The translations under genes were made by a program, and so were the position numbers. DNA of 64,000 bases. Origin: Candidatus Methanoperedenaceae archaeon. Lineage in GTDB: Archaea > Halobacteriota > Methanosarcinia > Methanosarcinales > Methanoperedenaceae. The notes beneath the pieces are model-generated. The model was not told the origin of the DNA. It saw nothing but the letters and a program-made list of their open reading frames with translations, and did no database searches. Position 1 is the stretch's first letter. Every line of letters starts with the position of its first letter. The stretch spans positions 1-64,000 of the forward strand of contig CAVWCX010000018.1 of NCBI GenBank assembly GCA_963753595.1, in the 5' to 3' direction. Shown piece by piece: positions 1 through 64,000 of this stretch.

Positions 1-406
1 CAAGTTCATGTAAAGTCACAGCTTTCACCTGTGTATCAAATTTGTGGTGCGAAAGGTCAATTGGTACACCCGTTGCTTTCCCCTTCAAAGAAAAACCCTC
101 GCCTGTTTTCTCGATATTTTCAATCCTGAATTCACAGAATATGATCTCATCCACTTCAAACAGGTATAATAATTCGGATAGCCAGTCAACAAGAAGCATT
201 TTAATATCAGGTGATGTTAATTCGATCTCCCTTTCCTCGCTGGCCAACAGATTTGATGTATCTATCATCACATTGAACAGGGCAAGCGCAGCATTCCCGA
301 ATGCTTCTTCAAGTGTAAGGCCAAAAGCCCTGAACTTGGCATCTGCTATGTGGTACAGATATTCGTATTTTCCTTCATATTTTCCTTCGCTTTTCTCCCC
401 GGTCAT
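1..406 (-). CDS. Archease (3' end runs off the window)
   Basis: Manual translation from ATG 406: MTGEKSEGKYEGKYEYLYHIADAKFRAFGLTLEEAFGNAALALFNVM...LLVDWLSELLYLFEV...VKAVTLHEL, showing archease motifs. Absent from the ORF track because it is truncated. Confidence 0.88.
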   Translation of the reverse strand, partial: MTGEKSEGKYEGKYEYLYHIADAKFRAFGLTLEEAFGNAALALFNVMIDTSNLLASEEREIELTSPDIKMLLVDWLSELLYLFEVDEIIFCEFRIENIEKTGEGFSLKGKATGVPIDLSHHKFDTQVKAVTLHEL

Positions 407-705
407 CAGTCTTCGAATCCGATCCTCTTGATATCCTCAATTATCTCTTTTATCTTTTCAAGCTCGGTCTTGAACTCAGAATATGCATCTTTTGCAGATT
501 TTGTGGCAATTGCACCCTGCGTAGAAGGAGTGATCAAACCCTGCTGCTCAAGAACACGCAGGGAATATCTTACAAGGTGGTCCGGTATACCTGTTTCAAG
601 CGACAATTTCAATATTCCGATAGGTCCGCTATCTATCACTTTCTTTAAAATGACAAGATGCCTTTTTAACAATTCAAGTTCGTGGTGGACTCTTCGGGTT
701 AGCAT
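406..705 (-). CDS. Small winged helix-turn-helix protein
   Basis: GPIGILKLSLETGIPDHLVRYSLRVLEQQGLITPS wHTH pattern; stop overlaps the archease ATG (TGATG). Confidence 0.7.
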   Translation of the reverse strand: MLTRRVHHELELLKRHLVILKKVIDSGPIGILKLSLETGIPDHLVRYSLRVLEQQGLITPSTQGAIATKSAKDAYSEFKTELEKIKEIIEDIKRIGFED

Positions 706-817
706 GATCAGTATTTAGAGTTGTAACTATGAGCATATCTATTTTAGCATATAACTCCAAAAATAATGCAATGGAAAATACTATTCATGGAATAGAATTA
801 AAATAAATGAAAAAAGA

Positions 818-967
818 TTATTTCTTAAATTCGGTGTAACCGCATTTACCGCATGAATTGCGGTTCTTGTGTTCACCAAGAAATACTCCTGGTCCACATC
901 TTGGGCATGAGGGTTTTATCTTTTCTGCTTTATTTCCGCTGATTTTGTAGAATTTATTTACTGCCAT
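818..967 (-). CDS. rps27ae: 30S ribosomal protein S27ae
   Basis: Manual translation MAVNKFYKISGNKAEKIKPSCPRCGPGVFLGEHKNRNSCGKCGYTEFKK; canonical position after rps24e. Confidence 0.95.
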   Translation of the reverse strand: MAVNKFYKISGNKAEKIKPSCPRCGPGVFLGEHKNRNSCGKCGYTEFKK

Positions 968-981
968 TGAAATCCCTTCCT

Positions 982-1317
982 TTATTTGTCCTCAGGTTTA
1001 GGTTCGGCTGCTGCAGCAGGAGCTTGTTCCTGCCCTTCGACTACCTTGGGCGCATCCCTTGCAATAAGATGCTGGTGGGCAATTTGTTTCAGGCGTTCTT
1101 CTGTCTGGTAAAGAGACACTGTTCCGACCATTTCCTGCTTCCCATATATCGTATCGAGATGCTCAACCACGATCAATTCCGGTTTGGAATTGAGCAGCGC
1201 TGCAAGTTTGTTCTTTAATTCTATTCTCGTAGCTGTTGTTTTATTTTTTACAGCCACCGAAATCTCTCGTCTTTGTAACAAGGGATTTGTCTTATCTTTG
1301 ATAATTTGGATTTCCAT
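982..1317 (-). CDS. rps24e: 30S ribosomal protein S24e
   Basis: MEIQIIKDKTNPLLQRREI...TIYGKQE motif; operon context. Confidence 0.95.
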   Translation of the reverse strand: MEIQIIKDKTNPLLQRREISVAVKNKTTATRIELKNKLAALLNSKPELIVVEHLDTIYGKQEMVGTVSLYQTEERLKQIAHQHLIARDAPKVVEGQEQAPAAAAEPKPEDK

Positions 1318-1319
1318 TA

Positions 1320-1853
1320 TTATTTCTCCTTACATTTCATTCGATTAAGTAATAATTGTATTTCTTTCTTCTTGTCCTCGGTAACGCGGACAACTACCGC
1401 CCCTTTGTCAGGCAAACCATATATAATTACTGATGATATGGGGGCCATGGCGATCGCAGGTAGGGCTGCTAGGTCTTCTTCTCCACTGATGACGATCTGT
1501 ATGTGTTTATCGGACAACATAGCTGCCTGGATCTCATTCAATAGTTCTTCCGTTATTATTCCAGGAGGGCTTTCCACGGTTATTGTCCTGAAATGACCAT
1601 GCTTTGTTCCCTGCGTAATTTTATCGGAAACGGGGCTGCGTTTTGTCTTGTTATCGACAAATGATATATCGGGAATAAGGCCGGCGTTTAGAAGATTGAA
1701 TGTCACAATATCACCGACTGATATTACTTTATTACAATTTTCCAGATCCCTGATTATTTTCTTTGTAGTCTCGATCCCATCTCCAGGATATAACTCTCCA
1801 TGGAGTTTCCTTAGTTCATCCCTTAACTCGATAGGCAGGCAGTATCTTTTCAA
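1320..1853 (-). CDS. GTP-dependent dephospho-CoA kinase (DUF359 family)
   Basis: SVGDIVT, VDNKTKR, GEEDLAALPAI and YGLPDKG motifs; conserved position between spt4 and rps24e. Confidence 0.9.
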   Translation of the reverse strand: MKRYCLPIELRDELRKLHGELYPGDGIETTKKIIRDLENCNKVISVGDIVTFNLLNAGLIPDISFVDNKTKRSPVSDKITQGTKHGHFRTITVESPPGIITEELLNEIQAAMLSDKHIQIVISGEEDLAALPAIAMAPISSVIIYGLPDKGAVVVRVTEDKKKEIQLLLNRMKCKEK

Positions 1854-1854
1854 G

Positions 1855-2043
1855 TTACCTGACCTTCAACGCATATTCACCGGGTAATTTGACTCCAAGT
1901 CTTTTTGCGATCTGTGATTTTTCAGGATCAATTATTACCACATAACCGCTCCAATCGGAAGTAAGTGCCGTTGAATTGCAATATGAACAGACCTGGCTTT
2001 TTTTCACGATCCTGTGGCATTCCCTGCAAACATTATCCGCCAT
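1855..2043 (-). CDS. spt4: Transcription elongation factor Spt4 (RpoE'')
   Basis: CRECHRI...CSYC...WSGYVVIIDPEKSQIAKRLGVKLPGEYALKVR. Confidence 0.95.
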   Translation of the reverse strand: MADNVCRECHRIVKKSQVCSYCNSTALTSDWSGYVVIIDPEKSQIAKRLGVKLPGEYALKVR

Positions 2044-2664
2044 TTATTCTCCCTCAGGTTTTGGCGTGTCTTCCTTCTTCTTCTTTTTGGACTTTCCTTT
2101 GTCCTCGGTTTCTTCTCTGGGTTTTCGGGCTTCTTCGATCCAATCCATCTTGCCAAGGGCATGCTGGCGCATGGTGAGGCCGATCTTGCTGTCCCTGGGT
2201 TCGCGCTCATTCAGGCTCACAGCGATTATCCTTGCTCTGATACGGTCTCCCTCTGTGACTGAACGTCCGGATTCCTTTGTTATCAGGCGGGAATTTTTCT
2301 CATCATAAGTGACGAATTCATCAGTCAGCTGGCTTACATGAACAAGCCCGTCAAGAGGACCGATTCCTACAAATACCCCGAACTGGACTACTTCAACTAC
2401 ACTGCCTTCAATGATCTCCTGAAGTTCAGGCATGAAAGTCAATGCGTCAAAAACAACATCGTAATATACTCCTCCGTCCCCTGCAAGTATATGTCCTTCT
2501 CCAACTTCAATAATGTCCTTGACCGCAACAATCGCACCCATCCTTTTGTCAACCAGTCCTTCAAGTTTTTCCCGCAAAGCGATCTTTACCGCCTGCTCAA
2601 CTGGTTCGCCAAGTAATTCTGGTGCAATCCTCACCGTATCTGCTAATCTCATTTTCTTATACAT
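2044..2664 (-). CDS. rpoE: RNA polymerase subunit E' (Rpo7)
   Basis: S1 domain FGVFVGIGPLDGLVHVSQL; KIGLTMRQHALGKMDW. Confidence 0.96.
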   Translation of the reverse strand: MYKKMRLADTVRIAPELLGEPVEQAVKIALREKLEGLVDKRMGAIVAVKDIIEVGEGHILAGDGGVYYDVVFDALTFMPELQEIIEGSVVEVVQFGVFVGIGPLDGLVHVSQLTDEFVTYDEKNSRLITKESGRSVTEGDRIRARIIAVSLNEREPRDSKIGLTMRQHALGKMDWIEEARKPREETEDKGKSKKKKKEDTPKPEGE

Positions 2665-2685
2665 CTAAATCCTCTTAAAAAGGTA

Positions 2686-3054
2686 TTATATACTTAAACG
2701 AGTTCTATCTCGAAGATACACATTAGTAACTCCCTTACTACATAATCTTTTCTTTAATTCGGTATCATTGGTAAGAACTGCCGCGTCCATACCAACTGCC
2801 AGGTCTATTATGATATTATCGGCATACCCGTTCTTTTCAATTATGGTACACCTGTCCAATAAAGATAATGCTATTTTGGCAGCAGCCCTGTCCTTGCTGC
2901 GGCCGGTCGATGCGATTTTTTCAAGCTCTTTTACGGAGGCGCTTGGAACAATATATGAAAAAAATCCCAATTGCTGCAATTCGGAAAATATATCTATCCC
3001 GAATTGTCCCGGGATCATCAAACCATTTGTATCTATGATCACTTTCGATCTCAT
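2686..3054 (-). CDS. PIN-domain protein (Fcf1-like)
   Basis: VIIDTNGLM...SVKELEK...ADNII...[11 protein letters not shown]; canonical position between eIF2g and rpoE. Confidence 0.88.
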
Positions 3055-4280
3055 TTATATTCTTTCAATACACCTGAACCGATAAGCCTCCAGCGCGCGC
3101 CTACACGCCGGCTGATCGCGATATGGGAACCTTTATCTGCGCATATTGGTCTTTTAAGCTTGACTTCTGCATCCATAGGCCTTGCGCTTGTGACGACTCC
3201 AATCGTCGTCGCGGTTCCCAGATTCAGCATTAAAGGCTCATTTGAACGTATTGGTTCAACTGTGGATTCATCATTTACCCCGACCACCCGTTCAAGAAGT
3301 TTTGTTTCCATTACAAAACCTTCAATTGTCGGAGGTAATTTTCCCGGAATACCTGCAACCTGCCCTACAAGCGCATCACTTTTTGTGATCGAGGGATCAA
3401 GTTTAGTGCCAATCCCTATAAGTCCTCCCGGTCTTGCTTCTTCAAGTTCCCCTTTCCCCGCGTGGATAGTTGTGATAACCGTTTTTATTGGGACCCATTT
3501 GACAGTTCCGCCAGTTTCGACTTTTCTGCCAGGCCTCATTTCAATTTCATCACCGGGCTGGAAAACACCACAATTCAAGGAACCGCCGATCGCCCCTCCT
3601 TTTAGATCTTCAGGAAGAGTACCAGGCCTGTTTATGTCGAAAGAACGTGCAACGAACATTAAAGGTGATTTTTTAACATCATGCTCCTGCGTAGGGATAT
3701 ATTTTTCAATAGCTTCGATGACCAGATCGATATTCGCGTTCTGCTGGGCAGAAACCGGTATTATCGGAGCATTTTCTGCAACTGTTCCTTTCACGAAAGC
3801 CTTTATCTGGTTAAAATTTTCAAGCACTTTCTCACGCGGGACAATGTCGATCTTGTTCTGGATAATAATAATGTTCTTTATCCCGAGAATATTCAATGCC
3901 ATCAGATGCTCTTTTGTCTGTGGCTGAGGACAATTTTCATTTGCTGCGATAACAAGAAGCGCGCCATCCATGAGCGCTGCGCCTGATAACATTGTCGCCA
4001 TCAGTGTTTCATGACCTGGTGAGTCCACAAATGATATCGAGCGAAGAACATCAGTTTTAGCCCCGCATTTATCACATACTTCTTTGACAGTAAAACTCTC
4101 TGGTTCCGCGCAGTCAGGACATTTCCTGAGTACTATATCCGCATAACCAAGCCGGATCGAAATACCTCGTTTTATCTCTTCGCTGTGCCGGTCAGTCCAC
4201 GTACCTGAAAGTGCCTTGACAAGAGTGGTCTTGCCGTGGTCTACATGTCCTACAATACCAATATTTACAACAGGTTGCAA
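3051..4280 (-). CDS. eif2g: Translation initiation factor 2 gamma subunit
   Basis: [28 protein letters not shown] and WRLIGSG motifs. Confidence 0.98.
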
Positions 4281-4334
4281 TGAAATCCTCCGAAAATGAT
4301 GCTCCTACATTAGGCTCTTTGTATTTAATGGCTT

Positions 4335-4769
4335 TTACTTTAAAGTCCTTTCCATTTTCATCACTGTCTGCCTGCAAATATCATACTTATCACACTGTGC
4401 GCAATCATTCCAGATGATTTTTTTCTCGCTGTTTTGAAGCCTTTTAAATCCTTTCTTCTCAAAAAAAACAGGCGATGTGGTACGAAGATAAACAGTATCT
4501 GTCAAATCTGCCGCACGTTTTAAGATAGAATCTACAAGTTTTGAACCCACACCCCTGTTACGATAAGATGGAAGAATCGCTATTGAACGCAATTCCACTA
4601 TATCCCCCGGATCAAGACAGGCGCATCCTATTACCTTATTATTTGTTTGTGCAACTATGAATTCAGGCAGGTTTTTCTCAACATTTTCCGTGTCAAGATA
4701 ATAAAAAGAAAGGATCGTTCTTATATCCTTCAAATCTGCCTGTGTTGCCTTTCTGATGTCGATATCCAT
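4335..4769 (-). CDS. GNAT N-acetyltransferase (ArgA-like)
   Basis: VELRSIAILPSYRNRGVGSKLV; FFEKKGF; C-terminal KIIWNDCAQC...C. Confidence 0.85.
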   Translation of the reverse strand: MDIDIRKATQADLKDIRTILSFYYLDTENVEKNLPEFIVAQTNNKVIGCACLDPGDIVELRSIAILPSYRNRGVGSKLVDSILKRAADLTDTVYLRTTSPVFFEKKGFKRLQNSEKKIIWNDCAQCDKYDICRQTVMKMERTLK

Positions 4770-4788
4770 TCAGATTTAATTCTTGTTT

Positions 4789-5889
4789 TTACTTTCTCTT
4801 CTTTGGAACCTCAGGTAGATCAGTACTTTTAATTTTCTCGGCCTGTTTCAGGCTCTCTTCAGTCTCCCGGGCCATTTCCTTCTCAATGCTTTGAAGCTCC
4901 TGCCTGAGCTCCTCAGGTCTTGGGATCCTTCCAAGCACTTCATCTGCTGTACCAACGATCTTTTCCGTATCCATAGGAGAGCCGATTTCTTGTATCTTCT
5001 CAGAAGCTCCGAGGTATCTGGCAGTTTGTTCAAGCAATTTTGAGATTTCCATAGGGAAGATGATTTTGGTGGCCTGGCCATTTGCTACACTTTTCATCAT
5101 GTCCATAGTCAGGACGGTCAGCGCTTTTTTATCAAGAGGCACTGAACCAACTGAAATAATCCTGAGTCCCTGGGCTTCACCCTGGGCTCTCAATATCTGG
5201 GAAACCCGGTCACCTTCTGCCTCAAGTATCTTTGATTGTCTCGCACCTTCTGCATTCAATATCTTTGCCTGCTTGGAACCTTCTGCCTCAAGGATCGCGG
5301 CTTTTTTCTGGCCGTCCGCAATTAAAATTGCAGCCCTTCGCTTCCTTTCAGCTGAAGTCTGCTCTTCCATAGCACCTTTTACGGTGCCAACAGGATCAAC
5401 TTCCCTTATTTCAACAGCTTCGACTTTGACACCCCATGCGTCTGTAGAATGGTCAAGAATATCACGCAGTTTAGTGTTTATGAAATCACGGTTATAAAGG
5501 ATCTCATCAAGCTCCATGTCGCCCACTACGCTTCGAAGTGTGGTCTGGGCAAGTGATAATACAGCAACATGATAATTGACCACTTCAAAATATGCTTTAT
5601 TCGGATCTATGACCCTGATATAAACAATCGCATCAACATTTGTAGGAGAATTGTCTTTTGTGATAACTTCCTGGCGCGGGACATCAAGGACCTGCGTCCT
5701 CAGGTCAAGCCTTATGACATCGCTTATCAGCGGGAACACCCAGTTAAAACCCGGATTCAATCGTTTCTTGTACTGTCCCAGGACTATCCATAAAGCCTGT
5801 TCATAGGGCTGGATGATCGCAACCCCTGAAATAAACAGGATCAATATTGCTACCACGATAAATATCGCTATAAACATTTCAAGTGCCAT
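4789..5889 (-). CDS. SPFH/band-7 (stomatin-like) membrane protein
   Basis: N-terminal TM; QEVITKDN, AQTTLRSVVGDMELDE, WGVKVEAVEI; AEG coiled-coil repeats. Confidence 0.93.
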   Translation of the reverse strand: MALEMFIAIFIVVAILILFISGVAIIQPYEQALWIVLGQYKKRLNPGFNWVFPLISDVIRLDLRTQVLDVPRQEVITKDNSPTNVDAIVYIRVIDPNKAYFEVVNYHVAVLSLAQTTLRSVVGDMELDEILYNRDFINTKLRDILDHSTDAWGVKVEAVEIREVDPVGTVKGAMEEQTSAERKRRAAILIADGQKKAAILEAEGSKQAKILNAEGARQSKILEAEGDRVSQILRAQGEAQGLRIISVGSVPLDKKALTVLTMDMMKSVANGQATKIIFPMEISKLLEQTARYLGASEKIQEIGSPMDTEKIVGTADEVLGRIPRPEELRQELQSIEKEMARETEESLKQAEKIKSTDLPEVPKKRK

Positions 5890-5890
5890 T

Positions 5891-6331
5891 TTAAATCTCC
5901 TCTTTTACTTTTATATGAACTCCCTCGGAGCTTATTACAATTACTTTCTTTCCTTCTTCAATTTCGCTATCCCCTGTAGCGCTCCACATCTGGTTTTCAA
6001 TTTCGATTTTTCCTGATATTGATCCGGGATGAACTGTTTTCACGACCACTCCTTTCTTTCCAGCCAGGATATCCATACTTGTTGTCTGGGGTTTCTGTCC
6101 AGGAGCCATTTTCCGGTATAAACCGATCACGATAATACTTGAGACAAGTGCCGTTATAACAATTATCGCCGGTGCATAATTCTGCGCAACCTCAGGAATT
6201 AAAATAGTGACAATTCCAAGAACAATAAGTGTCGTTCCCGGTACAGCCACAAAAAAGCCTGGTTGTAATGCTTCCACGACTAAAAGCCCCAAGCCTATAA
6301 TTACCATTAACCAGCCAATATCCAATTCCAT
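5891..6331 (-). CDS. NfeD-family membrane protein (partner of SPFH)
   Basis: Three hydrophobic segments plus an OB-fold tail (GKKGVVVK...GKIEIENQMWSA); adjacent to the SPFH gene. Confidence 0.9.
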   Translation of the reverse strand: MELDIGWLMVIIGLGLLVVEALQPGFFVAVPGTTLIVLGIVTILIPEVAQNYAPAIIVITALVSSIIVIGLYRKMAPGQKPQTTSMDILAGKKGVVVKTVHPGSISGKIEIENQMWSATGDSEIEEGKKVIVISSEGVHIKVKEEI

Positions 6332-6396
6332 AGACTTTAAGATAGTTCTTATTAGTATATATTTGTTTATGAATATCTATGCAGAATACCGGAAAT

Positions 6397-7221
6397 TCAG
6401 GTTTCATCCTTCCGGTTTCGGTTTTTGGATGCCAGGTTGGCTATCCTGGCTGCAAAAGCGCCAGCCACAAAACCAGCATCAATATTAACAACCGCAAGAA
6501 CAGAACAGGACTGAAGCATAGATAACAATGCAGCATCACCCTTTCCGCCGGCGCCATATCCCGTTGATACCGGAACCCCGATCACCGGAACGTCAACTAA
6601 ACCCGATACTATAGCGGGAAGTGTTCCTTCCCGGCCGGCAGCAACAACTATCGCATCCACTCCAGCTCCTGCAAGTTTTGCCAGTTCAGGAAAAAGCCTG
6701 TGTATCCCTGCAACACCTACGTCATATATTGAAGTTACAGAACAACCCATCTCTTCTGCTATCACTTTTGCCTCTTCTGCTACCGGGATATCAGCCGTAC
6801 CGGCGGAAATAACACCTATTTTTCCCCCGGTTTTAGTTATTGATTCCCCCATGATCACTATCCTTGCTCGTTTTTCCCACCTGATCTTTGAATTCGTTTC
6901 TTTTGCCAATGATACCAATGAATTATAATTATCCTCACATGCACGGGTTATTATGGCACGCCCTTCATTTTTTAAATGAATCCGTGCAATAGATAATACA
7001 TCTTCACAGGTCTTGCAATCAGCGATTATGGCTTCAGGAATACCAACCCTTTTTTCACGGTGGACATCCACCCTTGCAATATCTGATAATAATTCGAAGT
7101 TGATAATACGAAGCTGCTTTTCCGCTTCGTCCAGACTTAAATCGTTATTTTTCAATTTTTTTAATATACCAGATATATCCATGCATTTGATAATGCTGAC
7201 ATATCCTTTATTTTTTTGCAT
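6397..7221 (-). CDS. larB: Nickel-pincer cofactor biosynthesis protein LarB (start probably 7182)
   Basis: SAGTADIPVAEEA, DVGVAGIHRL, VIGVPVSTGYG and VVNIDAGFVAG motifs. Confidence 0.9.
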   Translation of the reverse strand: MQKNKGYVSIIKCMDISGILKKLKNNDLSLDEAEKQLRIINFELLSDIARVDVHREKRVGIPEAIIADCKTCEDVLSIARIHLKNEGRAIITRACEDNYNSLVSLAKETNSKIRWEKRARIVIMGESITKTGGKIGVISAGTADIPVAEEAKVIAEEMGCSVTSIYDVGVAGIHRLFPELAKLAGAGVDAIVVAAGREGTLPAIVSGLVDVPVIGVPVSTGYGAGGKGDAALLSMLQSCSVLAVVNIDAGFVAGAFAARIANLASKNRNRKDET

Positions 7222-7309
7222 GCATCAAAATCATACATCAAAACTTATGATATGATACGCTAATCTGGTTATTGGAAATTTCAAGGGGATTTTACATCTG
7301 ACCGATCCA

Positions 7310-10009
7310 ATGCTAAACAAATATTATGCCATGGATATCAATTCTGTTCTTGGGTCCCTGGATACGTCAACCGAAGGACTTACTGGACAGGAAGTTGAAA
7401 CCCGTTTAAATAAGTATGGCCTGAATGAAATTATTGAAGAAAAAAAAGTATCACGCCTTGAAATGCTGCTATCCCAATTCAAGAGTTTCCTGATCATAAT
7501 ATTACTGGCGGCAGCTTTCGTGTCTGCAATGCTCGGTGAGATTGCAGATTCCATAATAATTTTGTTGATTGTCCTCCTCTCCGGTATCCTTGGTTTTTTC
7601 CAGGAATACAGGGCGGAAAAAGCGATAGATGCTTTAAAGCAGATGGCAGCCCCAACCGCACGGGTCGTAAGGGATGGCAGGGAATCAATAATACCAGCAG
7701 CAAAGATCGTGCCAGGAGATATTATCTTTCTCAAGACAGGTGACGGGATACCCGCCGATTCCCGTCTTATTGAAGCGATCAATCTGAAAATGGATGAGGC
7801 ATCACTTACCGGGGAATCGGTTCCTGTCCAGAAAAAAACAGATGCGCTAAAACAGGAACTCCCGACAGCTGATAGAAATAATATGGCTTATATGGGAACA
7901 TCTGTTTCATACGGAAGGGGAAAAGCAGTTGTTACTGCCACTGGCATGGAAACTGAACTTGGCAGGATCGCAGGGATGCTGGAAAAGATCGAACGGGAAA
8001 AAACCCCTTTGCAGGAAAGCCTGGACATTCTTGGGAAGTGGATCGGAATAATTACCCTTGTTGTCGTTGCAGTTGTTTCAATTCTCGGGATCTTAAGCGG
8101 ATTTGGAGTAATCGAAATGTTCATCTGGGGTGTCGCGCTGGCAGTTGCCGCTGTTCCTGAGGCACTTCCTGCTGTTGTTTCGGTGTGTCTTGCACTTGGA
8201 GTGCGAAGAATGGTAAAGCGGCATGCCCTGATCAGGAAACTTCCATCTGTTGAAACACTGGGCGCAACTACAGTGATTTGTTCAGATAAAACAGGAACGC
8301 TGACTCATGATGAAATGACTGTCACAGAGATATATGTTGATGGCAGAATGCTTGAAGTCAGCGGCGCCGGTTATGAACCGGAAGGGGATTTTCTTGAAGA
8401 AAAGCAGAAAATTGAGCCGGGAAAATACAATGATCTTAAAAATGTACTCCTGATAAGTGCCCTTTGCAATGATTCTGAACTTGTAAATGAAAAATCAGTA
8501 TGGCATATCAAAGGTGATCCGACTGAAGGAGCCCTTGCGGTTGCAGCTGCCAAGGCCGGGCTCCTTAAACAGGAAATTGAAAAAACGTATCGGCGAATAG
8601 ATGAGATCCCTTTTTCATCAGAGCGCAAAATGATGACAACTATATATGAAACACCTGTCGGGCTTTATGCATATTCAAAAGGCGCACCGGAAGTAATACT
8701 GAATTCATGCACCCGTATTTATCACAAAGGCTCTGTTGTTGATCTTGACAGGACCGGGAAAGAAAAGATCCATGATATTGTTAAAATGATGGCAAAAAAA
8801 GCGCTTCGTGTAATGGCTTTTTCATACAGGCATTTTGAGACCGACCAAATCAATGAAACTGAGAAAAATATGGTTTTTGCCGGTCTTGCCGGTATGATCG
8901 ATCCGCCAAGGGAAGAGGTAAAAGAGGCGATCGCAACATGCAAACAGGCTGGAATAAAGACAATTATGATCACAGGGGACCATGAAATCACAGGTTCTGC
9001 TATCGCCAGGGACCTGGGATTGCAAGAGGAGGGGGATATGGCGCTGACAGGCGCAAAACTTGATCATATGGATGATAAAGACCTTGAGAATATTATTGAA
9101 AAAGTCTCCTTATATGCAAGGGTAACACCTGCACATAAAATGCGAATAATTGACGCATTAAAAAAGAAAGGGCATGTTGTGGCAATGACGGGTGATGGTG
9201 TAAACGATGCGCCAGCCCTTAAGGCTGCGGATATTGGCATTTCCATGGGGATAACAGGAACGGCGGTCAGCAAAGAAGCATCAGATATGATACTTACAGA
9301 TGACAATTTTGCTTCCATTGTAGCTGCGATCGAGGAAGGAAGGAATATATACAAGAATATCAAGAATTTTGTATTATATGGGCTTGGATGCCATATCGGG
9401 GAGGTGCTTATTGTCCTTATTGCGATGCTTGCATGGCAAACACTTCCTCTTATCGCTATCCAGATACTCTGGATAAACCTGATCACTGATGGTCTTCCAC
9501 CCATGGCGCTTTCAGTTGAACCGCCGGATATTGGGCTAATGAGGCAGCCGCCCAGGAAGCAGGATGAAGGGATAATTACAAAACGAGTGATCCTTTATGC
9601 TTCTGGAGTGGGAACTTTGATAGCTTTGCAAGCTCTCTTTATTTTCAAGTGGACGCTTGATAATTCCGGAATTGTGAAAGCACAGACAATGGTTTTTACT
9701 TTGATCGTTATCTCAATGATGTTTAATGCCTTCAACTGGCGCTCTGAGAGGCTCAGTATTTTAAGCATTGGTCTTTTTTCAAACAGGACGCTTCTTTATG
9801 CAGTTGCAAGCACGATCTTGTTGCAGCTTCTGGTTATTTACACTCCTTCCCTGAATGGTCCTTTTAGCACAGTTCCCCTTGGTCTTGATGACTGGGGCGT
9901 AATATTGGCTCTTGCATCCACGACGCTGATCTTTGTTGAAGCATTAAAGTACATTGAATCATATTTTCAATTCAAATCCGATTATAGGATGCTCAAGCCC
10001 GAAGTTTGA
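7310..10009 (+). CDS. P-type IIA cation (Ca2+)-transporting ATPase
   Basis: [47 protein letters not shown]. Confidence 0.95.
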
Positions 10010-11557
10010 GATCACTTCAGGATGGATCTCACCGAATACTCCTGCTTTTTCACCGTTGATCAGGACATCAGCGCACCTTCCCTTAATGAATGCAGGGTCT
10101 TTTGACTCAATGACTGTGTATTCGATCCGTCTTTCCCTTAATACAGCATCAATGATCGCCTGTATCTCCGTAAAGTTAGCCTGCGGGTGTATCGCAACAC
10201 AGCCAAGGCGCTGGTAAGTCCCGCAATCAAGAACAACTTCTCCTGCCTCATAAATACGCTGTGGCAATTCACGATGTTTATTGATCGAAAGTATCTCAAG
10301 AAGGTTTGGCAATATCGTTGGGCGAACGATCGTATGGTCTTCGCTTATCGGATAAAGGATCCGGGTTATGCCCTGTGCTTTTTCCCTTCGCATCATGTCG
10401 AATTGCATTCTTTCATTGGTGAGGGTAAAAGGCATTACCTGCAGATACCCAAGACCTGTCATTATTTCATTTAATGTATCTCTTGACCTTGATATCGGGT
10501 GTGAGCTTCCGGTCGTGGAAGTTAATGGAAGCACTGGTTTTATTTTATCAAAACCATATGCTATTGCAATATCCTCTATCAGGTCGCAGTTATGAAGTAT
10601 ATCCGAGCGGTATGCCGGGACTGATACTTTAATAGAATTCCCCGAAACCTGCGTCCCATATCTAATCTTTTCCAGGCTCTTTATAATTTCTTCATTAGTA
10701 AGCTTGAAACCAAGAAGTTCCTCTACTTCATCATTTTTGAGTTCCATTATTCCTGGCGATAGATCTGGCGACTCAATTTTCCCATCGATCAGGACTGATT
10801 CGATCATTCCGCCGCGTTCTGCAAGTGAAGCAACAACGATATTTAATGCGATTGATACGGCAGGATCAAGACCTGTGACCTCGATAAAGAGATCGGTCGT
10901 ACTTTCGGTAACTTTTGTAAGTTCTCCATTAATTATTGGGGGGAATGAGAGAACATTACCTTTTGCGTCAAGAATAAGCGGATATTTTTCGAATTTTTCA
11001 AGAAGGTTTGCAAATTTGATGCCTTTGGGATGTTTCCCAAGGATATCACGCATCGATAGAGGCTCTGTGAAGTCAAGCGGCTTGAATTTGAAATCCGGGT
11101 CCTGTGCGATATATTTAAAAGGCGGTGTTAACTTTCCCATATCATGCACACCAATGGACACTTTTTTCCTGTTCCTGCCCACAGCCCAGTGCAATGATTC
11201 CTGAAGCGCCATAAGGGATTCAATGCTTCGTGAATTGAACCGCATTCCCCTGACAACAGCGCAGGCAAGATACGGACGTATATTTTTGATCTCACTATCT
11301 CTTGTTATTGATATCCCCGAAGGAGTTACATTGAATTCCCTGATACCTGTTTCAATATCCAGGAATCCCTTGATCGCCCTTGCAACGCCCTCTGTACTGT
11401 AAAGGTCAGGCCTGTTGGGGAAGAACTCGATATCAACATGGTCGTCCTCTATTCGTTCAATATCGCATCCCATCATTGGGATGCGTTTAATAACCGTATC
11501 TTTATCAAGACCCGAGAGCTCTTCCAGGTCATCATAATATAATGTAATAACAGGCAT
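9959..11557 (-). CDS. pheT: Phenylalanine-tRNA ligase beta subunit
   Basis: [46 protein letters not shown]. Confidence 0.97.
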
Positions 11558-11604
11558 TTTAATCAGGCGAATAACGATTATAAGATATATTAATTATTCT
11601 GTTG

Positions 11605-12177
11605 TTATTGGCCTGCGACAAGTTTTAACTTAGAACCACAATACGGGCACATCAACCAGCTTGGATCAATAGTTTTCTTACAGAACCCGCAGATCTTTGA
11701 TACTTCAACTTTTTTGATCAACTGGTTACCGCAAAATGAACAATTATTCCATTTAGGATCATAAGGATTCTGGCATTTTTCACATATTTTGTAAGTGGAT
11801 ACCCATTTCTGGCCTTTAAGTTCGACACCGCATTTTGTACAGAAACGGCACGATACAACCACACGTTCACCACATGCAGTACACATGGGCACGTCTTGCA
11901 TCAGGGCAGGGTTTAACTTCTTTTTCAGGTTCTCAAGACAAACCGCAGCTTCACGTTTGACCATTTCCTCAGTGTCTTTTTCAGCCAGCTGTTCAATGAT
12001 CCTTACCAGGCTCTTGCTGAATTCCGGCAATTCCATATCCATTTTAGCAAAATCAACTTTATCCTGGTTTATCGAAGAAGTAATATATTTTAATGTCATG
12101 AATCGCGTGGCAACTATTTTGCTCTCCAGCTTTTCAAGCATATGTCTTCTTTCTTCTTCAGATAATATTTTGCCCAT
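11605..12177 (-). CDS. HEAT-like N-terminus plus three double-zinc-ribbon repeats
   Basis: Six CxxC pairs in three DZR units (CTACG..FCTKCG; CEKC..CSFCG; CGFC..CPYCG). Confidence 0.8.
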   Translation of the reverse strand: MGKILSEEERRHMLEKLESKIVATRFMTLKYITSSINQDKVDFAKMDMELPEFSKSLVRIIEQLAEKDTEEMVKREAAVCLENLKKKLNPALMQDVPMCTACGERVVVSCRFCTKCGVELKGQKWVSTYKICEKCQNPYDPKWNNCSFCGNQLIKKVEVSKICGFCKKTIDPSWLMCPYCGSKLKLVAGQ

Positions 12178-12178
12178 T

Positions 12179-12499
12179 TTATTCTGTGATCTCCTCGATA
12201 GATATGGATAGTTGAATTGCGAATACGAAGAACAATATAAGGGTTACTGATAACAGGGCTTCAAATACCGGATGGAAGCCCGCAAAAATTACAGTCCCGA
12301 TAGAACCTACTGCCCTTGTGATGCCCAATAAAATGAAAAGGTTTATCATTATAATAAAATTTTTCCACATAGCATCCATGGTTTTCAAACCCTTCAATTC
12401 TCTTGAAATCCCCACAAGTAACTGAAATGATAAGACACTGCAGATTATCACTATCATTGATGCAACCGTATTCAGGACGATAAAGAAATCTGTGCTCAT
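12179..12499 (-). CDS. Hypothetical 3-TM membrane protein
   Basis: Hydrophobic ORF tightly packed against its neighbours. Confidence 0.65.
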   Translation of the reverse strand: MSTDFFIVLNTVASMIVIICSVLSFQLLVGISRELKGLKTMDAMWKNFIIMINLFILLGITRAVGSIGTVIFAGFHPVFEALLSVTLILFFVFAIQLSISIEEITE

Positions 12500-12993
12500 T
12501 ATTCAATCTCCTCTTCATCTTTACTGAAGACTGTCCATGGCTTTGTCCGCATTGCACTGACGATCTTTCTAAGTCCGAATAATAATATGATAAAAACAAT
12601 GACTTCCAATAAAGGGTCAAGGACTTTAACTATGTAGAAAAATAAATCCAATCCTTCCTGGGATATTGCAGCTTCATTCATAGAGTTTTGAACTTTTATA
12701 ACATCCAGCAAAATGCCGAACGCTCCGATAATATTCCAGAAAACAAATAATACCATTGAAATTGAAAGATATTTCCAGCTATTGGAGCCTTTTTGAGACC
12801 TTGACCACAATCCTGCAGCAAGATAAGTTGCGCCGCATATTCCCAGAAGGAATGATATCAGGCGTACAATTGTGCCGCTCATATCTATTCCATTGATGGT
12901 TCCTGCAATATTTGAGTCAGGCAGGATTGAAACAGGGAAAAACGCAAATAGAATTAATGAATTTTCCATGATGTTTTTGAGTTCCTCAATCAA
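12499..12993 (-). CDS. Hypothetical membrane protein (3-4 TM)
   Basis: Hydrophobic helices; stop overlaps the next ATG (TAATG). Confidence 0.65.
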   Translation of the reverse strand: MIEELKNIMENSLILFAFFPVSILPDSNIAGTINGIDMSGTIVRLISFLLGICGATYLAAGLWSRSQKGSNSWKYLSISMVLFVFWNIIGAFGILLDVIKVQNSMNEAAISQEGLDLFFYIVKVLDPLLEVIVFIILLFGLRKIVSAMRTKPWTVFSKDEEEIE

Positions 12994-13090
12994 TTTATTT
13001 TGAACTTATTCCTATTTTCAATTAATCAGGATATAAACCAATTTGTGAAGAACGTGTGATTCTATAAATAAGAACTATTTTTATAAAAGA

Positions 13091-13306
13091 TTATTTTTTG
13101 ACTTCTTTATACCAGTCGCATGTCATACAAGTTCCACGTTTTTGAGCATCTGTTCCCTGGACTTTACCGCCACAGAAGGTTCCCGCTACCTTCCAGCAGT
13201 CTGTGCCGTGATTTGGAGATGCGGGACAAACGCCCATATCTTTAACTTTGATTCCGCCAACTTCTCTTCCGCATTTCTTTAATTCCCAACAATTTTTGAC
13301 TGTCAT
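13091..13306 (-). CDS. Two-CW domain small Cys-rich protein
   Basis: NCWELKKCGRE...CPA...CWKVAGTFCGGKVQG...CMTCDWY. Confidence 0.85.
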   Translation of the reverse strand: MTVKNCWELKKCGREVGGIKVKDMGVCPASPNHGTDCWKVAGTFCGGKVQGTDAQKRGTCMTCDWYKEVKK

Positions 13307-13421
13307 AATGACTTGATCATATCACACATTCATTTACTCTGGTGTGAAAAGTGTGTGATATATTCAAATCCAGGGTTAATGAAATAAACAAGAAAATCAT
13401 TAAACAAAAATAAGGAACAAT

Positions 13422-13958
13422 ATGATAAAGCAAAACTCCATCCTGGAAATCAGCTGCGGAAGTCATTCAACGCTCTACGGGACAAAAGGCAGGGAATGGG
13501 ATATGTTCGTGGGCATAGATATAAAAATGAGCCTGTGCAAACAGGCAAAAAAGCAGGGTCTGGAGATCGTGTGCTGCGATGCTTTCAACCTGCCATTTAA
13601 GCCTAAATCATTTCAGGATGTATATATCCAGTGCTTCACCGCGCTTCTTGAAAAAGACGCTCTTTCCGATGCATTCCAGAAAAGCGATCACGATGAGTTC
13701 TGTGAATTTATGGGTAACGAGATTGATTATGCCTGGCAGGTGGTCGATCCGTTCTACGAGTTGCTGCTTGAATGCAAGCAGGTGAGTGAACACATAATAT
13801 GTCTTCCTTCATGCAATATTGAGATGAACAAGTATCTTGTCAATGCTGTTAAGAATCTTCCCGCTATTACGATAGATGTTGATTACTCAAAAAACTGGGG
13901 CGGGAAGAAAAAAGCCTGTATAATGTTCCTGGATATTAACTGTACAATATATGTTTAA
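13422..13958 (+). CDS. Class I SAM-dependent methyltransferase-like protein
   Basis: ILEISCGS, VGIDI and CDAFNLPFKPKSFQ motifs (somewhat degenerate). Confidence 0.6.
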   Translation: MIKQNSILEISCGSHSTLYGTKGREWDMFVGIDIKMSLCKQAKKQGLEIVCCDAFNLPFKPKSFQDVYIQCFTALLEKDALSDAFQKSDHDEFCEFMGNEIDYAWQVVDPFYELLLECKQVSEHIICLPSCNIEMNKYLVNAVKNLPAITIDVDYSKNWGGKKKACIMFLDINCTIYV

Positions 13959-13998
13959 TTACAAACATTTTTAGCAATTAAGATTAATCTTAGATGCC

Positions 13999-14421
13999 AT
14001 GGTCAGAGTTCTGGCAACGGGTACATTCGATCTTCTGCATCCAGGCCACCTGCTCTATCTTTCCAGGGCAAGAGCGCTGGGCGATGAGCTTTATGTCATT
14101 GTGGCGCGGGACTCGATGATAAAACACAAACCAAAACCCATTGTTCCTGAAAAACAGAGGCTGACCATGGTCTTGGCGCTACGAATGGTAGATGCGGCAA
14201 TGCTGGGGAGCGAGACTGATATGTTCCTGCCCCTTCGTGAAATAAAACCAGATATAGTAGCACTCGGTAAAAACCAGTTTTTTAATGAAAAAGAGCTTGA
14301 GGAAAAGTTAGTTGCCCAGGGGATAAAAACAAAGGTGATGAGAGTTCAGGCTTTTGAGCAGGGAGAGCTTTGCAGCAGCGCGGCGATTATCAGAAAGGTA
14401 CTTGAAAGGAACGGGAAATAG
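13999..14421 (+). CDS. ribL: FAD synthetase (cytidylyltransferase family)
   Basis: GTFDLLHPGH, VIVARD, PDIVALG, CSSAAII. Confidence 0.85.
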   Translation: MVRVLATGTFDLLHPGHLLYLSRARALGDELYVIVARDSMIKHKPKPIVPEKQRLTMVLALRMVDAAMLGSETDMFLPLREIKPDIVALGKNQFFNEKELEEKLVAQGIKTKVMRVQAFEQGELCSSAAIIRKVLERNGK

Positions 14422-14433
14422 TAAAAATAAATA

Positions 14434-15576
14434 CTACTCAAGAACCGCTTCTATCCGCCTCAGGGCTTCTTTTATTCGCTCCTGGGACGTTGCATAAGAT
14501 ATCCTGATAAAATCAGTTCCTGATTCCCCAAAAGCTGAACCTGGTGTGGTAGCGACAAATGCCTTGTTAAGCAGCAATTCTGCAACCTTTTCTCCTGTCC
14601 CGTATTCACTTACATCGGCAAAAGCATAAAAAGCGCCATCCGGTCTTGCACATTTTATCCCGATCTTATTTAATCCCCTGACAAGCAGCTCCCTTCGTGC
14701 CTTGAACTCCTTTACCATTGCGGCAACCGGCGCCTGGTCACCCTGAAGAGCGGCAATACCTGCATACTGGACAAACGAGGTTGCCTGGCTTACGGAATGA
14801 GAATGCAATTTGAGCATCGGTTCATAAACTTCCTTTGGCGCGCTCACATATCCGAGGCGCCATCCTGTCATTGCGTAAGCTTTTGAGAATCCATTGACAG
14901 TTATTGTCAAATCCTGCATCCCATCCAGGCTTGCGATACTTATGTGTTCACGGTCATAGATGATCTTCTCATATATCTCATCCGACAGGACAAAAATATT
15001 TTTATCAATGGCAATATCTGCTATCTCTTTTAACGTTTCTTTGCTGTAAACACTGCCTGTCGGGTTGCAGGGGCTGTTTATGATGATGAGTTTTGTCTTA
15101 TTTGTTATGTATTCACTGATACTCTCAGGTGAAAAACCATTATTTGGTGAAGTTGGAGCCCAGACAGTTCTTGCGCCTGCAAGCTGTATGCACGGGTCAT
15201 AAGAAACCCAGGCAGGGTCAAAAAGAATTGCTTCATCTCCTTCCCTGAGAACAGAGAGTATAACTTCAAAAATGGCTTGCTTTGCACCAGGGGTGACAAT
15301 GATATTACCCGGTTTTGTTTCAATTTTGTTCTCTTTTTTGAGCTTCTCTGCAATTGCTTTACGTAATTCGGGTATCCCTGGCGATGGGGTGTAATGTGTC
15401 TCACCGCGTTCAAGTGATGCTTTTGCAGCATCAATGATATGTGATGGTGTTGTAAAATCAGGTTCTCCAAGGCTAAAACTTATAATATCTTTACCCTGGC
15501 TTTTCAATTCATTTGCAAGATTTGAGATCCGAAGCGTTGCCGACTCAGTAATGTTTTGAAGTCTTTTTGCCGTCAT
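14434..15576 (-). CDS. PLP-dependent aminotransferase class I/II (aspartate aminotransferase-like)
   Basis: GEPDF, NSPCNPTG, SDEIY, SKAYAMTGWRLGY. Confidence 0.93.
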   Translation of the reverse strand: MTAKRLQNITESATLRISNLANELKSQGKDIISFSLGEPDFTTPSHIIDAAKASLERGETHYTPSPGIPELRKAIAEKLKKENKIETKPGNIIVTPGAKQAIFEVILSVLREGDEAILFDPAWVSYDPCIQLAGARTVWAPTSPNNGFSPESISEYITNKTKLIIINSPCNPTGSVYSKETLKEIADIAIDKNIFVLSDEIYEKIIYDREHISIASLDGMQDLTITVNGFSKAYAMTGWRLGYVSAPKEVYEPMLKLHSHSVSQATSFVQYAGIAALQGDQAPVAAMVKEFKARRELLVRGLNKIGIKCARPDGAFYAFADVSEYGTGEKVAELLLNKAFVATTPGSAFGESGTDFIRISYATSQERIKEALRRIEAVLE

Positions 15577-15607
15577 AAAGTCTGGCTTTGAACTAATTTA
15601 TTCATAT

Positions 15608-15982
15608 TTAAGTCATTCTAAAGTTTAAAAATCGTTCACTTTTGACAAAATCGTTTTCAAGCTTGAGGGAATAGAAAAATATGGCTTCACCCTCAGGCAC
15701 GTCCTTCCAGAGGCTTTTATCAACACAATCCCTGCCAAGTTCCTTAATAAGACCGTCATAAGTGACCGCAGCTATTTTATCAATGTTGACCGCGATGTCC
15801 TCAACAAGCCCATTATTGGAATTGCGCACCCTGTAAATTCCTTTGTTGAAGAATTTTGGGGAGATCATGGTGCTTTTTCCTGTTTTTTTTGCTTCATTTA
15901 TTTTATACTCATCCAGATCAAGGGTATGCGCGACCCTTTCAATTTCCAGTCTGAATGTTGTTAAAGTGTTCGAACCCATCAC
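15608..15982 (-). CDS. Hypothetical protein
   Basis: 124-aa ORF co-oriented between rnz and the aminotransferase; no recognisable motif. Confidence 0.6.
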   Translation of the reverse strand: MMGSNTLTTFRLEIERVAHTLDLDEYKINEAKKTGKSTMISPKFFNKGIYRVRNSNNGLVEDIAVNIDKIAAVTYDGLIKELGRDCVDKSLWKDVPEGEAIFFYSLKLENDFVKSERFLNFRMT

Positions 15983-16013
15983 TTATAAAATATGTACATG
16001 CGTCTATTTATTT

Positions 16014-16928
16014 CTATTTATCACAAAGTTGTATTTCTATTTCCATCAATTCTTCTGCAAGCATGGAATTTCCAAAAACCTTTTTAGCCTCATGGAGCAA
16101 CACATCCCTTTTTTCACTGTACCTTGAACTGATGTGCGTGAGTACCAATTGCTTCACATTCGCATTCTTTGCAACGAGAGCTGCTTCTTTTGAGGTTGAA
16201 TGTTTTGTTTCAATAGCCCAGTCTTTCAAATCCTCAGCAAGGGTGCTGTCATGAATTAACAGATCAGCTCCAGCGCTTTCTTTTTCCAGGTTCTCGCACG
16301 GCCTTGTATCACCGGAATACACGATCTTCCTCCCGGGACGGCTCTCTCCTATCACCAGCGAGGGCAGGATTGTATTTCCGTTTATTATGACCGCCTCGCC
16401 GTTTTGCAATTTTGAGAAAAGGCGGCCGACAGGAACCCCAAGTTCTATTGCTTTTTCCCTGTTAAATCTTCCCACGCGTGTTTTCTCTTCAAGCACATAA
16501 CCCAGGCTTGGGATGCCGTGGTCTGTTCCAACCGCTTTGATAGAATAATCTCCTTTATCAATAATATCCCCATCCTGCAGTTCGTGCGCATTTATTACAA
16601 AACCGAGCTTGAAATACCCAAGCTGGATGAATAGATTTACAAATTGTTTAGTCCATACGGGGCCGTATATATCAAGCGGCTCGGTTCTTCCGTTAAAAGA
16701 CATGGTCTGGATAAGGCCGGGAATACCGAGGAAATGGTCTGCATGGAAATGCGTGACAAAAATGCAGGCCAGCGTCATGCCGGTCTTTGCCCGCATCATC
16801 TGCTGCTGAGTCCCCTCGCCGCAGTCAAAAAGCATCATATCACCTTCCCTGTTTACAAAAACAGACGATGGATTGCGGTCTGGCGTGGGAAGCGATCCGC
16901 CTGTGCCTAGAAAAGTTACACGAAACAT
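16014..16928 (-). CDS. rnz: Ribonuclease Z
   Basis: FLGTGG, DCGEGTQ, THFHADHFLG, SGDT, THISSRY. Confidence 0.96.
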   Translation of the reverse strand: MFRVTFLGTGGSLPTPDRNPSSVFVNREGDMMLFDCGEGTQQQMMRAKTGMTLACIFVTHFHADHFLGIPGLIQTMSFNGRTEPLDIYGPVWTKQFVNLFIQLGYFKLGFVINAHELQDGDIIDKGDYSIKAVGTDHGIPSLGYVLEEKTRVGRFNREKAIELGVPVGRLFSKLQNGEAVIINGNTILPSLVIGESRPGRKIVYSGDTRPCENLEKESAGADLLIHDSTLAEDLKDWAIETKHSTSKEAALVAKNANVKQLVLTHISSRYSEKRDVLLHEAKKVFGNSMLAEELMEIEIQLCDK

Positions 16929-17079
16929 GAAGTGCTTAATTGTGCTGGGGATTTAAATAGGTGACTTTTTTTGAAAAATATCCTTCATGTGACAAAATGT
17001 TGTATAGCCATTCTTGCAGTGGCTTTAGATGGACTATAAGCACCGATTTCAACGAATCAAATAGAAAAGATTATATATA

Positions 17080-17463
17080 TTGTCAATGCATGATGGCAAT
17101 GGGAGATATTTTATGGAAAAGAGTGAATTGGGAACTGATAAAATAGTAAGTATTGTAAGAAGAATGAAAAAATTCAGCATAGCTCAATCGATTATAGATC
17201 GGAAAGACTGGGTAAAATATAAAACAATTCCTGAATGGCATTACAGGGTGATAGATGAGAATATTTTTGTCGGCGACCCAGGCAAAAAGTTTTATGATGT
17301 GACCGAAAAATATGTTAACGCATATATATTTGACAATAAAGAACCTCCCGCTGAGATTGCTGGGGCCATCATGAATATTGCCGATGATGTGATGAACAAC
17401 AGGGAACCAATTATGAGGGCCGGGGATTACATCTCTATCCAGAACTTCACTAGAGCAAAGTAA
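17080..17463 (+). CDS. Hypothetical protein upstream of the radical SAM gene (start probably 17113)
   Basis: ORF preceded by a BRE/TATA-like AAAAGATTATATAT; no motif recognised. Confidence 0.6.
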   Translation: MSMHDGNGRYFMEKSELGTDKIVSIVRRMKKFSIAQSIIDRKDWVKYKTIPEWHYRVIDENIFVGDPGKKFYDVTEKYVNAYIFDNKEPPAEIAGAIMNIADDVMNNREPIMRAGDYISIQNFTRAK

Positions 17464-17526
17464 TCTGGTAAACAAAAAACAATAATTTCCCTTTTTTAAT
17501 ATTCTGTGCAAAAATGAGGATTTAGC

Positions 17527-18576
17527 ATGAGCTTTGAAGGATTTCCTTTTAATGTAGGATGGGAATTAACACTAGCGTGCAACCTGCGCTGTAATCATTG
17601 CGCTTCAGCAGCTGGTTTGCCAAGACATGATGAACTCACAACGAAAGAAGCGCTAAAAATATGCGACCAATTTCCTGCCCTATTAGTGCAGGAGGTAGAC
17701 TTTACCGGAGGAGAGCCTCTGTTAAGGTCAGACTGGGCAGAAATAGCCCTGTACTTGAAAGATCTCGGAATATCAACAAACATACTCACAAATGGATTAG
17801 TTCTGGACTCGAGAATAGTCTCTCAAATTAATAAGGCAGGTATTTCTAATGTAGGAATAAGCCTGGATGGACTTGAAGAAACTCACGATTATATCAGAGG
17901 ACGCAAAGGGTCCTTTAATCACGTGCTGAATAGCATCAAGATGCTCCAAAAGGAGAACATTCATGTAATCGTCATCACCACCGTTAACAATCTTAATATT
18001 CATGAGTTGCCAGCCATCCTTCATTTACTGCAATCCATTGGAATACATGATTGGAGGGTTCAACCATTGATCCCAATCGGGCGTGCAAACAACTTTACAG
18101 AGCTTTACATAGATGATCAAGGTATGCTGGATCTTGGGAGATTTATTCAATATTGGGCGTCTAAATCTGAAAAGGAAGGTATCCATATCATCTGCAGTGA
18201 CGGCCTCGAATACATAGATGGGATATCTAATTCTGAAAGGCCATGGCGAGGTTGTCCCGCTGGTTGGATAACTTGCGGCATAACAAGCGAAGGCAAGGTG
18301 AAAGGGTGCTTATCTTTGCCAGATGAATTGGTAGAAGGTGATCTGCGCAAAAATGATTTGTGGAGCATATGGTTCAACCCGGAGTCTTTTGCTTATACTC
18401 GGAACTTTTCCAATATTCAAATGGGATCAAACTGTAGTTCTTGTGATAAGGCTATTGAGTGTTTTGGGGGCTGCTCATCTAATTCTTATGCGGCTACAAA
18501 TAAGTTTCACAATGACCCTTACTGCTTTTACAAGATCAATAAAATCAACTCATCCATCGATGCTTCGAGCAGATAA
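17527..18576 (+). CDS. Radical SAM protein with SPASM domain
   Basis: CNLRCNHC, TGGEPLLR; SPASM CPAG...C...GKVKGC...CSSC...C...GGC...DPYC. Confidence 0.93.
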   Translation: MSFEGFPFNVGWELTLACNLRCNHCASAAGLPRHDELTTKEALKICDQFPALLVQEVDFTGGEPLLRSDWAEIALYLKDLGISTNILTNGLVLDSRIVSQINKAGISNVGISLDGLEETHDYIRGRKGSFNHVLNSIKMLQKENIHVIVITTVNNLNIHELPAILHLLQSIGIHDWRVQPLIPIGRANNFTELYIDDQGMLDLGRFIQYWASKSEKEGIHIICSDGLEYIDGISNSERPWRGCPAGWITCGITSEGKVKGCLSLPDELVEGDLRKNDLWSIWFNPESFAYTRNFSNIQMGSNCSSCDKAIECFGGCSSNSYAATNKFHNDPYCFYKINKINSSIDASSR

Positions 18577-18604
18577 AGAATAAATAATAACAATAAAAAT
18601 ACTG

Positions 18605-18621
18605 AAAAATATCCCGCTTCC
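18605..18621 (-). repeat. Degenerate copy of the tRNA-Tyr 3' end and trailer (att-like direct repeat)
   Basis: AAAAATATCCCGCTTCC versus AAAAATATCCCGCCTCC at 21594-21610 (16/17 identical). Confidence 0.6.
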
Positions 18622-18826
18622 AATAATTCTCTCGTGCTCTGGTTATTTGATATGCATTAAACAACTTTTACGTGTGTGTAGATCATTCGCGTATTCTTAT
18701 AAAAGGAAAAATATATATAGGAATACTTTATATTTTATTATTGAGGGATACCATGATACTGTGCATTGGGAAATTAAGTTTGAACCAGAAGAATTGTTTA
18801 GATAATATCCAGATAAATTTTTTTGT

Positions 18827-21574
18827 ATGCACAGGTGGTGGACAGAAATGAAACGGCTCCTATTTTTGAAATATGCGCTCATTGCAACGGTTACAGCATT
18901 GTTGTTGACAAGTGGTGTGGCAGCGCAGGAATCATGCGAATCAGCCAATGCATTGCTAAATGCGGCATTGTATGAGAAAGCTCAGGCTAACTACACTGAT
19001 TTGCTGATGAAATACCCAAACCTTACCTGCGCGCAGGATGGAGTCCTGAAAGCACAGAATTCCTGGGCAATAAATTTATATGAGATTGGTCAAGCTTATG
19101 AAAATGCCAGTCAATTTCAGGAGGCTCGCGTACAGTATTTAGAGGCTCTGAAGAAGTGCCCGAGCTACATCCGTGCTCAAGAGGCTCTTGAAAAAGTGAG
19201 CGATGATAAGTTCGCTGCGGTGCAGACCCTGGCTAATCTCGGTTATTATACTGAAGCGACGGTCAGACTCAAGAAAGTCGTAGAAGATAACCCGGGCATT
19301 AATGTGCCCAAAGACGTTGAATATCTGCCGGGAAGGTCTCTATTTTTATGGGGAGACATACGAAACTTGATAGAGATATGGGGGCAGCCTCTGGTAGAGA
19401 TTGCAATTTTCGTGCTTGGATTATATGTCCTGAGATTTCGGATTTGGCCATTGATAAAGGGCTTCTTCAAACCTAAATTGGATATCAAGGAATTCGACGA
19501 TGTAGCAACAGATCTCAAAATAGGTAAAGGAATGATGGCGATGGTGGAAGGGTCGCTTATACAAATAGGACAGGAAGTAGGGCATGGGTATGTACATCTA
19601 GTGACTGAGGGGTATGACAATAAAATTCCTGCCGATATTAAGGGTTCTTCGACGCAGATAAAGATGGTATCAAATTTGATTGAGTGGATATTTCCCCCGA
19701 ATGTTATCACGCTATCGGGTTATCTGGAGAAGCCGGGGAGCTGCGGTGCTGGATTGACATTGTCCATGGTGAACAGTCAGACAGGGGAAATCCTGGGAAA
19801 TATTACGATCTGGCAGAAGGACTATGATACAATGATAAATCTGGCAGAGCAGTCTGTGGTGGAAGACAAAAAACCGGCGTCTTACTATTGCCTGGTAGAA
19901 CCCGCAGCAATCTGGGCATTTTTCCAGTTGAGATCCCCTAGTAAAATTAAAAAAGGGATATCTTATGAAATCTGGGAAAAAATCAGGAACATTATCGTGA
20001 AAGATACTGAAAAGTTTGCCCTTTTGGGAACAGATGTCTGGAATAGTTATGCATACTTCCGGGCTGGCGTCCGCTGGGAGCTTGAAGGCAAGAAGGATAA
20101 AGCGCGACGACTATATGTGGAAGCCCAAAATCAAGACATGAATAATTATGGTGCTTTGTTAAACCTCGGTTATCTGGACATCGAAGATAAAAATTATGAT
20201 CGTGCGATTGAGCGACTATCGATGGCAAAAAAGATGGCGGATAAATATTTGTTTAGCTGGGACGAAATTCCAGGAAATGATAGCGAAAGACTCACAGAAT
20301 TTCTAAATCAGAGTTTTAATATTGATTGGTTCGATTCAGCAAAAATCGAGAAAATCGATAACGATAAGACTATTAAAGTATATACAGATATAAATTATCT
20401 ATCGCTAAATCTTAACAATGGAAAAAATAAGGTAACTCTAAGAATAGATGATGGTAGAACCGACGAATTCATTGTGAAAGAGGAAAATGATGAGCTAAAC
20501 ATATACGAGACATCTAAAAAGTTCCGTGGAGATGCCGTGTGGTATGTAGCAACATATCAACTGGCGGCTGCCTACCATTACAAGAGCATTCAGCTTCGAG
20601 AGTGTTTGTTTTGTTGGGATAAAATTCCAGAAAACGATAATGGACGGGCAAAAGTAGACATAGATATAGCAATAAAATGCTTGAATAAAGCAGAAAAAGA
20701 AGCTCAAAATTTGCTAAAAACAATCCATGAGGAAAAGTTTTTAGAATCAATTGAGCCGAATGCAAATATCATGCATGCGTCAATCCTGATAGATCTGGCA
20801 TATCAATGCCCAATAGATCAGAGCAAGATAAAGAAAGCTAAATCAAAGATCAATAGCATAGAAATAATGTACTCTAAACTAGCTCCTCGGGTTCGGTACA
20901 ATTTGGCTTGCTACTACTCGATTGTGGGTGATAAGACAAAGGAGGACAAGCAGACCAATTATAAAAAAGCATTAGACAACCTAGAATACGCCATCGAAGG
21001 AGGGGGCGATATCATCCAATGGGCGAAGATCAATCCTTCCTTGAAAGGAGTACGTGAGTTTAAGTTTAAGGAGACTGAAGTAGATTTTGCTAAATTGATC
21101 AAAAAGTATGAACAAAAGTATGATTCCCAAAAAACTTCGGATTCAACCGATCTGCTACCCCTGGCAGGCCTGACAATTATCAAGGAGGCTTTCGCCAAGC
21201 AATTAAAGGAGCAAGGAATAGTTTCGCCTTGCGACCTTATCATGAAAGCTGATACTCTATCATCACGCGAAGAACTTGCGAAAAAGCTCGGCATCAGCAC
21301 TGCACTCCTGCTGCGTTGGGCGCTTCTGGCTGACTTGATGCGCATCGTAGAGGACACCAAGCAGATTAATCTTCTGGAAACAGCTGATTATGGCTCGATT
21401 GAAGCCCTTCAGAAAGTAAGCGATCCATGTGGACTGGCAGATTTGTTGAACCAGGTAAACAAAGCACAATCCTTTGTGGACCAATCGCCATCTTGTGAAA
21501 CTGTTCAGCAATGGTTGCAGGAGTCCAAGAAAACAAAGCTTATGGTTATAGATAATCATTCAGTTATAAAATAA
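18827..21574 (+). CDS. Large membrane-anchored TPR protein with a C-terminal DUF4332-like helix-hairpin domain
   Basis: Signal peptide, TPR-like repeats, TM segment, RYNLACYYS TPR; C-terminal REELAKKLGISTALLLRWALLADLMRI...PSCETVQQW. Confidence 0.75.
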   Translation: MHRWWTEMKRLLFLKYALIATVTALLLTSGVAAQESCESANALLNAALYEKAQANYTDLLMKYPNLTCAQDGVLKAQNSWAINLYEIGQAYENASQFQEARVQYLEALKKCPSYIRAQEALEKVSDDKFAAVQTLANLGYYTEATVRLKKVVEDNPGINVPKDVEYLPGRSLFLWGDIRNLIEIWGQPLVEIAIFVLGLYVLRFRIWPLIKGFFKPKLDIKEFDDVATDLKIGKGMMAMVEGSLIQIGQEVGHGYVHLVTEGYDNKIPADIKGSSTQIKMVSNLIEWIFPPNVITLSGYLEKPGSCGAGLTLSMVNSQTGEILGNITIWQKDYDTMINLAEQSVVEDKKPASYYCLVEPAAIWAFFQLRSPSKIKKGISYEIWEKIRNIIVKDTEKFALLGTDVWNSYAYFRAGVRWELEGKKDKARRLYVEAQNQDMNNYGALLNLGYLDIEDKNYDRAIERLSMAKKMADKYLFSWDEIPGNDSERLTEFLNQSFNIDWFDSAKIEKIDNDKTIKVYTDINYLSLNLNNGKNKVTLRIDDGRTDEFIVKEENDELNIYETSKKFRGDAVWYVATYQLAAAYHYKSIQLRECLFCWDKIPENDNGRAKVDIDIAIKCLNKAEKEAQNLLKTIHEEKFLESIEPNANIMHASILIDLAYQCPIDQSKIKKAKSKINSIEIMYSKLAPRVRYNLACYYSIVGDKTKEDKQTNYKKALDNLEYAIEGGGDIIQWAKINPSLKGVREFKFKETEVDFAKLIKKYEQKYDSQKTSDSTDLLPLAGLTIIKEAFAKQLKEQGIVSPCDLIMKADTLSSREELAKKLGISTALLLRWALLADLMRIVEDTKQINLLETADYGSIEALQKVSDPCGLADLLNQVNKAQSFVDQSPSCETVQQWLQESKKTKLMVIDNHSVIK

Positions 21575-21600
21575 CTTAAAATTAAAAAAACAAAAAAATA

Positions 21601-21711
21601 TCCCGCCTCCCGGACTCGAACCGGGGACTTCGCGGTGCCTGCGCGGTATTATGTGCTTTGCACATTATCCATACTACAGCCGCGCACTCTAAGCCACTGA
21701 GTTAAGGCAGG
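21601..21711 (-). tRNA. tRNA-Tyr(GTA) with a 37-nt intron at position 37/38 (intron about 21637-21673)
   Basis: Reverse complement CCTGCCTTAACTCAGTGGCTTAGAGTGCGCGGCTGTAG[intron]ACCGCGAAGTCCCCGGTTCGAGTCCGGGAGGCGGGA. Acceptor, anticodon and T stems all pair; 74 nt after splicing. Confidence 0.95.
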
Positions 21712-21861
21712 ATTACCCTTCAATACGCACAAATATACTTAACCCTTTTCGTTCCCTTTTGGCAAACCGGAAAAATCGGATGACATGTTATAGTTGCGCC
21801 TGTGGCAAATTCGATAGAATTCTTTTTTTCTAATTATGAGCAACAGGCAAATGCACCATTC

Positions 21862-21926
21862 GACATGATAACAGGATGGAGAGGATAAATTTTCAATCCA
21901 ATCCTGTTGATCCTGTAAATCCTGTC
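21862..21926. repeat. 9-mer-based palindromic REP-like repeat (ACAGGAT / ATCCTGT type)
   Basis: Three ACAGGAT-like units, an AT spacer, then three ATCCTGT units. Confidence 0.8.
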
Positions 21927-21937
21927 TGGAATTTAAA

Positions 21938-23101
21938 TCAAAATAGCGTTTTAAAGGCAACTCCCATGAATTTTATTAGCTGCAACTTAGTTCCTGTTTT
22001 CATAAGTTTTTGCAGAAGTACCGAAGGATGGTCCATGTCGCCATGTTCAGTTATGAGCTCTCTTATTTCAGGTTTGTTAAGGAACGTTATGAATTCATTA
22101 AGGTTTTCATCACTCAGTTTCCCGATGCTTTTATGGATCCTCATACCGATCTCAAGTTCCCTGCCAATTGAGCTTCGCCACTTTGTTTCGTATTCCGAAA
22201 GTGTTCCTTCTTTCCGGCATGCTCTTGCTGCGACTTCCCCGGCGATTTTTGCGCAGACCGCTCCCATATAAATCCCTCCTCCCGATGTAGGTTTGACCTG
22301 TCCTGCCGCATCACCCACAAGCATCACGTTTTTGGATACGGTTTTTCGGGGCGGGCCAAGAGGAATACCCCCGACAACGTGTTCAGTGCGTGATCCTTTG
22401 TATCTTGAAGCAACGATCGGGTGGTTCAGGAGTTTATCAAGATAAAATCTGGCAGGAAGCCCCGGATTCCTGGCAAGACCTATTCGCGCCATACCTGAAA
22501 ATGGAACTGCCCATCCGAAAAACCCGGGAGCGATCTCATTTCCTGTAAAGATCTCCACATATTCCGGGTCTTTCGGGATATAAGGGGCCTCGAACTGAAT
22601 CCCGGATATAAACTTTTCACACCTGGGAAGCCCTGCTGCCCTTCCTACACAGCTCTGTATGCCATCTGCTCCGATTATAATATCCCCGGAAATTTCTTTT
22701 TTCTCCCCCTCTGAGATCACCGATATTTTTCCATCATCCATCCCGATAAAACGGGTTTTCATGAGAATATCCACCCCATTATCCAAAGCGAGTTCAACAA
22801 GCGCCCTGTCAAACATTTTCCGGTCTATTGCATACGCTTTTACATCTTTCCCTTTGATACAGGCTTCTTCCCCATTGGGTGCATACACGAATGCCCCCCT
22901 TATTTTTGAAAGAACAAAGTTACCCTCCCCGAGTTCGCATTCTCTTAGCGCTTTTGTACTGATTAGACCCGTACACTGAACCGGTGAACCGATGCTGGCA
23001 TGTTCTTCAATAAGGAGTGTTTTTGCACCCTTAATGGCGGCATATTTTGCAGCGATTGCGCCAGCAGGACCGGCGCCAACCACTACAACATCATAGTTCA
23101 T
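21938..23101 (-). CDS. Digeranylgeranylglycerophospholipid reductase (GGR family)
   Basis: VVGAGPAG, PVQCTG, DRKMFD, GADG, APGFFGW, VGDAAGQVKPTSGGGI. Confidence 0.9.
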   Translation of the reverse strand: MNYDVVVVGAGPAGAIAAKYAAIKGAKTLLIEEHASIGSPVQCTGLISTKALRECELGEGNFVLSKIRGAFVYAPNGEEACIKGKDVKAYAIDRKMFDRALVELALDNGVDILMKTRFIGMDDGKISVISEGEKKEISGDIIIGADGIQSCVGRAAGLPRCEKFISGIQFEAPYIPKDPEYVEIFTGNEIAPGFFGWAVPFSGMARIGLARNPGLPARFYLDKLLNHPIVASRYKGSRTEHVVGGIPLGPPRKTVSKNVMLVGDAAGQVKPTSGGGIYMGAVCAKIAGEVAARACRKEGTLSEYETKWRSSIGRELEIGMRIHKSIGKLSDENLNEFITFLNKPEIRELITEHGDMDHPSVLLQKLMKTGTKLQLIKFMGVAFKTLF

Positions 23102-23151
23102 ACGTCCCTTAAAAGGGCTGTTTATGGTTAAAAATTGTTGTAATTAAAATC

Positions 23152-24111
23152 TTAAAGTCTTGAGATCCCGAAGGATTTCATGAGCACCTCTGGATCTATC
23201 TTACCGCTTGTAAAGGTCTTGGCGCTGTTGAGCTCGTTTATCGTGATCTCGGAAGGTGCAAAAACACCTGCATCCACCTTGAAGAAATCAAAGCCTGCTT
23301 CCTTGAAGGTCGTAAAGAAAGGTTTGCCATAGGAAGACGAGGTTCCGGAAGGCACTTTTACGATCAGTTCTTTCACTTTCTCCACATCGTACTTTACATT
23401 ATAATATGTCTTTCCGCAGTAGATGATGCAGTCATTCGTTGAGCCCATACATTTTGTACTATCCCCGATGATCGGAGATATGGGGGCGATGCCATAACCG
23501 CTTTTTATGGTGTTGATATCAAAACCGATAGATTCCATCTTATGAATTCCGGTCTCGACTATACGGGCTGATATCTGCACTGACCCTGCGATAGAAGCAG
23601 TAGGAGCAACCACAATATGAAGATTGGATGGATCTACATTGCAGTCTTTTGCGATCTTTTCAGTTACCTCCTCAGGCGGAAGCTTATCAGATTCAAGTAC
23701 AAGCACGGCATCACTATAAGAATCCTTGTAGTTTATCTCTGCATAGAGCTTCTTGGGATTAAGGGAAAGGGCACGCGCAGGGCCTGAACCCATGGCAAAA
23801 TATTTTCCAACGCTGATACGCCATCCAGCGTATTGTGAAGCCATGCATGCGACTATCGGGTGGTCGGTATTGACCCTGATCGCCGGAACCATGATCCCGC
23901 CAAGGTCAAAAGTAGTATATTGCAGGTCTGCAAGGTCGGCAAGGCATATCCTAGAAAGGTATAAACCTGCTTCATAACCCCCGGCTACGCTCACGCCCGC
24001 ATCAATAACCGTGGAACCGTTTTTCTGCTCATGTATCTCAACATTCATTTCGTTCGCAAAGTCAAGCATTTCGTTAAAAACACTGAGTCCGGTTTCATTT
24101 ACACTTATCAT
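23152..24111 (-). CDS. mch: Methenyl-H4MPT cyclohydrolase
   Basis: [50 protein letters not shown]. Confidence 0.97.
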
Positions 24112-24254
24112 AATCTGATCACGCTTTCAATTTCAGATTCCTGATTTATAAATCTGCTTATTTTGATCGGATACAAACATAATTGCCAGACCCTTACAAT
24201 ATGTGTTGGTAGTTATTCCAAAGTAATTGTTTGTTTCTGAATCAAATTAAAGGA

Positions 24255-24380
24255 TTATCTGAATAATATTGTTCCACCGACCATTGCACCGACTATTAAT
24301 AATGCCAGCATTATGAATTCAACCGCAATTCCGAGTGAGTATATTCTTAAAATATTATTTGCCGATATTTCCTCTACCAC
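24255..24380 (-). CDS. Possible small single-TM protein (41 aa from GTG)
   Basis: VVEEISANNILRIYSLGIAVEFIMLALLIVGAMVGGTILFR with an AAGGTGG SD-like motif upstream. Confidence 0.4.
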   Translation of the reverse strand: MVEEISANNILRIYSLGIAVEFIMLALLIVGAMVGGTILFR

Positions 24381-24594
24381 AATTACCACCTTTACCATCA
24401 TCATTATAGTAATAACTTTAATATAAAGTCTGTGGTCATTAGAAAATAGTATCGTCCGAATGAAATAGATTGATCATGAGTGGTAAAAAATTTGATTTAA
24501 TGGTTCTTGAATCACTCTTGGATATTTCCAGCGCAAATTGTAACGATCTCATAATTGCGTAATCTATTTACGATGCTTTTACAGTTAAGCACCT

Positions 24595-25692
24595 ATGAAA
24601 GCAGTTCTCGGGCTTGAAGATGGAACATTCGTTATTGGTGAAGGTCTTGGTGTGGAGGGCATCGTCCAGGGCGAGCTTGTTTTTACTACCCAGTACACCG
24701 GATATGAGGAAGCCCTGACTGATCCGTCATATAAAGGCCAGATATTGATGTTCACCTATCCGCTCATAGGGAACTATGGTATAAGCGGTGAATCTTTCCA
24801 GTCAAATTGCATGCAGGCAGAAGGCCTTGTGGTCCGGGAAGCATGCGATCACCCGTCGCATCACCTGTCCAAACGATCCATTTATGAATATTTGAAAGAT
24901 GAAGGAAAATCCGGGATAATGGGCATTGACACACGGATGCTCACGATCAAAACAAGGGAACGCGGAACCATGAAGGCCGCAATAATCGTTGGCAGTGATG
25001 ATGGCAAAGAGGCTGTAAGACTTGCAAGAGAACAGGAAGATATTGGCGATATTGACCTGATAGGTAAAGTCACATGCAAACAACCGTATCAAATGAAAGG
25101 GCAAAAAGACGGGGATAATATCGTTGTAATGGATTTCGGTGTAAAGAGAAATATTATCAAGAGCCTGAACAACCGGGGAGTCAATGTCACAGTCGTTCCT
25201 GCGACAACACCCCTGAAAGATATTATGAATTATGAGCCTGATGCGATACTTCTCTCAAATGGCCCGGGTGACCCGCAGCAGGCGGTAAACGGGATATCCG
25301 TGGTAAAAGAGCTTGCAGGACAGCTTCCCATATTCGGGATATGCCTTGGCCACCAGATCATTTCCCTTGCCCTTGGCGCCGAGACTTATAAAATGAAATT
25401 CGGCCACCGCGGCGCGAACCAGCCAGTGAAGGATATTGAACGGGGTATCGTGCATATTACATCACAGAATCACGGTTATGCTGTTGATGAATCAAGCATT
25501 GATACTAAAGAGATCACTATCACACAGTACAATACCAATGATAAAACCGTCGAAGGGCTAAAGCACAGGGATCTTGACATTATGTCAGTCCAATATCATC
25601 CCGAAGCGCATCCCGGGCCCCTTGATACTGAGAAGATCTTCTTTGACAGGGTGGTCGAGACTACAAAAAAGATAAAGGTACTGGTGAAATAA
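24595..25692 (+). CDS. carA: Carbamoyl-phosphate synthase small subunit
   Basis: LTDPSYKGQ, SNGPGDP, GICLGHQ, FGHRGANQP, QYHPEA. Confidence 0.97.
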   Translation: MKAVLGLEDGTFVIGEGLGVEGIVQGELVFTTQYTGYEEALTDPSYKGQILMFTYPLIGNYGISGESFQSNCMQAEGLVVREACDHPSHHLSKRSIYEYLKDEGKSGIMGIDTRMLTIKTRERGTMKAAIIVGSDDGKEAVRLAREQEDIGDIDLIGKVTCKQPYQMKGQKDGDNIVVMDFGVKRNIIKSLNNRGVNVTVVPATTPLKDIMNYEPDAILLSNGPGDPQQAVNGISVVKELAGQLPIFGICLGHQIISLALGAETYKMKFGHRGANQPVKDIERGIVHITSQNHGYAVDESSIDTKEITITQYNTNDKTVEGLKHRDLDIMSVQYHPEAHPGPLDTEKIFFDRVVETTKKIKVLVK

Positions 25693-25738
25693 GGCTTCTT
25701 TTTTGAACCTTAACTCAGCCCAGTTTTTTTCAAGAACT

Positions 25739-25809
25739 CACCGCAAAGAACACAGAGGGCGCAAAGGTCAGAATAATCGTTCTTTGCGTACTTTGCGCAC
25801 TTAGCGGTG
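25739..25809. repeat. 9-mer-based palindromic REP-like repeat (CGCAAAG / CTTTGCG type)
   Basis: CACCGCAAAGAACACAGAGGGCGCAAAG...CTTTGCGTACTTTGCGCACTTAGCGGTG. Confidence 0.8.
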
Positions 25810-25910
25810 TTTAAATATTGATAAAATTATGTAAAACCCACATTTCGCCATTATTTCTTCAAAATTATCTTTTATAAAATTTAACCTAAAAACATCAACA
25901 AACGTCTTTT

Positions 25911-25977
25911 GACAGGATTAACAGGATCGACAGGATAAATTTTATTATCTAATCCTGTAAATCCTGTTAATCCGGTC
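25911..25977. repeat. 9-mer-based palindromic REP-like repeat (ACAGGAT type), second copy
   Basis: GACAGGATTAACAGGATCGACAGGAT...ATCCTGTAAATCCTGTTAATCCGGTC. Confidence 0.85.
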
Positions 25978-26018
25978 TAAAAAAATTTAATTTATTAATA
26001 AAATCTCAGAAAGACGGT

Positions 26019-26504
26019 TTAAACCTGTGCCATTATGACCGTATAATTCTTCCCATAATATTTCGCGCATTTCGGACAGGTGGTATAGAAAAAATACATC
26101 TTTTTTAGTTCTTTGCCTTTTGATTTCACAAACCACTGCATTTCTTTTGCCCACTTCCCCATGTTCTTATATGGCCCTTCAAAAACTTTCGAAAGGAAAG
26201 TCCCGGATATCTTTTCCATCTGCGCTCCCGGCACTTCCTTGCTAACGGCAATATAGACATCAGCTCCCCACATGGATTTTTCATCAGAAAGCAAGAGTGG
26301 TTCAGGTGTAAGGGCATTTGCAGCCTGTATCTTCTCCATGTTTTTGACCATTATTTTATCGAAGTTCAAGGGTATATGCAAAAAACTCCTCACATGATCC
26401 TTGAGGAATAGCTTATCCTGGAATTTGATCTCCTTATCTTCCCATGGCCCGGGATCGAATCTTGGGCAGCAGCCCGTTTCAGATTGTTCGTATAGTTTGT
26501 CCAT
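26019..26504 (-). CDS. Conserved hypothetical protein (GyrI-like fold, often annotated as hydrolase)
   Basis: GCCPRFDPGPW...FEGPYK...YTTCPKCAKYYGKNY family signature. Confidence 0.75.
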   Translation of the reverse strand: MDKLYEQSETGCCPRFDPGPWEDKEIKFQDKLFLKDHVRSFLHIPLNFDKIMVKNMEKIQAANALTPEPLLLSDEKSMWGADVYIAVSKEVPGAQMEKISGTFLSKVFEGPYKNMGKWAKEMQWFVKSKGKELKKMYFFYTTCPKCAKYYGKNYTVIMAQV

Positions 26505-26760
26505 GAATTTTACCCACCTTTACTACTTTTACAATTTGTGGTGCTGGGTATTTATGGTTTTCTTAGGTCAAATGTTCACACATCTTACTTTATTGTCTAA
26601 AAACAACCTGGAATAATTTAATACAGGGTTATGATATATTGTAGTTATTCTCATACCATTTTTATTAGGTTCATCTAATTTTTATTCACAAACATGTATA
26701 CAAGATCTGAAAGCGAAAGGTTTAATAATTCAAAACTCACGATACAAACAGTAAAAAATT

Positions 26761-27090
26761 ATGAATAATCTTCAAATTCTAGGAATGGCTTTAGCTATTT
26801 GTGGTATGTATATCTTTTATCAATCATTGAATAAACTCTCAGATAAAACTAAATGTAAAATAGCTAAGAATATAAAGAAGTGGGGTCCTTATTTGATTGG
26901 AGTTGTAGGTCTCTGGACAATAATAGAGTTAATGATAAGCTTTCCAGACAATAAAAATGAAATTTTAATGTATACAAATGGTTCAAAAAGTTTCTCAGAA
27001 ACAAATCAGGACTCCTGAAGAACAATAATTTCAATAATTCTTTTAATTATCGGCAGTGTACTTTACTTAATAGGACAGGTATTATATGAT
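26761..27090 (+). pseudogene. Small membrane protein with an internal TGA at 27016-27018
   Basis: The frame continues after TGA with a clean TM helix RTIISIILLIIGSVLYLIGQVII* to 27090; BRE/TATA GAAAGGTTTAATA upstream. Confidence 0.55.
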
Positions 27091-27127
27091 AGATGGATCT
27101 GTCATAAATTCATAGGAGTAGAAGAAA

Positions 27128-27529
27128 ATGAATCCTGAGGATGTTTTAGTCAGAAATTCTTTATATAAAGACTGTGCAGAAATTTGTAAACGTGCTAAAT
27201 TTACACAAAAATGGATTAGACCTAAAGAAAAGTACAAGTCTCTTATAAGTCCATATTTTTATAACGAAGATTGTAAACACCCTCTCATCGTCCCAATCAT
27301 AGGTTGGGCGGGGGTGGTTGGTTTGGAAGTTGATTTATATAGAAATAAGTTGTGGAATGAGCTTGAAAAAGCAGAATTTAAAGATACTAAAAATGTTCTA
27401 AATGGGATTGGTTCTAAAGATGTAATTTGTAATTATATTATGAGTCTTTGCGTATTAAACCACGCATTGGAAGGTATAGGTTCTGTAATAGAAAGCAAAA
27501 AATTAGAATTTGGATTGATAGTAACCTGA
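27128..27529 (+). CDS. Hypothetical protein (AT-rich island)
   Basis: 133-aa ORF with AGGAG upstream; no motif. Confidence 0.5.
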   Translation: MNPEDVLVRNSLYKDCAEICKRAKFTQKWIRPKEKYKSLISPYFYNEDCKHPLIVPIIGWAGVVGLEVDLYRNKLWNELEKAEFKDTKNVLNGIGSKDVICNYIMSLCVLNHALEGIGSVIESKKLEFGLIVT

Positions 27530-27540
27530 ACAAATTAAAT

Positions 27541-28391
27541 TTATTCTAATGGGGCTACACCTAAAATAACCGCTAGCTTATTACCAGCAGAAATTACTTC
27601 GCTAGCGTACTTAAGGCCTTCATATTCTAATTGTATGATATTTTTGTTATCTTTTAAACGGCTCATAATATATCTCAAACGACTGATTTCCATTATCGTG
27701 TCCTTATTAGCTCCCATTTTCATTTTTCTTATCTGGGCGTTTAAGTTATTCTGATAATGTGCCGAAAAAAGACGATTGGTTCGATCTAATAAGGAGAGTG
27801 ATTTCGGGAAGGTACTACGCTTTTCAAATGCAAAACTTCTAATCCTATCAATCTGTAATAAATCAATATCATTAAAACCTTTTTTCAAATTATCTTCAAT
27901 TTTATTTAATTTTTTTTCAAATTCACTAATAGTAGTTACAGTTTTAAAATTTAAAAAAGATTCCTTTTTTTTCTAGGTTTGAGTGAACGTCCCCTAAATC
28001 CAACTGTGTAACCCTGACCTAAAATGGTTGAAGCCTCTCGAACAACGTCTCTAGCCAACCTTTGTGAAGGTGAGTATTTATAAATTTCGGATATATTCTT
28101 CAATTCCAATGAAAGAGAATTTGTCATCTCATGGATTTCATCATATCTTTTATAATTTTTTTCAAATAATTTTTCAATTGTATTAGGTTTTCCATTTCTG
28201 GGCAAAGGAGGAGGCGCCAACAGTTCTTTTTTCTTTGGATATCCAACTAAAGCATATTCAGAAAGAGTATTTTCTATGCGTACTGGTTCAGTTTTTTCTT
28301 TGAATTGAGATATTTGTCCAGAATTAATATGACAATGGGATGTAGAATGAATATTTAAATCATTCATCTTTATGTTTCCCCTCGCTTCCAT
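27541..28391 (-). pseudogene. Hypothetical gene split by a -1 frameshift at an A8 tract (ORFs 27951-28391 and 27541-27888)
   Basis: The downstream frame is open back to the A8 tract (T8 at 27965-27972); the upstream frame stops five codons after the tract. Confidence 0.55.
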
Positions 28392-28993
28392 AAAACTACT
28401 TTATTATCGCTTTCTATCACATAATCAAAGATAACATTATAAACCGATGTCCAACTCTTTTTGGAACTCTCAATCAATTTGTCATAGAATTCTATAATCT
28501 CTTTGCCACTTTCATCTGCAAAACCATCGTAAATTCTCCTAATTGAGTAGGCTAATTTTGATAAAACTAGAATTTTTGTTGATTCGTCCAATGTTTCAAA
28601 ATCCCCTCCCATATCTTCTTTCATTTTCTCTATGTCAATCACATCTCTTGCATTATTATCACTAAAAGCTCTAACAGTTAAGTCTTTTGAAGCATCAAAT
28701 ATGATCTCTTTCAATCCTTCATCGATTTCATCTTCTTTGAATAATTCTTTTAATTCATCATATATCTTGATTCTTAAATTGTTATCATATTTTTCACGAA
28801 AAGGTGAACTGAGAGTGTATAAATGGAAAAAACATATTCGTAGATTTTTATTATTTATATGCGAAGAAACGTCAGATAAATCAGACACAAAAGATGAAAA
28901 AAACATACTAAATCCACATGGAAATTTTGCAGTGGTTTTCCGTACATTTTCTACTATTTCAGAAAATAATTTTAGAGCATCAGAATCTTCCAT
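28370..28993 (-). CDS. Hypothetical acidic helical protein (AT-rich island)
   Basis: 207-aa ORF with GAGGG SD-like and TTTAAATA TATA-like motifs upstream. Confidence 0.6.
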   Translation of the reverse strand: MEDSDALKLFSEIVENVRKTTAKFPCGFSMFFSSFVSDLSDVSSHINNKNLRICFFHLYTLSSPFREKYDNNLRIKIYDELKELFKEDEIDEGLKEIIFDASKDLTVRAFSDNNARDVIDIEKMKEDMGGDFETLDESTKILVLSKLAYSIRRIYDGFADESGKEIIEFYDKLIESSKKSWTSVYNVIFDYVIESDNKVVLWKRGET

Positions 28994-29110
28994 AAGTTTC
29001 CCTCATTATTAAGATTAATACATCAATAGATGAAAGTAGTATTTAAATTTATTTTTAATTTTTGCGGTGGTTTTGAGAATAAAGTGAAGAGTAGCCTAAT
29101 GAAAACGATC

Positions 29111-29400
29111 AAAAAAAAAAGGTTATACGGAGACGTTGTTGTTACAGGGTACAACCTCTAGTTTCACTTTCGGCTTCATTCTTTATAAGCCTAGGCGCGC
29201 CTAGCAATCGCAGACGCTCAGGAATAACCTTATCAATCCCCAATAACTTAGCGGCATTTTGAACGTAATCGTTTAATACGAGTGGTAATGAGCGCCGCAC
29301 CAAGCACGCCTCCCAAAGGGTTCGAATCCACCTGCGGGCGCGTACTGCGGGAGGCTGAGCGACTATCCCCCGGCGCTCGGAAAGTCGCGGTGATTTCTCA
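29111..29400 (-). ncRNA. Candidate structured ncRNA 2 (multi-stem, U10 tail)
   Basis: Stems 29359-64/29383-88, 29308-14/29349-55 and 29210-20/29289-98; palindrome 29191-29204; terminal hairpin 29121-28/29149-56, then T10 on the minus strand. GC-rich in AT-rich surroundings. Confidence 0.5.
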
Positions 29401-29445
29401 CGCTGTTCTTTTTCCATGAAGAGGATGCGCAACTTTTGTTCACGC

Positions 29446-29543
29446 AAAAAAATCCGGCGCCCGCCCTTTATCAAATGCAGTGCGTTTGCCCCGAAATGCT
29501 CGGCCGGGCGGGAATAATATATTTCCCCGGGGAGACAAGCGCC
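29446..29543 (-). ncRNA. Candidate structured ncRNA 1 (about 90-100 nt, end-paired, U7 tail)
   Basis: 5' GGCGCUUGUC pairs with 3' GGCGGGCGCC through G-U wobbles (minus strand only); internal hairpins; TATA-like TTTAAT about 25 nt upstream; T7 downstream. Confidence 0.55.
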
Positions 29544-29616
29544 AATAATTATAACATTATAAAGATTAAATTATAGGCGCCAGTGCATCTGTAATGAAGT
29601 AATTTCGGATTTTGAA

Positions 29617-29646
29617 ACCGCAGATGAACGCTGATAAACGCAGATT
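29617..29646 (+). repeat. Half copy of a 9-mer repeat (CGCAGAT type)
   Basis: ACCGCAGATGAACGCTGATAAACGCAGATT: three units, no inverted arm visible. Confidence 0.65.
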
Positions 29647-29749
29647 TATATAATATCATATGCGGCGCACAAATATATTTCCTTAAGAGTTACTGGTTGC
29701 GTTAATTATTTAATTTATTCTTGAGAAAATGTTCATCCCTAGAAAAATC

Positions 29750-29769
29750 AACCACAGAGTCCACAGAGA
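29750..29769. repeat. Left part of a CACAGAG-type palindromic repeat interrupted by IS110
   Basis: AACCACAGAGTCCACAGAGA; rejoins 31504-31553 to give a complete 3+3-unit palindrome. Confidence 0.8.
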
Positions 29770-29775
29770 ACGTAC

Positions 29776-29787
29776 TATTAAACCTTT
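29776..29787 (-). promoter_or_regulatory. Outward-facing archaeal BRE/TATA (AAAGGTTTAATA) at the IS110 right end
   Basis: Same 12-mer as the promoter-like motif at about 26716-26727; lies 6 bp inside the core. Confidence 0.55.
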
Positions 29788-30026
29788 GGTTTGACAAGTC
29801 CAATATTTTATCTGAAAAGGGGGACATTCCGCTGTCCCCCTTAAACCCCCTTTCGGTTAATCGTCTGCTGACGACACCCGGCAAGGGGTGTCGTCCTCGA
29901 CTCTCATTTTTATCAAGATAGAGGCTACCTGGGACTGTAATCAACTGTCTTTATTAATCAAAATAGCCAATATAGTCTCCACTAATATTGGTATTGTTTG
30001 GTCAATTCCCTTTCTAAAATAACTAC

Positions 30027-31235
30027 TTAATTTGGTTGGATCTGATACTCCTTATTATTCTTCAACACCCAGAACACTATTCTCAATAATTTTGCAGCTG
30101 TAGCGTTTAGAGCAGAATAATGATGCTTTCCTTCGCTAACCTTCTTATCATAAAATCGCTTCAGGTTATCATCGTTCATCCTTGCAACATTTGCTGCCAG
30201 AAAAAGAGCTTGACGAAGCAGCGGAGATCCTCTCTTAGAAATGGGACCTGTCTTATTCTCAAATCTCCCTGATTGACTGATGACAGGATCAAGACCTGCA
30301 AATGCGATCAATTTCTTTACACTTGTAAACCTGTCCACATTTGCGATTTCACCTAGAATAATTGGACCTAATATTCCACTAATACCCGGTACAGACATTA
30401 TCTTTGAATCAAAAGATTTCATTACATTCTTTATTTTCTTTTCGATGATTTCATTTTGTTCATCATAAAGTTCTATTTGTGCTATCAGAGTCTTTATTTC
30501 AATGCTGATTATTGATTCCAATTCTGGCATAGCCAATATATTCCCTGCATGAGCATAAATTTCCTCAGCTTTATTGCGGGTAATCTGCGAGTGGCTTACA
30601 TTCTGAACCTGTTCATAAAAATCCTCAAAAGTTCTCATTAATAATTTTGAAGGTGCTGTATATTTTTTTAAAATCATTATTGATGTTTTTCCAAAAACCG
30701 TTGGTATTATAGACTTATAACCAGGCCAGATAATATCGAGATTCCGTACCAGTTGTATTTTGCATCTACTTCGTTTTTCTATAAGTCTGTGGCGTACCCG
30801 AACTAATTCCCTCAATTGATAAATGTTTAAATTCTGGATCCCTTTTGCAAGTGGTGGTTCTGAGAAACGAAGCATATCTGCAATGATTGCAGAATCTATT
30901 GGATCTGTTTTTGTCTTTCGAATATTCATTTTACGGAAGCCATTGGTTTGAATAGGGTTGTAGAGCCTGATCTTATGTCCGTCCCTTCTCAGAGCTGAAT
31001 ATAAAGGCAGGTAATAAATCCCTGTTGCTTCCAGCCCAAAAACCACATCGTTGTTCTGTGGATTTTTCGATTTTATCTTGTCAATTGTTTCATACAACTT
31101 GTTCAGATCTGCTTTTGTGTTTGTTATCTGAAATCGCTTAACTAAATCATTCCCGCCCTGGTCTTTTATGCAGACATCACATTTGTCTTTTGAAACATCT
31201 ATCCCGATATACAAAACTTCAGTATTATTTTTCAT
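30027..31235 (-). CDS. IS110-family recombinase/transposase (DEDD)
   Basis: YIGIDVSK, LEATGIY, KTKTDPIDS, SVPGIS, AFAGLDPVISQSG, ISKRGSPLLRQAL. Confidence 0.96.
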   Translation of the reverse strand: MKNNTEVLYIGIDVSKDKCDVCIKDQGGNDLVKRFQITNTKADLNKLYETIDKIKSKNPQNNDVVFGLEATGIYYLPLYSALRRDGHKIRLYNPIQTNGFRKMNIRKTKTDPIDSAIIADMLRFSEPPLAKGIQNLNIYQLRELVRVRHRLIEKRSRCKIQLVRNLDIIWPGYKSIIPTVFGKTSIMILKKYTAPSKLLMRTFEDFYEQVQNVSHSQITRNKAEEIYAHAGNILAMPELESIISIEIKTLIAQIELYDEQNEIIEKKIKNVMKSFDSKIMSVPGISGILGPIILGEIANVDRFTSVKKLIAFAGLDPVISQSGRFENKTGPISKRGSPLLRQALFLAANVARMNDDNLKRFYDKKVSEGKHHYSALNATAAKLLRIVFWVLKNNKEYQIQPN

Positions 31236-31269
31236 CTTTTTTGACCTCCTTCTTATTTTTTATAATAGT

Positions 31270-31465
31270 CAGGTCGAGAGAGTTATTTCCCTACTGCATT
31301 CCTTTTTAACACAAGCTCGCGAGTTATATGTGGAACATTTATATATGTCCAAAACGTACTCATTCGTGTAGTTGAAAGGAAGAGAGGGCAACAGGTTCTC
31401 TGACGGGAACAGATCCCAAGCGCAATGGTTGTTATCCCTCTCGACCTACTTTATGTAGGTAGCAA
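31270..31465 (-). ncRNA. Putative IS110 bridge RNA (5' hairpin, target-binding loop, donor-binding loop)
   Basis: Hairpin 31444-60; target loop closed by 31384-93/31430-40 with guides UGCGCU and CAGAGA; donor loop closed by 31300-14/31364-80 with guide AGUACGUU identical to the element end (29769-76). Confidence 0.72.
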
Positions 31466-31503
31466 GAACGTTTTAATTGTTCCTGCGAAAATAGTGTATA
31501 TAC

Positions 31504-31553
31504 GAGCACAGAGCCATGACGCTTTTCTCTGTGTACTCTGCGCTCTCTGTGGT
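31504..31553. repeat. Right part of the CACAGAG-type palindromic repeat
   Basis: GAGCACAGAG-spacer-CTCTGTGTACTCTGCGCTCTCTGTGGT. Confidence 0.8.
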
Positions 31554-31582
31554 TTTTCATATCAGACGATAACTTCAAGCCA

Positions 31583-31828
31583 TTAAGCCATTTCCCGGAT
31601 ACTAATTAAACCATGTTTATAGACAATGGTTTTCATCGGTTTTTTAGATTTGATATCCTTGGTTTCCACCAAAATAAGTTCATACTTTTCATAACCAGTC
31701 AATATCCCGGTTATTGTTTTGCCGCTCAAAGTTTCGCAAACAATTACTTTATTCATAAAATCAGACAAATATTTATCTGGCTTCTGCGACCCTTCATCTT
31801 TATTTTTTTGTTCTCCAGCCATATTCAT
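31583..31828 (-). CDS. hfq: Bacterial-type Hfq-like (Sm-fold) RNA chaperone
   Basis: Sm1-like V...LSGKTITGILTGYEKYELIL and the Hfq Sm2 signature IVYKHGLISI (YKH motif rather than the archaeal SmAP RG motif). Confidence 0.8.
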   Translation of the reverse strand: MNMAGEQKNKDEGSQKPDKYLSDFMNKVIVCETLSGKTITGILTGYEKYELILVETKDIKSKKPMKTIVYKHGLISIREMA

Positions 31829-31943
31829 ATCACACCATATTCAATCAAAAAACAACACTAAGCTCATTGTTAAAACAACAATTCCAACCATGGGCTTAAT
31901 TTATAAAAGGTTTTACTTTGTTAAGCTATCACTGTTCCATATA

Positions 31944-32096
31944 TTATATCGTTTCGGTATTTGCAGAATGGCACTCTGGACATTTTGGATTAGTACCTAT
32001 TCCCTTAAATTGTTTCTCACAATCTTTGCACTTATATCTGCGTGGCACTATGCCTTCGGCAATATCGATATTAAAAGCGTCTCCAACTGAACACAT
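31944..32096 (-). CDS. Small zinc-ribbon protein (50 aa)
   Basis: Manual translation MCSVGDAFNIDIAEGIVPRRYKCKDCEKQFKGIGTNPKCPECHSANTETI; strong SD GGAGGTGA upstream. Confidence 0.8.
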   Translation of the reverse strand: MCSVGDAFNIDIAEGIVPRRYKCKDCEKQFKGIGTNPKCPECHSANTETI

Positions 32097-32236
32097 AATT
32101 TCACCTCCGTATTTATTTTTTAACTCTTATAATCTATTCTTTGTTTTCTTTATCTTAACTCGTGATAAAGAACACCTATATGATATATGTAATTTTTCTA
32201 ATAGAAAAAAATTAGTAAAAGTACCTAAATGCTATT

Positions 32237-33783
32237 CATTGGTCATCGGTTAAGCCCACCAGTCATCCCTGAACCGATGTCTACTGACATGGGGATCAAG
32301 TGCCTGACTTGAATAGACATTCATAACAGTCAGAATAGTTCTTTCAATCCCATAATACCGAAGTATCAGAGTAAGCTGTTTATCAGCATTTTCGGCAAAA
32401 ATCGTACTCCATCGCAATTGTGTAAAACGAGAACCAATATCTTTTGGATTATACTTCCGAACTAACGAATATATTCTCCTGCTTACTAAAAGGGTAAGAA
32501 TCGATATCCAGATAAAGGCTTCGATAATTTGTGTGTTCTTTGTATTCACAACATCAAGAGCGTATCTGCTTTTCAGTTCTTTAAAGATCAGTTCAATATC
32601 CCATCTTGCTCCATAGAGTTTCGCAACATCCTCAGCCTCCAAAACATCTTTTGCAATATTAGTAAGATAGACATGATACTTTTCTTCATCTTCATTAAAA
32701 ACCGCTACCAATCGGAACTGTTCAGTATCCATTCTTGTCTTACTTTTCCCATTATAATTCGGTTTCTTGAATGAGACCTCAACTTCAACATCGAGTACTT
32801 GTCTTTTTAACTTGGGGAGAATTTCACTGATATATTTCCCTTTCACATCAATACTATTCCCCCGACACGTATTATGCACATCAACAATAAGAGGATCCGC
32901 ACTTCCTTTCAATCTGGACACGAAGTAACCGCCATTCTCCTTGATTTTAGCAAAGAGTAGATGTTTGTAGAAACCAAGATCGATAAGAAGAATTCTATCT
33001 TTTATCCATGGACCTATTCGCAGAGTCTTCAATTCATTTGTACTTTCAGGATGAATAGTGATGCTTTTTGGGCTGTTTGCCACGGCACTTACCAACAAAC
33101 TCACTTTAACGCCAGCTGCTACCGTTCTGGAACGTGCTGCCGGGAATTTTTTAGCAAGAGACTTATGCAATCTGATAATTGTGCTGTCCTGTATCATTAC
33201 ATCCTGGAATTTAGCTATTTTTTCATTGAGAACTTTGGTTTGTTCCTTAGCAAGCTGTTCAATTCCATGAGTTACACATAGCCTCAGGAATGCAACAAGT
33301 TCAGGTGTGAATCTTTCATACCAGCTGCTGTCGCTCAGTTTTTTATTGGAAAACGTTTCATAATTCCGTTTGACAAAGGCTAGATTTCTTGCAAGGCGAA
33401 CACCATAACTATTGACAAGAACCCAAAACATTTCTACGGCTGTCACTTTTCTCTCTCTTTCTATGAGGCCGGTTTCTTTTGCTGCTTGTTTCAGCCATTC
33501 TGGAGGGAATAGTGTGTAGAGGTCTTTTTCAATTATATCGGGGTCATAAGATGGGATTTTTGTGTTTGGTTCTTTGGGCTTTTTCATGCTACTGATCCTC
33601 TTTCTAATTTTAATACAGTAAAATTAGAATTTTTAAGTAATATATGCATGCTAAGACGATAAATGCTTCGCTATATAACGATTATTTCAACTGGAAACCC
33701 AAAGCTATTGACTAAAAACGAGTAATTCTGCAATCTTTTTTGAGATAATTCATTGAGCAGAATTCCTTAACCGATGACCAATG
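32237..33783 (-). mobile_element. IS4-family (ISH8-group) insertion sequence, 1547 bp
   Basis: Perfect 18-bp IRs CATTGGTCATCGGTTAAG (32237-54 / 33766-83); 10-bp TSD AAATGCTATT (32227-36, 33784-93). Confidence 0.95.
32250..33587 (-). CDS. IS4-family DDE transposase
   Basis: QDSTIIRL, LIDLGFY, YGARWDIELIFKELK (YREK motif). Confidence 0.96.
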   Translation of the reverse strand: MKKPKEPNTKIPSYDPDIIEKDLYTLFPPEWLKQAAKETGLIERERKVTAVEMFWVLVNSYGVRLARNLAFVKRNYETFSNKKLSDSSWYERFTPELVAFLRLCVTHGIEQLAKEQTKVLNEKIAKFQDVMIQDSTIIRLHKSLAKKFPAARSRTVAAGVKVSLLVSAVANSPKSITIHPESTNELKTLRIGPWIKDRILLIDLGFYKHLLFAKIKENGGYFVSRLKGSADPLIVDVHNTCRGNSIDVKGKYISEILPKLKRQVLDVEVEVSFKKPNYNGKSKTRMDTEQFRLVAVFNEDEEKYHVYLTNIAKDVLEAEDVAKLYGARWDIELIFKELKSRYALDVVNTKNTQIIEAFIWISILTLLVSRRIYSLVRKYNPKDIGSRFTQLRWSTIFAENADKQLTLILRYYGIERTILTVMNVYSSQALDPHVSRHRFRDDWWA

Positions 33784-33838
33784 AAATGCTATTATCCCGA
33801 TTATCTCTTGCTCCATGAAAATGGAATTCTTTCACCTT

Positions 33839-34098
33839 GCCTTTAAATTATTTCTCACAATCTTTGCAATTATATTTTCGTGGTTCTATGGTTTCGACAA
33901 TATCGATATCACCAGAAGTATCACCAGAAATATAAACAGAAATAGCATCAAAAATGGCATCAAAAGTATTATCAAAAGTGGCATCGAAAGTATCATCGAA
34001 ATTATCAACAAAACAATCAACAAAATTATCAAAAAAACTATCCTCAAAAATATCACCTGAATTATCACATAAAATATCACCAAAAGTGGTACCAAATC
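33839..34098 (-). pseudogene. Degenerate paralogue of the zinc-ribbon gene with an N-terminal acidic tetrapeptide-repeat expansion
   Basis: 33839-33907 aligns to 32001-32069 (58/69 identical) with a CAA>TAA stop at 33848-50; no in-frame start. Confidence 0.6.
33908..34093 (-). repeat. Degenerate 12-bp tandem repeat, about 15 units
   Basis: Units such as GAT GAT ACT TTC / GAT GCC ACT TTT / GAT AAT ACT TTT (x-D-x-F tetrapeptides). Confidence 0.75.
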
Positions 34099-34233
34099 CG
34101 AGAGTATGTTGTGGTAAAGTACCACATCAACTATAATAAAGTATGTTGTGGTTGAATTACCAAACCAACTTCATCATGAAAATGGAAATCTGCTTAAAAA
34201 TATTAAAATAGTCTTAGAGCTTATGTCTATATT

Positions 34234-34302
34234 TTATCCTTTTCTGTATTCCTGCAAAGAAAGATACTCCTCTTCAGTTAGAATTGAGTCAATGTCTACC
34301 AT
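34234..34302 (-). pseudogene. Antitoxin-like fragment (22 aa)
   Basis: MVDIDSILTEEEYLSLQEYRKG* resembles the C-terminal part of archaeal RelE-partner antitoxins; no toxin follows. Confidence 0.35.
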
Positions 34303-34496
34303 AGGGCATCTATATCATCGATTTTCATATAACCGCCTTTGCGCCGTATTTTATCCAATTCTCTATACAAAATCTGGCATTTTGCTGCTTCAATCAGCCT
34401 TCTTAACAGCGCATCATATGATTTATCCTTCATAACAGGCATTTTAAGGGCATCTTTTGTTTCTTTCATAATAGGAATCGTTGTGAGAGTTATCAT
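34296..34496 (-). CDS. Ribbon-helix-helix antitoxin-like protein
   Basis: TTIPIMKETKDALK...SYDALLRRLIE pattern. Confidence 0.6.
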   Translation of the reverse strand: MITLTTIPIMKETKDALKMPVMKDKSYDALLRRLIEAAKCQILYRELDKIRRKGGYMKIDDIDALW

Positions 34497-34523
34497 AAAA
34501 AAAAGAAAAAAAATCAATTTAAA

Positions 34524-34586
34524 CTATTTCTTCTTGGGCGCAGGCTTAGGGGTATCCTTGGGTTTCTTTTTCTCCTTATTTGACAT
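34524..34586 (-). CDS. Lys/Pro-rich 20-aa micropeptide
   Basis: MSNKEKKKPKDTPKPAPKKK*; AGGAGG SD upstream; T-tracts downstream. Confidence 0.5.
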   Translation of the reverse strand: MSNKEKKKPKDTPKPAPKKK

Positions 34587-34719
34587 GAACTTGTTCGCCT
34601 CCTGACATTTTAACGTCATGAATAATATGTTTTTTAGGATATTAACTTATCTGTAATGCTTTTTCAAATCTGGTAAAAACCGGTTATTTTCACACCACTT
34701 GGCGTAATAATTCCATTTC

Positions 34720-35217
34720 TCACTTCATCCTGAACTTCTCAAACCTTTCCTTCTTCGCCCTGCAAATAGGACATAGATCCGGCGCCTCCTCCCTTGCGCA
34801 CAGATAACCGCAAACCTGGCACCTGTAAACCTCAACCATTTTTCCACCTCCTGCTCCTTTCTGTTCTTTAATACCTGGATAACCTTTCACATAATATTCC
34901 TGGGGACGCCGCTCCGGGACAACACCATGCGGCTTTCTCCCTGCGATCCATTCATCATTCGCATACAGCGTACACAGGCAGCTTCCATATTCTGCGATAT
35001 CGGCATCACGATAATTGCACGGGCATATGATATCCATATCATCTGCAAGCGATCCGCCTGCAAGACGGCAGGGGCACGATGGATAACCATAGCGATGCTC
35101 ATTGTCCCACATCCCCTGGAGAATGTCCTGGAGTTCCAGCTTATTCGGATTGAACTTGTAGCCCTCTTCCCGGGCTATCTTTTTCATCTCATCGAACATT
35201 TCTTCGATCGTTCTCAT
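34720..35217 (-). CDS. Ferredoxin:disulfide (thioredoxin/glutaredoxin) reductase with a C-terminal rubredoxin domain
   Basis: FTR motifs CPC, CPC, CLC plus rubredoxin CQVCGY...CPIC. Confidence 0.9.
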   Translation of the reverse strand: MRTIEEMFDEMKKIAREEGYKFNPNKLELQDILQGMWDNEHRYGYPSCPCRLAGGSLADDMDIICPCNYRDADIAEYGSCLCTLYANDEWIAGRKPHGVVPERRPQEYYVKGYPGIKEQKGAGGGKMVEVYRCQVCGYLCAREEAPDLCPICRAKKERFEKFRMK

Positions 35218-35471
35218 AAACCAAGCGCCTCTCTTACTTTATCTTCATAGAAACCAACAATGACCTTTTTTCCTATTACTATGGTGGGAAATCTCATATC
35301 ACCACTAATTTTTGACATTTCCGTAAGGGTTTGCCTTCTTTCCTCACCGTCTAATTTATCCACATCTGTATAATCAAATTCAATCCCGTTCTCCCTGAAG
35401 AACTTTTTTGTAGCAGTGCAATGAACGCAAGTGCTCAAAGTATAAAGCCTGGGTCTAATGGTTTTTGTCAT
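35214..35471 (-). CDS. Glutaredoxin-like protein (methanoredoxin/NrdH type)
   Basis: LYTLSTCVHC...FPTIVIG...IVGF. Confidence 0.9.
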   Translation of the reverse strand: MTKTIRPRLYTLSTCVHCTATKKFFRENGIEFDYTDVDKLDGEERRQTLTEMSKISGDMRFPTIVIGKKVIVGFYEDKVREALGL

Positions 35472-36430
35472 GGTCCGTGCATCTCCCTGTGTTCTTCTGT
35501 AACTGCATGATGTTCCTCAACTGGTTCTAATTCACAAACTTCCGGCGCTCCTTTTTCTTTATAATGAAGGTTCCATTTCCTGCAAACCCAATTCTGGAGA
35601 ATATTTATATCCTCATCGCTCATGTGCCTGAAACGGCCCTGCATCATCAGGTAATCCCTTACAGATTTCATTTTTCCGGGCTTGTATGTGATCTTTTTCT
35701 CACCCGCCACTACTTCATAAAGTGTCCACATCCCGCTTTCAACAGCCCTTTTTGTGACCTCTACGGTCCTGGCAGGATCCATCTTCCAGCCCGGGATGCA
35801 TGGAGTGAACATATGAAGGAAACGGAATCCCTTGATATTTTTTGCCTTCTCGACTTTCCTTATGAAATCAAGAGGATGCCCGATAGAAAGTGTGGCATAA
35901 TATGGAATTTCATGGGCTGCAACGATCTCCCCGAGATTTTTCTTAAACCGCCTGTTTCCCTGGATCTCCTTTCCAACCGGCGTTGTGGTAGTCCAGGCGC
36001 CAAATGGTGTCCCGCCGCTGCGTTGTATTCCTGTATTCATGTAAGCCTCATTATCAAGGCAGATATAAAGAACATCATCGTTACGTTCAGCCGCGCCCGA
36101 CATGCTTTGCAAACCGATGTCATAAGTCCCGCCATCCCCGGCAAAACCAACAACAGTGACTTTTTTTCCTTTCTTTTCAAAAGCAGCCTGCATTCCAGCC
36201 AGGCAGGCTCCGGTATTCTCAAAAGCCGTATGGAAGAACGGCACTTTCCATGCGCCATAAGGAAATGTTGTACCAAACACCACGGCGCAGCTTGCAGGAA
36301 CATAAACAACGGTGTCTTTTCCAAGCACACGTATCGCATTTCGTATAGACATGGCAACACCGCATCCAGGGCAGGCAGTATGCCCTGCTGTGAAAAGATT
36401 AACATCCGGGAGATCCTTTATTGTGATCAT
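35468..36430 (-). CDS. porB: Pyruvate/2-oxoacid:ferredoxin oxidoreductase beta subunit
   Basis: GHTACPGC, GDGGTYDIG, DNEAYMNTGIQRS. Confidence 0.92.
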   Translation of the reverse strand: MITIKDLPDVNLFTAGHTACPGCGVAMSIRNAIRVLGKDTVVYVPASCAVVFGTTFPYGAWKVPFFHTAFENTGACLAGMQAAFEKKGKKVTVVGFAGDGGTYDIGLQSMSGAAERNDDVLYICLDNEAYMNTGIQRSGGTPFGAWTTTTPVGKEIQGNRRFKKNLGEIVAAHEIPYYATLSIGHPLDFIRKVEKAKNIKGFRFLHMFTPCIPGWKMDPARTVEVTKRAVESGMWTLYEVVAGEKKITYKPGKMKSVRDYLMMQGRFRHMSDEDINILQNWVCRKWNLHYKEKGAPEVCELEPVEEHHAVTEEHREMHGP

Positions 36431-37599
36431 ACAGTTTCACCCCGCGTATTATGCCAGTTGACATCATTCACTTTTACTCCTTTTGCAGCTTTTCGCGTTA
36501 ACTCGAACATCTTCATTATCTGCTCTTTTGTCACATCACGACCCCCAAGGCCTGCAAGGTGGTCAATGACAGGAATGTTCATCCCATACAGGGCCGATCG
36601 AACTTCATTATACACAGGCCCTCCGCCATGATATGATATTGAGCGGTCAAAAACACCAAGAGCACTTATGTTTGATACCGCTTTTTTTAATTCATCGGCC
36701 GGGAATGGCCTGAAAAACCGCAATTTAATAATACCCGCTTTTTCACCTTTTTCTCTCAGTTCATCGACAACCTCACGAGATGTACTTGTGACAGTTCCCA
36801 TAGTGATCAAAGCGATATCGGCATCATCCATCCGATAAGTATCAACCATGCCTCCATAATCCCGTCCGAATTTTTTTGCGAATTCGCTGTTTATTTCCTG
36901 GATGACTTCTTTTGCGGATTCAACTGCTCCCGCTGTTTGTCTTCGTAATTCCATAATATATTCAGCAGGCATGAAAGTCCCGATCATCGCGGGTCTATCC
37001 GGGTCAAGAATAATATCGGGTTCATACGGGGGAAGGAATGAATCAATTTCTTCCTGCTGCGGGACATCGACAGGTTCAACAGTATGCGTAAGCACAAAAC
37101 CATCAAGACAGGGCATCACGGGAAGAAGAACGCGTTTATCCTCGGCGATCCTGAAAGATTGTATTACCATGTCAAGAGCTTCCTGGTTATCTTCAACATA
37201 AAGCTGCAGCCATCCTGAATCCCGCGCGCCCATGGAATCATTATACTCGCACCATATCCCCGGAGGGCCTCCAAGGGTCCTGCTTGCGTTTGCCATCACG
37301 ACCGGAAGGCGAAGCGGCGCTGTTGCATAGAGCATCTCATGCATGAAAGCAAGCCCCTGTGAAGATGTCGCGGTAAAAACCCTTGCACCCGCAGCAGATG
37401 CAGCCGCTGCTGCGCTCATCACACTGTGCTCGGATTCCATTGTAAGGAACTTTGCATCAAGTTCCCCGTCATTTACAAAATCTGCGATATGCTCTATAAT
37501 AAGGGTTTGCGGCGTTATCGGGAAAGCCGGTACCACCTCCACGCGGCAAAGTTTTGCACCTACTGCAACTGCATGATCGCCTGTTATTACTTTCTTCAT
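36427..37599 (-). CDS. porA: Pyruvate/2-oxoacid:ferredoxin oxidoreductase alpha subunit
   Basis: [34 protein letters not shown]; ATG 37599 overlaps the upstream stop. Confidence 0.92.
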
Positions 37600-38495
37600 A
37601 CCCGTGCCCTCACCATTTTTATGGCATCCACCGGGCATTCATTGGCGCATACGCCGCATCCTTTGCAATAATCATAATTAGTCATCAGGTCTCCCCTGTC
37701 AGAGATCCGGTGGATCGTGCCTTCAGGGCAATAAAACCAGCATAAAAGGCACATTGTGCATTTTTCCTTATCCCTTAAAGGCCGGTATGTAGCCCAGCCA
37801 GAGACTTTATTCTCGATAAAACTTCCCGGACCGATAAGACCGGCTTCCGTTTTACCTTCAATAAGAGCTCCACCTATGGGATAATCCTGGTATTCTGGAA
37901 GCCATTGTTTCTTTGCTTCAAGCTTTTTTACACCCCTGCTTTTTCCCATCAATGTCTGTTCATATGAAGTCCTTGCAGCAAGCGCATTTCTCTCACCCAC
38001 CTTTTCCCCAAGTTTTTCACCGAATTTTCTCTTGATGGATTCTTCCAGGGATTCGATCTTAATAATTCCTGTAGCCTTCGCAAATGCCCCAAGAATAGCC
38101 GTATTGGTGATCGGGGCTTTCAGGATTTCAAGCGCTATGGAGGTTGCATTGACAGTCGCCGTGTTGATGATCTTGCCCAGGTCTATGTCTTCCGGTTTTT
38201 CCTTTGAGTTAATAACCGCAATACCTTCCGGTTTTAAACCCGATACAACATCTATTGTGTCAAGCAGCGAATCATCAAGCACGACCACGCAGTCAGGATT
38301 ATACACCTGGGTTTTGCTATAAATTTTTTTGGAATCTATCCGCGTAAAAGCAAGAACCGGAGCGCCACGCCGTTCAGCCCCAAAAAAAGGAAAAGCTACG
38401 GCATAATTTCCTTCAGTTACCGCAGCCTCGGCAAGGGTCTGGGCAGCCATGACCGCTCCCTGCCCGCCACGCCCATGAAACCTGACTTCGTACAT
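37596..38495 (-). CDS. Fused gamma-delta subunit of a pyruvate/2-oxoacid:ferredoxin oxidoreductase
   Basis: HGRGGQG and FGAERRGAP (gamma) plus 2x[4Fe-4S] [12 protein letters not shown] / [13 protein letters not shown] (delta). Confidence 0.92.
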
Positions 38496-38500
38496 GCCTT

Positions 38501-38731
38501 TTATTCACACGAGCCTGGCAGAAGTATATTCCCACAATCACTGCATACGAATCTCGGAAGACCTTTTTTCAGCATTTTCACAGGCGCCGGATATCCCCCT
38601 TCCCAGATCGGAAGGTCAATCCTGTGTGCATGCCCCATACATAGCCCTTTGCCGCACATTATGCAGATAGATACGGATTCTTCCACAGTTCCACTTTCTG
38701 CGCATTGATAACATCTCAACATAAAGATCAC
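38501..38731 (-). CDS. DUF2180-family Cys-rich protein
   Basis: CYQC...[12 protein letters not shown]...CSDC. Confidence 0.8.
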
Positions 38732-38940
38732 CAGTTCTCCTTAAGTGCTTCATGACAGGGCGGGCACATTATTCGTTTCATGTTCTCTACATCTTTTTCA
38801 AGCCTTACCGGATAGTCACCTTTCCAGACAGGCGTTTGTTCATAGATCGCATGATCCATGCAAACACCCATCCCGCATACGATACAGACTGCAACTGCGT
38901 CAGTATCTTTTCCCATTTTGGCGCAAACATAACATTTCAT
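38728..38940 (-). CDS. DUF2180-family Cys-rich protein
   Basis: MKCYVC...AVAVCIVCGMGVCMDH...CPPC. Confidence 0.85.
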   Translation of the reverse strand: MKCYVCAKMGKDTDAVAVCIVCGMGVCMDHAIYEQTPVWKGDYPVRLEKDVENMKRIMCPPCHEALKENW

Positions 38941-38946
38941 ACAAGT

Positions 38947-39630
38947 TCACTCTCCTTCACCTGCCATCAGTCCTTCTTTTATCAACAGATCGCTCCTTAC
39001 CGAGTGGGTTGATTCTATTTTTTTGCCCAGTATCTGCCGGATCTCTTTTGCCAGTTCATTGAGCTTTATTCGTGAACAGGTCTCACCTCGCGTTATCCCG
39101 CTGACGATCGTGACCACAGTGCCTTCTGTTTCCGGAATTTTGGGTTTTACAAGTTTTGTTTTAATACCTGCTTTTGCGAAATCCTCAAAATCTATCGGAT
39201 ATTCACAGGCAATTACCGCCGGGATATTTATATATTTCAGGATTTTCTTTGTCTTTGAGATTATATGGGAATTCACATTTCCCATATTGAGCAATACGAT
39301 CTTGTGCCTTGCTATCTGTTCGATCTCTTTAGCGGTCAAACCGAAATTTGCCCCATATCCTTTTGAAACATTTGAAGATCCGGTTTCATCCATGGGAACA
39401 CCTGCACCTGACTCAAGCACAAGAACGCTAACCTGTATGCTTTCTCTCCTGAGTCCCTGAGTTATTTCACATACCGGTTTTGTGATATGCCTGCGGCCAG
39501 GAGACATGGCAATAGCTACTACATCCGGCCTTGCGGCTTCAGACAGGGTGCCTCTCTGGGCAAGACCGCCGCCCCGCCCAAGGCCCATTGTTTCCCTGCA
39601 ATCTACTAATTGTGTTTCTCTTCCGAACAT
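38947..39630 (-). CDS. mcrC: Methyl-coenzyme M reductase operon protein C homologue (stand-alone)
   Basis: VDCRETMGLGRGGGLAQRGTLSE, MSPGRRHITKPVCEIT, DFEDFAKAG, GITRGETC. Confidence 0.9.
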   Translation of the reverse strand: MFGRETQLVDCRETMGLGRGGGLAQRGTLSEAARPDVVAIAMSPGRRHITKPVCEITQGLRRESIQVSVLVLESGAGVPMDETGSSNVSKGYGANFGLTAKEIEQIARHKIVLLNMGNVNSHIISKTKKILKYINIPAVIACEYPIDFEDFAKAGIKTKLVKPKIPETEGTVVTIVSGITRGETCSRIKLNELAKEIRQILGKKIESTHSVRSDLLIKEGLMAGEGE

Positions 39631-39631
39631 A

Positions 39632-40051
39632 TTATTTTTTTATTGAAAGTGTTGTTTCCCAGGTATCTGCATGACCTTCTTCGTCTGAAAGGATCTCCTC
39701 AAGCATGAGCCTTGTTACCGGGTCATTTTCTTCGATAGCAAGTTTGATGTGCTCTTTATATTGCTTTATCGCGGAATTTTCCTTAGCAAGATCATCCGTT
39801 ATCATTTTCTTCAGGTCCCCGCCCTCTACAATTGGCTCTGGCTTCTTTGTCGGGGTCCCGCCAAGATAGACGATTCGCTCACCGAGCTTCTCTGCATGTC
39901 CCATTTCATCCTTTGCAGTTGATTTGAATATCTCAAGTATAGCCGGGCTTTCCATTCCCTCTCCCTCGTAATGATGTTTCATATATTGTATGATCGCACT
40001 CAATTCTCCTTCCCTGTCCTTGTTCAATGCATCAATTATTTTCTGGCTCAT
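39632..40051 (-). CDS. Bacterioferritin / ferritin-like di-iron protein
   Basis: ELSAIIQY, DEMGHAE, ERIVYLGG, EEILSDEEGH. Confidence 0.9.
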   Translation of the reverse strand: MSQKIIDALNKDREGELSAIIQYMKHHYEGEGMESPAILEIFKSTAKDEMGHAEKLGERIVYLGGTPTKKPEPIVEGGDLKKMITDDLAKENSAIKQYKEHIKLAIEENDPVTRLMLEEILSDEEGHADTWETTLSIKK

Positions 40052-40118
40052 TTTATCCTCCTGTTTAACTGAAATCTCATTGATATATCAATGACTATAA
40101 ATTTAGCTAATATTTTAT

Positions 40119-40520
40119 TTAGTGTCTTCTTCTTCCGCCCATGCAGCCGTGGCCATGTCCATGTTCTTCTTCTTTGCCTTCCATAATTTTCAAAGCTCTC
40201 TTGCATGTGGCTACACCTGGGGCGCCTGAGGTAATGAAAACCACATTCATTGTTTCCAATATTTCTTCCCTGGTCGCACCATGGTTGAGTGCACTCCTCA
40301 TCTGTGATTCGCAGCATGGTTCACATCTTTGCGCTGCCATGACAGCAAGCGACATCAATACTTTCACCTTTGCAGAAAGGGCCCCATCCTCCTGGATGTG
40401 TTCATCGCATTTCTTATAATGTTCAAACATTTCGGGATTTATTTCACCCATCATGTTCATTATTTCGGGAGTAAATCCCATTTTACCTTCTATGCTATCT
40501 ATTACTTTCTTAGGTTCCAT
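40119..40520 (-). CDS. Carboxymuconolactone decarboxylase/AhpD-family protein with a His-rich tail
   Basis: [21 protein letters not shown]...GATREEILE; tail HGHGHGC. Confidence 0.85.
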
Positions 40521-40587
40521 ATTTTTCTCCCATAGTATATCTTTGTTCAGAGTTTATTTAATCTTTTGCCTGTAATTTTGAAAGGAC

Positions 40588-40995
40588 CTATTGAAGGTCA
40601 ATAACTTTCTTCAAGCCTTCTTCTGCTTCTATTGCGAATTTGCTTATTTTATCATAACCTGATAAGGAGTTTGCAGTGCTTAATGCAACAGTTGGTTTAT
40701 AGAGTGAGACTTTAGTTTTTCCTTTGTCGGAATAAACTGCTATCTTGCAGGGAATGATCAGACCCGCCAGCTTGTTTATGGAAAGTCCCTGATGTGCAAG
40801 ACCTGGATTGCATACATCCAGAATAATGTAATCATCATATTCAATTCCTAATTTTTCTGCAAGGATCTTTTGCACATCAATGACGCTCAATACGCCCCAT
40901 TTGTTAGTTTTGAGGTCTTCTGTAAGCTTTTCTACTGCGGATTTTACACTAAGTTTTGATTCTTTTGTGTAATCGATCATATCTTCCAACTCCAT
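40588..40995 (-). CDS. DUF302-family protein
   Basis: WGVLSVIDV...YIILDVCNP...IIPCKIAVY. Confidence 0.85.
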   Translation of the reverse strand: MELEDMIDYTKESKLSVKSAVEKLTEDLKTNKWGVLSVIDVQKILAEKLGIEYDDYIILDVCNPGLAHQGLSINKLAGLIIPCKIAVYSDKGKTKVSLYKPTVALSTANSLSGYDKISKFAIEAEEGLKKVIDLQ

Positions 40996-41202
40996 CCTCT
41001 TAATTTGTCTTCCAAGTGTAATAAAAGGTTGGATTGGAAGGGAGCGGGCTGTATGGCAGGAATTTATTTAGGACAAAACAAAAGGCAATAGAGGATGATT
41101 ATGATAACTATTATATTAATTTTTTAAATGGATGAATATTTAAACTTTAATATCTTTTTTAATATTGTTGGATTAAAAACAATTAGTATATCTTGAGGAT
41201 AG

Positions 41203-41730
41203 ATGTTGGAAACTCCCGAACAAAGAACAAAATTATTAAAAGCTGGCTTCTCTGGAAAAGAAATTGAGAGGCTTTATATTGAACAAAATAACATCAAAAT
41301 AGTCAATTTCCCTTTACTGCATGAAACAATGAATTTAAAAGGAGTTAATATGAATAAACCTGATATAATCAATATTGATGACACAGAAGAAATCACAAAC
41401 ATACTTATGTCCCTGGGAATTAGCAGGAATGCTGCTGCAGCTCTTAGCTATCTTAAAAATTCGAATTCAGCCACATCCATTGACCTGGAACGGTCAGCTA
41501 GGCTACGCCAGCCTGAAGTCAGCATAGCCATGAAACAATTAAAGGAATGGGGCTGGATATATGAATGTGAAGATAAGAAGACAGGCAGAGGAAGACCGAA
41601 TAAGATTTATTCGCTTAAAGTTGGCTTTAATGGCATAATCGCCCAGTTTGAAGAACAGCAATCGAAAGCATTTGATGAGGCTAAAACAAAGATTGAGCGG
41701 TTGAAAGAATTAGGAAACATTAGATGGTGA
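41203..41730 (+). CDS. ArsR/TrmB-like wHTH transcriptional regulator (HTH domain starts near 41350)
   Basis: SIDLERSARLRQPEVSIAMKQL...GRGRPNKIYSL. Confidence 0.8.
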   Translation: MLETPEQRTKLLKAGFSGKEIERLYIEQNNIKIVNFPLLHETMNLKGVNMNKPDIINIDDTEEITNILMSLGISRNAAAALSYLKNSNSATSIDLERSARLRQPEVSIAMKQLKEWGWIYECEDKKTGRGRPNKIYSLKVGFNGIIAQFEEQQSKAFDEAKTKIERLKELGNIRW

Positions 41731-41789
41731 AATTAAAGTAACATAAATAGTAACATAAATAATAAAATTTTGTAGCTCAACAGATGTTA

Positions 41790-43100
41790 CTATTTTTTCA
41801 GTCTGGCTATCCAATAAATAAATGCTATTGTTATAAAAAATAGCATTGCAATTAATATAATATTAAAAGACACAGGTTTTTTCACAGTATCTTTTGCGAT
41901 TTCAGCGGTCTGCTTTGGTGATGGGCTGGAAGTAATTGTTTGTGCGGGGGTAAATATTTCCGGTTGTGCCGGTGGATGGTATATCACCTGAATATTTTCA
42001 GTAATATTATTCCCATTCGTATCCCATGCATTTATGGTGATATTATTAGTCCCTTCCTGAAGCCTGACTATTTGATCCCAAACTTCAGTTCCGGAAAAAT
42101 TTCCATTTACCAGAACTTCTTTAATTCCATTCTTATCAGAAGCAGTACCTGAGATGCTAATTTCCTGTTTTGAAAATATTTCCTCCTGCACCGGTTTTTC
42201 AATTATTATCTGTGGAGGAATGGTATCGGGGACTTTGAAGATATGCCATGTGTCACCTGATGCCGCATAGATATAATCACCTGATGGATGGATCGCAATA
42301 GCTGTTCTATCTTTTATTTCGTTTATAAAAAATGTGCCAGTATTATTTGGTGCATACGGATTGCTGACATTCAGCACGTTATATTCAGATGTCCCGTCTG
42401 CCCTGGCAAGATAAACATCATTTCCATGTATCGATATATCATATACACTTTTCCCAAGAGAGTGAAAGACCTGCTCTGGACTTTCCGGATCGGATACATC
42501 AACAATATAAAATCCGTTTCTTTTTTCTGCACTTAAGAAAACATAATCCCCGGAAACTTCAATTGATATCCCTGCCCATCCTTGAAGAGTCCCACTAATA
42601 TTGGATTTAAAGACATAGAACATCCCGGCAAGTTCAGGATTTTTCCGGTTGGTTAAATTAAAAATAAGAAATCCAGTGTTCGTATCAGCTACATACATAT
42701 ATTTTTCAGTCACTGCAACATCATTTGCATTGTCCAGATAGGTCATCTGTTGTAATTTTGTGGGATTTTCAGGATCACTGATATTGAGCACATTTATCCA
42801 ACCCGGACCTGATGCTATATACAGACGCTCTTCCAGAATAGATATCCCATAAACCTTACCATCAAAATCTGTAACTTTATTGAGCAGCCCGGGCTTTTCA
42901 GGGTTGCTTACATTGTATATGAGCAATGAATTTCCATCAGCAATGAACATATAATCCTTATAGAATTCGGCATCGTGAGGTTCGGAGGTTGTGAAAATGC
43001 CAACTTCTGTCAGGTTTTTTAAGGGTTCAGATTGTGCCGGACCCGCGATTAAACCCAATACCAGAATAAATAAAATAAAGCTTCGGATCATATCCCACAT
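41790..43100 (-). CDS. Cell-surface LVIVD-repeat beta-propeller protein with an Ig-like domain and C-terminal TM
   Basis: Signal peptide; repeats YIA...INVLNISDPENP; DTIPPQIII...GTASD; Thr/Pro linker; TM plus a basic tail. Confidence 0.85.
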   Translation of the reverse strand: MWDMIRSFILFILVLGLIAGPAQSEPLKNLTEVGIFTTSEPHDAEFYKDYMFIADGNSLLIYNVSNPEKPGLLNKVTDFDGKVYGISILEERLYIASGPGWINVLNISDPENPTKLQQMTYLDNANDVAVTEKYMYVADTNTGFLIFNLTNRKNPELAGMFYVFKSNISGTLQGWAGISIEVSGDYVFLSAEKRNGFYIVDVSDPESPEQVFHSLGKSVYDISIHGNDVYLARADGTSEYNVLNVSNPYAPNNTGTFFINEIKDRTAIAIHPSGDYIYAASGDTWHIFKVPDTIPPQIIIEKPVQEEIFSKQEISISGTASDKNGIKEVLVNGNFSGTEVWDQIVRLQEGTNNITINAWDTNGNNITENIQVIYHPPAQPEIFTPAQTITSSPSPKQTAEIAKDTVKKPVSFNIILIAMLFFITIAFIYWIARLKK

Positions 43101-43126
43101 AATTATGTTATGATGGCTGTTAATAT

Positions 43127-44527
43127 TTATAATTTTTCCGGCTTCAGGTACTCATCAATCGCCCTTGCCGCAATCTTTCCCGCGCCCATAGCGCTTATCA
43201 CGGTTGCTGCACCTGTAACTGCGTCGCCTCCTGCGAAAACTCCTTCTTTTGTGGTCGCGCCGTTTTCTTTTGCGATGATCGTCCCGTGCTTTGATATCCC
43301 AAGCCCGATCGTCGTTCGCGGCACAAGTGGATTCGGCGATGTACCGATAGCGATTATCACGACATCTGCTTCTATTTTATGTTCAGTTCCAGCAAGAGGC
43401 ATGGGTTTGCATCTTCCAGACTCATCAGGCTCGCACAGGTACATATTAATGCATTCAATATCAGTTACCCAGTTCTTGGCATCGCCATTGAGCCTTACAG
43501 GATTTGTAAGAAGCCTGAACTTGATGCCTTCTTCTTTTGCATGCCCTATTTCCTCAGCCCGCGCCGGCATTTCTTCTTCTCCACGCCTGTAAACGATCGT
43601 GACCTCCTGCGCCCCAAGCCGCAGGGCGCACCTGGCTGAGTCCATTGCCACATTGCCGCCGCCCACGACGACCACATGTTTTCCTTTCTTGATAGGTGTA
43701 TCATAATCCGGGAATTTGTAGGATTTCATGAGATTTACACGCGTCAGGAATTCATTGGCTGAATAAACCCCATTAAGGTTCTCTCCATCAATATTAAGGA
43801 ACATGGGCAATCCTGCACCAGTTCCAAGGAATACGGCATCGAAATCAGAGAGTAATTCATCGACAGTATCAATTTTCCCGATCACCGAATCAAGAAGAAG
43901 CGTAACTCCGAGTTTTTTGACATACTCCACCTCGGCACGAACTATATCCTTTGGAAGACGGAATTCCGGGATACCATACGTAAGAACGCCACCTGCCGCA
44001 TGGAGTGCCTCGAAGATCGTTACTGAGTGGCCCATTCTTGCAAGGTCTGCTCCAGCTGTTAATCCGGCAGGCCCTGAACCTACAACTGCGACTTTTTTCC
44101 CTGAAGGTTTCGGCTTTTCAGGGATTTCCACTTTTTTCTTACGTTCCTGATCTGAAACAAAGCGCTCAAGCCTGCCTATAGATACAGGTTCTCCCTTCTT
44201 GCCAAGGATACACGACGCTTCGCACTGTGTCTCCTGGGGGCAAACGCGTCCGCAAACGGCAGGAAGTGCATTATCAGTTTTTATCTCCTTTATCGCGCTG
44301 TCAAAATCACCAATTGACACATATTTGATAAAACCAGGAATCCTTACTTCAACAGGACAGCCTTCGACACACTTTGGTTTCTTGCACTGGATGCATCTTT
44401 TTGCCTCTTCTATTGCCTGTTCGCCAGTGAAACCAAGTGCAACTTCATTGAAATTTGCCCGACGGACCTTAGGGTCCTGCTCTGGCATTTTCTGGCGACC
44501 TAACATTTGCATCCCTCCCTCTGACAT
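43127..44527 (-). CDS. nfnB: NfnB / sulfide dehydrogenase alpha (GltD-like flavoprotein)
   Basis: EAKRCIQC..CVEGCP, VCGRVCPQETQCE, GSGPAG, GGGNVAMD, FAGGD. Confidence 0.88.
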   Translation of the reverse strand: MSEGGMQMLGRQKMPEQDPKVRRANFNEVALGFTGEQAIEEAKRCIQCKKPKCVEGCPVEVRIPGFIKYVSIGDFDSAIKEIKTDNALPAVCGRVCPQETQCEASCILGKKGEPVSIGRLERFVSDQERKKKVEIPEKPKPSGKKVAVVGSGPAGLTAGADLARMGHSVTIFEALHAAGGVLTYGIPEFRLPKDIVRAEVEYVKKLGVTLLLDSVIGKIDTVDELLSDFDAVFLGTGAGLPMFLNIDGENLNGVYSANEFLTRVNLMKSYKFPDYDTPIKKGKHVVVVGGGNVAMDSARCALRLGAQEVTIVYRRGEEEMPARAEEIGHAKEEGIKFRLLTNPVRLNGDAKNWVTDIECINMYLCEPDESGRCKPMPLAGTEHKIEADVVIIAIGTSPNPLVPRTTIGLGISKHGTIIAKENGATTKEGVFAGGDAVTGAATVISAMGAGKIAARAIDEYLKPEKL

Positions 44528-45345
44528 TTATATTTCTCAAATGCAAGCTTTTCCTCTGGCTGGTAAATAGCAAGCCTGTTCATCAGCAGCGTAAAATCCA
44601 CAAGATGCGCATCAAATTCCGGCCCATCCACGCATGCGAATTTTGTCTCGTTTCCCACAAGCACCCTGCAGGCGCCGCACATACCGGTCCCATCAACCAT
44701 TATCGAATTAAGGCTTACTATGGTCTTTACATTAAATGGCTTTGTAACTCCTGCTACCGCCCGCATCATTACCGGGGGGCCAATAGCGATCACTCTGTCC
44801 ACTATAGTTGCGCTTTCAAGTATTTTTTTAACAATATCGGTCACAAAACCATGGTGGCCTTTTGAACCGTCATCAGTTGTAATATACAGTTCATCGCTGA
44901 ATTCTCTCATTTTATCTTCCCATAACAGGAGATTTGCGCTTCGCGCGCCGATGATGGAAATGACTTTATTTCCGGCTTCCTTAAAAGCCCTGGCCTGCGG
45001 GAAAACAGGCGCTACACCTACCCCCCCGCCTACAAGAATTACCGTTCCTTCGTTTTCAATATGGGCTGGATTTCCAAGCGGCCCTATGAAATCCAGGAGA
45101 TAATCCCCTTCTTTAAGAGTTGACAATTGTGTGGTTGTTTTTCCCATTGCCTGGAAGATCATCGTAATAGTTCCTTTTTTCCGGTCAAAATCAGCGATCG
45201 TGAGAGGTATCCTTTCGCCTGTGTCATCAATCCTCAGGATGACGAACTGTCCGGGCTGTGCTTTCCTGGCAATACGGGGAGCGCTTATATCCATCAAATG
45301 GATCGTAGGAACAAGTTCCTGTTTAGTTAAGATCTTAAATGGCAT
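44500..45345 (-). CDS. nfnA: NfnA / sulfide dehydrogenase beta (ferredoxin-NADP reductase subunit)
   Basis: GERIPLTIAD, GGGVG, MVDGTGMCGACRV, ACVDGPEFD. Confidence 0.88.
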   Translation of the reverse strand: MPFKILTKQELVPTIHLMDISAPRIARKAQPGQFVILRIDDTGERIPLTIADFDRKKGTITMIFQAMGKTTTQLSTLKEGDYLLDFIGPLGNPAHIENEGTVILVGGGVGVAPVFPQARAFKEAGNKVISIIGARSANLLLWEDKMREFSDELYITTDDGSKGHHGFVTDIVKKILESATIVDRVIAIGPPVMMRAVAGVTKPFNVKTIVSLNSIMVDGTGMCGACRVLVGNETKFACVDGPEFDAHLVDFTLLMNRLAIYQPEEKLAFEKYKCQREGCKC

Positions 45346-45429
45346 TTTTTCATCTCTGTAGGAAGTCTCTAAGTGGGTTTGGAATATAAAAATTATCCGT
45401 TTCTTAATTCATGATGTTATCTAGTGTTA

Positions 45430-47934
45430 TCATATAGATTCAACCTTCGCATCCATCCACCGGTCAACAAAAATGTACTTGAGCATATCGATTATCAAGA
45501 AGTTTGAACCGGTTTCTACCTCGATAGTCACTAAATTATCTTCATGGCTAAATTGAACAGAATTCAGGAGCTTTTTTTTCCTGTCCTTCGCTGCTACCTC
45601 AAAATAAACCTTTGCTTCATGTTTCTTTATATCAAAACCAAGCCCGTTTGAAATCAGGTATTCCTGCAAACGATTCTGGAAACTGTATTTTGACGGGTCA
45701 TTCCATTGGGATACTATCCTGAAATTATTTCCGATTTCTTTCCCGTCGAAAAATGTGATACTCAATAGTGATGAGTCTATACTTTTTTCCTTAAGATGTG
45801 AAAGGAATATTTCCTGGCTTCCTGAAAATTCAAAATCGTACAGGAATCGGCCGAAAAGGAAACCATATCCTTTGGAAGCTTGCATATTCTGCACCTGCCT
45901 GCATAAAAGATAGTCTTTAACCAGGGCAGGTATTTGTTCAAGAACAGTTTTCCCGATAAATGCGCATTTTGCTTCCGGGGTCAGGTAGCGCCCGGGTTCT
46001 TTTAATGTAACTGCTGCCTGAACGATCTTTGGCCTTTTCTTTTTCTCAACAGTGTTTTTGAGTCTTTCAAGATCTTCCCGCAAAACTTCAGGAATTAACA
46101 AAAGTTTTCGTTCTTCGCATCCACCACATCCGATGCAGCCACCTTTCCCTTCCAGGCAATAACTATTGTCAATAAAATTCCTGGCTTCGTTATACATCCT
46201 GTAAAGAAATGACTTGGCAGGAGTGCCTTTTACGCTTTCAAAAGGAAAAACATAAAACATGTCTTTAGGTTCGGATATCCTGTCACCGGATGTTGACCTT
46301 AATTCAGATAGGAGAGTTGGCTTATCACCGATAATATGCTCACCGTCAAAGTATCCGCCTTTTTCTGCAAATCCGGAAATGACACCAAAACATTCAAAAC
46401 CGGCAAGAACAATATGCTGCGATATCAGGAATTCTTCGATATCCTGTGCCATCCTGAATTCAAAATTATTGGTCTCACAATCCCTCTTTAAATCCCCTTT
46501 TACCTTTTTTATGGTCTCCGGGTCTTTTATGGTCTGGCTGAATTGCAGGGGTGTAAAAGGAAGGTTTGAAAGAAGCCCGAAACTCATAATTGTCCTGCAG
46601 CCTGGTGATAATTTCATTTTTAAATTTTTAAGCTTCATTATGAAAGATTTGAATTCCCGGCAGTCATTTTCATTTTCAAGACCTGTAATTATGAAAAATA
46701 ATTTTATTTGTCTTGGTTTTCTTGAATAGATGTGTTCAAGAGATGCAAGAAGCTCCTTTTCAGATAAGCTCTTATGCAAAAACCGTCTCATCCTGTCATT
46801 TATCCCTTCCACCCCCAATGTGAAAGTCCTTTTCCCGGAAAGTATCTCAAGATCAAGAAGGTCAGGGCGCATCGCGATGATATCTGCCCGCTGGCTCTTG
46901 AAATTCACAAATTTTGTAATTTCATTAAGATCAGCGATCACCTTTGCGATGCCTGTATGAAGATTGAAATTAAAACTCAAGGTATCAAATTCCGTCGGAG
47001 CATGTTTAATTTTTGCTTCAAGCGCTTTTGAAAGAATATCCTCCGGGTCATATTCCCGGAATGGTTTTCTTGTGTGCCCTTCAAAACAGAATGAGCAAAA
47101 GCATGGGCACCCCTGCGTTATCTGGAGTTTTACCGTGCTCTCGATATCGGTATTCAATATCGGGTATTCTGTGATGATATACGAAGCCTGCGGAATTTTT
47201 GGGGAAGCAGCGCTTATACTATCCGGTATTGGAAGCCTGATATCAAAGAAACCTTTTACTTCATTTTCAAGAATATGCAGGACCTGCGACTTTGGTTTTT
47301 CTAAGTTGTCATTCACGATAGCAGCGATTTTCCCTACAGCTCCTTCACCTTCCCCGAAAAACAACGCATCAATATAAGAATCACCGTCCGGCGATATAGC
47401 ACATTGGGCCATAAGAACATTTGAGCCGCCCATAATTACTATGGGGCGAAGCGTTCGTCGTTGCGATTTCAAACCGGGAATCCCGGTATTTGAAAAGAGA
47501 TATGGCAAATTGAATAATTCCAGAGTGAAAGAGTTGGATATTAGAACAAGGTCAAAATCATTTATTTGATGGAGAGATTGGATGCCCAGAAAAAATGGTA
47601 TTTTGTTCTCATTGAAAAACCGGATATTCTTTGGTTCCGGAAAAAATGCATAATCAATATATGCCAGAGGCAGCGCTCTTCGTATTTCCTGGAAAAGAAA
47701 ATTATGGGTTATTGATTCCCGGATATTCTGGAGAGGAGAAAGCCGAACGATCAATACCCGAAGCGTGGCATTCTCAAATGCGGGATTATTGAATGTGGGA
47801 TTATTGCGGGGAAAAAAGATGCGGTATCCCTCTATCTTATAAAAATTCTTTAAAATAATTCCCGAATGATCGATCATATATGTTGTAAATTCTTTGTGTC
47901 CCGATTTTAAACCCCTATTAACCTTCATGGACAT
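45430..47934 (-). CDS. B12-binding-type radical SAM protein (TIGR03960-like) with a C-terminal extension
   Basis: DALFFGEGE, QGCPCFCSFC, TLGVEG, IKLFFIITG; C-terminal CIGCGGC. Confidence 0.75.
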   Translation of the reverse strand: MSMKVNRGLKSGHKEFTTYMIDHSGIILKNFYKIEGYRIFFPRNNPTFNNPAFENATLRVLIVRLSPLQNIRESITHNFLFQEIRRALPLAYIDYAFFPEPKNIRFFNENKIPFFLGIQSLHQINDFDLVLISNSFTLELFNLPYLFSNTGIPGLKSQRRTLRPIVIMGGSNVLMAQCAISPDGDSYIDALFFGEGEGAVGKIAAIVNDNLEKPKSQVLHILENEVKGFFDIRLPIPDSISAASPKIPQASYIITEYPILNTDIESTVKLQITQGCPCFCSFCFEGHTRKPFREYDPEDILSKALEAKIKHAPTEFDTLSFNFNLHTGIAKVIADLNEITKFVNFKSQRADIIAMRPDLLDLEILSGKRTFTLGVEGINDRMRRFLHKSLSEKELLASLEHIYSRKPRQIKLFFIITGLENENDCREFKSFIMKLKNLKMKLSPGCRTIMSFGLLSNLPFTPLQFSQTIKDPETIKKVKGDLKRDCETNNFEFRMAQDIEEFLISQHIVLAGFECFGVISGFAEKGGYFDGEHIIGDKPTLLSELRSTSGDRISEPKDMFYVFPFESVKGTPAKSFLYRMYNEARNFIDNSYCLEGKGGCIGCGGCEERKLLLIPEVLREDLERLKNTVEKKKRPKIVQAAVTLKEPGRYLTPEAKCAFIGKTVLEQIPALVKDYLLCRQVQNMQASKGYGFLFGRFLYDFEFSGSQEIFLSHLKEKSIDSSLLSITFFDGKEIGNNFRIVSQWNDPSKYSFQNRLQEYLISNGLGFDIKKHEAKVYFEVAAKDRKKKLLNSVQFSHEDNLVTIEVETGSNFLIIDMLKYIFVDRWMDAKVESI

Positions 47935-48196
47935 AATGCCTTTTACAAAAATCTTACGATCTTTTACAAAATTGGAATCATATATTATAATTTTCTCATC
48001 ATGAAATTATTAAATCAGAGAGTAAGATTTATTAATGAGTTTTTTCATAATAGAATGCAGTGAAGTATTTGGTTCGAGAAATAATTTTCTTCAAAAACAT
48101 GCCACTTGAATTTTGTATAATCTATTTTTAATAATATTTACTAAAAGAGACCAAAATATTTATGATAATTTTTAATAAAAAAGCGGAGGATGAATC

Positions 48197-48343
48197 TTGA
48201 AGTATTGTGTTGACTGCAGATACTTCTCAACAAAAGTAAAAGGAAGCAATAGGGAACAATACGATGGTTCCTGCACCAGGATGAAAAAAAATGTGTATGA
48301 GACAAATCTTGGATGCAAAGAATTCAATGAAGAACGTGTTTAG
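48197..48343 (+). CDS. Small Cys-rich protein (48 aa, TTG start)
   Basis: MKYCVDCRYF...GSCTR...GCKEF; GGAGG SD upstream; ends 6 bp before the transporter. Confidence 0.55.
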   Translation: MKYCVDCRYFSTKVKGSNREQYDGSCTRMKKNVYETNLGCKEFNEERV

Positions 48344-48349
48344 GCACAA

Positions 48350-49651
48350 TTGAATCAGCTTCTGGCTATTGGTGTTTTTTTATTTACGTATGCACTGATA
48401 GCCCTGAAGCCAAAAAAGATCAATGAAGCCCATGCGGCTTTAATTGGCGCCATCCTTGCAGTAATATTCCTGCTCAAACCGCATCAGGTACTTGAAGCTC
48501 TTGGTATCTCGACACAGGAAATGCCGGTGCCTCTTGTTACCACATGGAATGTTGTCATAATTCTTATAACTTTGATGATAATTTCAAGTCTGCTTGACGA
48601 TTACGGGTTCTTCAAGTATTGCGCAAGAAGAGCCATACATGCTGCAGGGAACAGCGGGAACAGGCTATTTTTATATACCTATCTTGCGGTTTCATCAATA
48701 GCGCTTTTTGCCGGGAATGACGTTGTCATCCTGACCACAACCCCCATTATCCTTATTTTCTGTAAAAATGCAGGAATAAATCCTAAACCATATATGTATG
48801 CATCTTTTTTTGCTGCAAATACATTTTCAATACCTCTTTATATCGGAAACCTTACAAATATCCTGATAGGGGATAGTTTAGGGCTTGATTATTTCGGATT
48901 TACTAAATATATGTTCCTTCCCACGATCGCAGCTGCCTCAGTAAATTATCATTTATTAAAATATATATTCAGGAAACAGATACCGCAAAGTTTTGGTCAC
49001 AAAGACGATTCCAGAGATGATTTCGAAGTTGTAATAAAAAATAAACCTATTGTAACCCTTGGGCTTGCAGTATTGCTTGGAGTCATCATTTTTGGAGGTA
49101 TCGCGAATTATTATAAAGTTCCAATATCGTTTGTTACATTAAGCGGGGCTTTAATTATATTGATTTCCGAAAGAAGGATCGCACATCGGCTAAAGAGAAT
49201 ATCCTGGAATGTTGTGATCTTTGTTATCGGGCTTTTCATCGTGGTAAAGAGCCTGGAAGTAAGCGGAGTAAATAGCAAAATAGGCGAAATTGTTTTCTCG
49301 GGATTCAGCGATAATATTTTCATTGCAACTTATTCCATGTCGCTTTTATCTGCTTTAATGTGCAATCTTGTAAATAATATTCCCATGACAGCAATGATGC
49401 TTTCAATAATCCAGCAGGCAAATCTATCCCCATCAATGAATACGGCAATGGGTTATTCGCTTGTTATTGGTTCAAATCTTGGCGCCAATTTTACCACATT
49501 CGGGGCGCTTGCCGGGATACTCTGGCTTGAAAGCGCGCGCCGATACGGATGGGATACCACAATGACCGATCTTCTCAAGATCGGTTTATTCGTTACTCCT
49601 ATTGCACTTCTGGGAGCAAGTATAGTGCTTGCGATCGAACTGTCTTTTTAA
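48350..49651 (+). CDS. ArsB/NhaD-family anion transporter
   Basis: About 11 TM; GNDVVILTTTP, IGNLTNIL, NLVNNIP, GSNLGANFT..GALAGILW. Confidence 0.88.
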   Translation: MNQLLAIGVFLFTYALIALKPKKINEAHAALIGAILAVIFLLKPHQVLEALGISTQEMPVPLVTTWNVVIILITLMIISSLLDDYGFFKYCARRAIHAAGNSGNRLFLYTYLAVSSIALFAGNDVVILTTTPIILIFCKNAGINPKPYMYASFFAANTFSIPLYIGNLTNILIGDSLGLDYFGFTKYMFLPTIAAASVNYHLLKYIFRKQIPQSFGHKDDSRDDFEVVIKNKPIVTLGLAVLLGVIIFGGIANYYKVPISFVTLSGALIILISERRIAHRLKRISWNVVIFVIGLFIVVKSLEVSGVNSKIGEIVFSGFSDNIFIATYSMSLLSALMCNLVNNIPMTAMMLSIIQQANLSPSMNTAMGYSLVIGSNLGANFTTFGALAGILWLESARRYGWDTTMTDLLKIGLFVTPIALLGASIVLAIELSF

Positions 49652-49717
49652 TATTTCAGGATAACAGTAGATATATATCTCTTTGAGTAGTACTCAAACC
49701 CCAGTTCAGGTGATATT

Positions 49718-49897
49718 ATGAATTTTATCGTAAAAGGAAATTTCAAAGCAGGACAAAAATGGGAACAATTTACAAAAAAGATAACAACATTGAACAAGAA
49801 CCTCGCATTAGAAAAGACATTTTCCCTTCTTGGAAGCGAGCACCGGTTAAAACGCAGTTTAATTAAGATAAATTCAGTAGACGAGGCTAAAGAATGA
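49718..49897 (+). CDS. rpl18a: 50S ribosomal protein L18a/LX
   Basis: Manual translation MNFIVKGNFKAG...FTK...ALEKTFSLLGSEHRLKRSLIKI; overlaps the pfdA ATG. Confidence 0.92.
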   Translation: MNFIVKGNFKAGQKWEQFTKKITTLNKNLALEKTFSLLGSEHRLKRSLIKINSVDEAKE

Positions 49898-50337
49898 GTG
49901 GTGTATTGAACCAGCAACAACTAGCAGAATTATCCGAAAGGCACCAGGTCTACCAGTATCAGGCGGAATCTATTGCACAGCAGATAAATATGGTCAAATT
50001 GACCATTAAAGATGTAGAAACCGCATTGGCCACAATCGCATCTTTAAAAGGTGAACCATCCGGGATAGAAACACTTGTGCCAATCGGTTTTGGTTCATTC
50101 GTCAAGGCGAACCTGGTAAATACGGATACTATTGTTGTTGGAATTGGGGCGGGAGTGAGCATTGAGAAAAAAATAGACGATGCTAAGTCATTCCTTGAAA
50201 AAAGAAAAGATGAACTTACAAAATATTTTGAGCAACTGAACGCAACAATAACAAAGCTTGGCCAGGAACTTCAAAATATCGAGAAAATCGTCCAAAAGCA
50301 CCAGCAATCCCAGCAGCAGCCCATGCGCGCTGAATAA
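49894..50337 (+). CDS. pfdA: Prefoldin alpha subunit
   Basis: ETLVPIGFGSFVKA...VVGIGAGVSIEK. Confidence 0.95.
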   Translation: MSGVLNQQQLAELSERHQVYQYQAESIAQQINMVKLTIKDVETALATIASLKGEPSGIETLVPIGFGSFVKANLVNTDTIVVGIGAGVSIEKKIDDAKSFLEKRKDELTKYFEQLNATITKLGQELQNIEKIVQKHQQSQQQPMRAE

Positions 50338-50343
50338 TTTCAC

Positions 50344-51483
50344 ATGTTTGAAAAACTCAAAGAGAAACTTGGCGGTTTTAAGAAAGCGCTCGGTGGAGTT
50401 TTAGAAAACAAAGAAAAAGAAGCCATAAAAACAGAACCTCCAAAGGTCGAACCTGTAAAAACAGAACCAGCAAAAGTTGATACCGTTAAGGCCGGGATCA
50501 AACCTGATATTAAAACCGACATTAAGACCCAGGTTACAAGTTCGGAAATATGGGAGAAGAAGAAAACTCCTGAACCTGCGCCGAAAGCTCCTGAAAAATT
50601 CGGTATATTCGATAAGATCAAAGCAGCTGTTTTTGAACAGGAATTCATAATAGAAGAAAGCAGCGTAAAAGACATTCTCTGGGAGCTTGAAATGGCGCTT
50701 CTTGAGAGTGATGTAGCGCTTCCTGTTGCTGAAAATATAGTTGAATCAATAAAAGTTGAGCTTGTTGGAACACGGAGAAAGATCGGCTCTGATGCAGGTA
50801 AGATAGTCGAAGACGCTCTTAAAAAGGCGATCCTTAAAGTAATTTCAGTAGATTATTTTGATTTTGATGAGTTCATCAAGAAAGCCAATAAACCTGTAAG
50901 CATTGTTTTTGTTGGTGTAAATGGAACAGGAAAGACCACAACTGTAGCAAAAATGGCAGAACGCTTTAAATCGCAGAATTATTCTGTGGTTATCGCTGCA
51001 GGCGATACATTCCGCGCCGGCGCAATTGAGCAGATAGACAAGCATGCTGAAGCTCTCGGGATAAAGATCATCAAGCACCAGGAAGGCTCTGACCCCGCGG
51101 CAATAATATATGATGCTATACAGTTCGCAAAAGCAAAGCACAAGGACATCGTGCTTGCAGATACCGCCGGAAGGATGCATATCAATATCAATCTTATGGA
51201 CCAGTTAAAAAAAGTATGCAGGGTCAATAATCCCGACCTTATTATTTTCGTGGATGAGGCAATTGCCGGAAACGATGCTGTTGAGCGGGCAAAGCTATTC
51301 AACAGCGCGGTGCCATTTAGCGGGAGCATTTTGACAAAAGCAGATGCAGATTCAAAAGGCGGCGCAGCAATATCAATATCATACACTACCGGGAAGCCAA
51401 TACTTTTCCTTGGAATAGGACAGACCTATAAGGACCTGGTTAAATTCGAGCCGCAGTGGTTGATTGCAAGGTTATTTGAATAA
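50344..51483 (+). CDS. ftsY: SRP receptor FtsY
   Basis: GVNGTGKTTT, DTFRAGA, DTAGR, TKAD..KGGAA. Confidence 0.97.
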   Translation: MFEKLKEKLGGFKKALGGVLENKEKEAIKTEPPKVEPVKTEPAKVDTVKAGIKPDIKTDIKTQVTSSEIWEKKKTPEPAPKAPEKFGIFDKIKAAVFEQEFIIEESSVKDILWELEMALLESDVALPVAENIVESIKVELVGTRRKIGSDAGKIVEDALKKAILKVISVDYFDFDEFIKKANKPVSIVFVGVNGTGKTTTVAKMAERFKSQNYSVVIAAGDTFRAGAIEQIDKHAEALGIKIIKHQEGSDPAAIIYDAIQFAKAKHKDIVLADTAGRMHININLMDQLKKVCRVNNPDLIIFVDEAIAGNDAVERAKLFNSAVPFSGSILTKADADSKGGAAISISYTTGKPILFLGIGQTYKDLVKFEPQWLIARLFE

Positions 51484-51540
51484 TTTCCGAAAAGGTTATT
51501 GCTTTTAAGTCCTATTTATACTGGAGGTATGGGATAATAT

Positions 51541-52734
51541 ATGAATAAAATATTAAAACTAATATCGATAGTGCTTGTGCTGTCAATGCTTATTTTACCC
51601 GTCCTGGGCAAGATGGGCGCCGGTATGATGGGTAGTGATAACGGTGACAGGGGTACAATAAGCGATGAAATGATGCAGGGGAAAGCAAAAGAAATGCATG
51701 AAAATGGCAGTGACCTCCGCGAAAAGGAAGGTATCATGGGAATGGGATTCATGCACCGTGAAGGGAATAACTTTGGCCGCTATGTAACATTTTCCGTCAA
51801 TAATACGACAGGAGATGTGATGAATTACGGTGTTCTGGGTCTGACTGTATTTGATTCGATAAAAGTTACGAGCTTCGATCTTAAGGACATAAAAACAATG
51901 GGAGCCCTGACAAGGATTACTAATAAAGATGGTTCGATCGTTATCCAGTTGCACGATAATCCGGCTGCTGTCATTAATATCATGGCAACAGGAAAAGCGC
52001 AAGTTGTCTTTGATCTTGCAGAGGGTATAAATGCAACAAAAGAAGAAAATATTGTAAAGATCGAGTCAGGTAACTTCACAGCCTATATCGCTTCAGGAAA
52101 TACAACTGCCGCAAATATTGCGCAAGGTAAGGTTATCATGGATACCGATAAGGGGTTAACGATATTTCGGGCTTCACCTGTTAATATGCCCATGGAAGGA
52201 ATGCACCGGGGATTCATGGGAGAAATCATGAAGAACCGGGCAGGAGCAGAGATTTCCATAGGAGATTTTGATAGATCCTCGATCGTCAACTATTCGGATA
52301 TGAATGTCATGATAAGGTCGATGGAAAAGGATCGCGTAAGAATGTTGATCAATTCTTCTGACCATGCCGGCAAATTCGTAATAATGAATATTGACAACAG
52401 TTCCCTGATGTGGAATGAAAGGCAGAAGCTGCGCTTATATCTTGACAATAAACCAATGAATCAGGTCATGAACGAACAGGATTTATATAATGTTTCCGAA
52501 TCCTCCTTCTGGCTAACGATGATGGGAGGAAACCGCATGCAAGCGATGATGTATATTTCAAATTTCTCAGAGCGCCAGGTGGATATAGTGGTCGAGGATG
52601 AGGTTACACCGACACCTGTTGTGACAACAACGGTAACAGGAATGGCGACATCAACGCCAAAAACACTAGGTTTTGAAATAGCAGTGGGAATGCTTTGTAC
52701 TGTTGCAGCATACAGGTTTAGAAAAAGGGAATAA
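51541..52734 (+). CDS. Secreted Met-rich surface protein with a PGF-CTERM-like tail
   Basis: Signal peptide; Thr-rich linker; TPKTLGFE-TM-RFRKRE. Confidence 0.75.
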   Translation: MNKILKLISIVLVLSMLILPVLGKMGAGMMGSDNGDRGTISDEMMQGKAKEMHENGSDLREKEGIMGMGFMHREGNNFGRYVTFSVNNTTGDVMNYGVLGLTVFDSIKVTSFDLKDIKTMGALTRITNKDGSIVIQLHDNPAAVINIMATGKAQVVFDLAEGINATKEENIVKIESGNFTAYIASGNTTAANIAQGKVIMDTDKGLTIFRASPVNMPMEGMHRGFMGEIMKNRAGAEISIGDFDRSSIVNYSDMNVMIRSMEKDRVRMLINSSDHAGKFVIMNIDNSSLMWNERQKLRLYLDNKPMNQVMNEQDLYNVSESSFWLTMMGGNRMQAMMYISNFSERQVDIVVEDEVTPTPVVTTTVTGMATSTPKTLGFEIAVGMLCTVAAYRFRKRE

Positions 52735-52807
52735 GAGTTTTGTGGCAAGCCTGATCCGGGAAATCTGCTCCAATTAATGGCTTGCCAGACTTAATGGAAA
52801 TGATAAA

Positions 52808-53389
52808 ATGAAAGTAGCGGCAATTAATGGAAGCGCCAGAAAACAAGGGAACACTGCAATTCTCATAAAGCATGTGTTGAGTGAATTGGAGAAAGTCGGG
52901 ATAGAAACAGAATTAATAGAGCTTGCAGGAAAAAAAATACAGGGATGCACGGCCTGCTATAAGTGTTTTGACAAAAAAGACGGGCATTGCGCTGTTAAGG
53001 GCGATATTGTAAATGATTGCATCGATAAGATGACAGAATCTGACGGGATAATATTAGGTTCACCAATTTATTTTGCCGATATAACCGCGGAAATGAAAGC
53101 CCTGATAGAACGGTCAGGAATGACGGCATTAGCAAATGGTTCCATGTTCAAGCGCAAGGTTGGGGCCGCTGTGATAGCTGTAAGAAGAGGCGGTGCGATC
53201 CATGGATTTGACTCGATCAATCATTTCTTCCATATCAACCAGATGATAGTTCCGGGTGCAAGTTACTGGAACATGGGTCTTGGAAGAGAGGCCGGGGACG
53301 TAAAAACAGATGAAGAAGGAATCCGGACCATGAAGAATCTTGGAGAAAATATGGCATGGTTGATGAAAAAGATAGTTGTAGATGAATAA
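52808..53389 (+). CDS. Iron-sulfur flavoprotein (flavodoxin family)
   Basis: NGSARKQGNT, CTACYKC...C, GSPIYF, RRGGA. Confidence 0.9.
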   Translation: MKVAAINGSARKQGNTAILIKHVLSELEKVGIETELIELAGKKIQGCTACYKCFDKKDGHCAVKGDIVNDCIDKMTESDGIILGSPIYFADITAEMKALIERSGMTALANGSMFKRKVGAAVIAVRRGGAIHGFDSINHFFHINQMIVPGASYWNMGLGREAGDVKTDEEGIRTMKNLGENMAWLMKKIVVDE

Positions 53390-53882
53390 ATCATATCAGG
53401 CTAAGGAGGTATCATTAATGCATGGGGAACGAATTACAAAAAGCAAAACTGACAAGGTCATTGACGGTGTATGCGGCGGTCTTGCCGAGTATTTCGGGAT
53501 TGATCCGGTCATTGTCAGGTTGGTCTTCGTCGTGCTTGTATTTTTTAGCGGCTTAGGTTTGCTGCTATACATAATATTAGTCATAATAATGCCAGGAGCT
53601 GAACAGGCAGGACAACCGCCAAAAGAAACGATCCAAGAGAATGTACAGGAAATAAGTGAACGGGTAAAAGAAGCAGGAGAAGGATTGGGGCAAGCATTTT
53701 CAAAAACGAAAAATGAAAAACATTCAAAGCGTGCAGGATGGTTCGGTATTATCCTTATTTTGCTGGGTATCTTTTTCCTTCTTGAAAACCTCCATTTGAT
53801 ACCGTGGGTCGATAAAGACATTCTCTGGCCAATTATTATTATTCTAGTTGGAGCGTGGCTGCTGATAAAGCGATGGAGTTAA
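53382..53882 (+). CDS. PspC-domain plus LiaF/DUF5668-like membrane protein
   Basis: DKVIDGVCGGLAEYFGIDPVIVR; C-terminal GIILILLGIFFLL...WPIIIILVG. Confidence 0.85.
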   Translation: MNKSYQAKEVSLMHGERITKSKTDKVIDGVCGGLAEYFGIDPVIVRLVFVVLVFFSGLGLLLYIILVIIMPGAEQAGQPPKETIQENVQEISERVKEAGEGLGQAFSKTKNEKHSKRAGWFGIILILLGIFFLLENLHLIPWVDKDILWPIIIILVGAWLLIKRWS

Positions 53883-53886
53883 TAAT

Positions 53887-54569
53887 ATGAAACCGGGATA
53901 TGTGGGGCCGCTTCTTCTTCTGGCCATTGGCTTTGTCCTGCTGTTCAATAACCTGGGATCACTTCCCTGGGATATCTGGGGCAGCTTATGGCACTACTGG
54001 CCTGTAATACTGATATTGTCTGGCATACAAATACTTGCCAGGCATTCCGAATCCAGTATTATGTATATATTGGCTGTGATTCTTTGTATTTTGTTGATCA
54101 TCGCAACTGTTTTTTTAGCCTGGAATGGATATCCTGCACCGGATACAAGGGAAAAGAACCTGAAGTGGTACATATTTAATAACAGCCATCCTGATGGCAT
54201 AATTTTGATTTTGCCGATCTTGATAATGCAGACTTTAATAATTCAATTTTAAATGGCGCCAATATGAATTTTGCAAGCATGGAAAATGCTAATTTTAGTA
54301 ATTCAAGTCTGAATGGTGCAAATTTGAATTTTGCAGACCTGAAATATGCAAAATTTAATAATGCAGGTTTAAAAGGAGCAAATCTTAATTTTGTGAACCT
54401 GAAATATGCAGATCTTTCCAATTCGGTTCTTGATGGCGCCAATATGAATTTCGCAAATCTTGACGGCGCAAACATGACAGGAGCCCGGATGGAAGGTGCC
54501 AGTCATGGATTTGCGAGAACCTCTAAATCCACGATATGTCCTGATGCGAGAAATGGACCATGCTGGTAA
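53887..54569 (+). pseudogene. LiaF/DUF5668 TM plus pentapeptide-repeat protein, frameshifted near 54199
   Basis: The pentapeptide frame (NFDFADLDNADFNNSILNGANMNFAS...) is open from about 54200, upstream of the ATG at 54264. The upstream frame turns into shadow sequence at the same point. Confidence 0.75.
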
Positions 54570-54654
54570 AAAACAACTTTTTTAAATAAATCAATCTAGG
54601 TCTTCCAAAAAATATATAGCCCTGTAATACCCTTTCCGTAACGGTGGTGACCCA

Positions 54655-55359
54655 ATGGTACTTCCCGATAAATTCAAATGTGTAATAACGAACTGGGACT
54701 ATATTTACGACCTGTGCAGGCATGTTGCAAATGATGTGAAAAAATCCGGGTATAAACCCGATACGATAATAGCGCTTGCCCGCGGCGGATGGTTCGCAGG
54801 AAGAGTGCTTTGTGATTTTCTCGGGCTCAATGACCTGACAAGCCTTAAGATCGAGCATTATGTGGGTACTGCAAACGCTGGAGAGGGACCCCGTATTAAG
54901 TATCCGCTTGCAGATAACGCTGTGGCCGGGAAAAGAGTCCTGATAGTAGATGATATTACCGACACAGGTAAAAGTATCGCCCACTCAAAAGATTATGTAA
55001 GTAAACAAAATCCAAAAGAGGTAAGGACAGCAGTACTCCAGTACCTGTACACATCGGAGATCAAACCCGATTATTGCGGTGAAGTCATACAGGAATGGGG
55101 CTGGATAGTATATCCCTGGAATTTTATTGAAGACATGATAGATATCATCTCCCGCCTCATGGCCAAGGAAAAACAAAACGAATGGGATGTTGAAGAAATA
55201 AGGAAAGGACTCTTGAAATATCACAATATCGATCCCATAAGCTTTGAGATAGCGCAGCCCGACAGGATGGAAGAGATACTCGATGAAATGGCAAGAAGAG
55301 GACTAATAAAGACGAAAAACATTCCAGGAAAAAAATCATGGACTTATGAAGGAGCGTAA
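54655..55359 (+). CDS. Phosphoribosyltransferase (purine salvage type)
   Basis: IALARGG, VLIVDDITDTGKS, WIVYPW. Confidence 0.9.
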   Translation: MVLPDKFKCVITNWDYIYDLCRHVANDVKKSGYKPDTIIALARGGWFAGRVLCDFLGLNDLTSLKIEHYVGTANAGEGPRIKYPLADNAVAGKRVLIVDDITDTGKSIAHSKDYVSKQNPKEVRTAVLQYLYTSEIKPDYCGEVIQEWGWIVYPWNFIEDMIDIISRLMAKEKQNEWDVEEIRKGLLKYHNIDPISFEIAQPDRMEEILDEMARRGLIKTKNIPGKKSWTYEGA

Positions 55360-55364
55360 AATAA

Positions 55365-56216
55365 ATGCAGGCAGATATTGCAGTAATTGGAGGAACCGGC
55401 GTTTATGATACGGCAATGCTGGATAATGTACGGGAAGTTGAAATCGATACTCCTTTCGGGAAACCATCTGATGCTATTACAATCGGGTCTTTTGGTGAAA
55501 TTAATGTGGCATTTCTTCCCAGGCACGGGAAAGGGCACAGGATCTCACCAAGTAAATTGAATTCCAGGGCAAATATCCTCGCACTTAAGAAACTTGGCGT
55601 ACAGAGAATAATCTCAGCATCAGCAGTAGGAAGCCTGAAGCTTGAACATAAGCCGCTTGATATCGTGATACCTGACCAGATATTTGACAGGACACGTTTG
55701 AGAGACAGTACTTTCTTTGAAGATGGAATAGTTGCGCATATCGGTTTTGCTGATCCTTTTTGTCCCCAGATGTCTTCTATGATTGCCGGCATCACGCGGG
55801 ATCTCGGGTATTCAATACATGAAAAAGGAACATATGTCTGCATGGAAGGGCCGCAATTTTCAACACGTTCTGAATCAAAGGTTTATCAAAGCCTGGGATT
55901 TGACATTATCGGGATGACTGCACTTCCTGAAGCAAAACTTGCACGGGAAGCAGAGATCTGTTACAGCATGATCGCAACTGTTACTGATTATGATGTGTGG
56001 CATGAAACTGATGTCAGTATTGAAACTGTAATTTCCAATGCAATAAAGAATGAGGAAGCAGTCAGGAAAATTATTAAAGAAGTTATTCCAAAAATTTCTC
56101 TTGAGAGAAATTGTGTATGCTCAAATGCATTAGCAGGAGCGATCGTCACCGCCCCGGACAAGATACCGGTTGAAACAAAACGCAAATTGAATGATCTGAT
56201 CGGTAAATATTCATAA
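55365..56216 (+). CDS. mtnP: S-methyl-5'-thioadenosine/inosine phosphorylase
   Basis: IGGTG, FLPRHG, EGPQFSTRSES, GMTALPEAKLARE, VTDYDVW. Confidence 0.93.
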   Translation: MQADIAVIGGTGVYDTAMLDNVREVEIDTPFGKPSDAITIGSFGEINVAFLPRHGKGHRISPSKLNSRANILALKKLGVQRIISASAVGSLKLEHKPLDIVIPDQIFDRTRLRDSTFFEDGIVAHIGFADPFCPQMSSMIAGITRDLGYSIHEKGTYVCMEGPQFSTRSESKVYQSLGFDIIGMTALPEAKLAREAEICYSMIATVTDYDVWHETDVSIETVISNAIKNEEAVRKIIKEVIPKISLERNCVCSNALAGAIVTAPDKIPVETKRKLNDLIGKYS

Positions 56217-56296
56217 CTATTTATACTTATAGTACTATAGTAAGTATACTATTTATAATATTTTGATAAGATATATAAATGTGATAGGATAGGTAA

Positions 56297-56809
56297 ATGA
56301 GTTCGAAAAAGGAAGCCCTGGATAGGTCAATATTTTTTAAAAACGGGCAGGAAGTAAATATAGTTGAACTTGGGCGCGATGATATTACTATTTCCCTTAC
56401 AACAGGCAAGATCATATTTTGGTTTGGCAGGCAGGCGAGTGAGGCCTTAATACGTGATGTTATATTTGGAATATCCAGTATTGACTCATCCGTTGCTCTT
56501 GAACAGGAAATAATATGTGATTTTAAGACTATTGGTAAATATGAGAATATGGGATATGTTTTGACATCATACGCAAAAACTAAAGGAGGTTATAGGGTTA
56601 TATTTAATATACCTTTCTCCAAAAAGATAGCTTTAGCCCATTTCGTCAGGTTGATCGTTGACCAGCTCTGTGAAAAGGACATAAGGAAAACACTTCAATG
56701 GGATGGAAGTCCTGAGAAGATCATCTTTATCTACAATAAATTGAAAAACCTTGATGGATGGAAGATAAAAAGCATCGAATATAAAGACAAAGAGGAATCA
56801 GTGTTATAA
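56297..56809 (+). CDS. Hypothetical protein
   Basis: 170-aa ORF with its stop overlapping the hxlB start. Confidence 0.65.
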   Translation: MSSKKEALDRSIFFKNGQEVNIVELGRDDITISLTTGKIIFWFGRQASEALIRDVIFGISSIDSSVALEQEIICDFKTIGKYENMGYVLTSYAKTKGGYRVIFNIPFSKKIALAHFVRLIVDQLCEKDIRKTLQWDGSPEKIIFIYNKLKNLDGWKIKSIEYKDKEESVL

Positions 56810-57409
56810 TGAGATCAGAAAAGAAAGAATGTGAGGCAACTATTGTATCTATGAACCTTATTGCCGACCATATAAAAAAGGTTGCATCGAAACTTGATAC
56901 GGGCTCTGTGACATCACTTGTAAATGGTATAATGGATTCTAAAAGAGTATTCCTGATGGGGGCTGGAAGATCCGGGCTTGCAGCAAGAGCTTTTGCAATG
57001 AGGCTTATGCATCTTGGATTTAATGTTTACTTCGTAGGTGAGACAACAACTCCTGCCGTGCAGCCGGAGGATCTTGTTATTGCAGTATCAGGTTCAGGTG
57101 GGACACCTTCTATCGCAAGCCTTGGAATGATATCTAAGAAAATTGGATCAACACTTGCTGTTATTACATCAAACAAGGATTCCACACTTGGTGGCATTTC
57201 AGATATTGTTGTCATTGTTCCTGGACGACCCAAGGAAGATGTTGTTTATGAGGATTATCACGAACGAAGAATGATAGGTTATCCCCAGTTAGCGCCCCTT
57301 GGAACTATTTTTGAGATATCCGCTCTTGTTTTCCTTGATGCTGTGATCTCAGAGCTTATGGTCAGGACGGGGGCAAGTGAAGCAGAATTAAAGAAGAGAC
57401 ATACGGTCT

Positions 57410-57417
<8 letters not shown>
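56809..57417 (+). CDS. hxlB: 6-phospho-3-hexuloisomerase
   Basis: GAGRSGL, FAMRLMHLG, GETTTPA, SGSG, APLGTIFE. Confidence 0.93.
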
Positions 57418-58522
<1,105 letters not shown>

Positions 58523-58652
58523 TCTTTTTTTCTTACTTCATATTTTTCTTTATTTATAATTCCAAGCAAGTATGAACCTGACTATGTTCATTGCATCTAT
58601 ATTTTTAATTCATCGAAACCCATAAATCTTTAGGAACACAAACATTAGGATT

Positions 58653-58715
58653 ATGTTCCTATTCATTGACCGGGAAGAAGAAATTGACTTCCTGGAAGAG
58701 AGATATTTTCATTAG
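58653..58715 (+). pseudogene. N-terminal remnant of an archaeal ATPase
   Basis: MFLFIDREEEIDFLEERYFH* matches the typical FxDRExEL start of archaeal ATPases. Confidence 0.5.
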
Positions 58716-58754
58716 TAATGAAATAATTAATATAAAAAATTCATTACCAATGAA
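58708..58754. promoter_or_regulatory. Two palindromic operator-like sites TTCATT-N3-AATGAA
   Basis: 58708-22 and 58740-54, 32 bp apart, flanking a TATA-like TTAATATA. Confidence 0.55.
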
Positions 58755-58778
58755 ATATTTATATGCTATAAAAACCAT

Positions 58779-60065
58779 TTGATCATAATGAACACCCGGG
58801 CACTCAAAGAGATAATAGTCCAGCAAAAAACAGAGCTGGATAAAAAAGAAAGAGGACTTGAAAGAAATTCCCTGAAGGAGATCGAAAAATACCTCAAACT
58901 ACCCCATGCAGTCGTTATCACAGGTGTCCGGCGCAGCGGAAAATCGACTATTTTAACCCAGGTAATTTCCAAACACTTCCGGGATGATTACTATTACCTT
59001 AACTTTGAGGACGAGCGCCTGATACAATTCTCAGCAGCAGAGGATTTTGACTCTCTTTACCAGGCGTTTCTTGAACTTTATGGTAAACATAAAACCTTCT
59101 TTTTTGATGAGATCCAGAATATTGAAAATTGGGAAAGATTCGTTCGAAGGATGTCTGATGCAGGATTCAAATTCTTCATTACTGGTTCAAATGCAAGATT
59201 GCTGAGCAGGGAACTCGCAACACACCTTACGGGAAGACACATGACTACAGAGATTTACCCTTTTTCTTTCAGGGAATTTCTTGAATTCAAGGGGCTTGCA
59301 ATGGAAAAGAATACAGAATACCTGGTGGAAGAACGGGCAAAGATCAAGAATTTCCTTTCTGAATATATAGAAAATGGGGGCTTTCCTGAATATTTAAAAT
59401 ATAAAGAAAAAGACATACTTCATAGGCTTTACAGCGATATAATATTCAGGGATATTATTGTAAGATATGGCATCAGGGAAGTAAAGGCTTTTCAGGAAAT
59501 TTCAAACTACCTCATGTCTAACATTTCAAATATAACCAGCTACACGCGATTGAAAAATCTATTCGGTCTTGGAAGTGTTAATACTGCAAAAAATTTTATG
59601 GAATATCTTGAAACCAGTTTTTTACTGTTCTTTTTAAACCAATTCTCATATTCAAAAGGTGTCCAGTCGTCATCCCCAAAAAAAGTTTATTGCATAGATT
59701 CGGGATTGAGAAATACAGTGGCATTCCAATTCTCTAATGACATTGGCAGGATTGTAGAGAATATAGTATTCCTTGAACTTAAAAGAAGGGGGATGGAAAT
59801 CTATTACTGGAAAGGAAAGGGTGAAGTGGATTTCCTGATACGAGAAGGTCAGCAGACAAAGGATCTTATTCAGGTATGCTGGAATCTTGATGATAAAGTT
59901 AGAAAGAAAGCAGAAGTGAACTCTTTGATTGAAGCTATGATCGAATTCGATCACGAAAAAGCACAAATAATTACTGATGACCTTGATTGTGAGGAAATGA
60001 TCGATGGGAAAAAAATAATGTATACGCCATTATGGAAATGGCTACTTGGTCGGGACAATTCATAA
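58779..60065 (+). CDS. AAA_14 plus DUF4143 ATP-binding protein
   Basis: GVRRSGKST, FDEIQ, TGSN, GGFPE, KVYCIDSG, EVDF...IQV. Confidence 0.9.
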   Translation: MIIMNTRALKEIIVQQKTELDKKERGLERNSLKEIEKYLKLPHAVVITGVRRSGKSTILTQVISKHFRDDYYYLNFEDERLIQFSAAEDFDSLYQAFLELYGKHKTFFFDEIQNIENWERFVRRMSDAGFKFFITGSNARLLSRELATHLTGRHMTTEIYPFSFREFLEFKGLAMEKNTEYLVEERAKIKNFLSEYIENGGFPEYLKYKEKDILHRLYSDIIFRDIIVRYGIREVKAFQEISNYLMSNISNITSYTRLKNLFGLGSVNTAKNFMEYLETSFLLFFLNQFSYSKGVQSSSPKKVYCIDSGLRNTVAFQFSNDIGRIVENIVFLELKRRGMEIYYWKGKGEVDFLIREGQQTKDLIQVCWNLDDKVRKKAEVNSLIEAMIEFDHEKAQIITDDLDCEEMIDGKKIMYTPLWKWLLGRDNS

Positions 60066-60070
60066 AAGCC

Positions 60071-60868
60071 CTACATTTTTTCCACGATTCCGATTATCTC
60101 CTTAATATCATTTATCACAATATCAGCTTCCTCGCAAAGAAGAGGAGGACATTTTCCTGTCTGCTGTATAGAGAGTACGCTTAGATCAGCAGCGCGAAAT
60201 GCAAGTATATCATTGATTCCATCCCCAACCATTACTACTTTATCATATTGGTCTTTTAATCTCTTTACGATCTCTTCTTTTTTCTTTGGCGTTGATATCT
60301 CATATACACATTCAAGTGGAACGCAGACGTTCTTCGCAAGCGGCTGGAGGTTTCGCATACTGTCACCCGATGCGATATATACGCTTATGCCTTTCTCAGT
60401 AAGCGCCTGTATTACATTACAGCTATTGGAATATATTTTGCCGCCTGTGCAGACAACATAAGGAATACTTTTTTCTTCCACATCAATTATGAGCCCCGCA
60501 CCCATATAAAAAATATTCTTACACTTTTGTTTAACAGCAGCCATTACATCCTGGAGGTCAGACATTGTTGCTCTCATATCATGTTTCACAACTGATAACG
60601 CTGTTTCGTTATCCACCTGGGCCCTGGAACAGCCAACATCGATGCCTATGTTGTATTTATCTATAAAATCGGAAATCAGCATGTCTGGGGGACATTTTGT
60701 GAGCCTGTTAGAATCAATCTGCATTACAAGAAGCGCACAATGTGGTTTTTTCCCGACAAGGTCTGTTGAAACTACTTCATTTAGAATAGCGCCAGTATTT
60801 ATGTTCTTTGCCACGCGGTACATGCGAAGCAATGTTCCTGCACTATCAAAGACGACAGCAATTTTCAT
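60071..60868 (-). CDS. HAD-family hydrolase (soluble P-type-ATPase-like)
   Basis: VVFDSAGTL, IASGD, MVGDGINDI. Confidence 0.85.
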   Translation of the reverse strand: MKIAVVFDSAGTLLRMYRVAKNINTGAILNEVVSTDLVGKKPHCALLVMQIDSNRLTKCPPDMLISDFIDKYNIGIDVGCSRAQVDNETALSVVKHDMRATMSDLQDVMAAVKQKCKNIFYMGAGLIIDVEEKSIPYVVCTGGKIYSNSCNVIQALTEKGISVYIASGDSMRNLQPLAKNVCVPLECVYEISTPKKKEEIVKRLKDQYDKVVMVGDGINDILAFRAADLSVLSIQQTGKCPPLLCEEADIVINDIKEIIGIVEKM

Positions 60869-61012
60869 ACCATAAACACGTTTTTATTGAATATTTATCT
60901 TTTCCAGGAAAATAGGGTATCTGTATCTTTGGGATAGGATAGGCGATTTCCCCTTTGTGTAAAAGGAGTTATTATACAGATACCCCCATAATATAATTAT
61001 TATTTATGGTAT

Positions 61013-61771
61013 TTATATTCTCGCCTCGAAAAGAATATCAGATAGTTTTGCCAATTCCTCCGGAGAAATGGTTTCCGCCCTCTTATCTATCATATCAGGA
61101 GGCAGTTTTTCCAGCGCGTCATGTTTGATCCCAAGAAATGCTGCATTATTTAATATGGCGTTCCTGATTTTTTTTCTTCTTTGTGAAAAAGCTGCTGTTA
61201 TGAATTTCATGAAAAAATCCACATCTTTTACTTTATAAGGGGGAGGTCGCGGTACAAGCCTGACTATCGCTGAATTAACTTGCGGAGGAGCGCTGAAAGC
61301 AAGCCTGGGTACGACTTCTATGATCTCAACATTAGCTCGATACTGGACTGCTATCGAAAGACGACCATAATCCTTACTTCCTGATGCTGCAACCATTCTT
61401 TTTGCATATTCATGCTGGTACATAAGAATACCCATATCGAATTCATACTCCAGCAGTTTGAAGGTTACAGGCGATGAGATAGAATAAGGCAAATTAGAGA
61501 TCACTTTATTAAAATGGGGAAAATCCTGTTCCAGGGCATCTCCTATGACAACTTCAACGTTATCAAACCTGTTCAGGGAAGAAGCGAGTTCCGGGTCCAC
61601 TTCAATAGCGATGACTTTTCCTGCCTTGCGTGCAAGTTTTTCTGTCAGGTTACCGAAGCCTGCGCCTATTTCAAGAACAGTATCCGAACTATTTAATTGT
61701 CCGTACTCGATAATCCTGCCAAGGACCTGTTCATCAATTAAGAAATGCTGGTCCTTTTTATATAATTTCAT
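61013..61771 (-). CDS. rsmA: 16S rRNA adenine dimethyltransferase
   Basis: DQHFLID, LEIGAGFG, SNLPYSISS, YGRLS, FSQRRK. Confidence 0.96.
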   Translation of the reverse strand: MKLYKKDQHFLIDEQVLGRIIEYGQLNSSDTVLEIGAGFGNLTEKLARKAGKVIAIEVDPELASSLNRFDNVEVVIGDALEQDFPHFNKVISNLPYSISSPVTFKLLEYEFDMGILMYQHEYAKRMVAASGSKDYGRLSIAVQYRANVEIIEVVPRLAFSAPPQVNSAIVRLVPRPPPYKVKDVDFFMKFITAAFSQRRKKIRNAILNNAAFLGIKHDALEKLPPDMIDKRAETISPEELAKLSDILFEARI

Positions 61772-62361
61772 CTTCTGGGCGTCATGGGGGTTGTAAAAAC
61801 ACGATATTTTATATTATCGTCCTTCAATTCATCCATAACCCTGTGAGCTATTAGTTTTTCAGGAGCATGAAGACCTTTTACCCTTTCAACAAGATTCTTG
61901 AAACTCTCAAATTTACCCTTCTTTTTCTCTTCAATTATTCCCCACATGAGCTTTTTTCCAATTCCTGGTAAAAGCTCAAGCATATGAAGACGCGTTGTTA
62001 TCGGATATGCATCATTAAAGAAAGCCAAAAAGAGGGCTTCATTTGCAAGGACTATTTTTTCAATGACAGAAGGAAGCTCCAGCTGTGCGCCATGTGTAAG
62101 CTCAATATAGGCAATACGTCTCTTGACATGATCGATAACAGGACGGTCTCCATCCCCGATATAAACCTTATCATAGACATTTGGGACTACATTTTCTTTA
62201 GGTATAAGCTCCATCAAAACAAAATGTTTTTCCCCAATTGCATGAATAAGGGGCTTTTTTTGATACATCGGACGGGAATCATCAGAACGCCCATAATGTA
62301 GATAATCCAGAATATAAGCTGTGTCTTCTTTTTCTTGCCTTTTCCCTAGGGTTATCATCAA
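61768..62361 (-). CDS. DUF655 putative RNA-binding protein
   Basis: YILDYL...ITTRLHMLELLPGIGKK; canonical position between rpoF and rsmA. Confidence 0.9.
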   Translation of the reverse strand: MMITLGKRQEKEDTAYILDYLHYGRSDDSRPMYQKKPLIHAIGEKHFVLMELIPKENVVPNVYDKVYIGDGDRPVIDHVKRRIAYIELTHGAQLELPSVIEKIVLANEALFLAFFNDAYPITTRLHMLELLPGIGKKLMWGIIEEKKKGKFESFKNLVERVKGLHAPEKLIAHRVMDELKDDNIKYRVFTTPMTPRR

Positions 62362-62439
62362 ATACCACTCACTTTGGAATTATTCTTACTCAAACGGTAA
62401 ATATTCAAAATAGATAATTATATTGTTTTATTATCTATT

Positions 62440-62790
62440 TCAGGTATATTTCATCACTAGCTCAAGAATATCTTTCAATTCTTTTTCACTGAGAGTATAT
62501 CTTTCTTTTGCGTAGATCGACCTGACCTCATCATTGGTCAGTGGAAGAATATCGACTATCCTTACAGCAATCTCCGGTTTCATTTTTTCAAGTTTTGATA
62601 GCTCGTTCATTAATTCCCGGGATTTCCCTGGTTCCAGCCTTGCAAACATTTCAGCATGAGAGATCGCCTTACGCAACTCATATCCGAGTTCTTTGTCTTC
62701 TTTTGCCCTCTCTTCTCTGACTTCGTCAAGCAGGTTCTTTACCTCTCCAAGAGTCAAAATATCTTCACTGATTATCTGCTTCACTAACAT
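62440..62790 (-). CDS. rpoF: RNA polymerase subunit F (Rpo4)
   Basis: ELGYELRKAISHA...IAVRIVDILP...EVRSIYAKE. Confidence 0.93.
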   Translation of the reverse strand: MLVKQIISEDILTLGEVKNLLDEVREERAKEDKELGYELRKAISHAEMFARLEPGKSRELMNELSKLEKMKPEIAVRIVDILPLTNDEVRSIYAKERYTLSEKELKDILELVMKYT

Positions 62791-62801
62791 TATTTCACCG
62801 G

Positions 62802-63092
62802 TTATTTTTGGGGAGTTAAATGCTCTGGAAGAATGATAACTTCTTTCATCAGTCCGCCATCCCTGACTGCAACAATATAGGCCCTGCCACGCTGGCTCGT
62901 TACTTTTCCGGTCCTTCCCTGGAATTTGGGATGAGGCATTCCATTCTGGATGCTTGAGTCAAGATCGATGTTTACAATGTCTCCCTCATGGAACTCCTGG
63001 ATCGCCCTGCTGATGGGAGATAATCCTTTTTCCCTGACTGTTTTCTTTAACTTATATCGTGATTTTCTTCTTGTTCCGTGGGTTTTTGCCAT
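62802..63092 (-). CDS. rpl21e: 50S ribosomal protein L21e
   Basis: [20 protein letters not shown]...PEHL. Confidence 0.96.
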
Positions 63093-63119
63093 AATATTTC
63101 TCCGAACTATGATTATTAT

Positions 63120-64000
63120 TTATCCTACTTTAATTACTTCAAGTTCAATAACTTTTGCCTCACTTCCTGTCAGTGAAGCTACACTGGGTATCGTACGCCC
63201 GCCATCGCCAGAAACCAGTTCCTTGACATAGAGTCCGCCTTCACAATTAATTACGAGGACTGCAGTATTTTCATTATACGATTCAAGTTCGACCGAGTGT
63301 ACTTTTCGTACCCGTTCAAGGTCCGCGCGCCTGTGAAGCACTCTGGTGGGTGTTTTCTGTTTGATGAGAGTTTGTCTTAATACGTTAATGGATGATTTAA
63401 GTTTTTCCTCTGTTGTATTGTGGGTAATCTTGAGACGATATACTTTATCCACTTTCATGGATTTTAGCTGTTCAACAGTTTCACTCTCAACGAATTTTAA
63501 TCCAAGTACTTCGATCTTACCCTGTGCGCCCTGGTTAATTCCTGATTCCAGGGCCTCCAGGTCAAGACTCCTGGTATGGGGTCTTTTTGCCTCAACAACA
63601 AATGGCCGCCCATCGCCAAGCATAAGGGCATCAATATCCTCTCGCCCTGCGCCATGAAAAGCAGTATCTTCGGCCCGCGCTGCTGACATTAGATGCGGCT
63701 TTATCAATTCATCGACTGATTCCTGGTACATCTTCCCGGTATTGTCGCATCGTTCGCATCCTCTCCCGCCGCATTCCCGGCATGGCCATCTTGTCTGGGG
63801 TATCCCGCGGATAAGTTTCCGATACCTTCCATAGATATAAAGTGAATTTATTTCTACTTCGACAGTATCATTTTCAAGGTCAAGAAGCGCCACAACCTGT
63901 GGTTTTTTGAGGTTTGCCTTCTTTGCGGTAAGCTTTTCTATCCTTTTCCCCACCTCGCGGTTCAATTCTGTCTTCAAAGGCTCGGCAAACGTGGCCCCGC
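63120..64000 (-). CDS. pus10: tRNA pseudouridine 54/55 synthase Pus10 (5' end outside the window)
   Basis: GRYRKLIRGIPQTRW, FHGAGREDIDALMLG.GRPF, QKTPTRV, GGLYVKELVSGDGGRT. Confidence 0.95.
   Translation of the reverse strand, partial: GATFAEPLKTELNREVGKRIEKLTAKKANLKKPQVVALLDLENDTVEVEINSLYIYGRYRKLIRGIPQTRWPCRECGGRGCERCDNTGKMYQESVDELIKPHLMSAARAEDTAFHGAGREDIDALMLGDGRPFVVEAKRPHTRSLDLEALESGINQGAQGKIEVLGLKFVESETVEQLKSMKVDKVYRLKITHNTTEEKLKSSINVLRQTLIKQKTPTRVLHRRADLERVRKVHSVELESYNENTAVLVINCEGGLYVKELVSGDGGRTIPSVASLTGSEAKVIELEVIKVG

Follow-up and report, generated by a model that had tools for sequence, protein, structure and literature searches.

Background

Bridge recombinases are under development as programmable tools for inserting, inverting and removing large DNA, and all of those characterised so far are, to our knowledge, bacterial. 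The closest described systems are IS621 of Escherichia coli and ISCro4 (IS622). In IS621 the catalytic residues are D11, E60, D102, D105 and S241; the second core base, a T, is nearly invariant, and the cut lies 3' of that T. ISPpu10 is reported to insert into copies of one conserved intergenic sequence (10.64898/2026.03.19.712850). A relationship between IS110 and Nop5 has also been proposed.

Here we describe an intact IS110-group element in a 64,000-nucleotide stretch of DNA (the window) from a Methanoperedens-like, methane-oxidising archaeon. Bridge-RNA-guided recombination as in IS621 is very probably how this element has moved, and is to our minds the most likely account of it by a wide measure. 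The mechanism would be the same as the one already demonstrated in bacteria; what is new is an archaeal member of the family. From the evidence below we infer the RNA form of the guide, a circular intermediate and activity. The original prediction, an archaeal IS110 with an IS621-type bridge RNA at a multicopy REP-like repeat, is upheld by the covariation of loop 1 with the flanks, by homology to IS621 and by the archaeal host.

The proposed mechanism runs as follows. Transcription of the leader, which lies upstream of the recombinase gene, would give an RNA of about 190 nt that contains two internal loops. In loop 1, which would read the target, UUGCGCU on the 5' side has the same sense as the left target and core and would pair with the bottom strand, while CAGAGA-AC on the 3' side is antisense to the core and right target and would pair with the top strand. 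In loop 2, which would read the element's own ends when joined, AGUACGUU on the 5' side has the same sense as the terminus of the right end. Strand exchange by the recombinase, through its DEDD RuvC-like domain and its serine-bearing Tnp domain, would take place immediately 3' of an invariant T. Features of the locus are collected in Table 1.

Table 1. Features of the archaeal IS110-group element and its insertion site (window positions)
Feature	Position	Strand	Remarks
Left part of split palindrome	31505..31553	minus	ends in left target and core, ...CTCTGTG-C31506-T31505
IS110-family element	29769..31504	minus	first base C31504 (CGTATATAC...), last base T29769 (...AGTACGTT)
Two 5' hairpins	31444..31486	minus	31486-31462 and 31460-31444, MFE fold
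Target-binding domain	31382..31442	minus	basal stem GAGAGGG/CCCUCUC, internal loop, inner stem GGGA/UCCC
Left target guide UUGCGCU	31425-31419	minus	loop 1, 5' side
Right target guide CAGAGA, then AC	31402-31397	minus	loop 1, 3' side
Donor-binding domain	31300..31380	minus	contains left donor guide AGUACGUU at 31360-31353
Candidate split right donor guide AUA...CGA	within 31329-31317	minus	putative
Conserved long-range 10-bp helix, 3' arm CUCUCGACCU	31271..31280	minus	partner AGGUCGAGAG at 31447-31438
GGAGGU Shine-Dalgarno-like motif of recombinase gene	31249-31244	minus
Recombinase gene, 402 aa	30027..31235	minus	ORF, Pfam domains and structure alignment
Non-coding right end, 258 nt	29769..30026	minus	left donor AGTACG and donor core TT at 29776-29769
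Conserved block UAGUGGAGACUA in right end	about 29984-29973	minus
Right part of split palindrome	29750..29768	minus	right target CTCTG at 29768-29764
Target in element orientation			GCTCTGYGCT / CTCTGTGG

The element and its insertion site

The limits of the element can be read from an empty site in the same genome. On another contig (G000:C7) the left and right flanks lie directly against each other and share 2 nt, so the insert is 1736 bp, and the empty site itself reads GCTCTGTGCTCTCTGTGGACTCTGTGG. Both arms of a short imperfect palindrome are legible there, and the element splits this palindromic repeat, as claimed earlier. On the minus strand the left junction is CTCTGTGC-TC-GTATATAC and the right junction AATAGTACGT-TC-TCTGTGG. 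The ends are not inverted repeats of each other, and the same ends are found again in relatives. As in the IS110 group generally, there are neither terminal inverted repeats nor a long target duplication, and a short core in common with the target marks the two ends of the element.

The palindrome is multicopy and REP-like. A BLAST search of the element's own genome with this region returned one full copy along with 23 partial matches to the flanking repeat on 15 contigs, and 13 of the 14 exact TG[CT]GCTCTCTG sites in that genome lie within this palindromic repeat context. The specified target would span about 11 bp, G/T/C-Y-G-Y-T and then N5, and in this genome each arm of the palindrome carries such a site. 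Sequencing runs, all of them in the form of assembled contigs and each containing at most 0.40 of the sampled words, also show variant copies of the repeat, as well as empty-site joints that link 29767 to 31504 (X1 and X3).

The check suggested with the original prediction was for other copies with the same ends, inserted at TGYGC-TC-TCTG. The ends do recur in relatives, and the relatives' targets are diverse. Within the right end, a long-range pairing of the conserved block with the terminus was considered and rejected, being without any compensatory change.

The recombinase

The recombinase has an N-terminal DEDD RuvC-like domain (PF01548, 1.4e-34) and a C-terminal Tnp domain with a catalytic serine (PF02371, 2.1e-21), the arrangement that characterises the IS110 group, and the Pfam domain search found no HUH nuclease domain in it. 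With phmmer it aligns to the structures of IS621 (8wt6, E = 1.3e-21) and ISCro4 (9t56, E = 1.1e-19). Residues D13, E69, D111, D114 and S333 align with the five catalytic residues of IS621 given above, and they are kept in all seven family proteins compared. In public data, proteins P0002-P0010, encoded on other contigs, are 85-95% identical to this recombinase.

We considered the possibility that the family uses bridge RNAs while this copy is an immobile relic, an old insertion kept by drift. The element is single-copy in its own assembly (92% complete), its left guide has a C-A mismatch with its own site at -3 (UGCGC vs TGTGC) and fits perfectly only 2 of the 14 sites of its own genome, and the assembled contigs hold no circle-junction joint, an absence which there says nothing either way. 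On the other hand, an intact reading frame of 402 aa keeps the five catalytic residues, neither the ends nor the loops nor any stem is damaged, and the close homologues just mentioned are present on other public contigs. Because draft assemblies collapse repeated elements, the single assembled copy is weak evidence that the genome has just one, and a one-base mismatch is no bar to insertion, as this very insertion shows. We therefore regard a relic as improbable, and an intact element guided by a bridge RNA as the better reading.

The leader and its predicted RNA

The 268-nt leader folds with a minimum free energy of -71.1 kcal/mol, compared with -53.4 +/- 4.4 for shuffled sequences (z = -4.0). 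The MFE fold consists of two 5' hairpins followed by two internal-loop domains. The internal-loop domains had been anticipated from the sequence, along with a single hairpin where this fold gives two. When 24 relatives are compared, the second of these hairpins has 99% of its cells paired and the first 78%. A predicted left-end structured RNA with two internal loops is again what is expected of the IS110 group. A search of Rfam 15 over positions 29000-32500, at E up to 10, gave three chance-level matches and no bridge-RNA family.

The fold is well kept among relatives. In 24 of them, 93% of cells are paired, as against 38-53% when the partners are slid. Within these 24 close relatives just two pairs have both partners changed, which shuffles do equally well; the stems of this close clade are almost constant, and for that reason it gives no covariation support. 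A long-range helix of 10 bp is paired in 99.1% of cells (23-24 relatives), a level reached by 2 of 500 shuffles, and has one compensatory pair, UA to CG, in four sequences. Its AGGUCGAGAG arm overlaps the basal stem of the target-binding domain. In the RNAalifold consensus a portion of the left donor guide is paired with the opposite, 3' side of loop 2; none of these pairs is ever changed in both partners.

Support from compensatory change comes from farther afield. With a covariance model of the leader, full-length matches are obtained immediately upstream of the recombinase genes in L173, L174, L288, L308 and L295 (E 3e-6 to 1.7e-3), and the two-loop RNA is found by the model upstream of bacterial relatives at 28-37% protein identity. 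Of the 42 pairs, 12-17 are compensatory and 1-5 are broken in each distant match, in an alignment that leans toward the model structure because it was fitted to that model. Compensatory stems of the target-binding domain are among those present in this model-fitted alignment.

A second alternative is that the loops act as DNA, with single-stranded DNA of the element's end pairing with the target in the manner of IS200/IS605. Transcription of the leader is only predicted here (an RNA-library contig covering 31312-31452 comes from a relative, with 11 differences and 2 gaps), and two preprints report single-stranded intermediates for IS110 elements. Nevertheless, the recombinase is a homologue of IS621, for which RNA guidance has been shown by reconstitution and structures, the fold that bears the guides is kept by compensatory changes of an RNA type, G-U pairs included, and the Pfam search gave no HUH nuclease domain. 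A DNA guide seems to us very unlikely, and we continue to treat the leader as a putative bridge RNA.

Putative guides and flanks

All of the loop motifs and junctions quoted in the original prediction are present on the minus strand where it placed them, with UGCGCU at 31424-31419, AUAUA at 31329-31325, and CAGAGA and AGUACGUU as in Table 1. The right target is complementary to the 3' side of loop 1 at 6 of 6 positions, counting T(0), and the right guide has AA opposite the CT core, a misfit. When the leader was shuffled 3000 times, 84 of the shuffled sequences attained its 8-nt donor-end match, 729 its 6-nt antisense right-target match, 1940 its 5-nt left-target match, and 24 the donor and right-target matches together. 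The loop matches of this copy alone are thus weakly above chance and only suggestive. It is the relatives, not this copy, that make the relation between guide and target solid.

Relatives were taken from assemblies of Methanoperedens, ANME-2 and Methanosarcinaceae. A search with a 16-nt pattern gave at least 119 stretches, mostly chance matches in unrelated bacteria, and only those that also had the GTATATAC left end were used. Relatives within one genome share guides and repeats, which could inflate an association of guide with flank.

On the left side, loop and flank have the same 4-mer at -4 to -1 in 36 of 43 distinct insertion events, leaving seven imperfect ones, and the 4-mers fall into the classes GCGT (18), TTGT (7), CTGT (5), GTGT (4) and TCGT (2). 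Over seven positions the 43 events average 4.84 matches, where shuffled pairings average 3.86 +/- 0.13 (6.30 vs 5.62 +/- 0.10 with wobble), and none of 10,000 shuffles reaches the observed value in either case. True covariation of the left guide is confined to positions -4 and -3. The right guide, scored over +1 to +5 in 17 complete elements, matches at five of five positions in 11, four in three, three in two and two in one, so that six are imperfect; the mean of 4.41 is again reached by none of 10,000 shuffles (2.42 +/- 0.30). An internally deleted copy, L031, has a right guide that matches at only two of five positions. Loop 1 therefore covaries with the target on both sides, as expected of the IS110 group, and for this loop the expectation of covariation with the targets in homologues is borne out.

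The variety of the targets is considerable. The family has 23 distinct guide pairs, and proteins 63-74% identical to the recombinase in the window serve very different targets. Flanks of the relatives include targets outside any repeat as well as the right end of sibling elements (L030 and L155), a sub-lineage that may have retargeted its guide to that end. Outside the clade, at 37% protein identity, the guide of L174 predicts CTCTC and the right flank is CTCTC. These alignments point to a large archaeal family, apparently retargeted many times in nature, and it is as natural covariation that the programmability foreseen in the original prediction may be recognised.

That the protein itself recognises the REP-like repeat, and that the loop matches are coincidence or shared ancestry, would suit the chance-level target matches of this copy and the possible inflation by relatives within a genome, but is extremely unlikely given at least five classes of left guide and many right variants that each equal their own flank, the non-repeat and sibling-end targets, a base at +1 that follows the guide in 14 of 17 cases (see below), the obedience of the 37%-identical element to the same rule, and the very different targets of similar proteins.

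Loop 2 is the putative donor loop. At 8 of 8 positions the left donor guide agrees with the terminal 8 nt of the element (29776-29769). None of 24 relatives departs from this guide sequence, and in 11 of 17 right ends its U at -1 faces a C. The donor ends in relatives do not vary, leaving no covariation signal for this loop. The match to TATAT that had been proposed for the other side is weak, and part of that stretch varies in relatives while the donor end stays constant. Several registers of a right donor guide were tried against TCGTATATAC, none of them convincing.

Core and probable crossover

The core had been put forward as TC. T-C does precede GTATATAC in 55 of the 56 left junctions listed. 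At 17 right junctions, however, the base after T is C in 5, T in 6, A in 4 and G in 2. With +1 variable on the right and C nearly constant on the left, only the T is shared, and the C belongs to the left end of the element; a TC core accordingly does not hold. T(0) is found at every junction seen (43 left and 17 right), preceded by T or C. By analogy with IS621, and from the junction genotypes, the core is probably Y(-1)T(0) with a cut 3' of the T.

Left junctions keep the -1 base of the target, while right junctions keep the -1 base of the donor and the +1 base of the target. The genotypes would thus follow the top strand, a population footprint which fits the top-strand insertion and copy-out reported for IS110 elements. 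A crossover confined to a single T would explain the same genotypes equally well.

It is tempting to go further, and to see an archaeal bridge-recombinase lineage adapted to archaeal expression that reveals its natural mechanism. Three linked proposals would make up such a picture. The conserved right-end terminus TTAATAGTACG might double as donor site and TATA-like box, with about 26 nt between it and the first leader hairpin downstream of it in the circle. Top-strand-only transfer in nature might be what the junction genotypes record. Finally, competition of the 10-bp helix with the stem of the target loop might switch the leader between guide-RNA and messenger forms. Taken jointly, we think it somewhat unlikely that the three are correct.

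Comparison with known systems

The RNA-guided logic of IS110 elements would, on the reading we prefer, extend to methane-cycling archaea, with the known bridge mechanism unchanged. The 23 guide pairs, on near-identical scaffolds, form a natural record of retargeting that tells variable loop positions from those that cannot vary, and the junction genotypes are relevant to the debate over single-strand and double-strand transfer. The family could seed a genome-engineering tool for Methanoperedens and other Methanosarcinales, which are hard to manipulate, and, given the proposed link to Nop5, its putative RNA is an archaeal IS110 example that can be set beside C/D-box guide RNAs.

IS621 and ISCro4 have the same two protein domains and the same catalytic residues as the archaeal element. 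The putative guide RNA of the archaeal element lies, as theirs does, in the left end upstream of the gene, and is predicted to have, as theirs has, a 5' stem-loop region, then a target loop, then a donor loop; all target REP-like repeats, and the invariant T of the archaeal element would lie, like theirs, at the crossover. The archaeal element differs in its host and in a distant protein (phmmer E about 1e-21), of 402 aa where the PDB chains have 328-341. Its first core base is C or T, often with target and donor unlike, and its left guide covaries over a shorter stretch, at -4 and -3. Its right end (258 nt) is about as long as its left (268 nt), whereas the right ends of the IS110 group are typically short, and a sigma-70 junction promoter is inapplicable in an archaeon.

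Other members of the recombinase family are similar in part. ISPpu10 of Pseudomonas putida is reported to be a bridge-RNA-aimed IS110 element at a multicopy intergenic sequence; it is bacterial, and we liken the two by description only. Elements of the IS1111 group use the same recombinase family and the same RNA-guided principle, but in them the RNA lies in the right end, which is long, and the subterminal inverted repeats are long as well, whereas both guide loops of the archaeal element are in the left end. For CazIS110-1 of Caloranaerobacter azorensis, top-strand insertion and copy-out are reported, and what the archaeal element sets beside them is a footprint in populations.

The element and its target repeat

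The element is an insertion sequence of the IS110 family with one gene. The encoded recombinase has the two domains typical of IS110-family recombinases, PF01548 (1.4e-34) and PF02371 (2.1e-21), and aligns in both with IS621 (8wt6, E = 1.3e-21) and ISCro4 (9t56, 1.1e-19). The structural paper gives the IS621 active site as D11, E60, D102, D105 and S241. The residues aligned with these, D13, E69, D111, D114 and S333, are invariant in seven family proteins with 63-74% identity to the window's recombinase.

The host of the element is an archaeon. A phenylalanine-tRNA ligase beta subunit of the archaeal type is encoded in the window (TIGR00471, 616 bits; cut-off 283), and the closest relatives of the element are found in Methanoperedens assemblies. 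BLAST against its own genome (37 contigs, 2.89 Mb) returned a single full-length copy, plus 23 partial matches to the flanking sequence. On contig C7 of that genome both flanks abut with a 2-nt overlap at an empty site that reads directly GCTCTGTGCTCTCTGTGGACTCTGTGG, and thus the element had inserted within the right arm of a palindromic repeat, splitting it. Exact TG[CT]GCTCTCTG sites number 14 in this genome (12 TGTGC and 2 TGCGC), 13 of them within that repeat. The target repeats of sibling lineages also occur there (ATCCTGT[CT][GC]ATCCTG 27 times, ATCTGCGTTCATCTGCG six times); the assembly contains no sibling elements. In the sequencing runs, searched as assembled contigs covering at most 0.40 of the sampled words, the only joints seen were those of empty sites; one contig of an RNA library, belonging to a relative, spans 31312-31452.

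Other genes lie nearby or recall the element. An IS4-family transposase gene (NF033592, 4.8e-73) is 0.7 kb away, with an 81-aa ORF lacking any NCBIfam match in between, and elsewhere in the genome is another IS110-like gene, a decayed one, with its PF01548 match broken in two and an internal TAA stop.

Coordinates of the element, its RNA features and related loci
Feature	Location	Strand	Remark
IS110-family insertion sequence	31504..29769	minus	1736 bp, one gene
Recombinase gene	30027..31235	minus	402 aa
Loop 1, target-binding domain	31382-31442	minus	
Loop 2, donor-binding domain	31300-31380	minus	
Long-range helix	31447-31438 with 31280-31271	minus	10 bp
Conserved block past stop codon	about 29984-29973	minus	
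Terminus AUAGUACGYU	29778-29769	minus	
Right-end TTAATAG	29783-29777	minus	
81-aa ORF	31583-31828	minus	
IS4-family transposase gene	32250-33587	minus	
Decayed IS110-like gene	contig C3 of own genome (G000), 57574-58000	minus	
Two independent nested insertions	L030, about 2690-4400; L155, about 900-2950		site GAAAGTGT-T|A-ATAGTACGC
Distant relatives L173, L174	metagenomes		covariance-model match, E about 3e-6 to 3e-5
Distant relatives L288, L308, L295	Clostridia and Ruminococcaceae assemblies		covariance-model match, E 1.6e-5 to 1.7e-3

The leader of the window copy

The leader, 268 nt from the left end to the start codon, folds at -71.1 kcal/mol (shuffles, -53.4 +/- 4.4) into two hairpins followed by two domains, in each of which a basal stem leads through a large internal loop to an inner hairpin. 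The original prediction had one hairpin where two are now predicted, while its two internal-loop domains stand, and on re-reading the sequence all of the motifs it quoted are present where it placed them. We number positions from the T shared at the junctions (0), with negative values on the left target side and positive values on the right. The 5' side of loop 1, UUGCGCU, has the sense of the left target and is identical to its own site at five of seven positions (-6 to 0); of the other two, -6 forms a U-G wobble and -3 is a C-A mismatch. With the minority TGCGC variant, six of seven positions are identical and all seven are compatible once the wobble at -6 is counted. The 3' side, CAGAGA, is antisense to T-CTCTG (6/6), and the 5' side of loop 2 carries AGUACGUU, which is indeed the last 8 nt of the element. 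Among 3000 leader shuffles, the donor match was reached by 84, the right-target match by 729, the left-target match by 1940, and the donor and right-target matches jointly by 24. Taken alone, the loop matches on the window copy are weak.

Covariation of loop 1 with its targets

Relatives were gathered by protein search and leader-motif search. Copies were found in Methanoperedens, ANME-2, Methanocomedens and Methanosarcinaceae assemblies and on metagenome contigs, with 61-76% protein identity among the matches listed; the next relatives listed have at most 37% identity and are mostly bacterial (Clostridia, Planctomycetota and others). A large protein collection held 120 clusters at 70% identity or above, the named ones being annotated as IS110 family transposase of Methanoperedens. 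The ends common to all copies are T-CGTATATAC... and ...TAGTACG-Y-T. For several relatives (clusters P0003, P0012, P0013, P0018 and P0028) the only known contigs measure 1733-1743 bp, as long as the element itself; these represent either the repeat assembled alone or circles that were sequenced.

For the left side, a loose pattern gave 136 rows, of which 43 events were kept. Each had a left end that could be recognised, a loop that could be parsed, a flank of 12 nt or more that ended in TC, and a 20-nt flank shared with no other kept event. Chance pattern matches, duplicates of one contig and copies truncated at contig ends were dropped, as were L101, a decayed copy with a T-T junction and a flank not fitting its guide, and three copies whose loop an internal deletion had removed (L033, L143 and L147). 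These three occupy different sites and have the one deletion in common, which fuses the 5' side of the target loop directly to early codons of the recombinase gene, with loss of the remaining RNA; they resemble non-autonomous derivatives, deleted first and dispersed afterwards.

Loop and flank are identical from -4 to -1 in 36 of the 43 events, in the classes GCGT (18), TTGT (7), CTGT (5), GTGT (4) and TCGT (2); the window is among the seven misfits, its loop reading GCGC and its flank GTGC. On average 4.84 of seven positions were identical, against 3.86 +/- 0.13 for shuffled pairings, none of 10,000 reaching the observed value. With wobble pairs allowed from -6 to 0, 24 of the 43 events fit at 7/7 and 14 at 6/7. 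Real covariation is found at -4 and -3 only, -2 to 0 being nearly constant. For the right side, the five bases after the T were compared with the reverse complement of the loop 1 3' side in 17 complete elements. Eleven matched at 5/5, three at 4/5, two at 3/5 and one, the internally deleted L031, at 2/5, giving a mean of 4.41 against 2.42 +/- 0.30 (again reached by 0 of 10,000 shuffles). Position +6 matched in none of the 17, and thus the right guide ends at +5. For loop 1, the covariation with targets in homologues that the original prediction called for is seen on both sides, and the family contains 23 distinct guide pairs. Two elements, L030 and L155, have each inserted into a sibling copy, within its right end, at GAAAGTGT-T|A-ATAG, a site that their target loops, AUUGUGUU and CUAUUAAC, both fit. 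These insertions sever the sibling copy from its last 9-10 nt. Outside the clade, the guide of L174 (37% identity) predicts CTCTC, and its right flank is CTCTC.

Conservation of the RNA fold

Across 24 close relatives, a hand-drawn structure had 93% of its cells paired, against 38-53% with the partners slid; the stems are almost invariant in this set, and no stem covariation rose above shuffles. A covariance model of hairpin 2 and both domains found full-length matches directly 5' of recombinase genes in five distant relatives and no match among the other loci searched. Reverse-strand matches on archaeal loci were set aside as partial echoes of hairpins. The architecture is retained in all five distant RNAs, where 12-17 of 42 pairs are compensatory and 1-5 broken, in an alignment that was fitted to the model and leans toward it; the inner stem GGGA/UCCC, for example, becomes GAAG/CUUC or GGAU/AUCC. 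They are the best evidence here that the two-loop fold exists and is common to this family and bacterial IS110 elements.

A long-range helix of AGGUCGAGAG with CUCUCGACCU has 99.1% of its cells paired across relatives, and one of its pairs is compensatory (UA becomes CG in four sequences and UG in three). It overlaps the basal stem of the target domain by five bases, so the two are mutually exclusive, and a third copy of AGGUC(GAGA) is located at the ribosome-binding site. The helix may switch the leader between serving as guide RNA and as messenger.

Core, crossover and donor ends

The TC core originally proposed is common to both junctions of the window copy but does not hold across the family, in which the right-junction base varies. 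Left junctions are T-C in 55 of the 56 listed, while the base after the T at right junctions is C in 5, T in 6, A in 4 and G in 2 (n = 17) and agrees with the guide prediction in 14. Thus the C behaves as the first left-end base of the element, whereas the right target begins, by the same criterion, with the variable base. One base upstream the picture is mirrored: at left junctions the base at -1 is the one specified by the left guide (T in 42 of 43), and at right junctions it is lineage-specific (11 of 17 have C, the other 6 have T). In IS621 the core is C8-T9, of which the T is nearly invariant and the first base loosely conserved; cleavage of the top strand falls immediately 3' of the core T. 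By analogy, the simplest reading would be a core Y(-1)T(0) with the cut after the T; the window copy then has target core CT and donor core TT. The donor C at -1 persists across a clade with targets reading T, which fits transfer of top-strand information only, as two preprints report for other IS110 elements. A crossover restricted to the single T would account for this persistence as well.

All 24 relatives compared carry the same left donor guide, and the donor end is invariant except at -1, where the guide U would face G in the C-bearing clade; with guide and end constant, no covariation is possible. On the 3' side of loop 2, AU-A and CGA are invariant in these relatives, but the intervening and preceding bases vary. 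A split right donor guide pairing with the left-end T-C-G and T-A-T is possible, and the IS621 right donor guide also has flipped-out bases.

About 45 nt past the stop codon is a conserved block, which reads UAGUGGAGACUA in the window and UAGUGGAUACUA in most relatives. It is complementary to the terminus in 13 of 13 right ends aligned, with 10 predicted pairs and no compensatory change; the block is also a small palindrome on its own. In the predicted circle junction, about 26 nt would separate the conserved right-end TTAATAG from the first leader hairpin downstream of it, which is the usual distance from an archaeal TATA box to the start site. The left end, GTATATAC, is likewise TATA-like.

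Comparison with known bridge RNAs

A literature search for bridge RNA or IS110 together with archaea, with supplementary tables outside its reach, found no paper on an archaeal bridge RNA. A 2026 preprint on large-scale bridge-RNA mining mentions archaea only as part of its input, and the study that catalogued 662 archaeal IS110 recombinases did so without analysis of their RNAs; the present family may already be in published ortholog lists, unremarked. Bridge RNAs of IS110 elements are already established, with structural models predicting one in 85.7% of the IS110-group elements catalogued. The bridge-RNA principle is thus known from IS110 elements, and the archaeal family adds a member.
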